Part shown: positions 1 to 64,000 of the stretch, in pieces
How positions within the stretch are numbered: the stretch's first letter is position 1
Layout: every line of letters begins with the position of its first letter
NCBI GenBank assembly: GCA_965644315.1
Contig: CBFFRQ010000020.1
Location: 62,001-126,000, forward strand
DNA length: 64,000 nt
From: Caecitellus pseudoparvulus
Taxonomy: Eukaryota; Protista; Bigyra: Bicosoecida
Reading direction: 5' to 3'
Position numbers and translations under genes: made by a program
The notes under the pieces: model-generated
Databases searched by the model: none
What the model was told of the DNA's origin: nothing
Seen by the model: only the letters and a program-made list of their open reading frames with translations

Positions 1-1
1 G

Positions 2-3000
2 GGTGGTGGCTTCTATGACCGCAACTTGGGCGCAGCGCCACGCAGTGTGCGCAGGGAAACCACTCTGTGCCGCTCTGATGTTGACATCGTTGCAGACTCC
101 ATCGTGGACCCAGCTTTCTACTTCAGGCCTGAGCTGCAGTTCCACTACCGCCACGACAGTATCCGGTGCCTGCTGCCGCCTGCGGGTGGCCGGGAGATCA
201 CCGCTGCGGTGGGTGTGCTTGTGGCTGGAGGGCGGTTCCACGCACACTCCAACGTCATGGACTTCTCACAGCTCAGCCCCCGCATCCTGGAAGTGCGCAG
301 CACTGCGACATTCACAGCAGGGGATGCATACCGCACCACGGGTGGACAGACCCTGCGATTATTGGTGGAGTATGCCGGCACTGTGGACCGCAATGTCACC
401 CGAATTGAAGTGGGTGAAGAGGGCGTTCCTCCAGGTGAGCAGCGCATGCCCAACACCTTGTGCCCGATTGACTGGTCAGACTCCCAAGCTTTCCTAGAGC
501 TGGACGACAATGGCGACCCCTGTGGCAGCAGCTGCATTCGATCTCGGGAGTTGGCTGTGCTTACCTGCTTGATGCCCCCAGGTGAGGGTACACAGGTGCC
601 CATCCGTGTGTTCCGCGGTGACCGCGCTTCAGACAACGCCGAGTTTGTGACATTCTTGCCGCCCACTGTGGATTCCATCATCCCATTCGCTGGCAGGCGC
701 TTGCAGGCTGGGCTGCCCGCCTTTGGCACTGAGGGCGGGCAGCTTGCTTGGCTGCAAGGGTACAACCTGGGCATCTTGGACCGCGCTGTGAACTTCACTT
801 TCGCGTCACCGTCCATGCCACTGGCTGGGTACACCGATACGACTCCCCAGACGAACTTGAGCGCGGGGGTGCAGCTTGTGCCGCGCGGGCCTGGCCTGCA
901 ACCGTGGGAGCGAGTGCTCATTTCCATTCCAGCCAATGGTGTCGGGCAAGATCACCACGTGTGTGTGACGGTCGCCGGCCAGGCTGCATGCTCGCCAACA
1001 GGCGTCTTTTCGTACGCTGCGCCGGAAGTCACGCGCACCGTGAACTTTGCCTCCATCAGCACCCGGGGCTCCAATGGCAAGCTTTGGATCATCGGCAGCA
1101 ACTTTGGGCCCGCCTTCATCCCAGGCGTGACTTCATTTTCCCTGCCTGGAGTCAACTACGAGCTGCACGAGGCGGATTGGAACCACACACACATCGCGTT
1201 GACCATCCTTCCCTCGAACGGCGGCCTGCGCATGGACATGTCATTCACAGTGGAGGGGCAGACGTGGCGGTCTGCCGATGTGGGGGGCATCCCTCCCAGC
1301 GGCCCGCCCGTTGTGGGTGACCTCACCCTCGTCAACTTTGCCCAGCCAGCGGTGAACCAGAGCACGACGGACCCCCTTGTGAACATTCCCACACGGGGGG
1401 GCATGAATGTGACCATCCGGGGCACGAACTTCGGCTTGGCGCCGTACGTGGAGCTTGGAGGGGTGCGCACGACACCTGTGGAGTCCGATCACGAATTCCT
1501 TACGTTTGTGGTGCCCGAGTCTGTTGGCTCTTACGATGTGGTTGTGTTCGCAAACAACCAGCCCATCAGCACCCCGTTGCGCCTGGAGTACGCCGCTCCC
1601 TCGCTGTCCTCCATCAGGGTGCTGCGAGGTTGCCAGCAGCGCTGTGGCGACATTGTCATCGGTGGGCAGGAGAGCACGGGCCTGTACACGACGCCTTGCG
1701 AAGAGGACAGCGTCTTTGGCGGCACCGCAAACGTCGAACCGTACAGCGTGTGGACCAACCGTGTCACTGCGGATACTCCTGAGTGGGACAGAGTGCGCCG
1801 CTGTGCACAGCCGGACCGAGTGGAACTGCGGGGCGCGAACTTCGGCTCCCCCACTGATGGAGCACACGTTGTCTTCAATGGCCAGCGCATCACTGCTCGT
1901 TGCGACAGCATCGACACGCCTGGCTCGCAGTTCAAGCCCCTGGTTCCTTGCCTCATGGACGTGCTTCCGTCCGAGGAGCACGACCTCGTGAAGATCCGCG
2001 CGCCTCCAGGGCAGGGGGCAGGCCACTCCATCCATGTGTCCTTGCCTGAGAAGGTGAACGGCGCCGCGACGTCCAGCTCCCTGGACACGCCGGCCCAGGC
2101 CATCGACTACCTGGCACCTGAGATCACCAACCAGCATCCACGCCCCTTCCGGGCTGTGGGAGACACCCTGTACTTCTTCGGGCACGGGCTGGGCCACAAC
2201 TCAAGCGCCTTCCCGCTGTGTACAGATCCGGCATTCGGGCTGGAGCCCTTTCAGGACCATGACGTCATGCACGTCAGCCTGAGCGGTACCTTCAACTGCA
2301 CGTCGCTGTGCTGGTCCTCAGTGATGAGCCCAGTTGTATACTCTCTGCCTCCTGAAGGCGTCCCTCAGAACGGCCTCCCCTTCCTCAAGTGTGAGATGGG
2401 CCAAGTGCCCCGTGGGCCGCACACTGTGGAGGTGACGGTGGCCGGACAGACGGGTGCCCGAGTGAACCTGCCTGACACGTCCACATCCATCCGCTCTGTC
2501 TGCGACAAGGCGTGGTGGGGCATGGACGGTGAGTACTGCTTGACTTGCCCTGAGGGTGCAGTGTGTGAGAACTGCCCCGCTGACAGCTGGGAACACCTCA
2601 ACTGCCCGGACGGGTACCGTTCGGAAGACCCAGAGTGCCTTGTTGGCGCGGCCCAGCAGGGGCCGCAGTGCACGGAGCCGACCACTGAGGGCGGGGAGCC
2701 TGTGTCAGTGAAGGGCTTCTGGGTTGTGCAGATCCAGAACACGACTAAGGAGTTCAATGACGATGAAGTGTGCCCGCCTGAACGCCGAGGGCGCGAGGAA
2801 TGCCCGCTGCCTCTCGGCTGCCTGCCAAGCTTCGCGTGTGTCGGCAACAACGAGTGCTTGGAAGGCTACGTTGACGAGAGGTGCTCCAAGTGCAAGCCGT
2901 TCAGCCATTTCCGTATCGCAGGCGTGTGCAAGAAGTGCCCTGACAACCCATGGATGCCCATCGTCGGCTTCGTGGCTGTCATCATTGTCATGTGTGGCGG

Positions 3001-4894
3001 TTCGTGGTACGTGAACAAGAAGAACCTCTCCTTGGGCATGGTTGCCATCGGCATCGACTACTTCCAGGTGCTGGCAATTTTCGCCCAGTCCAACGTCAAG
3101 TGGCCGGACATCCTCATCGAGTTCTTCAACATCTTCTCGTACATCAACTTCAACATCGACGTGGCTGCCCCTGAGTGCCTGACCCCCAACCTGGACTTCA
3201 GGCTCAAGTGGTACATGCAGCTGGGACTGCCCATCGGAGTTGCTGCCATGTTGGCGCTGTCCTTTGTTGTTGTGTACGTGTGGAAGAAGTTCATCAAGGG
3301 ACAGTCTGGTGCGGTACTCACGGCCCACTTGAGCCCTTGCATCACCGCACTCGTGACGGCCATGTACGTGCTGTACCTGCTGCTTTGCCGGCGTGTGTTC
3401 GACGTGTTCAACTGCAACCCGACCGTACCTCCTGACCCGCGTGGAACGCTGTACATGGAAGCCACCAACTCCCCCTGCTGGGAGCCTGGGAGTCTGCACA
3501 TGCAAGTGCTTCCCTTCGCAATCTTTGGCCTCTGCTTCTACGTCATCGGGTACCCTGTGTTCGTCGGCTACTTCCTGTTCAAGTTCCGCGAAACCATCAA
3601 GGAAGACCAGCACCTGCGAGCCATCGGAGCGAATTACGTCGCGTCTGCAACAACAGGTAACGCTGGGGCGACCTTCCGTGCTCGGTACTCCAAGCTGTAC
3701 TACTACTTCAAGCCGTCCCACTACTGGTTCATTCTGACAGTGCTGGGCAGGAAGGTGTCCCTTGCCATGACCTCCCTCATGTTCCGATCCAACCCCGGCT
3801 TCCAGCTTGCAGTGGCGCTGCTCATTGTGTTCTTCTCGTTCACGACCAGCGTCATCGTGCAGCCATACCTGTGCGCTGCCACGGCAGAGGAGGTCATGGA
3901 GAAGCATGACAAGATGGTGAACCTGGGCAGTCGACTGCACCAGAAGATCGACGTGGAGCTGCGACGAGCTCGCGCACATCAGTCATCTGAGTTGCGCAAG
4001 CAGAAGACCGCTGGATGGTTCAAAGCCAAGGATGTGTTAGACGGCAAGGGCGATCCTGATGCCGACGAAAAGACCAAAGTTGTCGACACGCGCCACCTGC
4101 CCCAAAACCGGGCGGCCAATGGCGACACCCGCATGGCCGGCAGCATCCTGGTGAACTACAACTTCGTGGACCAGCTGCTGCTGGCGAACACCGTGCTGGT
4201 GTGCCTCATCGGGCTCATGTTCGAGAGCAACCAGTTCAGCACGGACAACGCGGCCAACGATGCCGCGACGGGGTCCCTGACGGGCGTTGCCATCTTCCTC
4301 ATCATGTTCGGCACTATTTTTTACATCACGTGCTTCACCATCGACATGTACGCCAACCTGGGCAAGCGCGGGTGCTGCTCCACCCTGGAGGCTGAGAAGC
4401 GCCAGCACGGCTCGCTGCGCAAGGCCTTGATCAAGCGCCTCGTCACCAACGCCCGGAAGAAGAAGGCGGCAGGGAAGAAGGGCAAGAAGCCAGGCAAAGA
4501 CTCTGGCATGGACGCTCTGATCGACGCCCGCAACGCTAAGAGTGAGAAGGATTCTGAGTCCAGCACGGGCATGCAGATGAACCCCATGCTGATGAAGGCC
4601 GGGCATGAGGCGAGCAAAGCGGCTGCCAATGTGGCTTCGCTGTCTGAGGCAGAGCTTGACGCTGGCCACATGCCAGACGAGGTGCCTGTCGACGCAGTGT
4701 ACCGTGCGTACTTGGCGAAGTACATCTCCATGGAGAAGGAAATGGCGAAGCTGTCCAAGGAGTTCGAGAACAAGGATCTGAAGGAATCCTTGGCGGCAGG
4801 CGATGCCAAGGAAGGCGGTGCTTCCTTGCTGGACAGCTATAAGAGTGCCAGCGCGGCCAAGGCTGCGCCTGGTGCTCGCAAAAAGGCGACTTGA
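2..4894 (+). CDS. Large cell-surface protein: IPT/TIG repeats, Cys-rich region, C-terminal multi-pass (about 7-9 TM) domain; 5'-truncated by the window edge
   Basis: Frame is open from position 2 to the TGA at 4892-4894. It has repeated IPT/TIG signatures (T-x-G-G..I-x-G-x-N-F-G, YAAP), a Cys-rich stretch (CLEGYVDERCSKC..CKKCP), then hydrophobic helices with IDYFQVL, CWEPGSLH and YYFKPSHYWF..RK motifs, and a charged cytosolic tail. No intron is needed. Confidence 0.8.
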   Translation, partial: GGGFYDRNLGAAPRSVRRETTLCRSDVDIVADSIVDPAFYFRPELQFHYRHDSIRCLLPPAGGREITAAVGVLVAGGRFHAHSNVMDFSQLSPRILEVRSTATFTAGDAYRTTGGQTLRLLVEYAGTVDRNVTRIEVGEEGVPPGEQRMPNTLCPIDWSDSQAFLELDDNGDPCGSSCIRSRELAVLTCLMPPGEGTQVPIRVFRGDRASDNAEFVTFLPPTVDSIIPFAGRRLQAGLPAFGTEGGQLAWLQGYNLGILDRAVNFTFASPSMPLAGYTDTTPQTNLSAGVQLVPRGPGLQPWERVLISIPANGVGQDHHVCVTVAGQAACSPTGVFSYAAPEVTRTVNFASISTRGSNGKLWIIGSNFGPAFIPGVTSFSLPGVNYELHEADWNHTHIALTILPSNGGLRMDMSFTVEGQTWRSADVGGIPPSGPPVVGDLTLVNFAQPAVNQSTTDPLVNIPTRGGMNVTIRGTNFGLAPYVELGGVRTTPVESDHEFLTFVVPESVGSYDVVVFANNQPISTPLRLEYAAPSLSSIRVLRGCQQRCGDIVIGGQESTGLYTTPCEEDSVFGGTANVEPYSVWTNRVTADTPEWDRVRRCAQPDRVELRGANFGSPTDGAHVVFNGQRITARCDSIDTPGSQFKPLVPCLMDVLPSEEHDLVKIRAPPGQGAGHSIHVSLPEKVNGAATSSSLDTPAQAIDYLAPEITNQHPRPFRAVGDTLYFFGHGLGHNSSAFPLCTDPAFGLEPFQDHDVMHVSLSGTFNCTSLCWSSVMSPVVYSLPPEGVPQNGLPFLKCEMGQVPRGPHTVEVTVAGQTGARVNLPDTSTSIRSVCDKAWWGMDGEYCLTCPEGAVCENCPADSWEHLNCPDGYRSEDPECLVGAAQQGPQCTEPTTEGGEPVSVKGFWVVQIQNTTKEFNDDEVCPPERRGREECPLPLGCLPSFACVGNNECLEGYVDERCSKCKPFSHFRIAGVCKKCPDNPWMPIVGFVAVIIVMCGGSWYVNKKNLSLGMVAIGIDYFQVLAIFAQSNVKWPDILIEFFNIFSYINFNIDVAAPECLTPNLDFRLKWYMQLGLPIGVAAMLALSFVVVYVWKKFIKGQSGAVLTAHLSPCITALVTAMYVLYLLLCRRVFDVFNCNPTVPPDPRGTLYMEATNSPCWEPGSLHMQVLPFAIFGLCFYVIGYPVFVGYFLFKFRETIKEDQHLRAIGANYVASATTGNAGATFRARYSKLYYYFKPSHYWFILTVLGRKVSLAMTSLMFRSNPGFQLAVALLIVFFSFTTSVIVQPYLCAATAEEVMEKHDKMVNLGSRLHQKIDVELRRARAHQSSELRKQKTAGWFKAKDVLDGKGDPDADEKTKVVDTRHLPQNRAANGDTRMAGSILVNYNFVDQLLLANTVLVCLIGLMFESNQFSTDNAANDAATGSLTGVAIFLIMFGTIFYITCFTIDMYANLGKRGCCSTLEAEKRQHGSLRKALIKRLVTNARKKKAAGKKGKKPGKDSGMDALIDARNAKSEKDSESSTGMQMNPMLMKAGHEASKAAANVASLSEAELDAGHMPDEVPVDAVYRAYLAKYISMEKEMAKLSKEFENKDLKESLAAGDAKEGGASLLDSYKSASAAKAAPGARKKAT

Positions 4895-5314
4895 ACTATC
4901 ACCCGCGGTGGGTGGGCTGAGTCTGGCGAAGTGTGCTTCCCCGTTTGGGAGCTCCACAGCCAGTACAACGTGCGTGGAACGACTTTCATGAAGAGCTGTG
5001 AGCATGGCAACACGGGCACGTTGCAGGCAGGCCATGGGTTTGCTTGAGCAATGCCTGAGTGCCTCCCAGACGCTTCGGTGACTGGTGCGACGATGCTCTT
5101 CAGCCATGGGGTTGTTGGCAAGGCAAGGGAAGCGAATCAGAACTCACTTCCCTGCACTTTCCAACAACCCCACTTTCCGTGTGCTAACCAATGCATTTCT
5201 CTGTTGTCCCCTACTCACTCGGCCCTGTGTCAAGTGCTGCGACCCGAGCCAGGCGGCCCCAGTCAGCTCTGCATCAGCTTGCCCCCGCTTCCTGTAGCGC
5301 GGTGTTTGAACATC

Positions 5315-6610
5315 ATGAGCACAATGAAGCGCTGCATTTTCTCTGAGGACGACTTTGATGCATTTCAAGCATCCCAGGTGCGTAAAGCGTGTGCTCTGTG
5401 CAGAGTGCACTGCCTGGCGTTTCGCACGAAACGATGAAGCACTTTGCGCCCTTTGCGCTCCAGGTGTACAAGGACATCGTTTCCTTTGTGGACGAACTGA
5501 ATGTGGCATCGAATAAATGCGAAGCCAGTCAGCCAACCCTTCATGTCAGCGCGGTGAGTTACACAGCTGAGGCTAAGGGCGCAGCCGTACCAAACGTGAC
5601 CTGGTGCGCATCCAACACAGCGGGTGCAAGGCCTGCTGGACATGCTGGACTCATTCATGGAGTGGGCTGATGAGATCCCACCGATTGAGCAGCCCATGCG
5701 CTTTGGAAACAAGGCGTTTCGTACGTGGTACACGAAGCTCGTCGACAACGCAGCAAGCAGCATTCAAGCTGCTCTTGGAGGCGGTGGCGAAGATCTTGAC
5801 GAGACGTTGGCATCTGAGGCGGCTGGGTACCTGTGCGACAGCTTCGGGAATGCCACTCGAATTGACTATGGAACTGGCCATGAGACGAACTTCATCCTCT
5901 TCCTCATGGTGTGCACACGCATGCCACGCCCGTGCGAAGAAGCAGCCGTCGCGACCGACGCCGAAGCACCAGAGGCTTCGACCGAGATGTGCATGGAAAA
6001 GGAAGACTATAGTGCCTTGGCTGTGCGAGTGTTTCCGCAGTACCTCCGGGTATGCCGTAAGCTGCAGCAGCTGTACATGTTGGAGCCTGCTGGAAGCCAC
6101 GGTGTATGGTCGCTCGATGACTATCAAATGCTGCCGTTCCTGTTTGGGTCAGCTCAGTTGTCTGGGCACTCCAGCATTCGACCTGGCGATGTCTTGGCAG
6201 ACAGTGTAAGGACAGCTCATGGCAGTGACTTCATGTACCTGGAAGCGATCCAGTTTGTGACTGAAGTGAAGCACGGAGCTGCCTTTGCGGAGCACTCACC
6301 CCTCTTGCACGATTTGACCTTGCTTCCCACTTGGGACAAAGTTAACTCCAACATGCGCAAAGCCTACCTTCGAGAAGTACTTGGAAAGCGAGTTGTCATG
6401 ACGCACACTCAGTTCGGCACGGCACTGCCTTGCTCATGGACGCCTAGCGTTCCGCAGTCTGCCGCACGATCGGCACCCACCAACCCTGCTGGTCATGCTG
6501 GCGTAATGGGTGTTGCTCCGTGGGCTGCGTCTGTGCAGGCCCAGTTGCCCAGCACTGCCGGTGTCGCACCGTGGGCCAGTGCAGCAGGTGCCCGCAAGCC
6601 ACCCGAGTGA
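5315..6610 (+). CDS. PTPA: PP2A phosphatase activator (PTPA/Rrd family); exons 5315-5377, 5464-5553, 5621-6610
   Basis: Motifs RFGNKAFRTW, SFGNATRIDYGTGHE, YMLEPAGSHGVWSLDDYQMLPFLFGSAQL and EHSPLL. Two GT-AG introns (86 and 67 nt) keep the frame. Confidence 0.95.
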
Positions 6611-7030
6611 AAGTACCTGAGACGTTCAAGCGGGGCCTTTTCCGTGCGCTTGTGGCTTTGCCTTGTCCCGCTCGTTGTCTTTCATCAAGGCTCGGAGCGC
6701 GGTACTTTCCTGATGCGCTGGTGTGCGAGAAGCACAACCTCTGGCTCAATCGCTGAGATGGCTCTGCCCTGCAGGTGTTCACGCAAATGTGTCTTATTCT
6801 GCGCAGATGGTACCAATTCAGTTGCCACTCGCTCCGCTCAATGCATGGGAGAGGAGAGGGGACTTGAGGGATCTGCAGATACCTTCCAGACATGCTCACA
6901 AGTGGGCAAAATCGACGAAACATGACAGTCTTCGCGTGAATGACGGCATGAGAACGAAAGTATTCAGTTTCTCCCTCGTGAAACTCTCCAGCTGTGCGCT
7001 CAATGCAGTGAGCAAGAGTGTGATGGCACA

Positions 7031-8964
7031 ATGAAAGCCTCAAACACTCGATGGCCGTGGGTGTTGCTGGCCGCTGTACTGCCCCTGTGCACTGGGCACC
7101 AGCTGACCGCTGAAAAAATCACTAATCTTTTAAGTAGTATGAAGGCCCAGTGCGCACTTGCGCCAAAGGCTGAGAAGTTTCTCCTTTTCTCAAGTGTTTC
7201 AAGCGGGGAGTTTCGGCTTCGAAACGCAGCGGCTTTGAGGAGCAAACGCTGCTACGCACACAAACACAAGCTACAATGGGTAGAGGATCGCACTGTTCCA
7301 GAAGATATCTCGCCGTGGGCCTTTGTTCCTCAAGTGCTAGGGCGCATTGTCACCGCTGGAAAGCTTGCTTGCCGCGCTGAGTGGCTCGTGTACATGGGTG
7401 CGGATTGGCGAGTGCGGTGATGGAAGTAGTGGCTCATTTTCAACCCCCAGCTCCCACAGATGCTGATGTGTGGATTTCAAACAGTTCAGTCACGCTGCAA
7501 GCATTCGTGGACAAGGCCAGCGCCCTCCTTGCAAGTGCGGACCAGTCCCAGCCCTGGATGATCGTGCAGGATGGAAACGAAATAAACTCGTGAGTGATCT
7601 CAGCTGCCTCAAAACGTCGGGGCGACCCAATTCAAGCTAGTTACAACACAGAGGTATGTTCATGCTGAGGACTTGCCCAGCGGGAATCGCATTCTTGCAG
7701 GAGTGGCTGAAAGCGTCCAAAGCGCTTCGGCACCACACACTGCATGAACAGATGGGGCTCATGCTGGCGTTGCTGCAGCACGCTCAGGGATCTGCGCTGC
7801 GGCAAGGACTGGGTGATGGAGACTGGGAAATAGCGCGGGTGGGTGTCGCAGCTTCTCCGCTTTGAGGAATGTGCGGCCCAACAGCGCAAGCCTACGCCGC
7901 GCTCTCGTCGGTCGCAGGGAAGACGGTGCATGGGCTGGGGCTTTCTGAATAACTTGCAGTTCAGCGAGTGCTGGAATGATGCCATGAGTGCTCTGGGTCT
8001 ACCCCTGGGACGCAGGTCTCATGGCGGTGTTGCATACCTGTGGGGTGCGCTTCCTGGTTGGCACGAATCCGGGGCGCGACTGAACATGGTCGTGGCTGAT
8101 GGGAATCCTCAGCTGGCGCACTTTCATCACCCCAGCCGGACGTGGCGGCTGGGGGACTTGGCTGCACATGTGACCAGCGATCATCCAAAGTTCAGGCTGG
8201 TGACCGAGAGGTTTTCTGAGAGCTTCGGCCAAGCGGCGCCGACAGCCAGCTGCCCTGCAGACCACTGGGCCCTGACTTCTGGGTGCCTGCTGCACCCTTG
8301 CCAAGAAGACCTGTGGAGTCAAACCTCAGCGAAATTCCTCGCATACCTCCTTCCCACGCGGCAGGATGCCACAGACTACGTCCATCGTGAGCCTGCCGTC
8401 TCTGTGCCAGTCTCTTGTTCGAAGAACAGCAACACGTGCAGCATGGATGTAGACGCACCAAACTCTCGGTGTGGCTTCGCCATGGCCTTCGCTTGGCTGC
8501 TGTCTGACGCGGGCTTGCAGCGAGCATTGCACCACCACCAGTGCCCGGAGCTGTTGCCAGTGGTGAGCATTGAAGGGCTTCTTGGCGCAGCAGACTGTGA
8601 CGGGTGCCAGCCTGGATGGTGGCGCACTCACAAACTCAGCCTTCGCTGGCCCGTGACTCAAGAGGCTGCCCAGAGTCCAGACGTGCTTTGCATTGAAGTC
8701 ACTCTCCCTACGCCTGCTGGCGACCGACGAGGATTCGCTCTGGCCCCCATGGCATGGGGCACGCTTTCCATTCGCTCGAGGCTGCAAGACACGGTGGGTA
8801 TGGTTGGGGACTACACTGCCCATTGGACAGCAGTGTCGCAGAGGTTGCCGGCGAACTTGGCGGCTTGGGGCAAGAGCGTTGCTGGCAACACGACGTGCAT
8901 GCTCGCCGCTGCCCACTTCTTCAGGGAGGGAAGCATCAGCTTGACTGAAGTCACAACAGGGTAA
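7031..8964 (+). CDS. Secretory-pathway GT-A glycosyltransferase, GT34 (GMA12/MNN10)-like, with an unknown C-terminal extension; exons 7031-7397, 7460-7589, 7652-7838, 7918-8964
   Basis: N-terminal signal or anchor. Splicing recreates WLVYM-DAD (DxD motif) and INS-GMFMLR, followed by HEQ. Three GT-AG introns (62, 62, 79 nt) join four ORF fragments in frame. Confidence 0.65.
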
Positions 8965-9857
8965 CTGACTTGCCTTCGACCTTGACAAGCCTGTGATCAG
9001 CAAGGGCCTCAAGCGCCTTCTTGACTCCTTTCTTCACCTTTTTCTCTGGCGTGTCGTCAGACAACGCAGATCCCACCGCTGCTGCAAGAGCCTTCTTCTT
9101 CATCGTCCGCCCTTGCTCCGCCTCCAGCACTGCGGTTACTCGCTTCACCCATTTCGAAGGTTTCTGCAGCAGTTTAGACTCATCTTGACGGGGCCTCTTG
9201 GTGCCCCCCACGGCAACGGTGGGCGTGCCACTGCCCCCCGCTGCCCCGGCAGCCGCCGCACTCTGCTCTGAATGTGGTGCTCCTGATCCTGGGAGGTGTT
9301 TTGAGATTTCTTCAAACAGCTCCGTGAGCACTGAGGCAAGGGAGAGTATGCAGCATGTGTGAGGAGCGGTGTACGCTGTGCCCAAGGGCACCTGTCTGAC
9401 GTACGCTGCTCCGAGTGCAAGTTCAAGCTATTACGTGCAAAGTTGATGAACTTGGCGCGCTTGCGTGGGACGTTGGGGAAGTCCAGCAACGCGCTCATGT
9501 GCTTCGCCAGGGAGCCAGTCGCAGCGCTGGCAGCAACACCCAGTGCATCAATCCACTTGTCCTGAGGTGTCTTCTTCTCCGCTTTCGAACCCTGGTACAG
9601 AGCCCCTTGGTACTTCTCTGCTTCGGAAATGCAGGAAGTGTGGGCCCTGTACTCATCGCCCTGCGTATGGCACAGGTATAGGAGGGTGGGCCACAAGCCA
9701 ATTACCGCAAGACAGCGGCCGCGTGGCGCACCTGAAACTCCTTGCTGCAGTCAACGCAGGTGAGGATGTAGCAGTTTGGACACGTAGTTGTCCAATGCTT
9801 TTCAACTTGGCCCTTCTTCAATGTCTCCTGGCATGTCTGGCAGATGAAGTACACCAT
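8951..9857 (-). CDS. LYAR: LYAR-type C2HC zinc-finger nucleolar protein; exons 9857-9732, 9660-9405, 9330-8951
   Basis: MVYFICQTCQETLKK..H...C..LTCVDCSKEF-GDEYRAHTSCISEAEKYQ, then NVPRKRAKFINF and a Lys-rich C-terminus. Introns of 71 and 74 nt, both GT-AG. Confidence 0.9.
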
Positions 9858-10073
9858 GCTGGTCTGCTGAGCTCCGTGTCCGAACAGCAGCTGAGCGCTC
9901 AGGGGCAGGCCCGACGCAGGCAGTGATTCAGGTGACGCAGCGCGGTGAAAAGAAGTGCACTTGAGGGGACGGTTGCTGGCACTAAAGAACGCGTGGGGAG
10001 TAAATTTGCTGCCGTGTCGAGGCTAAGGAAAGGCTTGGCAAGGGTCAAAGCGAAGCAACCTCAGCAGTGAGCA

Positions 10074-10472
10074 TCACGCGGTGGGCAGGATGCGACTGCG
10101 CAGCTCAGCGAATTGTGCAGCAAGCTCGGGATCGCCAGCTGTCGCCATGGACACTGCCGCAATAAGCTGCATGACTCCCATGGGGTCTGCAGTGAAGCCG
10201 TACTTGGTCAAGATGGGCGCACCCACTGCCAGGGCCACAGGCATGGCTTCCACCATGAGCTTGGCCTGATCCCCACCTGCAGCTGCGATAGCTGCATCGA
10301 TTTTTTCCTTGTTCTCTGGCTTGTCGTACACCTCCAGGCCTTCTTCGATCAGAGCTGTGCAAAGGTGGCGTGGAAGGTGCGGAAAATGACCACGCACAAC
10401 GGCCCCGCACGCCTCACCCTTTGCCTGCTCGGCTGTGAGAGTCTTCATTTGGGGGGCTTGCTGACCTGCCAT
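10074..10472 (-). CDS. Protein C10 (C12orf57/GRCC10)-like small helical protein; exons 10472-10418, 10354-10074
   Basis: Spliced LTAEQAKALIEE..PEN..I..A...AGGD..K.....MPVA.....I..YGF..D..GV.........DPE.A...L....LP matches the pattern I recognise for protein C10. One 63-nt GT-AG intron. Confidence 0.75.
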   Translation of the reverse strand: MAGQQAPQMKTLTAEQAKGEACGAVVRGHFPHLPRHLCTALIEEGLEVYDKPENKEKIDAAIAAAGGDQAKLMVEAMPVALAVGAPILTKYGFTADPMGVMQLIAAVSMATAGDPELAAQFAELRSRILPTA

Positions 10473-10839
10473 AGTCTTATTCGCTGCCCTCTCCGCTGGG
10501 ACGCCTGCTGAGGAGTTGCTAACAGCGTGGCCCTGGTGCTGGGTGCACTTGTGCTGGTGCGAACTTCGTGTTATCAAGAGCTGCAGTGAAAGTCATCATG
10601 AAGTCATTCTTGGAGCATATTGAATTTAACATGTACCGCGCAAGTACCATGCGTTTGCTGCACCGCGATGCTAATGTACCGGCCCAAAACATTGGGGGTC
10701 CCCGTGGCCCGCGAGCGGTGGGCGCATCACGCAGTGTGCGGCCCTGCGCCACACTCATTGCAGCTGGAAAAAATGCTCCCCTTGGAGGCACTGGTTTGGC
10801 ATGGAAGTTGCGAGGCGTCCTAGGCCCTGAACGGGCCCC

Positions 10840-11898
10840 CTACTCCGTCACCCCCAACAGCGCCTGCACGCTCTTCTCGTAGACGTAAAATGTCACAGCA
10901 TTCACCAAGAAGCCGCGCGCCATGGTGACCCCCAGACCCTTGTAGAGACCTCTCAAGCTGCCGCTGTCCTGCAGTGCCCCCCGCCATGCCTGCAGCATGG
11001 ACATGGTCTGGGGCGCCGTCTGGATGCGCGTCTTGATAACGTCGATGGGGAAGATGGCAGCCCAGGACAGCAGGCCTGCCAAGCCACCGGACAGCAGCAG
11101 GGCCCAGGAGGGGTCCCCTGAGATGACAGCCGTGTACGTCATGCGCCTGGCCCTGCCGGGGTCTGGCTCCCAGGCGCGAACCAGGTAGGCCCGGGAGTAC
11201 TGGTACACGCCAAAGTACAGCGCAAAACCCATGATTTCTCGCACCAGAGTGGCGTTCAGGCCCTGGAAAGCACCCTGTGCCAAGCCCATGGTCTGGATAC
11301 GGTGGCGGATGCAGGCGAGGGAAGAGGGGTGCGACGCCTGGCGCCCCATGTCCACTTGCATGACGCACTTGGCCAGCTCTGCCGGCGTCAGGATGAAGGA
11401 AGCGAAGATGCCCGAGATGGCGCCTGCCGTCAAGTGGCGGCCAACACCCCAGCTGGAAATCGTATAGGGCTGAGCGTGGATCTCAGGCAGCGGGGAGCTC
11501 AGGGCGGGCGGCGGCGCGGGCGCTGGCAAGCCCAGCGCGTCCATTCCCTGCAGCACCGACGTGTACGTGCTGAAGAGCAGGGCGTTCTGGGGCGCCGCAG
11601 CCAGCAGAGGAGTGAGCAGGCCCCGGAACATGGCCAGGGGGCCCTCAGTGCGCAGGATGTGTTGACCTAGGCGCCAAGCACTGGCCCCAGCCTGTGTGGA
11701 CACGGCCCTGGACTGCATGATCACCTTCAGCCTGTCCATGGGCTGCCCGACCACGATGCTGCGACAGGTGAGGCGCGCGGAAGCGTGGGTGCACGGGGGG
11801 GCATTGACGGGCGGGATCAGCGCATTGACTGCCTCTTACCCCGCACAGCCCCCCAGAGATCCGGCTGCAAGCTCGGTGCCGATGCTGTGGTCATCCAT
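10840..11898 (-). CDS. Mitochondrial carrier (SLC25), basic amino acid/carnitine carrier-like; exons 11898-11840, 11758-10840
   Basis: Three Px[DE]xxK signatures (QPMDRLK, TPAELAK, FPIDVIKTRIQ). One 81-nt GTAAGA..CGCAG intron. Confidence 0.9.
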
Positions 11899-12049
11899 CA
11901 AAAAGGAACCTGAAGGCTGCGGAATTTGCCGGGCACAACACCAACAGTTCTGACTTGGTAGGGAGCGCAGAGAAGCACCGTGAGTGGGGTAGGTGTAGAA
12001 TTTATGTAATGAGAATGGAATGTAACATTATGCGCGAAAGGTACAGCAG

Positions 12050-13540
12050 TCAGGGGTCTCGCGAGGGTGGTTCTGCGGCCGCCCCCCCTGCAACGGCAGG
12101 GACGTGCAGCGTCCACTCGCCGCTGTGCAAGTCATACGAAACATGGCGCATGCCCTTCCCACTGGCCATGCGCCTCAGCTTCTCTGTGTATCCAGCTGCT
12201 TCGCCCTGCTCTTCCTCCGGCAGGGCATCTCGAAGGGCTGACCGGGCCAGGGGGGGTGCAGTCTGCTCCTGCCACGCCGAAGTGGGCGGCAGGCCCGGAC
12301 ACAGCGGCAGCCCCTGCAGCATGACCTGCGTGGCGCAGGGAGCACATCGCCTCAAGAGCTCTTCGTGACGCGCCCATGCCGAGCCCCCGCCGCTCCTGCA
12401 CGCCACGGCTGCTGTCCGGCACTCCACACTGTCAGCCTCCAGCCCCTCATGGTACCCCTCCACGTCAAGCAGGGGATATGCAGGGTCCAGCCAAGGCTCC
12501 GGCCAGCAGTCCCACAGCACGAGCTGCTGTGCGTGGGCCTGCAGCTGCCTGGGCAGGGTCAGCTGCCCGCCCCACAGCTCCACGCGGGCCAGGGACAGAC
12601 CTCGAACATCAAGGGGCGCCAGCCATGTCACGGCACCCTGCCCAGGGAAGACCAGGGTGAAGCCACAGAGCGCTGCGAGGGCCTTGTCAGCCACTTTCGG
12701 CTTCGCACTGCACAGCCACTGCAGGTACTCCGCTGTGGGCAGGGTGAAGGCGCCTGCAGGGGTGTCACACGGGGGCTCGACGCTCTCCACTTCCACGTCC
12801 CCCGTCGCTTCGCTGGGCGGAGGGAGGGGCGCTGTCCCCTCGCAAATCGTGACATTGCGCCGGTGGGGGGCCTTGCCACGGGCAGCTGGGCGGGGAGCCG
12901 CTCGGGACAAGTGCACCACACTCATGTCCTGGACGCCAATGTCCCCGACCGTATTCGAGTCGTCCTCGCCGCTGAGTGAGCCAGTGGGCGCCTCCAGGAC
13001 CCACTGCCGATGCTGTCCTAGAGCTTTCATCTCCTCCAGCTGCTCCTGCCAAGCCTCATCGTCAGCAGGCACCGGAGCGCGCCCTCGACAGTACTGCACC
13101 GTGGCGAGGGCTTGCAAGATGGCGCTGGAGCCAGTGGCTCGCAGGGGCAGCCGGATCCACACCAGCTCCGCGTTGTGCTTCAAGACCACACACATGCGCA
13201 CGAAATGCGGCGTGCATGGCGCATTCAGCTCAATGCCCCGCTGCATGTGCACCACGGGGGCTGGCCGGTCTGCGGAAATCGATGCCATCCTGGCACACAA
13301 CTCTGCTCTGCTGCAGGGCTGCTCCCCAGACGCAGGCGCACCCTGCATCGCCACCTCGGTAGGCGTAGCATATGAATTCTGGGGGTGTGTTTTGAGTGCT
13401 ACATTGAGAACCTGGCTGCAGGGGGGGGGGCGGGGTAGGTGGGCTTGAGTTGCTGCTTGGCACCCCCACACAGACAAACGCTTGCTTGCCTCCGCAAACG
13501 GACAATGACCCAAAACTCCATCTCCCAATTCACGACCCAT
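12050..13540 (-). CDS. Ubiquitin-like domain + Nup98-type autopeptidase (peptidase S59/Nucleoporin2) domain protein lacking the HFS cleavage motif; 5' exon structure uncertain
   Basis: FTLPT..L...FTLVFPGQGAVTWLAPLDVRGLSL...LVLWDCWP...YTEKLRRMASGKGMRHVSYDLHSGEWTLHV follows the Nup98 autopeptidase-domain pattern (F.v.r.g.G.v.f..pvD...l.L; y..kL.......g..f..Y...tG.W.F.V). An upstream LSGEDDSNTVGDIGVQDMSVVHL resembles a ubiquitin-fold C-terminus. Confidence 0.7.
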   Translation of the reverse strand: MGRELGDGVLGHCPFAEASKRLSVWGCQAATQAHLPRPPPCSQVLNVALKTHPQNSYATPTEVAMQGAPASGEQPCSRAELCARMASISADRPAPVVHMQRGIELNAPCTPHFVRMCVVLKHNAELVWIRLPLRATGSSAILQALATVQYCRGRAPVPADDEAWQEQLEEMKALGQHRQWVLEAPTGSLSGEDDSNTVGDIGVQDMSVVHLSRAAPRPAARGKAPHRRNVTICEGTAPLPPPSEATGDVEVESVEPPCDTPAGAFTLPTAEYLQWLCSAKPKVADKALAALCGFTLVFPGQGAVTWLAPLDVRGLSLARVELWGGQLTLPRQLQAHAQQLVLWDCWPEPWLDPAYPLLDVEGYHEGLEADSVECRTAAVACRSGGGSAWARHEELLRRCAPCATQVMLQGLPLCPGLPPTSAWQEQTAPPLARSALRDALPEEEQGEAAGYTEKLRRMASGKGMRHVSYDLHSGEWTLHVPAVAGGAAAEPPSRDP

Positions 13541-13714
13541 AATTCGCCGTCTTGAGGCTCTGCAACCCTCTGCCCCCCTTCCCTGCAGTGCCCGTTGGCT
13601 CGGCCAGGTCAGCCCTCGCAACTTACGTGGTTTCCGCCGTTTTGGTGCCTGCAAGTCAGCTCCCAAGGCTGTGCCTACTGCCGGGAGCTGTGACGACTTC
13701 AAGCTGCTGAAGAC

Positions 13715-15589
13715 ATGCAAGAGGATCACGCCAATGCTGTGTGTGCAGAGCCACCCCTAGAGGCGCCTCTGCTCGCCACCACAGCTGGCGGGCAAATCGA
13801 AGGGCAGGGCTCACTTGTTCCGCACGCCGCCAGCGCACAAGATGACTCTCCAAGCAGTGGTACAGGCAGCGAAGCGGGCGGCTCCAGCCGTGGATGGAGC
13901 GCTGAGTACTCCACTTTTTCCAACCCAGTCAGTGGGCGGGGCAGCACTGGGCGCCCCCGCACGACAGATGCTTCAACTGTCGGCGCCTCTGCGGCCTCAG
14001 AGCCGAGAAGCCTGGCACACAGTAGCCCAGCCTGCGCGCCAGGCAGCACCCTGGCAGTGCTGCCGACACACGAGGCCCAAGGCAATGCCTCTGCTTCAAG
14101 ATCAGGCCCAAAAGCCAAGGGCAAGACAGCGAGTGTGCGAAAGCTGCCGCTGGAAGTGCGCAGTGCACGCAGCACGCTGGACAGTGACAGCGGCAGCGAG
14201 ACGTCTGGCGGCGGGGGGCGGCGATCCGGCACCAAGCGCACTGTGGGCGTGCTGGGCCTGGCCTTGCTGGCGTACTTGACGGTGTGTGCGGGGCCGTACG
14301 GCATCGAGGACGCAGTGGCGGCAGCTGGCCCTGGCCCCGTCCTCCTGGGCGTCATCCTGCTGGGGCTGCTGTGGGGCCTGCCCCAGTCCCTCATCACCGC
14401 CGAGCTGAGCTGCATGATGGACGTAAATGGCAGCTATGTCCTGTGGGTGGAGCGCGGCCTGGGCCCCACAGCAGCCTGGATCTCCTCCTTCAACTCAGCC
14501 CTCTCCAACGCCTGCGACACGCCTCTGTACTGCATCCTGCTGTCCACGTACGTGAACTCCCTCGTGGCGTCCATGACGGGCAGTGCTCTGCCACACTGGG
14601 CCCAGCTGGCCCTGCGTGGCGCCACCCTCGCCATCATGCTCAGCGCAAACCTGCGGGGCATGGAGACGGTGCAGGGTGGCGCGCTGCTGGTAGTGCTGGC
14701 CATGCTGCTGCCTTTCCTGCTGGAGCCCATCGTGGGCTGGCACTACCTGCAGCCAGCGGAGTGGGTGGCCACCCGTCCCCTGCAGGACGTCGAGTGGGCT
14801 GTCCTCACCTCCACCCTGCTGTGGAACTTCCAAGGCTGGGATGCCATGGGGGCCATCGCGGGTGAGGTGAAGCACGCCTCCCGCACCTACGTCTGGGGCA
14901 TCGTCCTGGCCCTGCTCCTCACCGTCGTCACGTACCTCATCCCCGTCGCCACCAACGCCGGCGTGAACAGCAACTTCGCCGCCTGGGGCGACGGCAGCCT
15001 CGCTGGCATGGCCAGCCAGGTGGCGCCGTGGCTGGGCGTGTGGGTGGTGGTGGGGGCCTGCCTGGCCCAGCTGGGCAACGGGCTGACCATGCTGGCCAAC
15101 TCCTCCCGAGTGCTGTGGCAGATGGCCCACCGCCGCATGCTGCCGCCAGTGCTGGGCTGCACGTGGGAGGCCTACGGCACGCCCGCCACCGCCCTGCTGG
15201 CACAGGCCCTCGTCACGGCAGTGCTCATGGTGGTCTCTGACTTCCCCACCCTCGTCGTCTTTGACACCTTCTTCAACAACATCTCCCTCACCCTGGAAAC
15301 CGTTGCCTTCCTCCGCCTGCGGTACATCGAGGCCAACACGCACCGGCCCTTCCTCGTGCCGGGCGGGCTCCCCCTCGCCTGGGCGCTCACCGTGGCCAAG
15401 GGAGCCGTGCTGGGTTTTGCCTTTGCCACCATCACGGCATGGCATGTGTGGGCCATTGCAGGTGGCGTCAACGTCGTCGTCATCCTCGGGTACTTTGCAG
15501 TCTCCCACTGCCGCAGGTCAGACCTGCAGGCGTCGGCCGGTCGGCTTGGGCCTGGGGAGGAGGCGGCCCTGCTGCTGTCGGAAGTGTGA
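13715..15589 (+). CDS. APC-superfamily amino acid/polyamine transporter (plant PUT/RMV1-like) with a long disordered N-terminus
   Basis: YLTVCAGPYGIEDAV, PQSLITAELS..NG.YV.WV, LLWNFQGWD..AGEV and RPFLVPGG; about 12 hydrophobic segments; single exon. Confidence 0.9.
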   Translation: MQEDHANAVCAEPPLEAPLLATTAGGQIEGQGSLVPHAASAQDDSPSSGTGSEAGGSSRGWSAEYSTFSNPVSGRGSTGRPRTTDASTVGASAASEPRSLAHSSPACAPGSTLAVLPTHEAQGNASASRSGPKAKGKTASVRKLPLEVRSARSTLDSDSGSETSGGGGRRSGTKRTVGVLGLALLAYLTVCAGPYGIEDAVAAAGPGPVLLGVILLGLLWGLPQSLITAELSCMMDVNGSYVLWVERGLGPTAAWISSFNSALSNACDTPLYCILLSTYVNSLVASMTGSALPHWAQLALRGATLAIMLSANLRGMETVQGGALLVVLAMLLPFLLEPIVGWHYLQPAEWVATRPLQDVEWAVLTSTLLWNFQGWDAMGAIAGEVKHASRTYVWGIVLALLLTVVTYLIPVATNAGVNSNFAAWGDGSLAGMASQVAPWLGVWVVVGACLAQLGNGLTMLANSSRVLWQMAHRRMLPPVLGCTWEAYGTPATALLAQALVTAVLMVVSDFPTLVVFDTFFNNISLTLETVAFLRLRYIEANTHRPFLVPGGLPLAWALTVAKGAVLGFAFATITAWHVWAIAGGVNVVVILGYFAVSHCRRSDLQASAGRLGPGEEAALLLSEV

Positions 15590-15702
15590 AGTCTCCACGC
15601 ACTCCCCGTGTATTGTAATAATTCATTGTCATGCCAACGGGCGCTGCACCGTCGCTGCCACGACAAGCGCGAGGCGACGTGCCGGCAGCTCACACAGTGG
15701 CC

Positions 15703-16835
15703 ATGCCTGAAACGCAGACGAAACAGCGGGCCAAGCGGCTCCTGCACATTTCCGCCGTTCCAGAACACCTTGCATTCAATGACCATGTGCTCGACGGGTA
15801 CCGCAAGCCACTGTCCCCTTGGGGCTGCTTCCTCAGCATTTTCCAGCTGCACAATGAGACACTCAACATCTTGACACATGGAGGCGCCTGGCTCGTGAGT
15901 GCGCAGCAGCCGCCCCGCGCAGCCACCGCGCACGCCCGCCAAACTCCCTGCCGCAGGTCATGATCCTCTGGCTACTGCACACTCCCTGGCTGGCCTGCCT
16001 AGTGCCACCTCACCTGCCCCCCGCGCCGGGGCCCCTACTCTGGTGGGTGGTCACTGGGACCCTGCCTGAGCCACAGGGCACGCAGGAGGTCCCTGACTCT
16101 GGCACATACCACACGTGGCACGCACTAGGCGGGTACACGTTTGTGGCGGGCCGTGGCGACGTGCCGCTCCTGGCGCTGGGGCTATACACCGCTGCCGCCA
16201 GCGTGACGATGGGGCTGTCAGCGGTGTACCACACGTGCATGCCAGCCACCCGCACGGCGCGGCAGTACGCAGCCCTGCTCAAGACAGACGTCGCAGGCGT
16301 GTGGCTTGTGAACATCGCAGGGTGGGCACTATCCATTTACCCTGTCGGGGCGTGTGTCCTGCCACTGGCCTGGCGCACCGCCCCCGTGGCGCTGGCGGGG
16401 GCAGCCACCCTCATCCTCATCCTCACAGCGACCTCCCCAGCCCAGCGGGGCATCCCCCTGCTCATGCTGGCTGCGGCACGCCTGGTGGGCTTCCCTCTGC
16501 GGGCCTGGTGGGGCCTGGGGTGGCTGGAGGCCACTTGGCTGTGGACACTGTCGGAGGGCCTGGCGCTGCTGGGGGGCGTCGTGAACGTGCTGCGCATTCC
16601 AGAGCGCTGGTCGCCGGGGGCCTTCGACGTCTTCTTCAACTCCCACACCATCATGCACGTGGTGGCGGTGGCGGCCATCTCCACGGCCCACGTGGCAGCA
16701 GGCATGGACAGGGCGTGGGTGCTGCATGGAGACCACCACGCCACCGTGTGCCTCGCAGAGGAGTCACACGTGTGGTTGGTGCCGGCGCGCAGAGCGTTCG
16801 CGTGGGCGCTGGGTGTGAATGCAGAGGGGGAGTGA
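15703..16835 (+). CDS. PAQR/adiponectin receptor (hemolysin III family); exons 15703-15894, 15957-16835 (alternative ATG at 15631)
   Basis: PEHLAFNDHVLDGYR, LHNETLNILTH, SAVYHT, D..G and RIPERWSPGAFDVFFNSHTIMHV. One 62-nt GT-AG intron. Confidence 0.92.
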
Positions 16836-16861
16836 GTGTCGCCACGCCCCACCCTGAGCCA

Positions 16862-17436
16862 TCAGCTGCGTGCCTTGATCTTGCCCAGCAAGTCCTTGAT
16901 CCGGTGCTTCATCACGGGCTGCCCGCGGTCTGTGCGCTCCTTGTACTTGCGGGCCTTGGAACGGCGGGCCTTCAGCCGCTTGGCCCTCTCCACCTCAGCG
17001 GCTGCAGCGGCCTCCTTGCGAGCCAGTGCCTGCGCAGCGCGCTGCTCGGCAGCCCGTTTCGCCTTGAAAAGCGGGTCGTACTTGACAGCTGGTGCAGATG
17101 GGGCTGACTGGGGCTCTGGGGAACTATCGGCAGCCACAGGGGAAGATGGAGTGGGGCTGCCAGCCCGGTCCGCTGCCTCGCCCGCATCCTGCGCACCGCC
17201 GGCTCTGGATCGCTTGCCGCTCTTTGCCCGGGGTCCAGGCTGCACGATTCCAGCCGCCTCAGCAGAGGGCAGCACCTTGCTGAAATACTCTGACTTCTGG
17301 CGCTTTGTTGAGATCTTCTCACGCCGCCGCTTGCGCTGCAGGGGGACAGAGGGGTGCAGCAACTTGCGCAGGTGAGCATGGAACCAGTTTCCGCACCCCA
17401 TACCAAGAAACGCTTGAAGTGGTCTGTGGAAGACAT
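16862..17436 (-). CDS. CCDC59/TAP26/Fyv7-like basic rRNA-processing protein; exons 17436-17404, 17335-16862
   Basis: C-terminal RTDRGQPVMKHRIKDLLGKI signature and Lys/Arg-rich coiled coils. One 68-nt GT-AG intron. Confidence 0.8.
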
Positions 17437-17931
17437 GGCGCGCCTATGCAAAAGAGATAATGCGAGCGCTGCTAGAGCTTTCTGGTGCCAAGCAAACTTG
17501 AGCTGGGCAGCGTGCAGGAGAGGGGACCGGGGAGGAAGCAGGCGCGTTCCTGCAGCACAAGTGTGGATGCCGACTTTCTGCGGGGCAGGTGCAAGTCACA
17601 ACAGAACGGGAAGTGTTCCTCGGGTTGAAGCACTAATGATTGCAAAGTAGAGGAACGAGTGATGTGCTGTGAAGCGCCAAGGGCCCCACGAACCCGCCAC
17701 TCGCCCTCGCTTCTCGACCAAGCCAGCCTTGCCTCGGCCAACGGCAGCGACGGAGGCTGCGAGCTGCAGCGCCCAGCAAACGCTGGCCGTCCCAAAACCA
17801 ATCCCAGTTGATGCCCAGTCCCTCGTTCACTTTGTGGCTCAGCTTCTCTCGCCTTGCACCCCTCTCTCCCTGCACTCGCCCAGGCTGCGTGCGGAGTTTC
17901 AACGAGCGTTTCACACACCACCACTGCAGAC

Positions 17932-19835
17932 ATGCAGGCAGGCGGCGCACCCGTGCTGGTGCTGAACCAGAACACCCAGCGTGAGACAGGCCGCAAGGCG
18001 CAGCTGGGCAACATCGCTGCTGCAAAGGTGCGTGATGCGGGGCGCGTGTAGGGCATAGCAAGCGCCCGTACGTACGCAACGCCAAGCATGCCCACACCTG
18101 CCCCGCCCGCTGCCTGCTGGCCCCTCCCACAGGCCGTGTCCGACGTCGTGCGCACAACCCTCGGGCCTCGATCCATGTTGAAGATGCTGCTGGACCCCAT
18201 GGGAGGCATCGTGATGACCAACGACGGGAACGCCATCCTGCGTGAAATCGACGTCGCCCACCCGGCCGCCAAGAGCATGATTGAGCTCAGCCGCAACCAG
18301 AGCGAGGAAGTGGGGGATGGCACGACCTCCGTCATCATCCTGTGTACGTAGCTGCTGTGTCACCATGTGCTCAGACTGACCCCATGGAGGGGCAGAGCAC
18401 TGCAGGCGCCCGCCGCGCATGGCGTTTCATGGCCGTTGACATGCCGCACGGCACCCCGCACGCCTTCGCCCGCTGCACAGCTGGCGAGATGCTGGTGGTG
18501 GCAGAGCCATTCCTGATGCAGAGCATGCACCCCACCGTGATTGTGCGCGCCTACCGCCAGGCCCTGGACGCCGCCATGGAGATCTGCGAGAGCATCGCCG
18601 TGGACATCGACACCACCGACGAGGAGCAGATGCGGCGCCTGATCCTGTCGTGCATTGGCACCAAGTTCACGTCTCGCTTCGGGGACCTCATGGCAGACCT
18701 GGCCCTCAAGGCCGTGCAGCGCGTGATGGTGGAGCAGGGCGGGCACAAGATCATTGACACCAAGCGGTACGCCAAGGTGGAGAAGATCCCGGGGGGTGAC
18801 CTGTCCGAGTGCCGCGTGCTGGACGGCGTGATGATCAACAAGGACGTCACGCACGCCCGCATGCGCCGGCGCATCGAGAACCCCCGCATCCTGCTGCTGG
18901 ACTGCCCCGTGGAGTACAAGAAGGGCGAGAGCCAGACGAGCCTGGAGATCACCAAAGAGGAGGACTTCGCCGCCATCCTGCGCCAGGAAGAGGAGTACGT
19001 CGAGCGCATGTGCGCCGACATCATCCGCCTCAAGCCTGACTTGGTGTGCACGGAGAAGGGCGTGTCAGACCTCGCCCAGCACTACCTGTACAAGGCCGGC
19101 ATCTCTGTCCTGCGCCGCCTGCGCAAGACGGATAACAACCGCATCGCCAGGTGCTGCGGCGCCACCATCGTGCACCGCACGGAGGAGCTGACAGAGGAGG
19201 ACATCGGCACGGGCTGCGGCCTGTTCGAGGTGCGCAAGTTCGGCGACGAGTACTTCTCCTTCATCGAGGAGTGCGCCGACCCCAAGGCCTGCACCATCCT
19301 CCTGCGGGGCGCCTCCAAGGACGTGCTCATGGAGATCGAGCGCAACCTGGAGGACGCCATCGGCGTCGCCCGCAACGTCATGTTCGAGCCCAAGCTCCTG
19401 CCCGGCGGCGGCGCGACAGAGATGGCCATCGCCCAGGGCCTGGCCGAGCGCAGCACCAGCGTGGCGGGCGTGGAGGCGTGGCCCTTCCGGGCCGTCGGGC
19501 GGGCCATGGAGGTCATCCCCCGCACCTTGGCACAGAACTGCGGCGCAGATGTCGTGCGCCTGCTGACGGAGCTGCGGGCAGCCAAGGCTGAGGGCGCCAA
19601 CCCCATGTTGGGCCTGGACGGCTCCACTGGCAAGCTGGCAGACGTCTCGGAGCTGGGCATCTGGGACCCCTTCACTGTGAAGACGCAGACCATCAAGACC
19701 GCCATCGAGGCGGCGTGCATGCTGCTGCGCATCGACGACATCGTCTCGGGCATGACGTCCAGGCACAAGAAGGCAGACGCGGCGGCGGGGGCGCGGGGTG
19801 GCGCGCCCTCCATGCAGCCCATGCCGGGCATGTAG
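17932..19835 (+). CDS. CCT3: T-complex protein 1 subunit gamma; exons 17932-18027, 18133-18343, 18481-19835
   Basis: PVLVLNQNTQRETGRKAQLGNIAAAKAV, TNDGNAILREI, VGDGTTSV, EYKKGESQT and RRLRKTDNNRIAR. Introns of 105 and 137 nt. Confidence 0.98.
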
Positions 19836-19894
19836 GTGCAATGCAACGACAGTCAGCGCTTCACGGAGCCTGCATTGATGTGGCGTGGCGCGGC

Positions 19895-22800
19895 CTAGGC
19901 GGCGGGTGCCACCAAGCGTCCACGCAGCAGGGCTGCAGCCTGCGCAGACACGGCCTCCCACGGAGCGGCGACATCCCCCAGCCCAGGCAAGCTGGCGCAC
20001 TGGGCCGCCTGGGCGGAGGCCAGGTCTGCCACGGCGCTCTGCAGCACGTCTGGCGACGCGTCCGCCAGCCACGCCCTCGTGCCGCTCACCAGTGCCGCTG
20101 CCATCTGCGCCGCGTCCAGCACAGCGCGCAAGGCTGCGGGGGAGCCCTGGCCCACCACCCGCGGCACTGGCTCTTGAGCGGGCGGTGTCAGACACCCCTG
20201 CACGTCAGCCAGGGCGGCAGCGAGGGCGTCCACCTCGGCGGCCGTGTCGCCGGCTGCCGAGGCACCCCGGACGAGGCAGCGAGCGAGGGAGCGGCACTTG
20301 CCCGCCAACGTCGCCAGCGTTGCGCTGCGCCAGGCTGCCAGGGCCACCTCCGAGTGCCCCCCCGCAGCCATGGCGCGAAGCAGGCTGGGCGCCAGGGGGG
20401 CTGTTGGCTGCAGGTGCCCAGCAGCTGCCTGGGCAGCCTGGGCGTGGGCGGCGGCCCACCAGGACGTGGGGATGGCCAACCCAGCCAAGGGGGTAGGCAG
20501 GGCCGGCAGGTCACCCAGGGGCTGCAGAGTCCACGCAGGCGCCGTGTGGCGGGCCAGGATGTCGTGGGCAACGCGGCTCCAGCCAACGGCCCCGAAGGCT
20601 GCGGCAGGGCTGTCCAGTGCCAGGCCCTGCCCCGGCCCAGCACCCGGCAGACACCCTTGGCCGTCCACAGAGGCAGCAAGCAGCGCCACGGCCACTGCCG
20701 CCTGCCACTGCCCTGCACCCTCCAGCTGGGCCAGGGCCGTGTTTGTGAGCACGGCAGTCTGGCGTGCGCCCAGCACGGGCAGGGGCATGGCCTCTGCCCT
20801 TGCGTAGGCGTATCCCCGCGCAGCGGCCAGCGCCCAGTGAGCCAGCAGGGGCACCGTGGCGTCCAGGGCGTGGGGGGACCATGACTGCGGCGTGAGCAGG
20901 GCGGTCAGGGACGTGTCAGGGAAGGGCACCGACGTCGCGTTCTGGGCGGCGGCGTTGGCGCCTGTCAGCTCAGCCTCTGCGGCCAGCTGCAGGGCGCGGT
21001 ACCATGCGTCGCAAGTGCCCTCCCCGCCACCGCCATGCCAGGGGCGGGGGGACCCTGCCGTCTGCCCATCGGGCGCTGTGGCTGCGGCGGTGAAGAGGTG
21101 CAAGGCGTCCACCAGTGGCGTGGGGGCGCGGGGAGCGTCCCCAAAGCGCAGGAACAGCGCGAAGCCCACCAGCCAGTGCTCAGCTTCCAGCCCCACCACC
21201 TCGTCCTCCAGGCGCCGAGCCACGACAGACAGCAGGCGCAGGACGGGGGCAGGGACAGTCGTGTGGCCGCCCCCTGCTTCGGCGGCGGCCAGCCACGACT
21301 CCACCTGCGCATTCACCAGGTCTGACGCCGTCGCGTCGCCGTGTGCACCGGCCAGGATGAGGCCCAGTCGGGGGTACCCCGCCTCCAGGGCATGCTCCGC
21401 CGCTGTGGCAAGGTCCCCCTGCAGCAGTGCATCCCACGCGCCCTGTAGGGCGCGCGCCGCTTCTGCGTCCTCAGGTGACACGCCTGCACCTGCCAGGGAG
21501 GAAGGTTGCTGCGCCAAGGCTTGAGGCATGGTGCGCTGCAGCCAGGCAAGCAGCGCGTCGCGCCGCCGCATGGTGCCACGCCAGTCTCGGTACACGGGGA
21601 AGCTGTCGCTGATGGCGGCAGAGACGGTGTCGTACGGCAGACGAGGCTGCCCGGTGCCGCCGCTCGTCGCAGGCGTGGCCGCTGCGCCCCACAGAGTGTC
21701 CAGCAAGTCCACCGTGGCGGCTGCATGCTGTGCCCAGGCAGCCGTGTCCGAGCTGCTGGTTTCCGCAGTGCGCAGGAGCTGACTGCGCAGCGCCTGCAGG
21801 CTCTCCGCACCGAAGACGCACCCCAAGGCGCCTGTCGGGCGTGAGCGCAGGGGTGGATCGGACGACAAGTCCTTGGCGAAGACAGGCACAGGGGTCTGCT
21901 GTGGTGCTGCCAGGGAACTGCTCGCCACCACCTGCTGCACGCAGGCGGCGGCAGCGGCGCAGCCCTCCTCCGTGCCGGTGCCCAGAGGCTGCAGCTTGAA
22001 GAGCGCCACACGCTGGCCGCTGGGAACGGCCAGGCGGCCCCCTGGGCCCCAAGCAATGCGCACTCCGGGCCGACCCAAGGGCTGACTGGGGGAGGGCAGC
22101 GGCAACGTGGGGAGGGGGGTGACGACAGGGGGCGGGCGGCTGGCCTCACGCACTCGACCGGCCTCTGCCTCTGCCACGATGGCCTGTAGCATGTCCAGAC
22201 GGCCGGGGGTGTGCGGCACGCCAGCTGGCTGCCTGCCCTTGTCCGGCGTGAAGGCGTGCACCCGGCCGCGCTTGACACCGCTGCCTGGGCGCGCCCAGGT
22301 GGAGAAGTGGGGCACCGTGACGGTCAGCGTGCGTGCGCCGACGTCGTATCGGACCTCTTCCGCGCCGCTTTCCCTGTACAACTCCACGTGTTCCTGGCGG
22401 AACGCTTCGGCAGTGCTGTCGGCGGGGTGCTCCACGCCTTCAAAGACGATGTCTGCCCGCGCGTTGGCGAGGGAGGGGGCGATGTCATGGTCCACGCCAT
22501 GCTCCTCCTCATCCATCAGCAGGCACTGGCCCAGGTCCACTGCAGACAGGTCCACGGCCGTGCGCCACCGCAGCATGACCACGCCGGGCCGCCGAACGGC
22601 AAAGCCCTCCACAGCCTTGATCTCCGCTTTGCTCATGGTCAGCAGGTCGCCCTCGCTGGGGCTGACTAGCACCACGCCGCTGGGTGGAGCAGTGGGCAGC
22701 CAGGGGCGGGTCCTGCGTGCCTCCGCCCACCGCGCCTCCCGCCCAGCACCCACAGCGTTGCCGATGCTGCTGCCGCCAGGCTGCACGCCAAAGGATGCGA

Positions 22801-25800
22801 GGGCCGGGGACGCCGCGCCCGAGCCATCTGAGCCAGGGGATGACGCTGCCCGGCGGCCGCCTCGAGAGCTGCCACGGGGGATGGAGTGAGACCTGGAGGA
22901 GGACCGGCTGGCAGAGCGCTGCCGCCGGACGCTGTGGGAGCCTGGCGTTGAGCGGTGTGGCCGGGAGCGCCGGCGGGACGAGTGCCGGCCGCTGGAGTTG
23001 ACTGGCGTCTCGGACCGGGCAGCTGCCGCCCCCTCCTCGTCGCTGTCTCCCTCCTCTGAGACGATGGACCAGCCAGGGCTCATGGCCACGCGCACATCCG
23101 AGCGGTTCAGGATGCCGTGGCTCTCCAGCGTGTCCTCCTTGCGCGTCAGCTTCATGGTGTCGTGGATGAGCTGGAAGGCGCCCAGCTCCAGCTTCACGTC
23201 AGCGGGGGGGTCCTGCCCCTCCCAGAACTTGTCGTGCAGGCGGAACCAGTGCACGCGCCACGCTTCGGCGACAGCTTCCTTCAGGTCCCCCACTGTGCCG
23301 CTCTCGGGCACCGTTGCGTACACCTTGATGCGGGCGGGGCCACTGGCGCTGTCAGGGCGCCAGGACTCAGACAACAGCTGGGCAGCTGCCGCTTCGTAGC
23401 TGTACAGGCCGTCAGCGTCGGGGTGCCCCATGTGCATCCACTCGTTGCAGACGAGGGCTGGCACAGTGCCACCTTCGCTCACTCGGTTGTAGTCGGACAG
23501 AGCGTCTCGATCTGGCAGGGGCAGCGGTACCCGGGCCTTGTCCCGGGTGTTGGCTGCAGCAGCAAACGAGAATGCCTGCACCAGCACCCCCACCACAATC
23601 TTGCCGCTCTCACCAATAGTCGTGGGAATGGGAGCCGCCAGATCCTCAGCAGCAGATGCGGCACCTGGCGCTGCATCAGGGTTCAGTGGGCCTCTGGCCG
23701 GTGTGGCCCGAGCTGAGCTGAGCAGGCCACCCACGCTGGGTGGAGCAACGTCGGAGGCCGCTCCTTCCAGCAGCTGGGCGCGAGCTGAGCGGTTTGCTGA
23801 TGCAGGCGTCTCCGCAGAGGTCCCTGCGCCCGGCGTCGTGCGGCGGGAGCCGTACCGCCCACGCGCCCTGGAACTGAGGCGAGGCGTGTATACAGTGGCA
23901 GGGGAGGTGGCAGCTCCCACTGTGGCAGCCGCCACTGCCTCCCACCCCTCCTCCTCGCGCTGTGCCGCCTTGGCCCCGCCGCCGCTGCCCCCGCCACCGG
24001 CAGAGTCTGCCTCTGCCAGGCGTGTGGCCAGAGCATCGGCACTTTCCTTGGCGTGTGGCAGGCGCATGTACGAGTGAACGTACGCCTCGGCATCCAGGCT
24101 GCCATATGGGTCTGTCTGCCCGACCTGCAGCATAACTGTGCGGCTCTGCGCGCCGCCTGCGAGGCCAGCTCCGCCGCCGCCCAGCAGCCCGCCGCCGCCG
24201 CCACCGCCCAGCAGCCCGCCACCACCGCCACCGCCCAGCAAGCCGCCAGATGTGCCACCACCCAACAGGCCACCACCACCACCACCACCCAGCAGGCCGC
24301 CACCCCCACCACCACCCAGCAGGCCGCCCGTCCTGGCCCCGCCGCCCAATAGACCACCCCCACCGCCGCCACCCAGCAAGCCGCCGGACGCAGCGCCACC
24401 GCCCAACAGGCCACCGCCGCCACCGCCACCAAGCAGACCACCAGATGTTGCACCACCACCCCCAAGCAAGCCACCCCCGCCGCCACCTCCAAGCAGGCCA
24501 CCCCCCACGCCCGTCGTGAGGCCGCCAGACACGCCGCCACCGAGTAAGCCGCCTGACGTAGCACCGCCACCGAGCAGACCACCACCCCCTCCGCCAAGCA
24601 AGCCTCCGGTCGCTTGCTGCTGCTGCCCCATCAGCCCACCTCCGCCGCCCAGCAAACCACCGGATGTGCCGCCACCCATAAGTCCACCAGATACACCTCC
24701 TCCCAGCAAGCCCCCTGCCGCTTGCTGCTGTTGCCCCATTAGTCCGCCTCCGCCGCCCAGCAAACCACCGGATGTGCCGCCACCCATGAGTCCACCAGAT
24801 ACACCCCCCCCCATCAAGCCGCCACCGCCGCCCATCAGGCCACCTGTGGCTTGTTGTCCTCCCATGAGACCACCGCCGCCGCCCATCAGCCCGCCGCCTC
24901 CTCCCATCAGGCCGCCAGACACGCCGACACCTTGCTGTGCCACGCCGCCGGCTGGCTGTTGCTGCCGCACAAGCGACAGCGGGAATGCCGTGGTGCCTCC
25001 ACGGTTCTGGGCCATGTAGTCTTCCAGGCGGAGCTCCACGTCAGTGCGGTTGTCCAGGCCTGGCATGGCAGAGATGCTCATGTAGTGGGCTCCAGAGGGC
25101 GCCTGCCGTCCGTTCCGGGTGGTAATTTGGGCGGTGGGGGCCCACGTCACGCCAATGGTTCCCAGGCCGGCTCCGGCAGCGCCTTGCTGTTGGCCCATTA
25201 AGCCACCCGTGGCTTGCTGCCCACCCATCAGGCCACCGCCGCCCATCAAGCCGGTGGAGGTCGCTTGCTGTCCCATCAGCCCGCCTCCGCCGCCCATGAG
25301 CCCACCCGTGGCTTGCTGCCCGCCCATGAGCCCGCCGCCGCCCATCAGGCCAGTGGAGGCCGCCTGCTGCCCCATCAACCCGCCGCCCATCAAGCCACCC
25401 GTAGCTTGCTGCCCACCCATCAGGCCACCGCCGCCCATCAAGCCAGTCGAAGCAGCCTGCTGCCCCATCAGCCCGCCTCCGCCGCCCATGAGCCCACCCG
25501 TGGCTTGCTGCCCGCCCATGAGCCCGCCACCACCGCCCATGAGCCCGCCACCACCGCCCATGAGCCCGCCACCACCGCCCATAAGCCCACCTGTGGCTTG
25601 CTGCCCGCCCATGAGCCCGCCACCACCGCCCATCAAGCCGCCACCGCCGCCCATCAGGCCGCCTGTGGCTTGCTGCCCTCCCATGAGACCACCGCCGCCA
25701 CCCAGGGTGGCAGTTTGACGCTGCAAACCAGGTGCAGTGGGCATGCCTCCCAAGCCTGCGAAAAAAACGCCGATTGCCGTCATGGTTGGCCAGTGAGCTG

Positions 25801-26047
25801 GTGCCGCATGCGGCGCAAACTCACCTCCGCTTCCCAACAAGCCACCAGAGCGCTGCTGCGGAAAAGATGGGGGTGGTGGGAGTGAATGTGGTCGTGCTTT
25901 GGCCTAAGCGAGAGATTGCTCTCCCTGCATGGCAGTGGGCGTACCTGCTGCTGACCCATCAGACCACCTCCTGCGGAAAACGAACGGGTGCTTTGCCGCT
26001 GGCGCAGGAGCATGTACGCGCGGAGGGCGAGGCTCACCAGCGAGCAT
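19895..26047 (-). CDS. NUP98: Nup98-Nup96 precursor (about 1975 aa) with GLMG/GLLG repeats in place of GLFG; exons 26047-26038, 25970-25945, 25855-25825, 25755-19895
   Basis: Gly-rich repeat domain interrupted by a GLEBS motif (HYMSISAMPGLDNRTDVELRLEDY, 25087-25016), a PYG motif, an autopeptidase domain ending in H-F/S (22309-22301), then Nup96 motifs (VRIAWGPGGRL, AGYPRLGLIL, AQLEGAGQW). Three GT-AG introns (67, 89, 69 nt) give an in-frame start MLAGGGLMGQQQ. Confidence 0.92.
24150..25710 (-). repeat. Coding tandem repeat array (GGLMG/GGLLG units with GQQAT, QQAAST, GGTS and GGVS spacers) in NUP98
   Basis: By hand count there are about 30 GLMG and about 18 GLLG in this span, in near-identical nucleotide blocks such as + strand cccatgagcccgccaccaccg and gtggcttgctgcccgcccat. 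Confidence 0.95.
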
Positions 26048-26397
26048 GGTTGTAACCTTGTACAGAACAGCAGATCAAAGCACAGGCAGAGCCTCGCACC
26101 GAGCAATGCGCGGAGTTCGAGCCTGTAGCTGGCTGGCTCCTGCTGCAGTTGCACGCGGTTTGTTGGCGTTCGCAACACCAGTTGCCCTGCCTCAGTCAGG
26201 GCCGAGTTGAGACGAGCCTAAACCCTTCCTCGCACAAGGAGAGGACAGGGTAGCTCATGTTGTGAGCAGTTGGGTTTTACTTTTTTCCCCTTGTCGCTTG
26301 CCGCCTGCTTCTGCGTGCCGCTGCAGCAGCATTGCTCTCTGGTGCAGGTCTGACAAAGCACAGCACCCAGAAAGCAGAGTGATTGGAAGGCGTTCAT

Positions 26398-28447
26398 TTA
26401 CCATCGACACTTTCGAAAAAGTAGGATGCACCTCCGTTTCTTCCACCGGGCTGTCTCTAGGGCTCGGAGCAGCAGCTCCACATCAGACATGGCACCCGCG
26501 GCATCCCTCACTCGCTTGGCAAACGCAGCTGGCCCCACCGCATGGCAAAGTGTCAAGGCCAGCGAAGGGCTCTCCCAAAACTGCTGTTGCCGAATGCAGG
26601 CATCCATAAGAAAGGCTGCTGCGCCCTGTGTCGCCGCCACGGAACGCAAGCCAAGCGTCACTGGAGACATTCCGAGCAGCCGCGCAGCACCTCGCACACC
26701 TGGGCATGCCACGCACACAAGCCAAGCGACAAGTCCTACCTGCTTTGCTTGCTGCTCGACGAGTGGGCGGTACAATGCCACAGCGGTGGCGAAGGCGAGC
26801 ACCGCATCGGCCGTCAGGCCTGTCGAGAATGCAGGTGCTGCAGCCACAGCCTCCTGCACGAACAGCACCCCCTCGTGGCTAAGAAACGCCGCAGGCTGCT
26901 CATCAAACGCTGACTCAATCGCCTGCATGCAGTCAAGCGCCTGCAAGCTTGGGAGGGCTGCATGCTCCACCAAGACTGCCAGCGCCGCAGTGTTCTTCGC
27001 TGAGCACACAGAGACCAATCTGCGCTGATCGAGCGGGCTCCCTCGTGGGAATTCGAGCAGTGCTTGCAGGGTCAGTGGCAGGGGGTGCGAAAGGCAGTGC
27101 GCCAGTGGCCAATCCAGGTCCAGGTGCGCGGCAGGCACGCCCGCCTGCAGCGCTTCCCGCAGAACCAGGGCAGCGCATTCGTCATGTAGCCCAAAGCCAG
27201 CAGCTTGCACGAGGGAAGAAATGAAGGCACCGTGTCCCTGTAGCCCGCCTGTCAGCAAAGAAGACATGCCGGACCCTGCTGGCTTGCAGCGCGGCAGCAG
27301 CAGCTCCACCACGTGACCACGCCCATTTCGGGCACCCTCAGTGGCAGCCTGCTTGATGGTTGGGAGTGCCTGCACCCCCTGCATGAAGGGAAACTCCAGG
27401 CACTTGCTCACGAGAGGCGCGAACCCGCTGGCTGCCAGCTGTGGCAGCAAGCTAGTCACCATGGCTTGTGTGACTTGGCGGGGAGGCGGCACGGCCAACA
27501 GCTCGCCCGCGACTGCAGCATGACCATTCCTGGCGGCTGCGATGATGGCGTCACCACTTATTCCATGAGGATTTGGAAGGGTCTCGTGTGGCAGCTGCAG
27601 CAAAGCCTGCACGACAGCAAGGTGGCCTTTGCTGGCGGCGCTCTGCAAGCCCCACCTGTGCCCCGCCTCTGAGGGTACTACGATGCCACGCACAGCCTGC
27701 ATGAAATCAGTCTCTCCACTCTCACAAGCGGCAGAAAAGATGCCGTCGGCGAACTGAGACACTTGCAGGCACTTGTCGGCCGCCGCATCAGCTTGCAGCA
27801 CTGACAGCACCACCTGCGCGGCACCCCGAGCTGCAGCGCGCGCCAAGACACTGGACAAGGACACCATGGCAGCTGGGGCGCAAGGGCTGGCATGCAGCAT
27901 CCACTGCAGGGAACCCGCCTTGTCCCTGTCCACTGCCGCTTGCAGAACGGCAGCTTGCACCTCCGCTGATGTAGCGAGCTCTGGGCAGGCTTGTGCGAGG
28001 CCTTGTAGAACAGCCACTTGGCCGCTGGAGGCTGCCGCCGCGAAGCAAGCAGGCGCAACCTGCGCAGAGCTGTCCAGAGTGGCTGCACTCGGCAGTCTAC
28101 CCTGCATGCAACCCTGGACAGCGCTGTGATCTGCCATGTCCCGGGAGAGCGGGTACGGCACTGGCCCAAGACTCGGCTGATCTTGCACGCTTGCTTGTGG
28201 CCACGCGCTGAAACGAACAGGAGGTGGCCGCGTTTCCGTGGGAAAGAGGAGTGATCCAGGCTGGGGTGGCGGCGGGGCTGGAAGGACTACCTCCACCTCA
28301 TCCTCAGGGTCACAGAAAGCCAGCAAATTGGCCATCGCAGCTCCTGCAGCAAACACGGCGAGATGCACCCTGACGTCGGGCACGCGGAGGATTCACGAGC
28401 ACCAGGCAGGGCTCACGCATGTCTTCATCTCCTCTAGCTCCTGCCAT
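26398..28447 (-). CDS. Ankyrin-repeat-like protein; exons 28447-28417, 28343-26398
   Basis: Degenerate ankyrin units (AASKGHLAVVQALL, AARNGHAAVAGELL, GARNGRGHVVELLL, AASSGQVAVLQGL). A 73-nt phase-1 GT-AG intron links an upstream ATG. Confidence 0.7.
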
Positions 28448-28620
28448 GGCTGCGGCTTGGCAGTGTGCCAGAGCTTTCCCGCGCTAAGCAGGCTGGAGTG
28501 GTTGGCGTGGTCATGCGTGCGGTTTTGCGCCGGGCACGTGCTTGCAGCTCAGCGGCGCACACTCCAAGCCACGCAAGGCAGTTTAAGCTGTAAGCTGCGA
28601 TGAGGGATCATTCGAGCATT

Positions 28621-30260
28621 TTATTCTGCGGGGACGCACTCTTTGAGACTCGTCACAGGCAGTGCTTGCGTGGTCGGCAAAGCAGCACCGGTGCCAGAGG
28701 GCACTGTTGGCATGAGGCCTGCTTCGAATGCAGGCCGTGGGGGAGCTGCTGGACTTGGCACTTCACTTGGTGCGCTCTCGTCGTCCCTGATGGCTTGGTC
28801 CAGCTCTGCCAGCGCTGCCTCCTCATCCAGCTCCGCCCCTGGTAGCGGCGCGGCAACAACCGCGAGGGACTCCTCAGCCACCTCCACCGCATCCGCCACT
28901 GCCTCCATGGCGCGGCGAACATCCTCTGGGGTGGTCTGTGCGTTGGCGAGCGCCAGCGCCGTGGTAGCACTGCCCAGCGAAGCAACCACTTCCCCTGTCA
29001 ACCGGGAGGCGTCCACTTGCCCCAACACCAAGCCGAGCTTGCCGGCCAGGCTCGTCGCGTGCGTTGCAGTGGCCTCTGCCGCAGCAGCTGCACGCAGACA
29101 GGCCGACGCCTCACTGCGGTGGCCCTGTGAGAGTGCCTGCCTGGCGGACAGCCTTGAGCGGTGGGCATCGCGGCGCCGCTGAGACGCACGCAGCAGCGCC
29201 TTGTGGAGTGTGACGGAGGCCTTCACCCTCCCCGCCGCTGCTTGTGATGCGAGGGGTTGGTCGTCATGGGGGGGTGGCAGCAGCGCAGGGCCCGCCTCGC
29301 CGACGTCGTGCACCTCTGCACGCCCCGACGCCACGACGTCGTGCACGGCCAGAAGCAGGCAGGCCGGCAATGCTGCCTGCGATGAGGGATGCAACACAGA
29401 AGAAGCCTGGGCGGTGGCAGCTGTCCATTCCTGTGCCGCCTGTGGCAGTGCGGCGGCAGGCACGTCAGGCCCGGAAAACGCTCCCAACACGGGAGACAGC
29501 GTGCAGCCTGGCAAGCAGGGTAGCGAGGGCAAGTGGTCGCCGGCAGTCACAGCGGATCCGTCCACAGCACGGCAATCCAGGAACAGCAGGGCCCACCCCG
29601 TGCCTGCCGCTGCGTCGACGGCTTTCACGATGGCTGCCTGCAACGCAGCGTGGGCTTCCGGCTGCACCCACACATCTCGCGTGGTGGGGGGTGGGGGCGG
29701 GCGTGGTGGGCTCAGAACTGCTGCAGCACCAAAGACAAGCGCGGATGCGGCACTCCATACGGTGGACGCCACCCATTCACCCGTGGAGAGCGTGGCTGGG
29801 GAAGGACTGCGTGCCCAAGTGTGCACTGTACCTGCCCGCCACGGCACGAAGGCTGCCTTGTCGTCTGCAGCTTGAACTCGCAAGGCCCGCGCACAGCCCA
29901 ATGCAAGCGGTCCGACGTTGAATACTGGGTGGTGCAGGTATTGGAGGATGTCCTCCGGGCGGCAGGCGTTGGCAGGGGTCAGGCCAGCCTGCGCAGCGTG
30001 GCGCAGCGCTGTTGTCCAGAACTGCACAGCTCCGCCGTCCAGACGGAGGTCTTCCTCGCTCTCTCCCTCCAAGTCGCTGAGCACAAATCTCAGTCGCTGT
30101 TCGTGTTTCCACCAAGCGTCCAGGCGCGTGCACGTGACCTGGCTGCAGAGGGGGCACGGGGGCTCGTCGAAACTCCCTTGAAACGCCATGTCACTGCCCC
30201 TTGCCTGTCGCCACTGAGCAAAGCACAGGATCTGAACACACAAACTTGGGACCACTTCAT
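28621..30260 (-). CDS. CHMP7: CHMP7/Chm7-like ESCRT-II/III hybrid protein with a C-terminal Snf7 domain; 5' exon tentative (30260-30205, GC-AG intron, exon 2 from 30142)
   Basis: C-terminal Snf7 pattern (A..CL.....A...........L..VL.QVD.......VV.SL..A..AL.......PEDV...M......DEE....EL). The long N-terminal extension has RLRFVLSDL..FW, as in CHMP7-type proteins. Confidence 0.6.
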
Positions 30261-30371
30261 GCTGTGTAGAGGGCATGGAGGTGCCGGTTGGTGGCGACTG
30301 GATTGACCCGCTGCGCCGAATGCCATCTGTGCCACGTCACGGAGCGACATGCAAGTGTCCCGTGCATGCAG

Positions 30372-31529
30372 CTACTGCGCTGACTCCCTCGCGGCTGCAA
30401 TAACCTCACACACCCTCTCTGTACGCGCTTTCAGAGCAGTCGCCGCCATGCCCACGGCCAGCACAGTCGCCGCCATGCCACCGCCAACACCCCACGCCAC
30501 TGCCGGCCGAGCCGCATGCAGCTTGCGCAGCCCGTACGCCACGCCGCCCAGTGTGGCCAGGGGCAGGACGGCGTTCCACAGGTAGAAGTCGGCGGGGGGG
30601 GCTGCGAGCTCCTGCATGCGCGCTGGGGACACCTTGCCCCAGTGGGCCTGGATACCCTCCAAGTGCCCCACCCCCACCACAGCCACGGCACGCCGCCCGG
30701 GGGCAGCCGCCAGCGTGTGCGCCATCCACTCATCCCGCTCCCCCACCATGGCTGCGCCGTAGCCGGAGGCATCGCCCCGGTGCCGGAAGTCCTCCATGGA
30801 GGCGGCCAGGACGCCAGGCACTGCCGCCGCCATGGCTGCCACCTGCTCTGGCGTCGCGCTGTCGCTCTGGATGATGTCTGCCAGGCACTGCCCCATGGTG
30901 TGCATATCCCGCCGCAGGGGGGCCGGCACGTGTGGCGTGCACTGGCGGATCTCTGAGGCGAAGTACCCCCGCACGCCGGCGGCCAGGAGGGCATCGGACC
31001 CCGCCGCCAGCCCCCCCACGAGCTGGGCTGTGTGCCAGCCGGGCAACACATCCTCCAGCCCAAAGGCGATGCGGGAGAGGGTGACCGCCTGGGAGCGGTC
31101 TGCCAGGTACAGCGGCAGGCCCCGCTGCAGGGCGAAGGCCGCCGCGCTGACCATGTCGCCGCCGTACTCGTCTCCCGCCACCGCACCAGCCACCAGGGCT
31201 AGGGGCAGGGACGACAGCATCATGGACACGGCCGCCAGGCTGGGCAGGCCGCCGGCGCCAGTGCCTGCTGCAGGGAGCAGGAGGCCCCCCTCTGCCTGCG
31301 TCACGCCTGTCATGGCGGCCAGGCGTGCCGGGCAGAGCTCCACAGCCACCACGTCTGGCCGCCACGCAGCCATGATGGAGACCAGTGTCTTCGCAGCGTT
31401 GCAGCCGGCGTGCGCGGAGCCGATGATGAGGATCTGCCCCCCATCCGCCTTGCGCAAGACTACCATGCTGCTCTCGTCAAAGAGGGACAGCACTTTGGCA
31501 GGCAGCGCCTGGCCCGGGCTGCCTGCCAT
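30372..31529 (-). CDS. TraB/PrgY family (TRABD-like) protein with a C-terminal membrane anchor
   Basis: LIIGSAH, PDVVAVELCPAR, GGDM, LYLADRS..VTLSR, GERDEWMA and VAVVGVGHLEGI..W; single exon. Confidence 0.9.
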   Translation of the reverse strand: MAGSPGQALPAKVLSLFDESSMVVLRKADGGQILIIGSAHAGCNAAKTLVSIMAAWRPDVVAVELCPARLAAMTGVTQAEGGLLLPAAGTGAGGLPSLAAVSMMLSSLPLALVAGAVAGDEYGGDMVSAAAFALQRGLPLYLADRSQAVTLSRIAFGLEDVLPGWHTAQLVGGLAAGSDALLAAGVRGYFASEIRQCTPHVPAPLRRDMHTMGQCLADIIQSDSATPEQVAAMAAAVPGVLAASMEDFRHRGDASGYGAAMVGERDEWMAHTLAAAPGRRAVAVVGVGHLEGIQAHWGKVSPARMQELAAPPADFYLWNAVLPLATLGGVAYGLRKLHAARPAVAWGVGGGMAATVLAVGMAATALKARTERVCEVIAAARESAQ

Positions 31530-31978
31530 GCTTCAAACCCCGCAGCAACACAGCAGCACGTGTGGAAGTGCCCAGCAGGATGTACAGCGCTCAAGCCTGT
31601 CAAGGAGGTGTCTTCGCACTGAAAATGCACAAACAGGGGGCTGGTGGTCGTGATCAATTCTGGCGAGTCCTTCGTTTTGTGGCGTTTAGGAGGAAGGCAG
31701 CCAGCGGATCCAGTTGCGAAACCGCGGCGAAACGCTGAGCACTCTCACGTATGCCCCCACCCCAGTCCTTGATGGGCAGGCATACCTCTGGGACACACAT
31801 CGCTGGGCAGCAGATTAACAAACCCTGTACTCCAGCCTGCTGCAGTTCATTTTCCTCCCATGCCGTGGCAACTCACGACATTGCAGCCTGCTCAAGTCTG
31901 GGCCACAGCTGCTGAACAAAGGGACACGACAGCTACCCACCTACCTTACTCGAAGCAAGCCCCTGTGCATTGTGCACC

Positions 31979-33867
31979 ATGACCTCCCAGGTAGAAGAGC
32001 TTGTGGCCTTCCTGGGCGACACCCGGCCTGAGGTGAGGCGCGACGCGTGGCAGTCAGGAAGGCGCACGCGGATTAGGTGCGGAAATTGGCACCCACAGCC
32101 CTGCCTTTCCCTCTGCTCCTGCAGGTTCGAGGACTCGTCGCGAAGAACATCCTGCAGTACACCGGGGATGAAACAATGAAGACACAGCTGCGGGCAGCCA
32201 AGGCGCCCCGGAAGCTGTGCCGGCTCATCGGCGACCTTGCTGTGCGTGCAGAATGGACTGGCGCCAATGCCCTGTGTCCACCCTCATGGCCCACACGCAC
32301 CGCGGAGCCCCTGCCACTGCACAGCCCATTGCCGAACCAGCCCTGAAGGCCCTCATCAACTTCTGCGATGACTCTTCTGCGTTGCAGCAGATGCTGGCGG
32401 TGCGCCTCATTGACTCCCTCATGGAGAGCTTGCGGGTGCGTCGCCCGCGGCGCCAACGCGGCCATGCCCGCACCTGCCCACGCCCCCCCTGCGCCCCGCG
32501 ACGCCGCCCAGGGCAAGGACTTCCCCTTCAAACGCCTGGCAGTCATGCTGCTGTCCAACCTGTGCCAGACCATGGAGGGCTGCATCCAGCTACTGCAGCA
32601 GGATGTGACGGGCGCCGCCGCTGGCCTGCGTGGCCTGCACTTCCGCCTGCTGCTGCAGTGGTTCGTCACGCCCGCCGCCAAGTTCGCCGACGACGTGGCA
32701 GAGGACCCCTTCGAGTTCGCCGGCAGCATCATCCACAACTGCACGCAGCTGGCGGAGGCGCGCCGCATCATCCTGGAGCCCGAACGGGGCATCCTGCAAG
32801 CACTGCTGCCCCAACTCGCGTCTGCCTCCACGGTGCGGCGCCGCGGCACGGCGGGCGCCGTGCGCAACTGCTGCTTCGAAGTCACCCGCGTGGACTGGCT
32901 GCTGTCTCCGGCAGTGGACGTGGTGGGGGTGCTGGGGCGACCCCTCGTGGGGCCCACACCATTTCGCCCCGCCGAGGCTGCCAGCTTCCCTGACTCCTGG
33001 TGCACTCCAGACGTGACGGCGGCGCACGAGCCCGATGCCGCCACTCGCCTGCTGCTGCTGGAGGCGCTGCTGGTGCTGGCCAGCCACCGCCCCGCCCGCG
33101 AGGCCATGCGCAAGGCCAACCTGTACGCCGTCGTGCGCAACTTGCACTACTGGCTGGAGGGGGTGGACCCGCCCTTTGCCAAGGAGGCCATGGCTGCAGG
33201 CACCGCTTCCAGCGCCAAGGCAGCTGCGCGGGGCACGGCGGAGGAGGCGGCAGCCTTGGCGTCGCGTGGCGGGGCGGTGGAGGTGTCACAGGACGCGGTG
33301 GGTGCCACCGCCTCGGCCAGCTCAGAGCGGGCGCATGTCGCAGACGGCGAGGGGCGGGGGGACCTGCCGCCTCTGGATGAGAAGGCCGCTGACGTCATCA
33401 ACCAGCTGGTGCAGTACCTGCAGCGCGGAGAGGAGGGGGGGGAGGGCGCTGACGGGGCGGAGGCTCCCGGCGCGCCCCCCGGTACGGTGCCCCTGTTGCC
33501 AGCACCCCCCATGGACATGACCAGCAAGGGCAGCGAGGCCCTGGAGGCTGCTGGGCTGGCGCCCTCCGAGGCGGCCCCTGCAACTGACGCCGCTGGCCCC
33601 GAAGCAGCGTCCCCCCCGCCAGCGCCGGCAGCGGACCTGGCTGCAGCCATGCCGCAAGACGGCCGCGTGGAGCGCATGCTGGACAGGCATGTGCACACTG
33701 TGGAAGAGCCGGCCCATGCTGGCACGGTGGCGGCGCGGCGCGCAGGTCTGGTGCCCGTGGCCGAGCCTGCGAGCGAGGCGGGGACCTCCGGATCCACCCC
33801 GCCCGCCCAGGGCACTGGGTCTGCAGGGGCTTTGGTCGACGCAGCTGGCTTCGGTGACATGGACTGA
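31979..33867 (+). CDS. HGH1: HGH1/FAM203 eEF2 co-chaperone; exons 31979-32032, 32125-32241, 32325-32435, 32512-33867
   Basis: ELVAFLGDTRPEVR, ALKALINF, MLLSNL, RRRGTAGAVRNCCFE, EPD..R..LLEALLVL and R..MR....Y.VVR.LH. Three GT-AG introns (92, 83, 76 nt). Confidence 0.88.
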
Positions 33868-33915
33868 TGCGGGCAAGTGTGCGGAATGCAGTCCTTGTGG
33901 AAGCAGCACCCCGCG

Positions 33916-36069
33916 TCAGCTGCGGCGCCGCCGCCGCACCCGGCGTGTTGGTGGCGCCACCGCTGCCTGCGCCCCAGCAGGACTGGGCGTGTCCAGGTCC
34001 GTCGGGACGTCGCCCGGGCTGCTGCTTGCGCGGGCAGCGGTGGCAAGGGCAGCCCGCATGGTGGCGGAGCGGGGCTGGCCTGCGCCTGGTGGCGGCGGCG
34101 TGGTGGCCTGCGCTGCGGAGGGGCCAGACCACTCCTGCAGGGTCTTGCCCAACATGGACGTGGCGTAGGCTGTGAGGCCCGTTTCCAGCTCTCCACGCCA
34201 TGCCTGCGTGCACATGGCTGAGCGGATGGGCTGGAAGAAGGGGCTGTTCAGCGCCTCCTTGGCCGTAATACGCGTGTACGGGTCCGGGTCCAGCAGACGC
34301 AGCAGCAGTACAACAGCCTCCTCCACTTGCTCTGTGCTCTCATCATCGTGCAGGTACGCCCTGCGAAGGAGGGGGGGGGAATGCGGTGGCGGGAGTGTGC
34401 TGCGGACGGTGCAGGGAGCAGGGGCACGCACTCGCACAGCATGAAGTGCTGGCACACTTGGTAAACTGCAAAGGCAGGCGAATGAGGCTGCGGCAGCGGC
34501 ACCTGCGGCCACTCCTCCGCTGCCGCACTCCCCGCCACACCTGCCGTGCGCGACTCGCTGCGCCGGCGCTTGCCCCGGCGCACACTGCCGGCCGGTCGTG
34601 CGCTCGCCTGCGCCCCGTCGTCCACTGCGGGCGGCTGCAGGTTGGCCTTGCTGTCAGGCCACACGGCAGCCAGGCGGCGGCAGACGTTGCGGTACACCTG
34701 CACGCGCAACGGGTCAAGCAACGCCGGCCCTGTGCGTGGACAAGCCACCGCCTCTGGCAACTGTGCCAGGCGTGCCTTGCCCAGGCGCAGACCAGCAGCC
34801 AGCATCCGTGGCCAGCCAAGGAGGGACGCCACCGCCGTAATGCTCTGACTCATGCCGTCGTAGGGGAAGAGGGGGTGCCGCCGTGTGAGCAGGGAGCCCA
34901 TGATGACCCCAGCGCTCCACACATCAATGGCGGTGGTCTGGTACGGCACTCTCATCAGCACCTCGGGTGGGCGAAAGGAGGCTGTGCCTGCTCTTGCTGC
35001 TGTCTGCGCCACGCGACTCGTGGGCGCCGCGCTCGCCGACTCCACATCCAGGCGCTCCAGCTCCGCCTCCACGGCCTCCTGCACGCGAGCCTGGCTGGGG
35101 AAACGCCCATCCCACGACGAATCGATGCTGGTTGGTGCTGGGGCCGCGGCCTCGCGCAGGGCTCGGGCAGGGGGGGCGCCTGGGCGAGAGCTGTGCACAA
35201 GGCGCTGAGAGGCAGAGCGGCCTTTGTCGGCTGCGGTGCGGAGCTTGTTCGCCCAGGCGCCCGAGGCCAGATCTGCCCGAGACATGCGAGGGCGGCATCG
35301 TGCGTCTCCGGTGCGGGGGGGGCACGTCTGCGCCAACCCGAAATCAATGAGCATGCTGTCCAGTGGGTGCCCGTCGTGCCCTCGATGGTACAGGAAATTG
35401 TCGGGCTTCACGTCACGGTGAATGATGCCGGAGGCGTGGCACTGGGACAGGGCTGTCAGTAGCTCCCACATGTAAAAGCGCACGTCCCGTAACGTCGCAG
35501 TGGCTAGTAGCTCCTGCAAGCAAGGCCACGGCGGGTGGGAAGCTGCGGTATTTGGTTGCCTGCGTCCGAGCTCAGCAGGAGCGGCACCCGCACTCCACGC
35601 ACATCTTTGAACACCATGTGGGGAGCGTACCGCATGAGAATGATGGTGTGTGTGCTGCAGTCCAGCACAGCTTCGAGGATGGAGCACCTGGAGTGAGTCT
35701 CCCGCCTGCGCATCTCCGCGCGCGAGCGTGTTTGAGTTCCCAGCAACACTGGTGTGCAGCGCCAGAGCAGACGCACTTGAGCATGCGGAGGAAGCGCAGC
35801 TCCTCTTCGATCCGGTGCAGGTCCTGGTCCTTGTACAGGCACTTGGCGGCATACTTGCGGCCTTCTGCCGCATGGGCATGCTGGGGGTCCAGCCAGCTCG
35901 CCTCATACACGACGCTGAAGGCGCCAGAGCCAATGCGGCGCTGCAGCAGCAGCCCATGCTTCTCCACAGCCTCCACTTCCAGTGCCTTGTCGAGTGACAG
36001 CTGCTTCTGCTTGTCACCGCCCTGCGGTGCCCGGGATGCTCCCTTGGAAGCCTTCCCAGCGGAGGCCAT
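33916..36069 (-). CDS. CDC7: Cdc7-related Ser/Thr kinase; exons 36069-35777, 35705-35603, 35513-34432, 34360-33916
   Basis: IGSGAFSVVY, AAK, IIHRDVKPDNFL and LIDFGLAQ, then a long insert, then RAGTASFRPPEVL..QTTAIDVWSAGVI (Cdc7-typical) and RITAKEALNSPFF. Introns of 71, 89 and 71 nt. Confidence 0.85.
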
Positions 36070-36228
36070 GGTGCACGGCACACGCGGGCGGCACCAATGT
36101 GCACCTGAGGCCCGCAAGTGAGGCTGACGTGGTAGCGCAGCGAGGCATGGCACTGTGCAACTCGCAACCGTGCACCGCTGCATTTTTGATTTGTCCTCTC
36201 AAACAGACTGCAGTAAAAGCCCCCCCCC

Positions 36229-37906
36229 TCATGCCAGGTGCCCTGTCGCTGTCACAGGCTCTGGCAGCACGGGCACTTTGCAGCCCTGCCCCTTCAGGGC
36301 GCGCAGCGCAGGCTTGAGGGTGTCAATGTCCAGGAACTGCACCTCCACCGTGCGCCCTTCATATGTGCGGCCAGCACATTTGTCCCCGTACGCCTTGCCA
36401 GCCGCCGGCGTGCCCATGGCCACGTACACCAGGCCCTGCACTGACACAGGGTCGGGCACGACGGCCAGGACCTCCCCGTAGCCAGCGGCATCAGCAGCCA
36501 CCTCTGTTGCCAGCTCCGCCTCCCACTCCTCGCTCGCCTCCAGCGCCGGCAGCATCATGCCCTTCAGCACAAGATACTGTGATGGCCGGCCCACAGCACG
36601 GGAGGTGGGCCCATCGGCTGCACCAGAAGGAGCTGGCGCTCCAGTGAGCGCAGCAGCCGCCGCTGCGCCTGCCGCTGCCAGCTGGCTGTTCATGTTCACA
36701 GAGCTACCGACGGAAGCCGCTGCAGTGTGGCCCATGGCGGCTCCAGGCAAGCGTTTGCCTGTCATTTGCTCCAGCTGGGCAGCCAAGTTGGCGTGGGCCT
36801 GGCTGGTGGCAGCGGCCAGGGCAGATGCCATGGCGGCACGGGCCTGGGCGCTGAGCGTGGCACCATCCCCCGTGTCCATGTCGTGCACGCCCCCCTGTGC
36901 GTCCTGCAGCTTGCCGTGGGCGTTCAGGGTGCCCACACGCATGGGCTGCTCGACGAGAGGCAGGTTGTGCAGTGTGGTCATTGCCTTGGCAGCCCCGTTC
37001 TGATCCTGGTACACCAGGAAGGCGTACCCGCGCGAGACTCCGTTGACGTCCCGAACCAGGGAGGCCTTCTCCAGCGGGCCTGCCTGGGAGAAGATGGCGT
37101 GCAGGTGCTCCTCTGTCACGTCTGGGTGCAGGTTGGCGACGAAGACACGCCGGTTCGCGATGTCTGACGTGGCCGTGCCGCCCTCCGTCTCTGCAGCACG
37201 GGCATAGTTCTTCTCCGCTTCGCTGGCGCGCACCTGCACGGGGAAGCCCCCAACAGGGAACTTCTCCCCGTTCAGCAGCAGGGCCTTGGGCACGTCGTCC
37301 AACTCCGCCATCTCCACGTACCCAAAGCCGCGACTGCGCCCAGTGGAGCGATCCCGAATGAGCACCACATCTGCCACTCGCCCAACCTGCTCGAAGAACT
37401 GGCGCACGTCTTCCTCCCGCGCCCGCACCACCAGCTGACCAACGAACACCGTGCGCGCATCCCGGGTCAGCTCCATCACATCGTCCATCTTGTCACGGTG
37501 GCGGGGGCCACCGCCTCCACGCCCACCATGGTGGTCGTGCCACCCTCCGTACCCCCCTCGCCCACGATCGTCGTAGCGGTCTGGGTGCCCCCGGTCGTCA
37601 TACCGGTCCCGACGTCCCCTGTCATCGTACCGGCCTCGCCAGCCCCCGCCACGTCCATGCTCGCCATACCCTCCACGTCTGTCGTCGTACCGCCGGTCAC
37701 GGCTGTACCGATCGCCTGAGCGATCTCTGCCGTATCGCCCATCGTCATACCGTCCACGGCTTCCGCTGTGGCGATCGTCGTCGTACCTGCGATGCCCTCC
37801 TGGGCTCTCACCTCGTGGGCTGTGCAGGAGCGGAAAATGAACGCGTGCTCAGGCCTTTAGCGGCAGTCACCCATTGCCGCACGGCGTACACGCTTGATTC
37901 AGCCAT
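36229..37906 (-). CDS. RBM39: RBM39/CAPER-like splicing factor (2 RRM + UHM); exons 37906-37890, 37819-36229
   Basis: RDARTVFVGQL, IRDRSTGRSRGFGYVE, VRASEAEKN, VFVANLH..TE..L..IF, and a third RRM/UHM (SQYLVLKGM). A 70-nt GTACGC..CACAG intron adds an R/D/Y/G-rich N-terminus that the ORF track misses. Confidence 0.9.
37560..37790 (-). repeat. Six RYDD repeats in the RBM39 N-terminal low-complexity domain
   Basis: Translation HRRYDDDR..GRYDDGR..RRYDDRR..GRYDDRGRRDRYDDRGHPDRYDDRG. Confidence 0.85.
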
Positions 37907-38601
37907 TGCAGATGATTCAAGAGATTCCTTGCTTCAACACACAAAGCTCTCTGTCTGACTTGGGAGCCTCTAGTGCTTGAGGGCGAAGAGGGACTACTGC
38001 CTCTGGCTCCAGCAGCAGGTTCACACGCGGACCACAGCAAACGGCAAGTGATCAGCACTACAGCCCAACGCAATGCACAGCATCGGAGGCCCAGTGTGTC
38101 GAGACATCGGTGAGCATGCCGAGTGACACCTAGAGTTGCAGAAAGTGTCAGAATCGGGGGATTTGTTCGGTGAAAAGAGTCAGCCAGTAGGCCGGGTGTG
38201 AAATCAAGCATTTATCATCAAGACTTAGATTGAGGCAGACGATGGCGACAAAGCACCCATTTTCGGCTCTCAAGCATAACAGAGAAGTATAAAACCGATG
38301 TTTCTACCCCATCTGAGCACTCTACGATCAGCCCTCAGTGGTGGTTGTGCCGCGCACCGCGTTCCAGTCAACGCAGCCCTTCCCGCATTGAGGTGACAGG
38401 TGTTGGCCTGCGCTGACACCAACCTTGTGAGCAGCGGCACTGGGCGCCCCACACGGCAGGCAGCGTGGTACTCTCTTCACTGGACCGCTGAATTGTCGCT
38501 GCAAGGTCTGCACAGTCACCCATTGTCTTGGGGGGCGTGAGCGAGAGGCCAGTCCAGCGAACCAGGCTTCCTCTCCTTGGCCTGCAGAAGTACCAAGCCG
38601 C

Positions 38602-41600
38602 ATGGCATTCGCCAGCAGGAATGCCTCCATGTAAGTGATTCTGCCAGTGAGCCACCGGCGCCCCCCCCTGCTCTGTTCCCGGAGTGCTGCACCTGCCTAT
38701 GGTCACGCAAGCGTTGGCCGTCACACTGCGACCCTGCCACGGCACAGGGGCTCTGGCGAGGTGTCCTTCGACGCAGGGGAAGATGAGGGGCCCACGCGGG
38801 CCGTTTTGCAGCAACAAGCTTCCATACTTCGTGACTTGCCACTTCACCAAGGCCCGCTGAGTCCTTTTGCGTACCCTCCCGGCCTGCTGCCTGGCGATGG
38901 CTTGTGGTGCTTTCTGCAGCCTTGCCCAGACCCCAACCGGCCGCTGGAGGTGAAGCACCTGGAAGTGCTGGTGCCGCCCACAGCCGTGTTTCCAGGTGAT
39001 GCCACTCCCAGTGCTCCCTTCCTCCTGACCCCTGGCTCCGGTGGTGCCGTGCACAGCAGCCACTCGCCCTCCGAGACAGCGGTCGGCAAGGCCATGTCTG
39101 CTGGGGACTTTCAAGATGACGTCATTGCAGTGGCCAGGTGGAGCCAGTATCAGTCAGCAAGTAGCGGACCAGCTGCCGCTGCAGTGCTGGCCTCCGTCGA
39201 GTTTGGGCCTGGCCTCGTCACGGCACTACAGTTCGCCAAACCTGCTGCGAGCGGGCACACCCCTCCCCGCCGCAGGCCACCCCAACCTTCCGCCAAGGCC
39301 CCCGACAAGGTCCGCCTGCATCTTCCACGTGGACATGATCCCAGGCGCAGCTTGCAGGGGCTGTACCAGCAGCACCGCACCGCTGTGGCAGTTCTGGCTG
39401 CGCGGGAGGTGAGGGGGCTAGCGGCGCACGGCCTCGCCACCTGCGCCCATGTGGAGGGGGAGGAGGAAGGCGGCGGGGTGTTGCCAACACCTTCCCGTTC
39501 CCTGCAGGTGTCCCCGTCTGCGTCTCTTGGGCGCAGCCCGACGGCTGGCGCTTCCTCCGGGGGCGGGGGGGGCGGCACGCCCCAAGGCGTTCCCAGAGGG
39601 GCCCCGCCCCTGGGCGTCGGTTTTCAGATCCAGAAGCTCCTGCGGTGCCGAGGGGCAAGCCCTTTCATCGTGCGTGCTGTGTGGCGTGCTGGCGGCTGCG
39701 GGGCTCCTTCCAGCGCCTGGGTTCTGTCGTCCAGCCGGCGGTACGCTGACGAGAGCTTGGGAGAGCTGGGGGACGCGCTGGCGGCAGCCATGCAGGCAGC
39801 TGACAAGGTGGACGGCGCGTCAGGGTCGGCGGCTTTCCTGCGGGCCGTTCAGGGGGGTGGGCACACCAGCAAGGCAGGGGCAGCTGTGGGGGACATCCCC
39901 AGTCTCAAGCGCGCCTTCCGACGGCGGCTGCAAGAGGTGCTTCTGGTGAACACTGGGCACTCAAACGACGCAAGCAGCGCCACACCCCTGCCCCCCACTG
40001 TTCAGCTCTTGCAACCTCGAGGGCGTGGCCTCCCCACCCCCCTGTCCACAGCTGCACGCCACCTGGCCCAGCTGGCCCAACCCCCCCTCACCACCACCGT
40101 CCGTGCCCAGAGTCTCTCTGTGCGTGGAGCAGAGGAAGTCATGGAACGCATGCAGCGTGTTGTGGACCACGTGCGAGCCTCGGGTGGCCTGCGCCTGACG
40201 GAGTTCATTGCAGACTGGACGCGAGACGAGGCAGGCAACTGGTGGCTCCTGGCACCAAAGGCATACCGAGTGCGAGGGCGACTGCAAGGCCTGGGCCGGC
40301 TGCTGCGAGCCCCCCCTGCCCCCCCCTCAATCGCCCTCATCCCGGCTGCGAAGGCTGTGTGGGTTGCCCAAGCGCGGCGCATTTTGAGCCTGGGAGGGCA
40401 GCGTGCGGGGGGGGTGCGGGACCCCACACGTGCCCACGCAGCCAATCTGCAGCAAGTGAACCTTTTGGCAGAGGAAGCTGAAAGTGCGGGGGTGGCGCCA
40501 GCACCTGCAGATGCCTTGCTGGCTCCGCCCACGTCAGTCAGCGACCTTCGCCGCCAGGCACGGCAGCGGGCAGCGTCCCGGCCCCGAACAAGCTACAAGC
40601 CACGGCACGCGGCCAGCCCCGAGCCAGAGCAGCTCGTCTCCAGCGGCAGCTCCTCGGACGGCAGCGCCAGCAGTGGGGAGGAGGAGCCATACGGTGCAGG
40701 CCTCGCGGCACTGTTGCACTCTCGGCTTGGAACGACGCCTGCTTCAGCAGCAGCGGCAGGCGTGTGCTTGGCCACGCGGCCGTCCTATCCCGCTGACTTG
40801 CAGCGCCTGACACGGCGCATGCGGCGAGAGTGGGTGCATGCCGCATCTCGCTCGATCAAGGCTAACAGAGCTTCCATTGGCAAAGCCCTGCAGGGTGCAA
40901 CTTCGGCACAGAGCGCAGGCCTAGCACCGACGGGCTCTCTGGCCGCCAGCACGACGGGGTGGGGACGCACCCGACCGGGGGTTGGAGGGCACTCCACGCT
41001 CAGCCTGCGCTCCCTCGGTTCGACTCCTGAATCCGCCCCCGCCCTATCCATTCGGCGAGGTACAGTGACCCTGGGGGGTGTCACAGCTGGCAGCACTGTG
41101 CAGTACGGCACCCTCATGGCGGGGCATGTGCTGCAGCAGCACATGCCACCTCTTGGCTTGACGCCACCAGGCCAAGCGTTCGCGGCGGCGGGAGGCATGC
41201 TGGCAGATGTCCACACCTCTGCGCTTGCTCGGAAGCGGCCACCCTCATCAGGTGCTGCAGACGCTACCAGCAGCGTTCAGGACGCTCAAGAGAGCGACGT
41301 GAGTGGCGCAGAGGAGGAAATTGTCACGCGGCCTGGTTCAGGAAGTGGCCAGCACTCTACACTTCGGTATGGGGCGCACGAGGAGAGTGCAGGGAAGGGA
41401 CACCGCGGAGGTGCTGGCGTGGCAGTGCGGAGAGGGAGGGCCTTACCTCCTCCCGTGCTCACCGCATCCCCACGAGATCTCAGCGGCACGGCACAGGGGG
41501 CCAGACACGCTACCAAGCCAGGCTCTGCCAGTGTGCCGATGGCCATGCCACGGCACACAGGTAGCCACAGTCAGCTGAGTATCGATCTCGGACCGGACGC

Positions 41601-44600
41601 TGCGCTGGGCATCGGCGGGCGCCCCCTCATGCGTGAACGCCACGCTGCACCCGCCGCGACCGTCGCAGGGCAGGACACAGCCCAGGAGGCCCTGAAGCTG
41701 TTGTTGGCAGATCGCACGGTGGCGCGGCGCAGTGCAGGGGCAGATGCAGGTGGGCAGGACGGCACGACCTGCGTATCCATCGTGGAGGGGATGGAGGGGG
41801 AGGAGGAGGAGGGGCCGCTCGCACCGCCGCCCAAGGTTAGGGGCACGTTTCGCATCGCAGAGCACACCCTGCGCATGGTGGGCGCCTTGCACTCGGCGGT
41901 GCAGGGCGCCGTTGCGAATGGTGCGTTTGCCAAGTCGGACGAGGCGCTGACTCTCTTTGCGCGGTCGGGCGTGGCGGACATGGGTGGCACAGCGCTCACA
42001 CACACCATGGCACGCCACCAACTGCAGGCTGTGCACGACCACCTCCTGCGCGCCATGCACCTCCCTGGTTCAGACAAGGGTCTCACTTCATCAACATCGC
42101 GGAAGGATGTGTCCAGTCGCCTGCGGCGCGAGGCGCGGGATCGCCCTCTGCGACAAGCCGATCTCGAGGCGCTGGAGGAAGGGCCCGCGGCTGTTGAGCA
42201 GCCCTGCGCCATGTGCGGCCTGCGAAACACCAACCACCGTCTACCTTTTCATCTCACCCAGGCGCAGCAAGCGTGGCTGGTGCTGCGCCTGGCACGGCGG
42301 CTGCCTCCCCAGGCGCTGCAATCACGGTCTTGGCTACGCCGGCACTTGGTCTTGCTCACGCAGCAGCTGATGGCAGTGAGAGAGGTGCTGGAGGCCCCCC
42401 ACTCTGCTGCCACAGCTGAGTCTGAACATTCCACACCAAGTGGAAAACGCCGAGGGCTTTCCGCCACACAGCCGCCACTGAAGCAGCAGCAACCGTGGGT
42501 GCCGCAGGGGTCCGTTGGAGGGGGCGGGGCAGCGCTGCTCGCATCACCCCTGGCACGCCCTGGAGACGATGCTGGGACTGAGGCTTGGCAGGCGCTGGAT
42601 CTGTTCACAGCTGGCGATTTTGCCCTGGCAGCAGCTCACACAGGCGGCACAGCCAGCGCAGATCCACGCTCGGAGCTGGACAGCGCAGCTCCCCAGGGCG
42701 CAGCCCAGCCGAAGCTCCTACTGCTGCACGAAGCACGGCGGGCACTGTCTCTCTTGTCAGCACCCAGTGGACCCACAGCCGCCCGAGGTAGTCTGCCGCT
42801 TCGACCTGACATCATCGCAGGCAAGTACCGCCCGCTGGCGGTGTGCGCTCTGTGCTTTGAGCTGCACGAGCGGGAGGTGTTGTTGACAAGCCAGGAGGCA
42901 GCCATGTCAGCCACACTTGGCGTGCCACGCAGCGTGAGGGGGCTGCAGGCGCCACCCCCCCCCCTCCAACCGAGCATTCCCTTGGCAAGTGCCCCTCTGA
43001 CCCTCATTCGGCTGGTGTTGTGTGTGGATGGCGTGGTGGGCCTGCCCACTGGCCTCCTGGTCGGGCAGGGCGGCACAGCTCCTCCTTCTGACACACGAGC
43101 GCAGGAGCAGCGCCTAAGTCTGAAAGCTTCAGAATTGCAGCTGGGCCTGGCCAAGGCCGCGTGCCGAAACGCTGAGCTCACGCTGCGTGCCTGTGCCGTG
43201 AGAGTGCAGTGCTTGCGAGATCGCCTGAAGCGTGTGCAGGCTGTCGTCGAGGGGGGGGGCGACGTGGACGTGTGGTGGAAGAAGCGGGGTGCGCTGGGAG
43301 ATGAGGCCAAGGCACGGCTGGAGGAGCTCCCCGCGGCCCTAACACACGGATGCTCACACGAAGACGAGGCGCAAGCGGCGCTGGCAGCGCTGGAGACCCC
43401 CACAGACACCCTGTTGGACGCAGTGTGGCCCCATGCGCAGCGCGAAGCTGCAGGAGACCCCCCTCCATCCCTGCCGGACCGTCTGCCACGTCTGCAGTCC
43501 ACACCCCGGCCTTGGTCGGCTGGCCGCCCCAAGTCTGCCACCAGCCACGCCGTGACAGGCCATGCACTAGTGCAGCTGCCGGGATCCGCTGTGGGCCGCG
43601 CCAGGTCTACCACCCCTCAGCCTGCCACACGTACTGCGCACCTCGCGCAGCTCTTTGCCGAGGCAGGCAAGGGGCGAGAGGACGAAGGGGTGGCCCTCGT
43701 GCATACCTGGCTGCAAGACCTGGTGCACGTGAGCCGCCTGCTGGATGTGCTGGAGCGTTCGTGGCAAGCAGCGGCTGGGAAGGTGGTTGCAGCAGAGGCG
43801 GAGGTGGGGGAGGCATCCCGGGCTTGGGCTGCCACCCAACAACGCCTGCGGTATCGAGCTCTCACTCTGCGTCTGCGCTTGTGGCACCATCAGTGGGACG
43901 TCCCGCTGCAGACTGGCACTGCCTTGGCAGCTTCACTACAGCCACAGGATGGAGCTGAGGGGAGCACGGCGCTGCTGCCGCCTGCCCTGGATGTTCCAGT
44001 GCGGAAGGTGTTCACGGTGTATGCACTGGCGCCCAGCACGCCTGTGGACAGGGACGTGCCTGTGAGGGGCAGTGCAGGCCTGTCTAGGGCTTTGCAAGCG
44101 CAAGCGCACGTTGAAGGCCAGTTGCTGCTCACACAGTGGCGAGGGGCTGTGCCGGGTGAAGTTGAGGGGGGATGGGAGACCCAGCCCATTGGCACGCTGC
44201 AGCTACCACTTGCAGCCCACCGCCACAAGAGCGTTCCGAGTCTCCGCCACCGAGTTTTGTTCCAGGAGTGCAGCGGGAAAGGGACGGGGGGCCCTTCTTC
44301 TTCTCGGGAAACGGTTAGGAAGGACGTCTCCGACATCCACTCTTTCATCGCCCCAGCCGTGGAGGGCAAAGCTGGGGGCGGGTCTGGAGGAGGCGCCAAG
44401 CCGCCACCACCAGACACCGCGCCACCCGCCCGGGGCATTCAGGGGCTGGCTGCTGCTCGACGCCGGGCTGCGCTGCGCCACTCCGCGCGCTTGGCGGCCA
44501 AGGTCTCCTTGCTTGTTGGCGGCCTGCGGAAGGAAGTCAGCTCCGATGGACCGTGTGTGTCAGTGGAAGGGGGCGGCTCATCAGCTGCCCCGCCAGCCTC

Positions 44601-47600
44601 CGAGCCACAGCCCCTGCTACGCACTGTGCCGGGAGGGGCCGCTGCGCTGCAGTGGCAGCGGCAGTGGGGTAGCCGGGGAGCGGAAGAGGACCCCTCTGCG
44701 GGACTCGACGAGGCCCATGTAGTGGGGGCATCCTCGCTGGCAGCCTCTTTTGCCTCCACTCGGGCGCGCAGCTTGCACTTATGCAGTCTGATGGCCTCAA
44801 CAGCCTGCGAGTTGTTGAGGGATGACATTGTGCCCAGCGCTGTGGACCCGTCCCTGCTGCCGCCTGGAGGCCCAGAGCCGGCTGGTGTCGATGCAGCAGA
44901 CATCAAGGCAGCTACTCTTCGTTCGCCCACCGCTGTGGGCCGCACTTCCCCGGAAAGTGCCATTGGGCGCACTCCCTCTCGATGGCAAGGCTGGGTATGG
45001 GTGGAGGACTTGGGGTTGTACCTCGCTTCGCGCCTGGCAGCCACACGCGGCTTCGGCGCGGTGCCTCTCTCCCCAGCCCTGCTGTCTCAGCTGCCTCACC
45101 CAGACGAGGGTGAGCGCGCCCTGGCACAAGCGTGTGAAGCCGCCATGCAGGTGGGGCAATCGCAGCCCCCTGTGGATTTTGCCATGAGCAAAGGGGAAGT
45201 GGGTGCCGCCAGCGGCAGTGACGGCGCTGGAGCGTCAGGCCGCACCGCCTCTGGCACCAGCACGTCATCAGGGCGGCTGGGAGAGATTGAATTGTCCTCT
45301 TCCTCGGCAGACGAGGCGACTGCCAGCGCCCCGCCAGAAGGACTCGCCGCTGCAGAGGCAAGGAGCCTGTCAACCGCATCTGCAGTGCGCAGTGCCACTG
45401 CTCCTCAACCAAAGGCAGCCCGCAGCCACACCGTCGGCGGGGGTGTTGCCGACCTCAGTGGACGCAAGCCCCGTCGCGCCCGTGTCCAGAGTGCAGGCGA
45501 AAGCCACCTGCACCGGGCACCACGGCGTGCCCGGAGTGGTTGGAGCTCGGATGAAGGCGACGAGACGCCTGACGGAACGGTGCAACCGCCCCACCGCCCG
45601 CGGTGGACCCAGCCCCCAGAAGGGTGGGATGCCCAGGCGGCGACGCCACGATCAGACACGCCCCGGGCTGGCGAAGGAAGGGCTTCAGGTGTGGCCCGCC
45701 GCCTGAGTCTGTACCGCACTTCGGCCGATGGCGAGGCAAGTGGTGGGTTGGGGCAATCCCCGCGTCGCAGCAGTGTGGAGCAGATTGCAGAGGCGGTGGC
45801 AGAGGCCAAGCAGGAGGTGGAGGCCAGTGCAGCGGGTGGAGCGTCGCTGGGGCCATGGCGTCACCTTGCCCCAGGACACGCCATGCCGGCAGCCTTGTTG
45901 TCTGCACAACTGCTCGCTCTGGCCCGCCACGGCCGGGTGGCGCTTGCCGCGACCCAAGTGGCGCACCATCGGGCGCTACTGCAAGCTGTGTCCCGCTCAG
46001 CGCCTGCCTCGCCCCAGCGCCGGCCCCTCGCAGTGCTGCAGGACCGGCAGGTCGTGTCCCCCGACTCCCTGCACCCGGACATTCAGGCCACTCTGCACAG
46101 GGCTGCAAGGGACACCGCCAGGCCCACCTCCCCGCCTGACCCCACCGACTTGGCACCCTCTCTGGCAACGACGTTGTCCAAGGAAATCAAGGGTCTGGAC
46201 AACCCGGCCACGCCGGCCCTGCTGTCAGGAGTGCGGGTGCAGTGGACACTGACCCTGACCTTCATCCGCGTCAGGGGGCGGCCCGACCACATTGCCACCC
46301 TGAGGCAGTTGGGCGAACCACGCAGCCCCACCACCTCCTTTGGTTCACCTGGGCGGCGCAGGTCCATGACTGTGCGGCGGAACCGCAGCCTGCTGCTGTC
46401 TGTCGACGGCATTGTGGAGGACAGCGACGAGGGGGACACGGGGGGTGAGGAGGGCGATGAGCCGTGGCAGCCAGCGCAGGAGCGCCAGGCGCCAGCCCGC
46501 CTTCGCACGACACTCCCCAAGGCAGCTGTCTCCCAAGCCCCCAGCCCCACGAGTCGCTTCGTGTCTGCTGTACGGCAGGCAGTGGCTCTGCGGGAGGGCT
46601 TGCGGACTTGGGTGCGACGCCGCAGGGGGGAGGAAACAGCCCCGGCAACTTCCCCAGGCCGCCGCCCACTGAAGAAGCCGGGCACACCCCCATCCCCCCT
46701 GCATGCCGCATTGGACGGGCCTGGTTGGCGCCACGGTGAAGGCGTGGCTTCTCCAGCCATGCGAGGCTCGCCCTCCTCCGCATCCATGAAGCACCAGGGC
46801 AGCTCCTGGGGCATGGCAGCCCAGCACAGCTCTAGCATGGCATCCTTGACCAGGGGTGCGTCTTCTGCCACGCTGCGCAATCTCAGGTCGTCCTCCAGGC
46901 ATGCCGTGGAAGAGGCCGCACGGGCAGCGCAAGACGAGCCTTCCCAAGCAAGTGCAGGACCCCGCGGCGTGGTGGCGCTGTCCAGAGGTGGGCCCATCGA
47001 CGTCACGAGCATCTTGCAGCGCTACGGTGCACAGCAAGACGCCATGGGCGCCGCCTGCGACCTGGCCCTCAGCGACCACGGCGACCTGCTCCCCGCACAC
47101 AGCCCGGAGTTGCCGCTGGCAGTCACCCAAGCACGAAGCGCCAGTGGGTCCGCCGGCCCAGGTGGCACCCGCCTGCACGTGGCTGTGTGGGGATCCCTCA
47201 CCGAGCTGCGCTTAGAGGGGCGCCATTTGTCATCGTCTTGGGACAGCGGCTCGTCAGGGCGCCGCGCGACCCAGCGGGACGCCGAGGTGGCGTTTCACAA
47301 GGAGGCAAGCAGCGCTTCCTTCACCGTCGCAGCCACGACCGAAGACATGGCGCGATGGCTGTCTGGCCAGCAGGTGCGTAGCCTGGGGGAGTTCCCAGAC
47401 CTCACCCTGCACCGCCACGTGCCTGCCTCCTCCTTCGGCAGTGAGGGGGGGTTCTGGCTTCCCCCCGCCGAGGCGGGGAGCCCTCGCCAGGAGGCAGGCG
47501 ACACCCTCTCCCTGACCCAGGCCATCGGCTCGGGGCTGGATGCACCTCGCGACCTCCTGTTCACAGCTCTGCTGCCCCAGGCAGAGAGGGTGGTTGCGGC

Positions 47601-47679
47601 TGTTGGCCCCCCTGGCCAGGGCGCCGGCACGCCCCTGCACGTGGAGGGCAGTTTTACCCTCACTGGCCAGCTGCGTTGA
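38602..47679 (+). CDS. About 2990-aa uncharacterised Ala/Ser/Pro-rich protein; probable exons 38602-38630, 38748-47679
   Basis: A 9-kb uninterrupted ORF. The ATG at 38602 is followed by a GTAAGT donor at 38631 and an in-phase ACAG acceptor at 38747. Ordered islands include FIADWTRDEAGNWWLL, CAMC and VCALCFELH. Confidence 0.75.
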
Positions 47680-48265
47680 CGTGCCCGCACAGGCCCTTGT
47701 GTTTGGGAGGGCAACAGAGGTCCACCAGAGCCGGCACGATGGCTCTGGCGTGTCGCATGGGGAATCTGCGAAGCATGCGGCGGCGGCAGGCACGTTGCAG
47801 GGACGGCCAGCGACCCCCACGCGCGCGACCTACGAATACATGGCAATGATAGAGGTGGAGGGGCTGCCCTGCAGCCGCATGCTCGCCATTCCTAGCTTCA
47901 GGGGTGGCAAGCCCAGTGCAACGAATGTCCCACCGGGCAAAAAAGCCTGGGGTGTGAACTTCCCGCCTCCCACGCGGAGTGGGGCCGGGTGCTGTGCACT
48001 GCCATCATGAAACGCCGTCTCCGACTCCAGCGCACATGCAACCACGGCACCAAGGTCCTCCTGTAGCGCAGCGTGGGAGCAGTGGCATGCAGCTTCGCAG
48101 GACCAGCACGCCGCCCCGACACACTTGCTGCAGCTGCCCGTGCGCGAACAGCTTTGCACCACTCGCTCCGAGCACGGCGAGTCCAACAACTGCCTGCAGT
48201 TCCAGTAGCGGCCTCAAGAAGTCAGCCCACGCGTCTGCGTCCGGCAACTGCGCGACAGCCGCCAT
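47660..48265 (-). CDS. Profilin-like small protein (157 aa); exons 48265-48125, 48060-47834, 47765-47660
   Basis: Two typical-size GT-AG introns (64 and 68 nt) join three frames into one ORF: AWADFLRPLL...VVGLAVLGASGAKLFAHG....LRVGGGKF....G.....SIIAMYSFP....IVPALVDLC. This follows the profilin secondary-structure pattern. Confidence 0.6.
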
Positions 48266-48457
48266 GCAGCACCAAAATCCGCACTGCTCCCACTTGACCG
48301 GCTGTGAAACGCGTGCTCCTTGCCCAGCAGCCTCGCAGCTGGCTCAAAAGCCATGAACCTGACAATTGCTTGAATTGGATGCAGGAGTTAAGGCCCTCAC
48401 TAGCGCGATTCGTTTTGTATGTGCACTGCTGCCAGTGTCGAGTTCAGAAGGGACTCC

Positions 48458-50680
48458 ATGGCGGATGAAGCATTGGAAGGCGAGTGCACTCAGGACAGTC
48501 AAGCAACTGAGCTTGTGGACCTGGTCTCAGACGACGATGAAGAAGTGAAGCCGTCATTGACGTCGCTTGGCTGCGGAACTCAGCCCTGTTCGCAAGCAAG
48601 GCCGCTCAAGGCAGATGGGCGCGGAAGGGGGACGAAACGCCCCCGAAACGCCGACCCTGCCTCGCAGGTGTCAGAAAAGAAGCCACGTATAGGGGCAGGG
48701 ACCCTTCAAGCTCCCCTTGATGGATCCAGGCTGCTCCACCTCTCAGTTGCACTCGACGAGGACGGCGGGCTCGCTGATGCAGACCCAAGGATGCAGGCTT
48801 GCGTCGTGCCGCAGGCAAACCCAGCGGATCGGTGCCTGACTTTGCAGCAGCTGCTCCACCCACGCCTGGAGCACGTAAAGGACACTGCAGGTCTGCAAGG
48901 AATAGTTGCTACTACGTATGTGGGTGGTGCCCCCAAACACTTGCGAGACCTGATATACGACGGGCAGGCGGCGAAGTGTGCCGCTGCTGGTCAGGATGGC
49001 TCGCTTTCTCTGCCAGTGAGCCCCCCCTGCCCCGTGGTGTTGGTTGTTCACGGCGAGGAGATGAGGGGCAGAGCAAGACCTGAGATTCGCAGTCTGCCGA
49101 GCTCTTCTGGCTTCCCCCTGACCCTCGTGTCTCCCGCCTTGCCATCCAACGCAATGTTTGGAACTGCCCACACGAAGCTGCTGCTTGTTCGGTGGGGGCC
49201 CGGCGTCCTGCACCAGCATGGCACGGTGCGCTTCATCGTGATGACTGCCAATCTCTGCGATGCGGACCTGGAGGAGTGTTACCAGTGTGCTTGGGCGCAA
49301 GATTTCCCCGTGGTGCCCAGCGGCACTGCGAGCATGGACACACAGCAGGTGCAGGCTGAAGTGGCGGACACGGAGCCCAGTGACACGTTCTACGTCACCA
49401 TATCTTCTGGATTGTGTCCTGCCTCATACGTGCGCTATTTCTTGGGAGAGGCGGGGCTGGGTGTCCCCACAGGTGACTTGCAGCACATGCTGGCAGATGT
49501 GGACTGGTCGGGGGTTGGGGTTGATTTCGTGGCGAGCGTCGCTGGAAAGCACGTCTGGCCGGGCACACATCAGTGGTCTGCATTGTCAATGTCGCCTTTC
49601 ATGCTGAACGGTTTACACCGGCTGACACTCGTCCGGCGCTTGCAAATGAACGCGGTGGCGAAGTGCAAGGCGGTGGTTCGAGATTCGCTAGCACCAGCAG
49701 GCACAGCAGAGCGGCCTCTGGCCAGCAAGGCCTTCCCTTGCACGATGCAAAGGGTTTGGAGCCAAGTGTCAAGCCTGGGCAGCACGACTGATGCCGCGTT
49801 CAACCTCTCTCTTCCGCTGCTCGCTGCCCACGGTGTGCTCAACACCACACGCATGGCGGACAAGGGGGGACACTTAGCGTGCTTTCCTGGCCCGATCATG
49901 GGACCAGGAGGCGAGCACCCTGACAAAGCAGTCCCAGATGAGCTCCGGCAGCAAGTGCTGCTGTGTCTGCCGCCTCCGAGTCGAAAGGCGCCTGGTTCTG
50001 CCAGACAGAGCACAGAAGCAAGTGACTCCACCCCCTTTGTCCTCTTCTGGCCATCTTTCGATTTCGTGCGGGACAGTCGGCACCGCAGCGTCAGCAATGT
50101 GCGGCTGCAGGCGAAGCAAGTGGCAAACCCCAAGTTTGCCCGGTTTTGCTTGCACCATTTCCACCTGAACGAGTCATGGTTTCACGAACCAACTGTCGGA
50201 CCACTGCCTCGCTGTGCACCCTCAATTATGTCTCCACTAACGTCTCACACAAAGTTGCTTGGTCCCATGCCAGAGCAGGCCTGCAGCATTCAGCCTGAAG
50301 GGGAGACGGCGGCGCGCATCGCACGAGACTGGCTCGTCATGGGCAGCCACAACATGAGTCGCTCTGCTTGGGGGTTTGTCAGCGCGACGAAAGCCACGCC
50401 ACCCAAGCTGACAGTGAACAACCACGAGCTGAGCGTGTTGTTCCCTGTGGTCCTTCAGGTGCATCTCCCCGGGCAGGTGCCCATGGCCAAGCTCGAGCAG
50501 CGCCTGCGCGAAGCATGCGGTAGCGCACTTGTTAAGGTGTCAATGACTGCTCCGACCCCACACAGCTTCGTTCACTCCCTATCTGCGCCCCCTCTAAGCC
50601 CGCCTTCTGAACCGTGGACCGACGCGCACATCTTGCGGGACCAGCGGACCATGGCGGCTCTATCACACAATGGAAGCTAA
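48458..50680 (+). CDS. TDP1: Tyrosyl-DNA phosphodiesterase 1 (PLD superfamily)
   Basis: Two HxK motifs (FGTAHTKLLL..TANL and SHTKL..GSHNMSRSAWG), plus WAQDFP, QVSSLGS and NHELSVLF; single exon. Confidence 0.9.
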   Translation: MADEALEGECTQDSQATELVDLVSDDDEEVKPSLTSLGCGTQPCSQARPLKADGRGRGTKRPRNADPASQVSEKKPRIGAGTLQAPLDGSRLLHLSVALDEDGGLADADPRMQACVVPQANPADRCLTLQQLLHPRLEHVKDTAGLQGIVATTYVGGAPKHLRDLIYDGQAAKCAAAGQDGSLSLPVSPPCPVVLVVHGEEMRGRARPEIRSLPSSSGFPLTLVSPALPSNAMFGTAHTKLLLVRWGPGVLHQHGTVRFIVMTANLCDADLEECYQCAWAQDFPVVPSGTASMDTQQVQAEVADTEPSDTFYVTISSGLCPASYVRYFLGEAGLGVPTGDLQHMLADVDWSGVGVDFVASVAGKHVWPGTHQWSALSMSPFMLNGLHRLTLVRRLQMNAVAKCKAVVRDSLAPAGTAERPLASKAFPCTMQRVWSQVSSLGSTTDAAFNLSLPLLAAHGVLNTTRMADKGGHLACFPGPIMGPGGEHPDKAVPDELRQQVLLCLPPPSRKAPGSARQSTEASDSTPFVLFWPSFDFVRDSRHRSVSNVRLQAKQVANPKFARFCLHHFHLNESWFHEPTVGPLPRCAPSIMSPLTSHTKLLGPMPEQACSIQPEGETAARIARDWLVMGSHNMSRSAWGFVSATKATPPKLTVNNHELSVLFPVVLQVHLPGQVPMAKLEQRLREACGSALVKVSMTAPTPHSFVHSLSAPPLSPPSEPWTDAHILRDQRTMAALSHNGS

Positions 50681-51061
50681 GGTGACGGTCAAAGATCTGA
50701 ACGGAATCAAACGCTCTGAAGCGAAGCCGAATACGAGGGAACACTGTATGCTGCTTCCTTCAATGCTGCTCAGCTGCTCTTGCGTCGACGAGCTGCGCTC
50801 TGGTGCAGCCGGTGGCGCTGTACCTGATCCAGTAGGCCGCCAAAACATCGCTGGACACAAGTCTGTATCCGTGGTATTGAGGCAACACAGCGACAAGATA
50901 GAAGGAACTTTGTGCATCCTTGAGGGTGCAATAGCGGCAGGTGCACTCTGGGTATTGCCTCGAACGCGCCAAAGCTCTGCGTTGGTGCAGTGCCTTTCTC
51001 CGCAAATTGGGCACGCAGCCCAAGGAAAGTGCGAGGGGATCTGTGCCCGCCATCGCAGCGA

Positions 51062-54000
51062 ATGGGAGTTTGGTATGATTTCCTGCCCCACAGCCGGGTT
51101 CACTGGCGCGCAACCTTTGCGCGTGGCTTGCAGCGCTGCAGCACCGGGAGAGGCAGTGACCTCAGGGCGGCGTTTGGGAGCCGGTCCTATTCCTGGATTG
51201 TGGCTGCGAGGGCATTTCTGCTTGTAGTTTGCACTTGTTTTTGCCAGGCGACCAACCCAACAGTGCAGTTGGAGCCGTTTTGGGGAAGCGTAGACTTGCA
51301 GCTTCAGCTGGCAGCTGGGGTGCAGAACGGCACCTTGCTGCTCCTGTGCAACACTTCCGCACTTGAACTGCTCCCCACCATGGAAGCACCAGCACCTTTT
51401 GTTGGAATGATTCCAGACGACAACTTCGCTGCAGATCGTATCGGGGTCCTTGCCTTTCACGGGTGGAATGCTTCCGATGCCTCCCTTACGTCCGCCACGC
51501 TCGAAATGCGCATCTCTCACCCCCATCGGCCCGGCGGGATTATTCATGTGGTACACCCAACCGTTATTTCATGTGAGCACCCTTCCAGGCGGGTGAACGA
51601 GCCTTGTGAGGAGGCTCACGATTCGAGGATGCTCTGGCTCCGCGTTCCCCAAAGCGTGCTTGGATTGACCGGTGACACAGCCCTGCGCGTGTCGGTACTG
51701 GGAGGCTCGCTCGCGGCGAATGACACAATCTCTGATTCGTCCAACTTCACGACAACATTGCCCATTTTGCGGGGCATTCGGACTGAGGCGTCTGTGTTCC
51801 TGTCCGTCTCCTGCGGTACAGCGCACTCCTGCGCCACGCGACTGGACGGCTCTGTCGTGTGTTGGGGGAGTGGAGCCCAAGGAGTCCTGGGGCAGGGTTC
51901 GACGAACAACATTGGAGACTCCCCTGGCGAGCTTAGTGGCGACCTTCTTGTCCCCATTGGCATGGACATCGTACAAGTCAGTGCCGGTGACATGCACTCC
52001 TGTGCCGTTCGAGCGTCTGGGACCGTGGTATGTTGGGGCAGTGGGGCTGACGGCTTGCTTGGCTACGGGCACGATGAATCACTTGGGGATGCTCCAGGGG
52101 AGCTCCACGAGCATCTCAGCCTTGATCTGGGTGGACAAGCGCTAGAAGTGTCTGCAGGCACAACCCACTCTTGTGCCGTGCGGCTGGACCATGCTGGGTC
52201 CAGGCAAGTTGTGTGTTGGGGAAGCGGGGTGGGTCTTGGCCGCACCGACTCCGCAAGCGTCATAGTCGGCGGCTCTGGCGGCGACCTCGTTACAGAGTCT
52301 GTCGTCAACATTGGCGCCAATATCGCACACGTGGCAGTTGGAACGCAGCATTCCTGTGCAGTCCGTCAGGATGGCTCGGTGGTTTGTTGGGGGAGCGACG
52401 ACAATGGGCAGCTCGGTAGAAGCACAACCAAAGATATTCTTGGTGCCCCAGAAGATTTGAACAACTCCACAAGCATACCGCTTGTTGATTGCTCGGAAGC
52501 ACCCCCTGGAACGCCAGTTGCCAACTGCAGCGCCTCTATTGCTATTCAAGTGGCAGCGGGGCATACCCACACATGCGTCCTCAAAGCAAGTGGGGCAGTG
52601 GCTTGCTTTGGGGGTTATATTGCATGGGGCTCCAACAGCTACGATGTCATGCCAGCTGGGCAGCCCATCCAGGGTGAGCCCTGGGACGCGGAGGTTCCGG
52701 CAGGGAGCAACATCGTTCATGTGGCTACAGGGCAGCAGCACACGTGCTTGCTACGAGACGATGGAGGATGTTTTTGTTTTGGAAGGAATCACGGTGGCCA
52801 GCTTGGCCGAGGGGTGTCGTCGAGCTTTGGCTTGGTTGATGGCGAGATAACTCCTACCACTTCTTGGGATTTCCCCACTGCCATTTCGTTCGTCGGCGCG
52901 GGACAGCGCCATTCTTGCTTCATTTCAATTGAAGGTGGACTACTTTGCAGCGGTATTGGGGCCGGTGGTCGCTTGGCCTCCGGCAGCGTTGACAATGCTG
53001 GCACCAGGGGAGGCTGGCAAGTAACTCAGCTTGCAGAAAAGTTGCAGCCTGTCGCTTGGAACCAGGCGTTGCAGCCTCAGCTGGCAAGCCGCTCGCACGC
53101 GATACAAGTGACTTGCGGAAGGGAGCACGCTTGCGTAATCTTGAAGACTTCAAGGGCAGTCTTCTGCTTCGGATCTGGCTCCAGCGGCAGGCTTGGCACG
53201 GGCTCATCTAGCAACGTTGGGTTGGATGCAAAGCAGATGAGGGCAGACTTTACGGTGCCGATTGGGCAGCCGATTCAACAAGTATCAGCAGGATCCATGA
53301 TGACAGCTGCTTTAAGGAAGGATGGCTCAGTCGTGACTTGGGGCTACGGTTTCCGAGGGGAGCTGGGCTACGGCAGCCCTGACAGCATCGGCGACGCCGA
53401 GGGAGAGCTCACGCCAGAAACGCGCGTGGAGCTTGGGACCAGCTTTAAGTTTGTTGAATCAGGCCTTCGAAGCACTTGTGCTGTTCGACTGGATGGTAGC
53501 TTAATTTGCTGGGGCTCAAACGCAGTCGGAATGCTCGGCCTGAATTCCTCCGCATCACAACTTGGCTCCGAGCCAGGGCACCTCACAACCCTGTCCACTT
53601 TGTCGGTGAATGTAGGAGCTGTAATTTCAGTTGGTGCTGGAGAGACATCGGCCTGTGCATTGCGGGCGAGCTTGAGTGTCGTATGCTTCGGCGCCAGTTG
53701 GAACGGCCGACTGGGGTATGGGGATTCTATCCACCGGGGTCATGCCTCGACCCCACTTGGGTTTTCTGACACTGTTCCCATTGGAGCACCTGTAGTGGCA
53801 CTGAGTGTTGGCTTAAAGCACTCGTGCGCCGTGGTTGTTGACGGGCGGCTCACATGCTGGGGGGCACCGCAAGAGGGAGCCCTCGGCCGGCCAGTGGCGC
53901 TTGGCGACTTTGGGCACTCCAGCGCACACGTGCCATTGCTTGATAATGGGGCAACCTTTGGATCCATGAGATTTGTCTCTGTCGCAGCTGGTGAAACTCA

Positions 54001-57000
54001 CACGTGTGCCATCACAGCTGGGGAAGGGGAGCTGTATTGTTGGGGAAGCGGTGGTTTTGGAGAGCTGGGGCTGGGCGCCCCGGAGTCTATCGGGGCCATG
54101 GAGGGCGACATTCCCTCTCGTTTGCAACCAGTAAACATTGGAGGCGGGGTGCGGCAAGTCTCAGCTGGGACGAAGTTCACCTGTGCGGTGAAGAAGGACA
54201 GCTCTTTTCTTTGTTGGGGCTTCAACCAAAACGGCCAGCTTGGCCTTGGGTCAGCAGACATTTTTGGGACAAGGCCTGGGGAAATAACTCCTGAGTCCAT
54301 GGTTCACCTGGACCGACCGAGGCTGCTCCTGTCTTCGTCGCGCTTCCTTCACCCAACCCTTTCTGCGCTGCCATTCGACATTGATGCTCGGTCGGCACCA
54401 AACCTGCGTTCAGTGCCACTCTTGCAGCCGCAAGGCAGTCTCAAGCTCGAAAGCATCACAAGCATCGGGTCTGGGCCAGTGACGAGTTCGCGAGACTGTC
54501 CTGGTCGCGCTGTGGTCGCATGGGGCGGGTTCAGCTTGTGCTCATACAACGCCTCTTTGCCGGAGTGGTGGCAGCGACGACCAACGGCGGCTATCCACGC
54601 CGTCCGAAGCGAGGCCCCGGGCTTGCTGCCTGCACGAGGAGGTAGGATTGTCATCGAGGGCCAGTTGAATTGGATTTCCCAGTGGGGCGGCTTTCCCAGC
54701 ATTACTCTGCTGCCCAGCAACACGCCGTGCATGGAAGCCACGTGGGAAACTTGGAACTCGCTGTCTTGCGAAACACAGCCCCTTGTCGGATCTAATCACT
54801 CAGTGTTGCTGTTAGAGCAAGATACGAGCGCTTGGATTCAACGAGTGGAGTCGGCACCCATGCTGCACGTGGCCGCACCCCAGATTGACTTTGCTGGGCT
54901 GGACACAGTGCAGCCGCTTGTCGACGTGGTGAAGCTGGACCCTGCTGGCGGTCAGCGGCTGAACATCAACGGAAAGAACTTCGGACACAGACTTGACAAT
55001 GTGTCTGTCTCGCTGGGAGGACTTCCGTGCCTAGTAATTGTGCCGCCAGCGGGCCCCTTCTCAGACACGCAGGTGACAGTGACGTCACCTGCCAGGTCCG
55101 TTGGGCCAGCTTTGCTTGTTGTGTGGGTCGCTGACCAGCAAGGCACCTACTGGCTGGAGTACGGACAGAGCCAAGTATTGGATGTATCGCCACGCATGTT
55201 GCAGATTGGAGCTGATTCCACATCGTTGACATACAACGTAACCATTTCAGGGACCTTCTTCGGGAAGCACGTTGACAACATCACCTCTGCCGAGATTGCA
55301 GGTGCACCTTGCGGCGGCCTGCGCCTTGAGGGGAACAAGCTCACTCAGTGGACCCTCCACTGCGCTGAGCTGCCAGCCAGCCTCATGCGCCAGGACGCGG
55401 CGGGCGTGAACTTGACCGTGCTGGGGGAGCAAGTGACTTCCGACCTTTTCACCGCCATGCCAGCCCCAACGGCTGGCATGAAATTGGGTGTGTCCACCTT
55501 GGATGGGCTGCCCCCCAGCACCACCATGCCGACTCAAATTCTCCTACAAGGCCAGCGCTTGGGCGCGCGCGCCTCTGATGTCCTGTCAGTCTCGCTGGGT
55601 CAGTGCGGCTCCTGCCTCAACCCTGAGTGGCAAAGCGCGTCAGCGATAAAGTGCACCCTGCCTCAGTGCGTTGGGGAGAGCGTGCCAGTGGTCCTTTCCT
55701 TGGCCTCAGGACACACAGTGGCTGGCACAGTGGACTACGAGGCTCCAGACATTCTCTCTGTCATCCCAAACCAAACCTTCATCACAGCAGCTCCAGGCAC
55801 GCTGGAATTCCGTGTGTGTGGTGTTGCGTTTGGCCTGAGCGTGGAAAACATTTCCTTGTCGGTCGCAGAAGCATCGACGAGCCTCATCGGGTTGGACGGC
55901 ACTTGCGTCGACGCACGCATTGAAGACACGTCCGCGCTGCTTTCTGGCGAGTGGGAGCTGGCTTTGCGAGTTGGCGGGCAGCTCGCGTTCATGCCACGAG
56001 CGCTGCGCTTCATCGGCAAGCCGCAAGTTGCTAAAGTGTTCCCTTCCCAGCTGTCCACCTTGACAGGCACCAACGTCACCATCGAGGGGTTTGACCTGGC
56101 GCCCACGGGACTTGAGGGGGATGTTCTGTCTATCTCCCTTGGAGCCAACGGCACACAGTGCTCCGGGATCCGGGTGCTGAACTCTCGCCAGCTGCGGTGT
56201 GAGCTGCCCCCGTTTGTCGGGGATGACCTGCCAGTCACCGTCACTACGCGAGGAGGTCTTTCAGACACTGCTAAAGGTGTCTTCTTTTATCCAACGCCAT
56301 TCGTCGACTTTCTCTCGCCTACCCTGGTGGTTCCCGGGCGAGACGCGGGAATGTTCGAGCTTCGGGGCGTCAACTTCGGCACATGGGCGGACCAAGTGCA
56401 GCTGAACCTGGGAGGTGCGAGCCTCCGTGCCGTGAACATCACAGATACCTCGATGTGGTGCACGCTCGAGGAAGGGTCAGCTTGGCAGCCGGGCAGCTCG
56501 CTGAAGTCTCTCCGCATCGGCGGGCAGACTGCTGAGTTCGCGACAGCGGTGACGTTTGCGGTGCTGGACCGCCCACGCATCGACAGCATTGTGCCAACAA
56601 CGCTTGAGGAGGGCGGCAGCTTCACCTTGAAAGGGGCGTTCTTCGGGTGGGAGGCAGCGGACTTTCTGCAGGTTCAGGTGGCAGGAGCCGCTGCCGCGTG
56701 CTTGTTCGACGACGACACGCGACTGCTCTGCACCATGCCGCAGCGCGTGTCAATTCCAGGTGGCTTGGCCTCGAACCTGTCCTGCACCGCTACGAATGTC
56801 GTCGGCAGCACGCAAGCCGCGCAAACCCTGGCGTATCCCGTGTACGGTGTTCCCACTGTCGTGCCACAGGAGCTGACAGTTGCGCGAGACAACCCCGACG
56901 CGTTCAACACAGCTGAGGCAAGATTCGACCTGCCTGCTGCGGCTGAAGCTCCCCGCGCTTGGCAACTGGCTATTGCAGAAGGAGAGGCAGCGTTGGAAGC

Positions 57001-58828
57001 CGCGACTGCAGTCATTGCAGGCCCGCCTGCCTCTGCAGATATTGCCAACATCGTGTGCCCCTCGCCACAGTGCCAACTTACGGGCGCCTCATACACGTTC
57101 TTCATCTCCACCCTCATCGCCCACACGCCGTACTGGGTGTGGGTGCGAGCGTGGAACAGCCCTGAGCAGCTGGGCCCGTGGAGCGACCCCGCTGGCCCAG
57201 CAGTTGAGACCTGCCAGCCCGACTCGTACATTGCTGACTTCCGGCACATCACGCAGCAGCAGTGCGTCAAGTGCAATCCCTCTGTCAGGTTGTGCAGTGG
57301 TGGCGGCGCTGCGACAGTGCTGGCCGCTCAAGGCCACGCCGTGACCCCCTGGGATGCGACACGGGTGGACATAATCCCTTGCATCGTCCCGCTTGCTTGC
57401 CAAGGGGGCAGCAACACCACACAGGAGCAGAGCCGATGCCGACCTGGGCACACAGGCGTCCTCTGCAACCGCTGCAAGGCAGGATGGGCCCCCAACGCCG
57501 AGAAGCTGTGTGTGCAGTGTCCACATCCCGCCGTTGGAGTGCTGCAGGCCATCGCCGGGCTGCTCGTCCTGTTGGCCATCATGGCCTTCCTCGTCAGGTC
57601 CGCCCTCAAGGTGGACACGGAGCGGCGGTCCGGCCAGGTGGTCATAAAGAAAGTCGCGCTGAACCACGTCCAGCAAGTGTCCCTCATGCTGGGGTTCAGG
57701 TTCACCTGGCCAGGCTTCATGAACGATTTGCTGCAGTCCATGGACCTGGCTGCCACGGTTGGAGGGGATGTGCTGGCTCCCAGGTGCGCCTTGCCCGACG
57801 CGTACGGCTCGTTCGTCTACACGAGGGCTATCGTGTCCTTGCTTGCGCTGCCGAGCATCGCAGCAGTGGCGGGCACTGTGTTTTGGCTTGGCACCGTCGC
57901 AGCTGGCAAGTTGTCACGCTCGCTGCTGCTCCCGCGCCTCGCCATGACTGCGACTGTTGCCGCGTACGCCTTGCATGTGACGCTGACCCAGGGGGCGCTG
58001 ACACTGTTTATGTGCCGCACGTATGGGGCGTCCTCGAGGTCAAACCGCCTCGTGGGCGACTTGGACATCGACTGCGACGACCCAGCTCACGAAGTGTGGC
58101 AAGGCGCGCTGGGCGTCCCCAGCTTGTTGCTGTTCACGCTGGGCATCCCACTGCTGTTCATCGGGCTACTCTTCAGGCTTCGCCGTAAGCTCAAGTCGCA
58201 TAGCGTTCAGAACCTCTTCGGCTTCATCTTGCGGGGGTACAGCCGGGAGGCGTTCTACTGGGAAGCGGTCATCATGCTGCGCAAGGCGGGGCTGGCGACG
58301 GCCATCACCTTCCTCTCACCCGTCGCGGTCAGTCAGCAGGTGTACGCGGCGCAGGTCATCGTCATCGTCGGTATCATGGTGCAGGTGTACAAGCAGCCGT
58401 TCCGGAAGTTCTACTACAACCGCCTGGAGGAGTGCAGCTTGTGGGTGACGCTGGCCACGCTGTGCTCTGGGCTGTACCTGGCAGATGAAAGCTCCAGCCG
58501 AGTCATGCGGGAGCTTGTTACTGTTGTCGCAGTGGGGGGCAACATTGCCTTCCTCGTCCTCTGCTTCGTCGGCACGGCCAAGAAGTGGTGGGACGCCACA
58601 GTTGGCCCAGCTGTCCAGGAGCGGCTGGAAGGCACGGTGTTGGGGCGCGCCAGCGAGCGTCTCAGTGCAGCTATCCACAAGACGCTCAAGGACGATGCCC
58701 ATTATCGACGCCGTGCCAAGACTGCAGTTGCGTTCGTGAGCACGAACCCCGTGTTCAGCTTGACTCGTGCCCCTGCCGCTGCCTCCCGCCAGCGGAGTTC
58801 GGAGGGCGAAACGAAGCAGACCGCCTGA
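51062..58828 (+). CDS. Receptor-like surface protein: 14 RCC1/BLIP-II repeats, IPT/TIG repeats, FN3-like domain, Cys-rich region, multi-TM domain
   Basis: Fourteen V.aG..H.C.....G...CwG....G.LG units; IPT motifs (GGQRLNINGKNFG, LRGVNFG); FN3-like YWVWVRAWN..GPWS; CRPGHTGVLCNRC; TM domain with RLVGDLDIDC and GYSREAFYWEAVIMLRK. Single exon; the start codon is uncertain. Confidence 0.85.
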   Translation: MGVWYDFLPHSRVHWRATFARGLQRCSTGRGSDLRAAFGSRSYSWIVAARAFLLVVCTCFCQATNPTVQLEPFWGSVDLQLQLAAGVQNGTLLLLCNTSALELLPTMEAPAPFVGMIPDDNFAADRIGVLAFHGWNASDASLTSATLEMRISHPHRPGGIIHVVHPTVISCEHPSRRVNEPCEEAHDSRMLWLRVPQSVLGLTGDTALRVSVLGGSLAANDTISDSSNFTTTLPILRGIRTEASVFLSVSCGTAHSCATRLDGSVVCWGSGAQGVLGQGSTNNIGDSPGELSGDLLVPIGMDIVQVSAGDMHSCAVRASGTVVCWGSGADGLLGYGHDESLGDAPGELHEHLSLDLGGQALEVSAGTTHSCAVRLDHAGSRQVVCWGSGVGLGRTDSASVIVGGSGGDLVTESVVNIGANIAHVAVGTQHSCAVRQDGSVVCWGSDDNGQLGRSTTKDILGAPEDLNNSTSIPLVDCSEAPPGTPVANCSASIAIQVAAGHTHTCVLKASGAVACFGGYIAWGSNSYDVMPAGQPIQGEPWDAEVPAGSNIVHVATGQQHTCLLRDDGGCFCFGRNHGGQLGRGVSSSFGLVDGEITPTTSWDFPTAISFVGAGQRHSCFISIEGGLLCSGIGAGGRLASGSVDNAGTRGGWQVTQLAEKLQPVAWNQALQPQLASRSHAIQVTCGREHACVILKTSRAVFCFGSGSSGRLGTGSSSNVGLDAKQMRADFTVPIGQPIQQVSAGSMMTAALRKDGSVVTWGYGFRGELGYGSPDSIGDAEGELTPETRVELGTSFKFVESGLRSTCAVRLDGSLICWGSNAVGMLGLNSSASQLGSEPGHLTTLSTLSVNVGAVISVGAGETSACALRASLSVVCFGASWNGRLGYGDSIHRGHASTPLGFSDTVPIGAPVVALSVGLKHSCAVVVDGRLTCWGAPQEGALGRPVALGDFGHSSAHVPLLDNGATFGSMRFVSVAAGETHTCAITAGEGELYCWGSGGFGELGLGAPESIGAMEGDIPSRLQPVNIGGGVRQVSAGTKFTCAVKKDSSFLCWGFNQNGQLGLGSADIFGTRPGEITPESMVHLDRPRLLLSSSRFLHPTLSALPFDIDARSAPNLRSVPLLQPQGSLKLESITSIGSGPVTSSRDCPGRAVVAWGGFSLCSYNASLPEWWQRRPTAAIHAVRSEAPGLLPARGGRIVIEGQLNWISQWGGFPSITLLPSNTPCMEATWETWNSLSCETQPLVGSNHSVLLLEQDTSAWIQRVESAPMLHVAAPQIDFAGLDTVQPLVDVVKLDPAGGQRLNINGKNFGHRLDNVSVSLGGLPCLVIVPPAGPFSDTQVTVTSPARSVGPALLVVWVADQQGTYWLEYGQSQVLDVSPRMLQIGADSTSLTYNVTISGTFFGKHVDNITSAEIAGAPCGGLRLEGNKLTQWTLHCAELPASLMRQDAAGVNLTVLGEQVTSDLFTAMPAPTAGMKLGVSTLDGLPPSTTMPTQILLQGQRLGARASDVLSVSLGQCGSCLNPEWQSASAIKCTLPQCVGESVPVVLSLASGHTVAGTVDYEAPDILSVIPNQTFITAAPGTLEFRVCGVAFGLSVENISLSVAEASTSLIGLDGTCVDARIEDTSALLSGEWELALRVGGQLAFMPRALRFIGKPQVAKVFPSQLSTLTGTNVTIEGFDLAPTGLEGDVLSISLGANGTQCSGIRVLNSRQLRCELPPFVGDDLPVTVTTRGGLSDTAKGVFFYPTPFVDFLSPTLVVPGRDAGMFELRGVNFGTWADQVQLNLGGASLRAVNITDTSMWCTLEEGSAWQPGSSLKSLRIGGQTAEFATAVTFAVLDRPRIDSIVPTTLEEGGSFTLKGAFFGWEAADFLQVQVAGAAAACLFDDDTRLLCTMPQRVSIPGGLASNLSCTATNVVGSTQAAQTLAYPVYGVPTVVPQELTVARDNPDAFNTAEARFDLPAAAEAPRAWQLAIAEGEAALEAATAVIAGPPASADIANIVCPSPQCQLTGASYTFFISTLIAHTPYWVWVRAWNSPEQLGPWSDPAGPAVETCQPDSYIADFRHITQQQCVKCNPSVRLCSGGGAATVLAAQGHAVTPWDATRVDIIPCIVPLACQGGSNTTQEQSRCRPGHTGVLCNRCKAGWAPNAEKLCVQCPHPAVGVLQAIAGLLVLLAIMAFLVRSALKVDTERRSGQVVIKKVALNHVQQVSLMLGFRFTWPGFMNDLLQSMDLAATVGGDVLAPRCALPDAYGSFVYTRAIVSLLALPSIAAVAGTVFWLGTVAAGKLSRSLLLPRLAMTATVAAYALHVTLTQGALTLFMCRTYGASSRSNRLVGDLDIDCDDPAHEVWQGALGVPSLLLFTLGIPLLFIGLLFRLRRKLKSHSVQNLFGFILRGYSREAFYWEAVIMLRKAGLATAITFLSPVAVSQQVYAAQVIVIVGIMVQVYKQPFRKFYYNRLEECSLWVTLATLCSGLYLADESSSRVMRELVTVVAVGGNIAFLVLCFVGTAKKWWDATVGPAVQERLEGTVLGRASERLSAAIHKTLKDDAHYRRRAKTAVAFVSTNPVFSLTRAPAAASRQRSSEGETKQTA

Positions 58829-59091
58829 AACGCGGCGAGTTCCCTGCGTCTATCGTCTTTTCTATATGTTTCTCTTCGCGTGCTTTTGCAGAGCAGCATG
58901 ACTCAGCTCCGGGCCGCCTGCCCACGTGGAAGGCCAGGCAAGCTCCGGCCAAGGCATTGCTCTGCACAATTCAGTGTATCCTCTAAACTCCAATACCATC
59001 GTGTTCTGTACATCTCTGGGATGATTTGCAGCGCAGTGCTGTTCCTTGCCGAGGCTGCCACGGAAAATCCTCGCTGACGAGCAACGACAGC

Positions 59092-59730
59092 ATGGCAGAG
59101 GAATCCAGACCTGCTGAAGCTGCCCAAGCAACAGAAAAGGCTGCGGCTGCAGTCCCTGATTCATGTTTTTGCTGCTGTCAGTGTAGACAGCCGCTCTTCT
59201 TCCCTTCTCAACTGTCTGACCATCAGGTGGGGAAGCATGACTTCACTTGGCGTCGGAGGGCCAAGGTGCGGAAATTGGCAACAGGCACACGCTCGCCCCT
59301 ACTGTTGAAACTGAGCTACTGACGTGCCCTGACACAGGACACGAAGTCATTTTCTGGAGCTTCCTTGGCATCCCATCCCACTTCTGAGCTTGACAGTGCG
59401 CGAAGTGCGGACCCAGCGTGCAGCTCTTGGTTCTTGGGCGACTTGGTAAAGTGGATGCGGGCGCAAGTGGGGGAGGAGGCCACGGCAAAACTGCACTGCC
59501 CAAAGTGCGCCGCACGGGTAGGGTCAGTGGTGCTGTATGGATCACAATGCTCCTGTGGTACATGGGTCACTCCGGGTGTGCAGGTGCAGAAGAAGAACGT
59601 TGAATTGCGACGCTTCCCACCAGCTGCAAGTGATATCGTCACCAAGATGCCGGAGGCGAGCAAGCCCGCTGAGCCAACGGCTGCGACGGGTGGGCAGAGA
59701 ACGACCACACCACCCACTTCAACTGACTGA
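59092..59730 (+). CDS. Stand-alone Yvh1/DUSP12-type C-terminal zinc-binding domain protein with no phosphatase domain; exons 59092-59265, 59338-59730
   Basis: C..CRQPLF......H..GKH, CSSWF....WM and KLHCPKCAARVGS....GSQCSCGTWVTP. One 72-nt GT-AG intron containing CTACTGAC, a branch-point-like sequence. Confidence 0.85.
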
Positions 59731-62700
59731 ATCATGTGCAGGCGTTCTTTCGCCTTCAGCAGCTCCTGGCTTGCCTTGCTGCTGCCGCTTGTACCGCTGC
59801 ACATGCTCGAAGTATGGGTGCCGCTCTCGACCTTTGCCCGTACCGGGGATACCTTGCAGGGCTAGAGTGGGTGGCATTGCTGCGGTTTGCACTGCCAGCA
59901 ACGGCCGCAGCGTGCGCAATATGGAGTGGAACAGCCTGGGAGTCTCCTGCTCTTCGGCGGCAAGCAGCAGCTTCATGCGTGCACGTTCAGTCGGCGCGGA
60001 GAAGCAGGCGGGGCAGTTTTCTGCGATGAGCGGCAGGGCTGCCGCGCGAGCAAACGCAGCAATATCACGTTCTCGACAGAGCACGAGCGGCCGCACAATG
60101 CGTATGGGATGGTCAGCTGCGGTGTATGCGGCCTTCATCGTGCCCAGCGTCCCGTTCATGAACGCGTACATGAGAAATGACTCGGCGATGTCATCTAGAT
60201 GCTGCCCCAATGCAAGGACATTAGCTCCCAGTCGTTCGCATGCTGCATACAGAGCGCCCCGCTTGCGTCGGGCACAGAACGCGCACAGTCGGTCGCCTTG
60301 CATGCGCGTGGAGGCATCGCGCAGGATTGCCTCCTCCACGTACTCGTATCTGACCCCGAGGCGGGCAAGGTAGGGCTTGAGCGGAGAGGGGTCGTATTCT
60401 TCAGCTCCTGGGTCAATTGTGGCCGCGACGACATCGAAAGGAAATGCACAAGCCTTCTGCCACTGCAGAAGCGCGTGGAGGAGGGTCATGCTGTCCTTGC
60501 CCCCAGACAACGCCACGCAAACGGTGTCGTGCGGGCGAATCATGTCATAGGACATGATACCGCGCACAGCGTTGCGCATGAGTGCCTTTGGTAGCTCAGT
60601 TGGAGGGGTAGGTGCCTGCATCCACTGCTGTGGCTGAGGCGGCGGCACGGTGGAGGGCAGCGGAGAATGCGACGTAGCCACGCGGCGGCTTTGGTCTGGC
60701 TTCTGTCCTCCCACTCGGAGCAGGTCGGTGAAAGATGGCAAGGAAGCAAAGCTTGGCGAGTCTGGAGTTGTTGCTTCAGGAATGGGGGTGGTCAGTATGC
60801 TCTTTGCGGCCGCTTGGTGCGCCTTGGATAGCCACAGTTGGCGTGAAGGCGGCGCTCGCTCCTCAGGCGCATCAGACGACAGCGCAAACCACCGCAGCGA
60901 CTTGGACAGATCAGCAGCAAATCCAAGGGACTCTATTGTCGCCTTGGGCGCATGATGAATGGTGGCTGCTGCCGTCCGCGCCGCTTCCTCTGCAGCCGCG
61001 AGGCATGCAGCTGCGCCTGGTGCTTCCCGTACGTCAGGCTTCCTTGGCCACGAAACAACACCGCCCTCATAGGTAATTCCATGCAGCCATTTGCGTGGGC
61101 GGGTCTTCTTGTGGCTGGCGCGGTGGCGCCATTCCCCAGTGTGGGGAACTGGAATGTACTGCCGCAACAACTTAGCACCGTGGTCCGCGACCCACTCCAC
61201 GGCTGTCAACACGAAGTCGACTGTGGTTGCTGGGAGGTGGTAGGGCAGAGAGAAGCGAACTACGCCAGGGCGAAGCAATTCAGCACGCTGAAGAAGCCCG
61301 CGTTGCAGTGCCTCCGCCTCTGGCCGCTTCAGCCTGAGCAGTCGCAAAGCGTATGGGCCCGCACACATACACCCGCCTCGACATTGAATACCGAACAGAT
61401 CGTTGAGGAGGGTGACTACAAAGCCCCAGTGTAGCTGGAGGCGCGAGCCACCCTGGGCTCTTTGCCAGCCATCTGGAGACAGGATGGAAAGCGAAATGAT
61501 GGGGAGGCAAGGGGCATCTTGCCTTGGAGGCTTGCTGAACAGGCGGATGTTTGGGTGCGCCTCCAAGCGGCGATGGGCCATAAGAAGGTGCTCCTGTTCT
61601 TTTCTCTTGATGGCAGAGTACCCAACGCCCCTTGATGCGAGGTGGAGCGCCAGTCCTGCCCGAATGCTGCCAAGGATGTCAGGAGTGCCCCCCTCGTTGC
61701 GCTGCTCTTCGCTTTGAAGGTAGGTGGGGGTGCCGTCCTCGTGCACGAAGAAGACTGTACCCCCTCCCGGCGTGGGTGGTGTTTGGTTCCGAAGCAAAAA
61801 GCGCTTGATAACAAGCACCCCCGGTGATCCAGGCCCCCCTACAAACTTGTGGGGCGAGAAAACAACAGCGTCAGTCTCCAGCAGGGCTGGGCGGTCCATG
61901 TCCACGAAAGTGCCGGAAGCAGAGCGGGGCCAAGCATCCTCTTGTCGCATGCGAGCAAGGTCCTCCAAGGACGTGGGGTTCATGGTGATTCCCACATGCG
62001 GGGCAGCTGCTGCGGCATCCAGCGCAGAAATGGCCCCGTACGTGTGGAGCAGTGCAGTTATGGCCGAAATGGGGTTGCAGAGTCCTGTAATGTTGCTAGC
62101 AACAGCAAAAACTCCAATACGAAGCCGCATGGATGCTGCAGCCGAGCTGATGGTGCATCGCTGCCGGCGAGCCTGTTCTAGTGGCGCGGTGCTGGCAAGA
62201 GGTCCATCCTCCACTCTGATCTTGGCTTCGACTGCCAGCGCAGTGCTGGCTGCGGCTGCCGCCCGAGCTGCAACAGCCTTGCGTGTGGCGAGTGGTACAG
62301 CCCAGACACCGTCAACTGCAGCTTTGATCGCGGCTTCTATGGCTTGGCGGGTGGCAACGGTGGCCCCGTCGATGTCTTCTAGGGGAGTGCCTTCGACCGC
62401 CAGGGGGTCTGGGCCGACTCCCCATGAAGCAAGCAAGGCGGCTTCAAGTGCTCCCAGATGCACACCCCCATCAAGGGCCTCCGGCAAGATGATCACCTCA
62501 GCTCCTGCTTCCCTCCAGCCTAGGAGGGAGCTGTGGTGGGAGTACGGCCCAGCCAATACGAGGGGCGGACCCATCTCGGCAGATGCCGGCACGGAGAGGG
62601 AGTGCTGCAAGAGGGCCATGCCGGCAGTGGCACCGGCACCAGCGAACAGAACAACGTCCTGTGGACCCGCGCCAACTGCGCTGGCGACCATCTCCCGCGC

Positions 62701-63065
62701 CTCCTCCCTGAACGCAGTTGTTTGGAAGCCCGTCTGACTGTGAGGTGAGTGCGTGTTTGCGTAAGTGGGCGCCACCTCCTCCTGCAGGTACCGCTCAATG
62801 AACTCCAGTGGCTTGCCCGAGGCCGTGTAGTCAAGGTATATTTGTCGCCGTATGCCGAAGGGCGTTTGAAGGGCACTCTGTGCAAGTGGGCGGGTGCGAT
62901 GCAGCAATCCTCAAGGAAGAGCCAGGCGCTGGCTCCACGTACGTTCTCGCCAACCACGCTTGCATGCACATGCTCAATGAGGCTCAAAGTATGCACATCT
63001 TGGGATGCATCGGTGGCGGTGACGTCCTGCCCGCCCGCAGCTGTGGCTGCAGGCCCGTCGCTCAT
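59719..63065 (-). CDS. Fusion of a class V PLP aminotransferase (cysteine desulfurase-like) and a TtcA tRNA 2-thiocytidine synthase (PP-loop) domain, about 1093 aa; exons 63065-62943, 62877-59719
   Basis: N-terminal part: YLDYTASG, YANTHS, HHS, ASNITG, D.AAAAP, FSPHKFVGGPG (PLP Lys), EGGTP and RGGCMCAGPY (persulfide-Cys region). C-terminal part: VALSGGKDS, CAFCARRKRG, LGQHLDD.AESFLM..F.NG, IVRPL and ENCPAC. One 65-nt GT-AG intron. Confidence 0.92.
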
Positions 63066-63555
63066 GCTGGCACAGAATCCGTGGCTGCGTTTCAGGTCGA
63101 AACTCGACACCCGCGTGCCCTCGCGCAGCGTGCGCAGTGAAGCTCAGACGTTGAAAAGTCTTCACTGCAAGTCAATGCACCATGAACATAGGCTCATCTG
63201 TTGCGAGCCTCTGTGGAGTCGTCTGCCACCCTGAACGGGTGTGGGGCTTGGAGGATTTCGATTGGCGCTGGTGATGCTTCCGTGCCAGCAGGAAAGGCAG
63301 CGAGGACAGCGTGGAAGTGCACAAGCGGCCTGCCCAGTCAGCGCACACTCCCATCCTTGCATTCCTTTGCTGCATTTTGTGTGGCCCCCTGCTTGTGCAC
63401 TTTGGCTGTGCAGGCCGGTTCCCAGCTCAGGAACGCCGCCAATCAAGAGGCCCTTCAAGGAGCCGGGCGACAACACCATGCCTTGGTAGAGTCGAGCCTC
63501 AGAACCAACCAATGTTCGCAGTGCTGCCCTGCAAACATGGCAGGTTGCTGCTCTC

Positions 63556-64000
63556 TCATTCGCCGCTGCCTTCCCCCGCACCCTGGCCATCGTGCGCAGC
63601 GCCAGCGCCGGCGGCCACACGCTCCTTGCGCTCACGTGCTGCGACACTGCGCATGGCTGCCCGCCCTGTGGTGCAGGTGGTGTTGCAACCACACCGCTCG
63701 CACAGCGGGTTGCGGGGCTTGCAGGTCTGCTGGCCGAAGCCGACGAGGAGCAAGTTCACCTCCTCCCACAGGGGTCGAGGCAGCCACTCCTCCAGCGCCG
63801 CCCGGGTGGCCTCTGGAGTTTTCGTGGGTTTGCGCACCCACTTGAGGCGGTTGGCGATGCGGTGCACGTGCACATCCACCCCGATGCCGTCGCACTGGCC
63901 CCATGCGGCGGAGCGGCAGATGTACGCCATCTTGGGGCCCACACCCGGCAACTTGACCATGTCCTCCACCGTGGGGGGGATGTCCCCCCCGTACTCCTGC
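63556..64000 (-). CDS. NTH1: Endonuclease III homolog (HhH-GPD glycosylase), 3' part only
   Basis: Hh[34 protein letters not shown] and the [4Fe-4S] motif C-x6-C-x2-C-x5-C. The gene runs off the window end. Confidence 0.93.

Follow-up and report, generated by a model that had tools for sequence, protein, structure and literature searches.

A Nup98-96 with GLMG and GLLG motifs in place of FG repeats, and an apparent change of nuclear pore chemistry, in Caecitellus pseudoparvulus

FG repeats count as a conserved feature of the nuclear pore, and phenylalanine is held to be critical both for the cohesion of the repeats and for their docking in receptor clefts (PMC13242641). A survey of 666 Nup98 domains gives a motif period of about 12.5 residues, with 43 ± 6 motifs in a length of 549 ± 87 residues (PMC4283134). 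The only natural exception to GLFG that we found in the literature searched is the NIFN repeat of the Tetrahymena micronuclear Nup98 (PMC8421043, PMC5450191), which retains Phe but not Gly, occurs alongside GLFG paralogues and is not pore-wide. Artificial exceptions have been built from Tetrahymena MacNup98A as GLLG and GLLG//L variants: with a 12-residue period, the change from GLFG to GLLG leaves the engineered domain unable to phase-separate, phase separation returns when each repeat gains one Leu, and shorter spacers raise cohesion (Ng 2023, PMC9918544). The Leu-restored GLLG phase still sieves, and excludes native importin-beta, transportin and Xpo1 (PMC9918544).

Here we describe a natural departure from GLFG in the Nup98-96 of Caecitellus pseudoparvulus, an organism whose pore filter and transport receptors appear, from their sequences, to run on a different chemistry, with Leu and Met for Phe. 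Natural FG-free nucleoporins were not found in the literature searched, which left most subscription papers outside its coverage; within the same limits, GLLG together with Nup98 returned engineered variants only, GLMG together with nucleoporin returned nothing, and searches of the main text and supplement of PMC9918544 gave no occurrence of GLMG. An earlier sequence-only reading of this DNA knew of no described natural GLMG Nup98, and within this coverage none was found. An FG-free Nup98 would escape any survey that picks its genes by FG content.

The Nup98-96 gene and its repeat domain

The gene is encoded by the minus strand at 26047-19895 of the window, by which we mean the whole 64-kb stretch of C. 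pseudoparvulus DNA that was analysed. Its open frame begins at 25840 and ends with the stop at 19895, and three short GT-AG introns of consistent phase tie the ATG at 26047 to this frame, in a model built from splice signals and frame only. As an RNA check, reads of four runs over 22000-26300 gave short, patchy contigs with no splice joints and with exons 1-3 uncovered, and none of the alternative starts in the 5′ region gives FG repeats. The features are as follows.

26038..26047, minus: exon 1, MLA and the first base of G (ATG, GTGAG donor, frame continuity)
26037-25971, minus: intron 1, 67 nt, GT-AG, T-rich tract then CAG
25945..25970, minus: exon 2, one GLMG (T-rich CAG acceptor, GTACG donor, phase 1 to 0)
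25944-25856, minus: intron 2, 89 nt, GT-AG, T-rich tract then CAG
25825..25855, minus: exon 3, one GLLG (tandem CAGCAG acceptor, in frame either way)
25824-25756, minus: intron 3, 69 nt, GT-AG, T-rich tract then CAG
19895..25755, minus: exon 4, remaining Nup98-Nup96 frame up to the stop (open frame)
25193..25690, minus: repeat block 1, 21 GLMG, median period 7, uncharged, 83 hydrophobic carbons per 100 residues
25004..25117, minus: GLEBS (Rae1-binding) motif, divergent (PF21240 E 0.022, under the cut-off)
24983..24985, minus: sole Phe of the N-terminal domain, with Pro and not Gly after it
24179..24913, minus: repeat block 2, 9 GLMG grading into 18 GLLG, median period 9, 90 carbons per 100 residues
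24101..24109, minus: PYG motif at the end of the repeat domain, common to the metagenomic relative described below
22295..22666, minus: autoproteolytic domain (peptidase S59), HF/S site at 22309-22301 (PF04096 35.4 bits, cut-off 28.4)
20678..21433, minus: Nup96 domain (PF12110 52.3 bits, cut-off 25; same frame, downstream)
12050..13540, minus: degenerate second autoproteolytic-domain gene (PF04096 E 8e-5, below the cut-off)

The sequence-only reading had named this gene Nup98-96, an identity that we confirm. Both Pfam domains, PF04096 and PF12110, score above their cut-offs, the HFS of the cleavage site stands at 22309, and the order of repeats, GLEBS, repeats, autoprotease and Nup96 is that of the canonical protein. 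The GLEBS match is weak but specific: it sits inside the repeat domain with the ELRLEDY core in common, and its top three PDB matches are Nup98 GLEBS peptides. Profile searches of the genome returned one match each for the autoprotease, the GLEBS and Nup96, every one in this gene; by these searches no second full-length Nup98-96 was found in the genome. By its domains it is a true orthologue, yet it does not carry the many FG dipeptides by which an FG nucleoporin is recognised. Between the repeats and the autoprotease there is also a weak ubiquitin-like match (E 0.008; window ~23080-23340, minus), in a stretch well conserved in the metagenomic relative. A Snf7-domain (CHMP7-like) gene lies nearby at 28621-30276 (minus).

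In the spliced model the N-terminal domain counts 571 residues to the PYG and holds 50 motifs (31 GLMG and 19 GLLG), one Phe and no FG, exactly as had been counted by hand; exon 4 up to the PYG contributes 30 GLMG, 18 GLLG and the Phe, again with no FG, and the first 1000 residues of the protein have no FG dipeptide. The repeat blocks are of low complexity, with regular hydrophobic motifs at a period of 7-9, 0-0.4% charged residues and 47-60% Gly. By comparison, 8 GLMG or GLLG occur in the 115,396 six-frame codons of the remaining window. At the DNA level the 48 motifs of exon 4 take 31 different forms, with all six Leu codons used at position 2, which indicates that the constraint acts on the protein and not on a DNA microsatellite. 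Length (571 against 549 ± 87 residues), motif number (about 50 against 43 ± 6), the uncharged G/Q/T/A/S spacers and the hydrophobic density all resemble those of canonical Nup98 (PMC4283134), from which the domain differs in having no FG, Met or Leu as third motif residue, a period of 7-9 instead of 12.5, far more Gly and hardly any Asn or Pro.

In 950 codons, the gene of a second isolate differs by 28 synonymous and 4 non-synonymous changes, a ratio that indicates purifying selection, and the locus is present in many marine sequencing runs. With its frame intact, a pseudogene was rejected. The degenerate gene at 12050-13540, about 6 kb from NUP98, has no FG, LLG or LMG and no HF/S site, and was likewise rejected as a canonical back-up Nup98 within the window; the second, GLFG-type Nup98 that might have undone the reading was not found in the assembly. 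As the genome domain search missed this degenerate gene, such searches are not exhaustive here. It was not seen in the recovered contigs of the relative, and an Atlas search with the Nup98 repeat domain gave no matches.

The switch in a relative and across the central channel

Word-based and HMMER searches for relatives found only the same species and one metagenomic relative (P0002/L049). There, the Nup98-96 is 42% identical after the repeats and adjoins the same CCT3 gene, itself 80% identical, and the recovered part of its repeat domain has 13 GLLG, no FG and no GLMG. More distant Nup98 matches, one cluster of which includes a diatom, carry ordinary FG where N-terminal parts are present. 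Judged from these orthologues, the LG switch is old enough to be common to this distant metagenomic relative.

The three partners of Nup98 in the central channel show the same replacement, in answer to a check that the sequence-only reading had suggested. Nup62 (locus L012), recognised by an Nsp1_C coiled coil of 45.8 bits (cut-off 24.1), has 15 SLLG and 6 GLLG with one N-terminal SLFG. The Nup54 candidate (L011), whose PF13874 match from one exon reaches 26.7 bits against a cut-off of 30.5 (E 6e-6), has 19 GLLG and no FG repeats. The Nup58 candidate (L010) has no Pfam match; its best Atlas match is p58/p45 at 0.89, with 10 of the 10 top matches in the same family or clan, and 10 and 11 motifs flank its coiled coil, with no FG repeats. 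The coiled-coil anchors, and the Nup58 repeats on either side of the coiled coil, are as in the canonical Nup62-Nup54-Nup58 (Nsp1-Nup57-Nup49) trimer, which differs in carrying FxFG and GLFG where SLLG and GLLG stand here.

Next we took a census of the assembly through two complete listings, one of the paired G[LF][LF]G sites (88) and one of the triplets of FG with a small residue (94). The paired sites are GLLG arrays only, with no GLFG array in the assembly, and no nucleoporin-like array was present among the closely spaced FG triplets that were judged. The FG arrays that were opened and rejected as nucleoporins belong to Sec31, ArfGAP-like, giant ligase-like and ECM29-like proteins or are wrong-strand reads; those at C67, C68 and C131 and the patch at C42 are pattern matches only. 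The only FG-rich nucleoporin-like protein found is a lamin-tail-domain protein (L035:4488-8813, minus; C68) with alternating SLLG and SLFG, about 10 of the latter, which is probably a basket component. The census is incomplete, as domain searches here miss divergent genes; those for Gle1, the Nup214 propeller and PF15967 were blank or weak, and are unreliable as negatives. Nup93, Nup85, a RanBP1 domain and eight karyopherin genes are present in the genome. Nup85 (L013:3-3170, plus, with L037:6677-9001), a scaffold nucleoporin, ends in a tail of 10 GLLG.

Collectively, the motif content indicates that the FG-to-LG switch is pore-wide, with all four central-channel nucleoporins (Nup54 and Nup58 as candidates) lacking FG repeats. 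A phenylalanine-free pore, as had been proposed, overstates the case, since the basket-like protein keeps about 10 SLFG. By the same counts the barrier is mostly Leu-based, with Met confined to the N-terminal portion of Nup98 and a single further array. The suggestion that Met stickers could make the barrier oxidation-sensitive finds no support so far, Met being limited and the recovered domain of the relative having GLLG only.

Similar motifs occur elsewhere. An ankyrin-repeat protein (L009:1410-5123, plus) has 16 GLLG in its C-terminal part and is a possible new pore component, and importin-alpha (L014:4005-5666, minus) has a Gly/Gln tail with GLLG and GLMG. A 17-motif GLMG array (G000:C43:662576-662970, minus) and an eightfold array of SLLG pairs (G000:C48:19416-20137, plus) are pattern matches only, and for the looser patterns LxLG and xLLG the signal was swamped by telomere and chance matches. 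FG motifs outside the pore set comprise three GLFG in the ECM29-like HEAT protein (L032) and FG-rich patches in the giant ligase-like protein (L017/L018); DPF and PFG motifs are kept in non-pore proteins.

Motif density and transport receptors

The spacing of the motifs bears on whether Leu and Met could do the work of Phe. By the measure of PMC9918544, which counts hydrophobic side-chain carbons per 100 residues, the values for natural Nup98 domains are 86-111; a plain GLLG at period 12, the spacing of the engineered domain that failed to phase-separate, would by our own arithmetic have 67. The Nup98 domain here has 83-90 and that of the relative 93; the Nup54 candidate has 85, the Nup58 candidate 78-81 and Nup62 only 54. 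Counting Met as three carbons, this is a crude proxy, Met being a weak sticker and half of the residues Gly. The period of 7-9, against about 12.5 in natural Nup98, brings the density back to about the natural range, in keeping with the dense Met/Leu stickers that had been proposed. The simplest reading of this proxy is that weaker stickers are compensated by motif density. The engineered variants share the GLLG motif and this principle of compensation, which there takes the form of extra spacer Leu and here that of shorter spacers.

Next we examined the receptors, for which co-evolved pockets had been predicted. Importin-beta, which was also recovered as an intron-free contig, is extremely divergent: it scores 129 bits against the human protein, compared with 606 bits for the Tribonema orthologue. 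Of the residues of the N-terminal FG pocket (taken, with the FG-stacking Tyr255, from PMC2172684), C. pseudoparvulus and the metagenomic relative both have Tyr255 changed to His or Ser, Phe217 to Ile and Glu214 to Gln, while Leu174 is kept and Ile178 is Val, the same as in Tribonema. Phe217 is also changed in Tribonema (to Met), which leaves the changes at Tyr255 and Glu214 as the only ones specific to the lineage when set against four outgroups. The protein has diverged over its whole length and not just in the pocket. The controls CCT3 and the HEAT protein TBCD are conserved as normal, so that the divergence is not simply that of a fast proteome, although two genes make a small control set. 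CRM1 shows moderate acceleration (37-41% against 48-50% among outgroups) and keeps both pocket residues tested, Tyr105 and Trp880, which may fit residual FG docking at the periphery. The predicted co-evolution is accordingly supported for importin-beta, and not for the two CRM1 pocket residues. The karyopherin set otherwise looks normal. Genome searches with NTF2-family and TAP_C profiles gave no match; these are weak negatives, and loss of such FG-dependent carriers, if true, would suit a barrier of LG motifs. From sequence, adaptation and relaxed constraint are indistinguishable as sources of the importin-beta divergence.

Explanations for the FG-free channel

The best explanation of these data is that the gene is the functional Nup98-96 of its lineage and that its repeat domain is a Nup98 barrier domain with aliphatic stickers. 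We propose that the Nup62, Nup54 and Nup58 trimer was rewritten likewise, and that the weaker Leu/Met motifs would be offset by shorter, Gly-rich, uncharged spacers. The Nup98 domain could then condense into a cohesive sieve excluding inert proteins, the receptors, importin-beta foremost, would have changed their outer surfaces to become soluble in a non-aromatic phase, and the remaining peripheral FG sites may dock CRM1. The identity of the gene, the switch in four channel nucleoporins, its presence in the relative, purifying selection, spacer shortening and importin-beta divergence are observed; from them we infer phase separation, barrier function and receptor adaptation as a cause and not a by-product. 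Taken as a whole, this account of a functional Nup98-96, a cohesive Leu/Met channel barrier and receptors adapted to it is, in our judgement, probably correct. That the central barrier was rebuilt from Leu/Met and the import receptors re-tuned into a natural orthogonal pair, incompatible with FG-type receptors, we put forward more tentatively, at a little below even chances.

The switch could also be real and yet have left the Leu/Met domains as a brush with little or no cohesion. Such a barrier would be leakier and more entropic, the demands on receptor binding would be relaxed, and the divergence of importin-beta would be a sign of lost constraint and not of adaptation. Engineered GLLG at a 12-residue period does not phase-separate (PMC9918544), and the high Gly content, the low hydrophobicity of Nup62, receptors diverged along their whole length and, as a weak negative, the missing NTF2 match all agree with such a brush. 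We nevertheless regard it as unlikely: spacer shortening gives about natural density in both species (83-93), the Nup98 motifs show strict uniformity and no charge, their number is normal (50 against a median of 43, PMC4283134), and GLLG tails have been gained on Nup85 and other proteins. Considerably less probable is that an undetected FG-rich nucleoporin, unassembled, split by introns or with long spacers, forms the true barrier while the LG domains are structural filler. The SLFG motifs of the lamin-tail protein and the kept CRM1 pocket residues would fit, as would searches that miss divergent genes and arrays (C67, C68, C131, the C42 patch) known as pattern matches only; the four canonical central-channel nucleoporins are, however, accounted for, all without FG repeats, and every FG array opened proved to be something else.

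That the switch is a by-product of GC pressure or of a general loss of Phe, or that Phe is hidden by recoding or RNA editing, is largely refuted and was rejected as highly improbable. The genome is ~64% GC and TTC to CTC is one transition, but the third-position codons are ATG in 30 of 48 motifs and CTG or TTG in 12 of 48, from which C-to-U editing cannot give Phe; Phe makes up 3.7-4.7% of the karyopherins and persists in the DPF and PFG of non-pore proteins, and is read as such at conserved sites, e.g. HFS. Repeat arrays are hard to assemble and no RNA joint was seen, yet the same motifs recur in independent assemblies (L016, L047, L049), and the intact frame, the excess of synonymous differences and the presence in marine runs argue against decay, so that an assembly artefact or pseudogene has the smallest probability of all.

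An FG-free channel breaks a rule thought general. A GLLG-type phase in vitro shuts out importin-beta, transportin and Xpo1, an exclusion that any cell with a channel of this kind must have overcome. In this organism one can thus ask, in a natural setting, whether the barrier owes its properties to aromatic contacts or to hydrophobic density alone, and whether receptors recognise FG specifically or merely dissolve in the phase; domain and receptor swaps with human or yeast can address both questions.

As for the organism itself, a CRM1 tree (quick method, long branches) gives no placement. The assembly of Symbiodinium sp. KB8 (GCA_905221625.1) holds near-identical genes (L016; P0001, P0019, P0020, P0073), and these C. 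pseudoparvulus-like genes are, to judge from the genes themselves, apparently contamination. The telomeric repeat is TTAGGG (G000:C5 and others), and the 18S rRNA gene is short, at 1697 nt.
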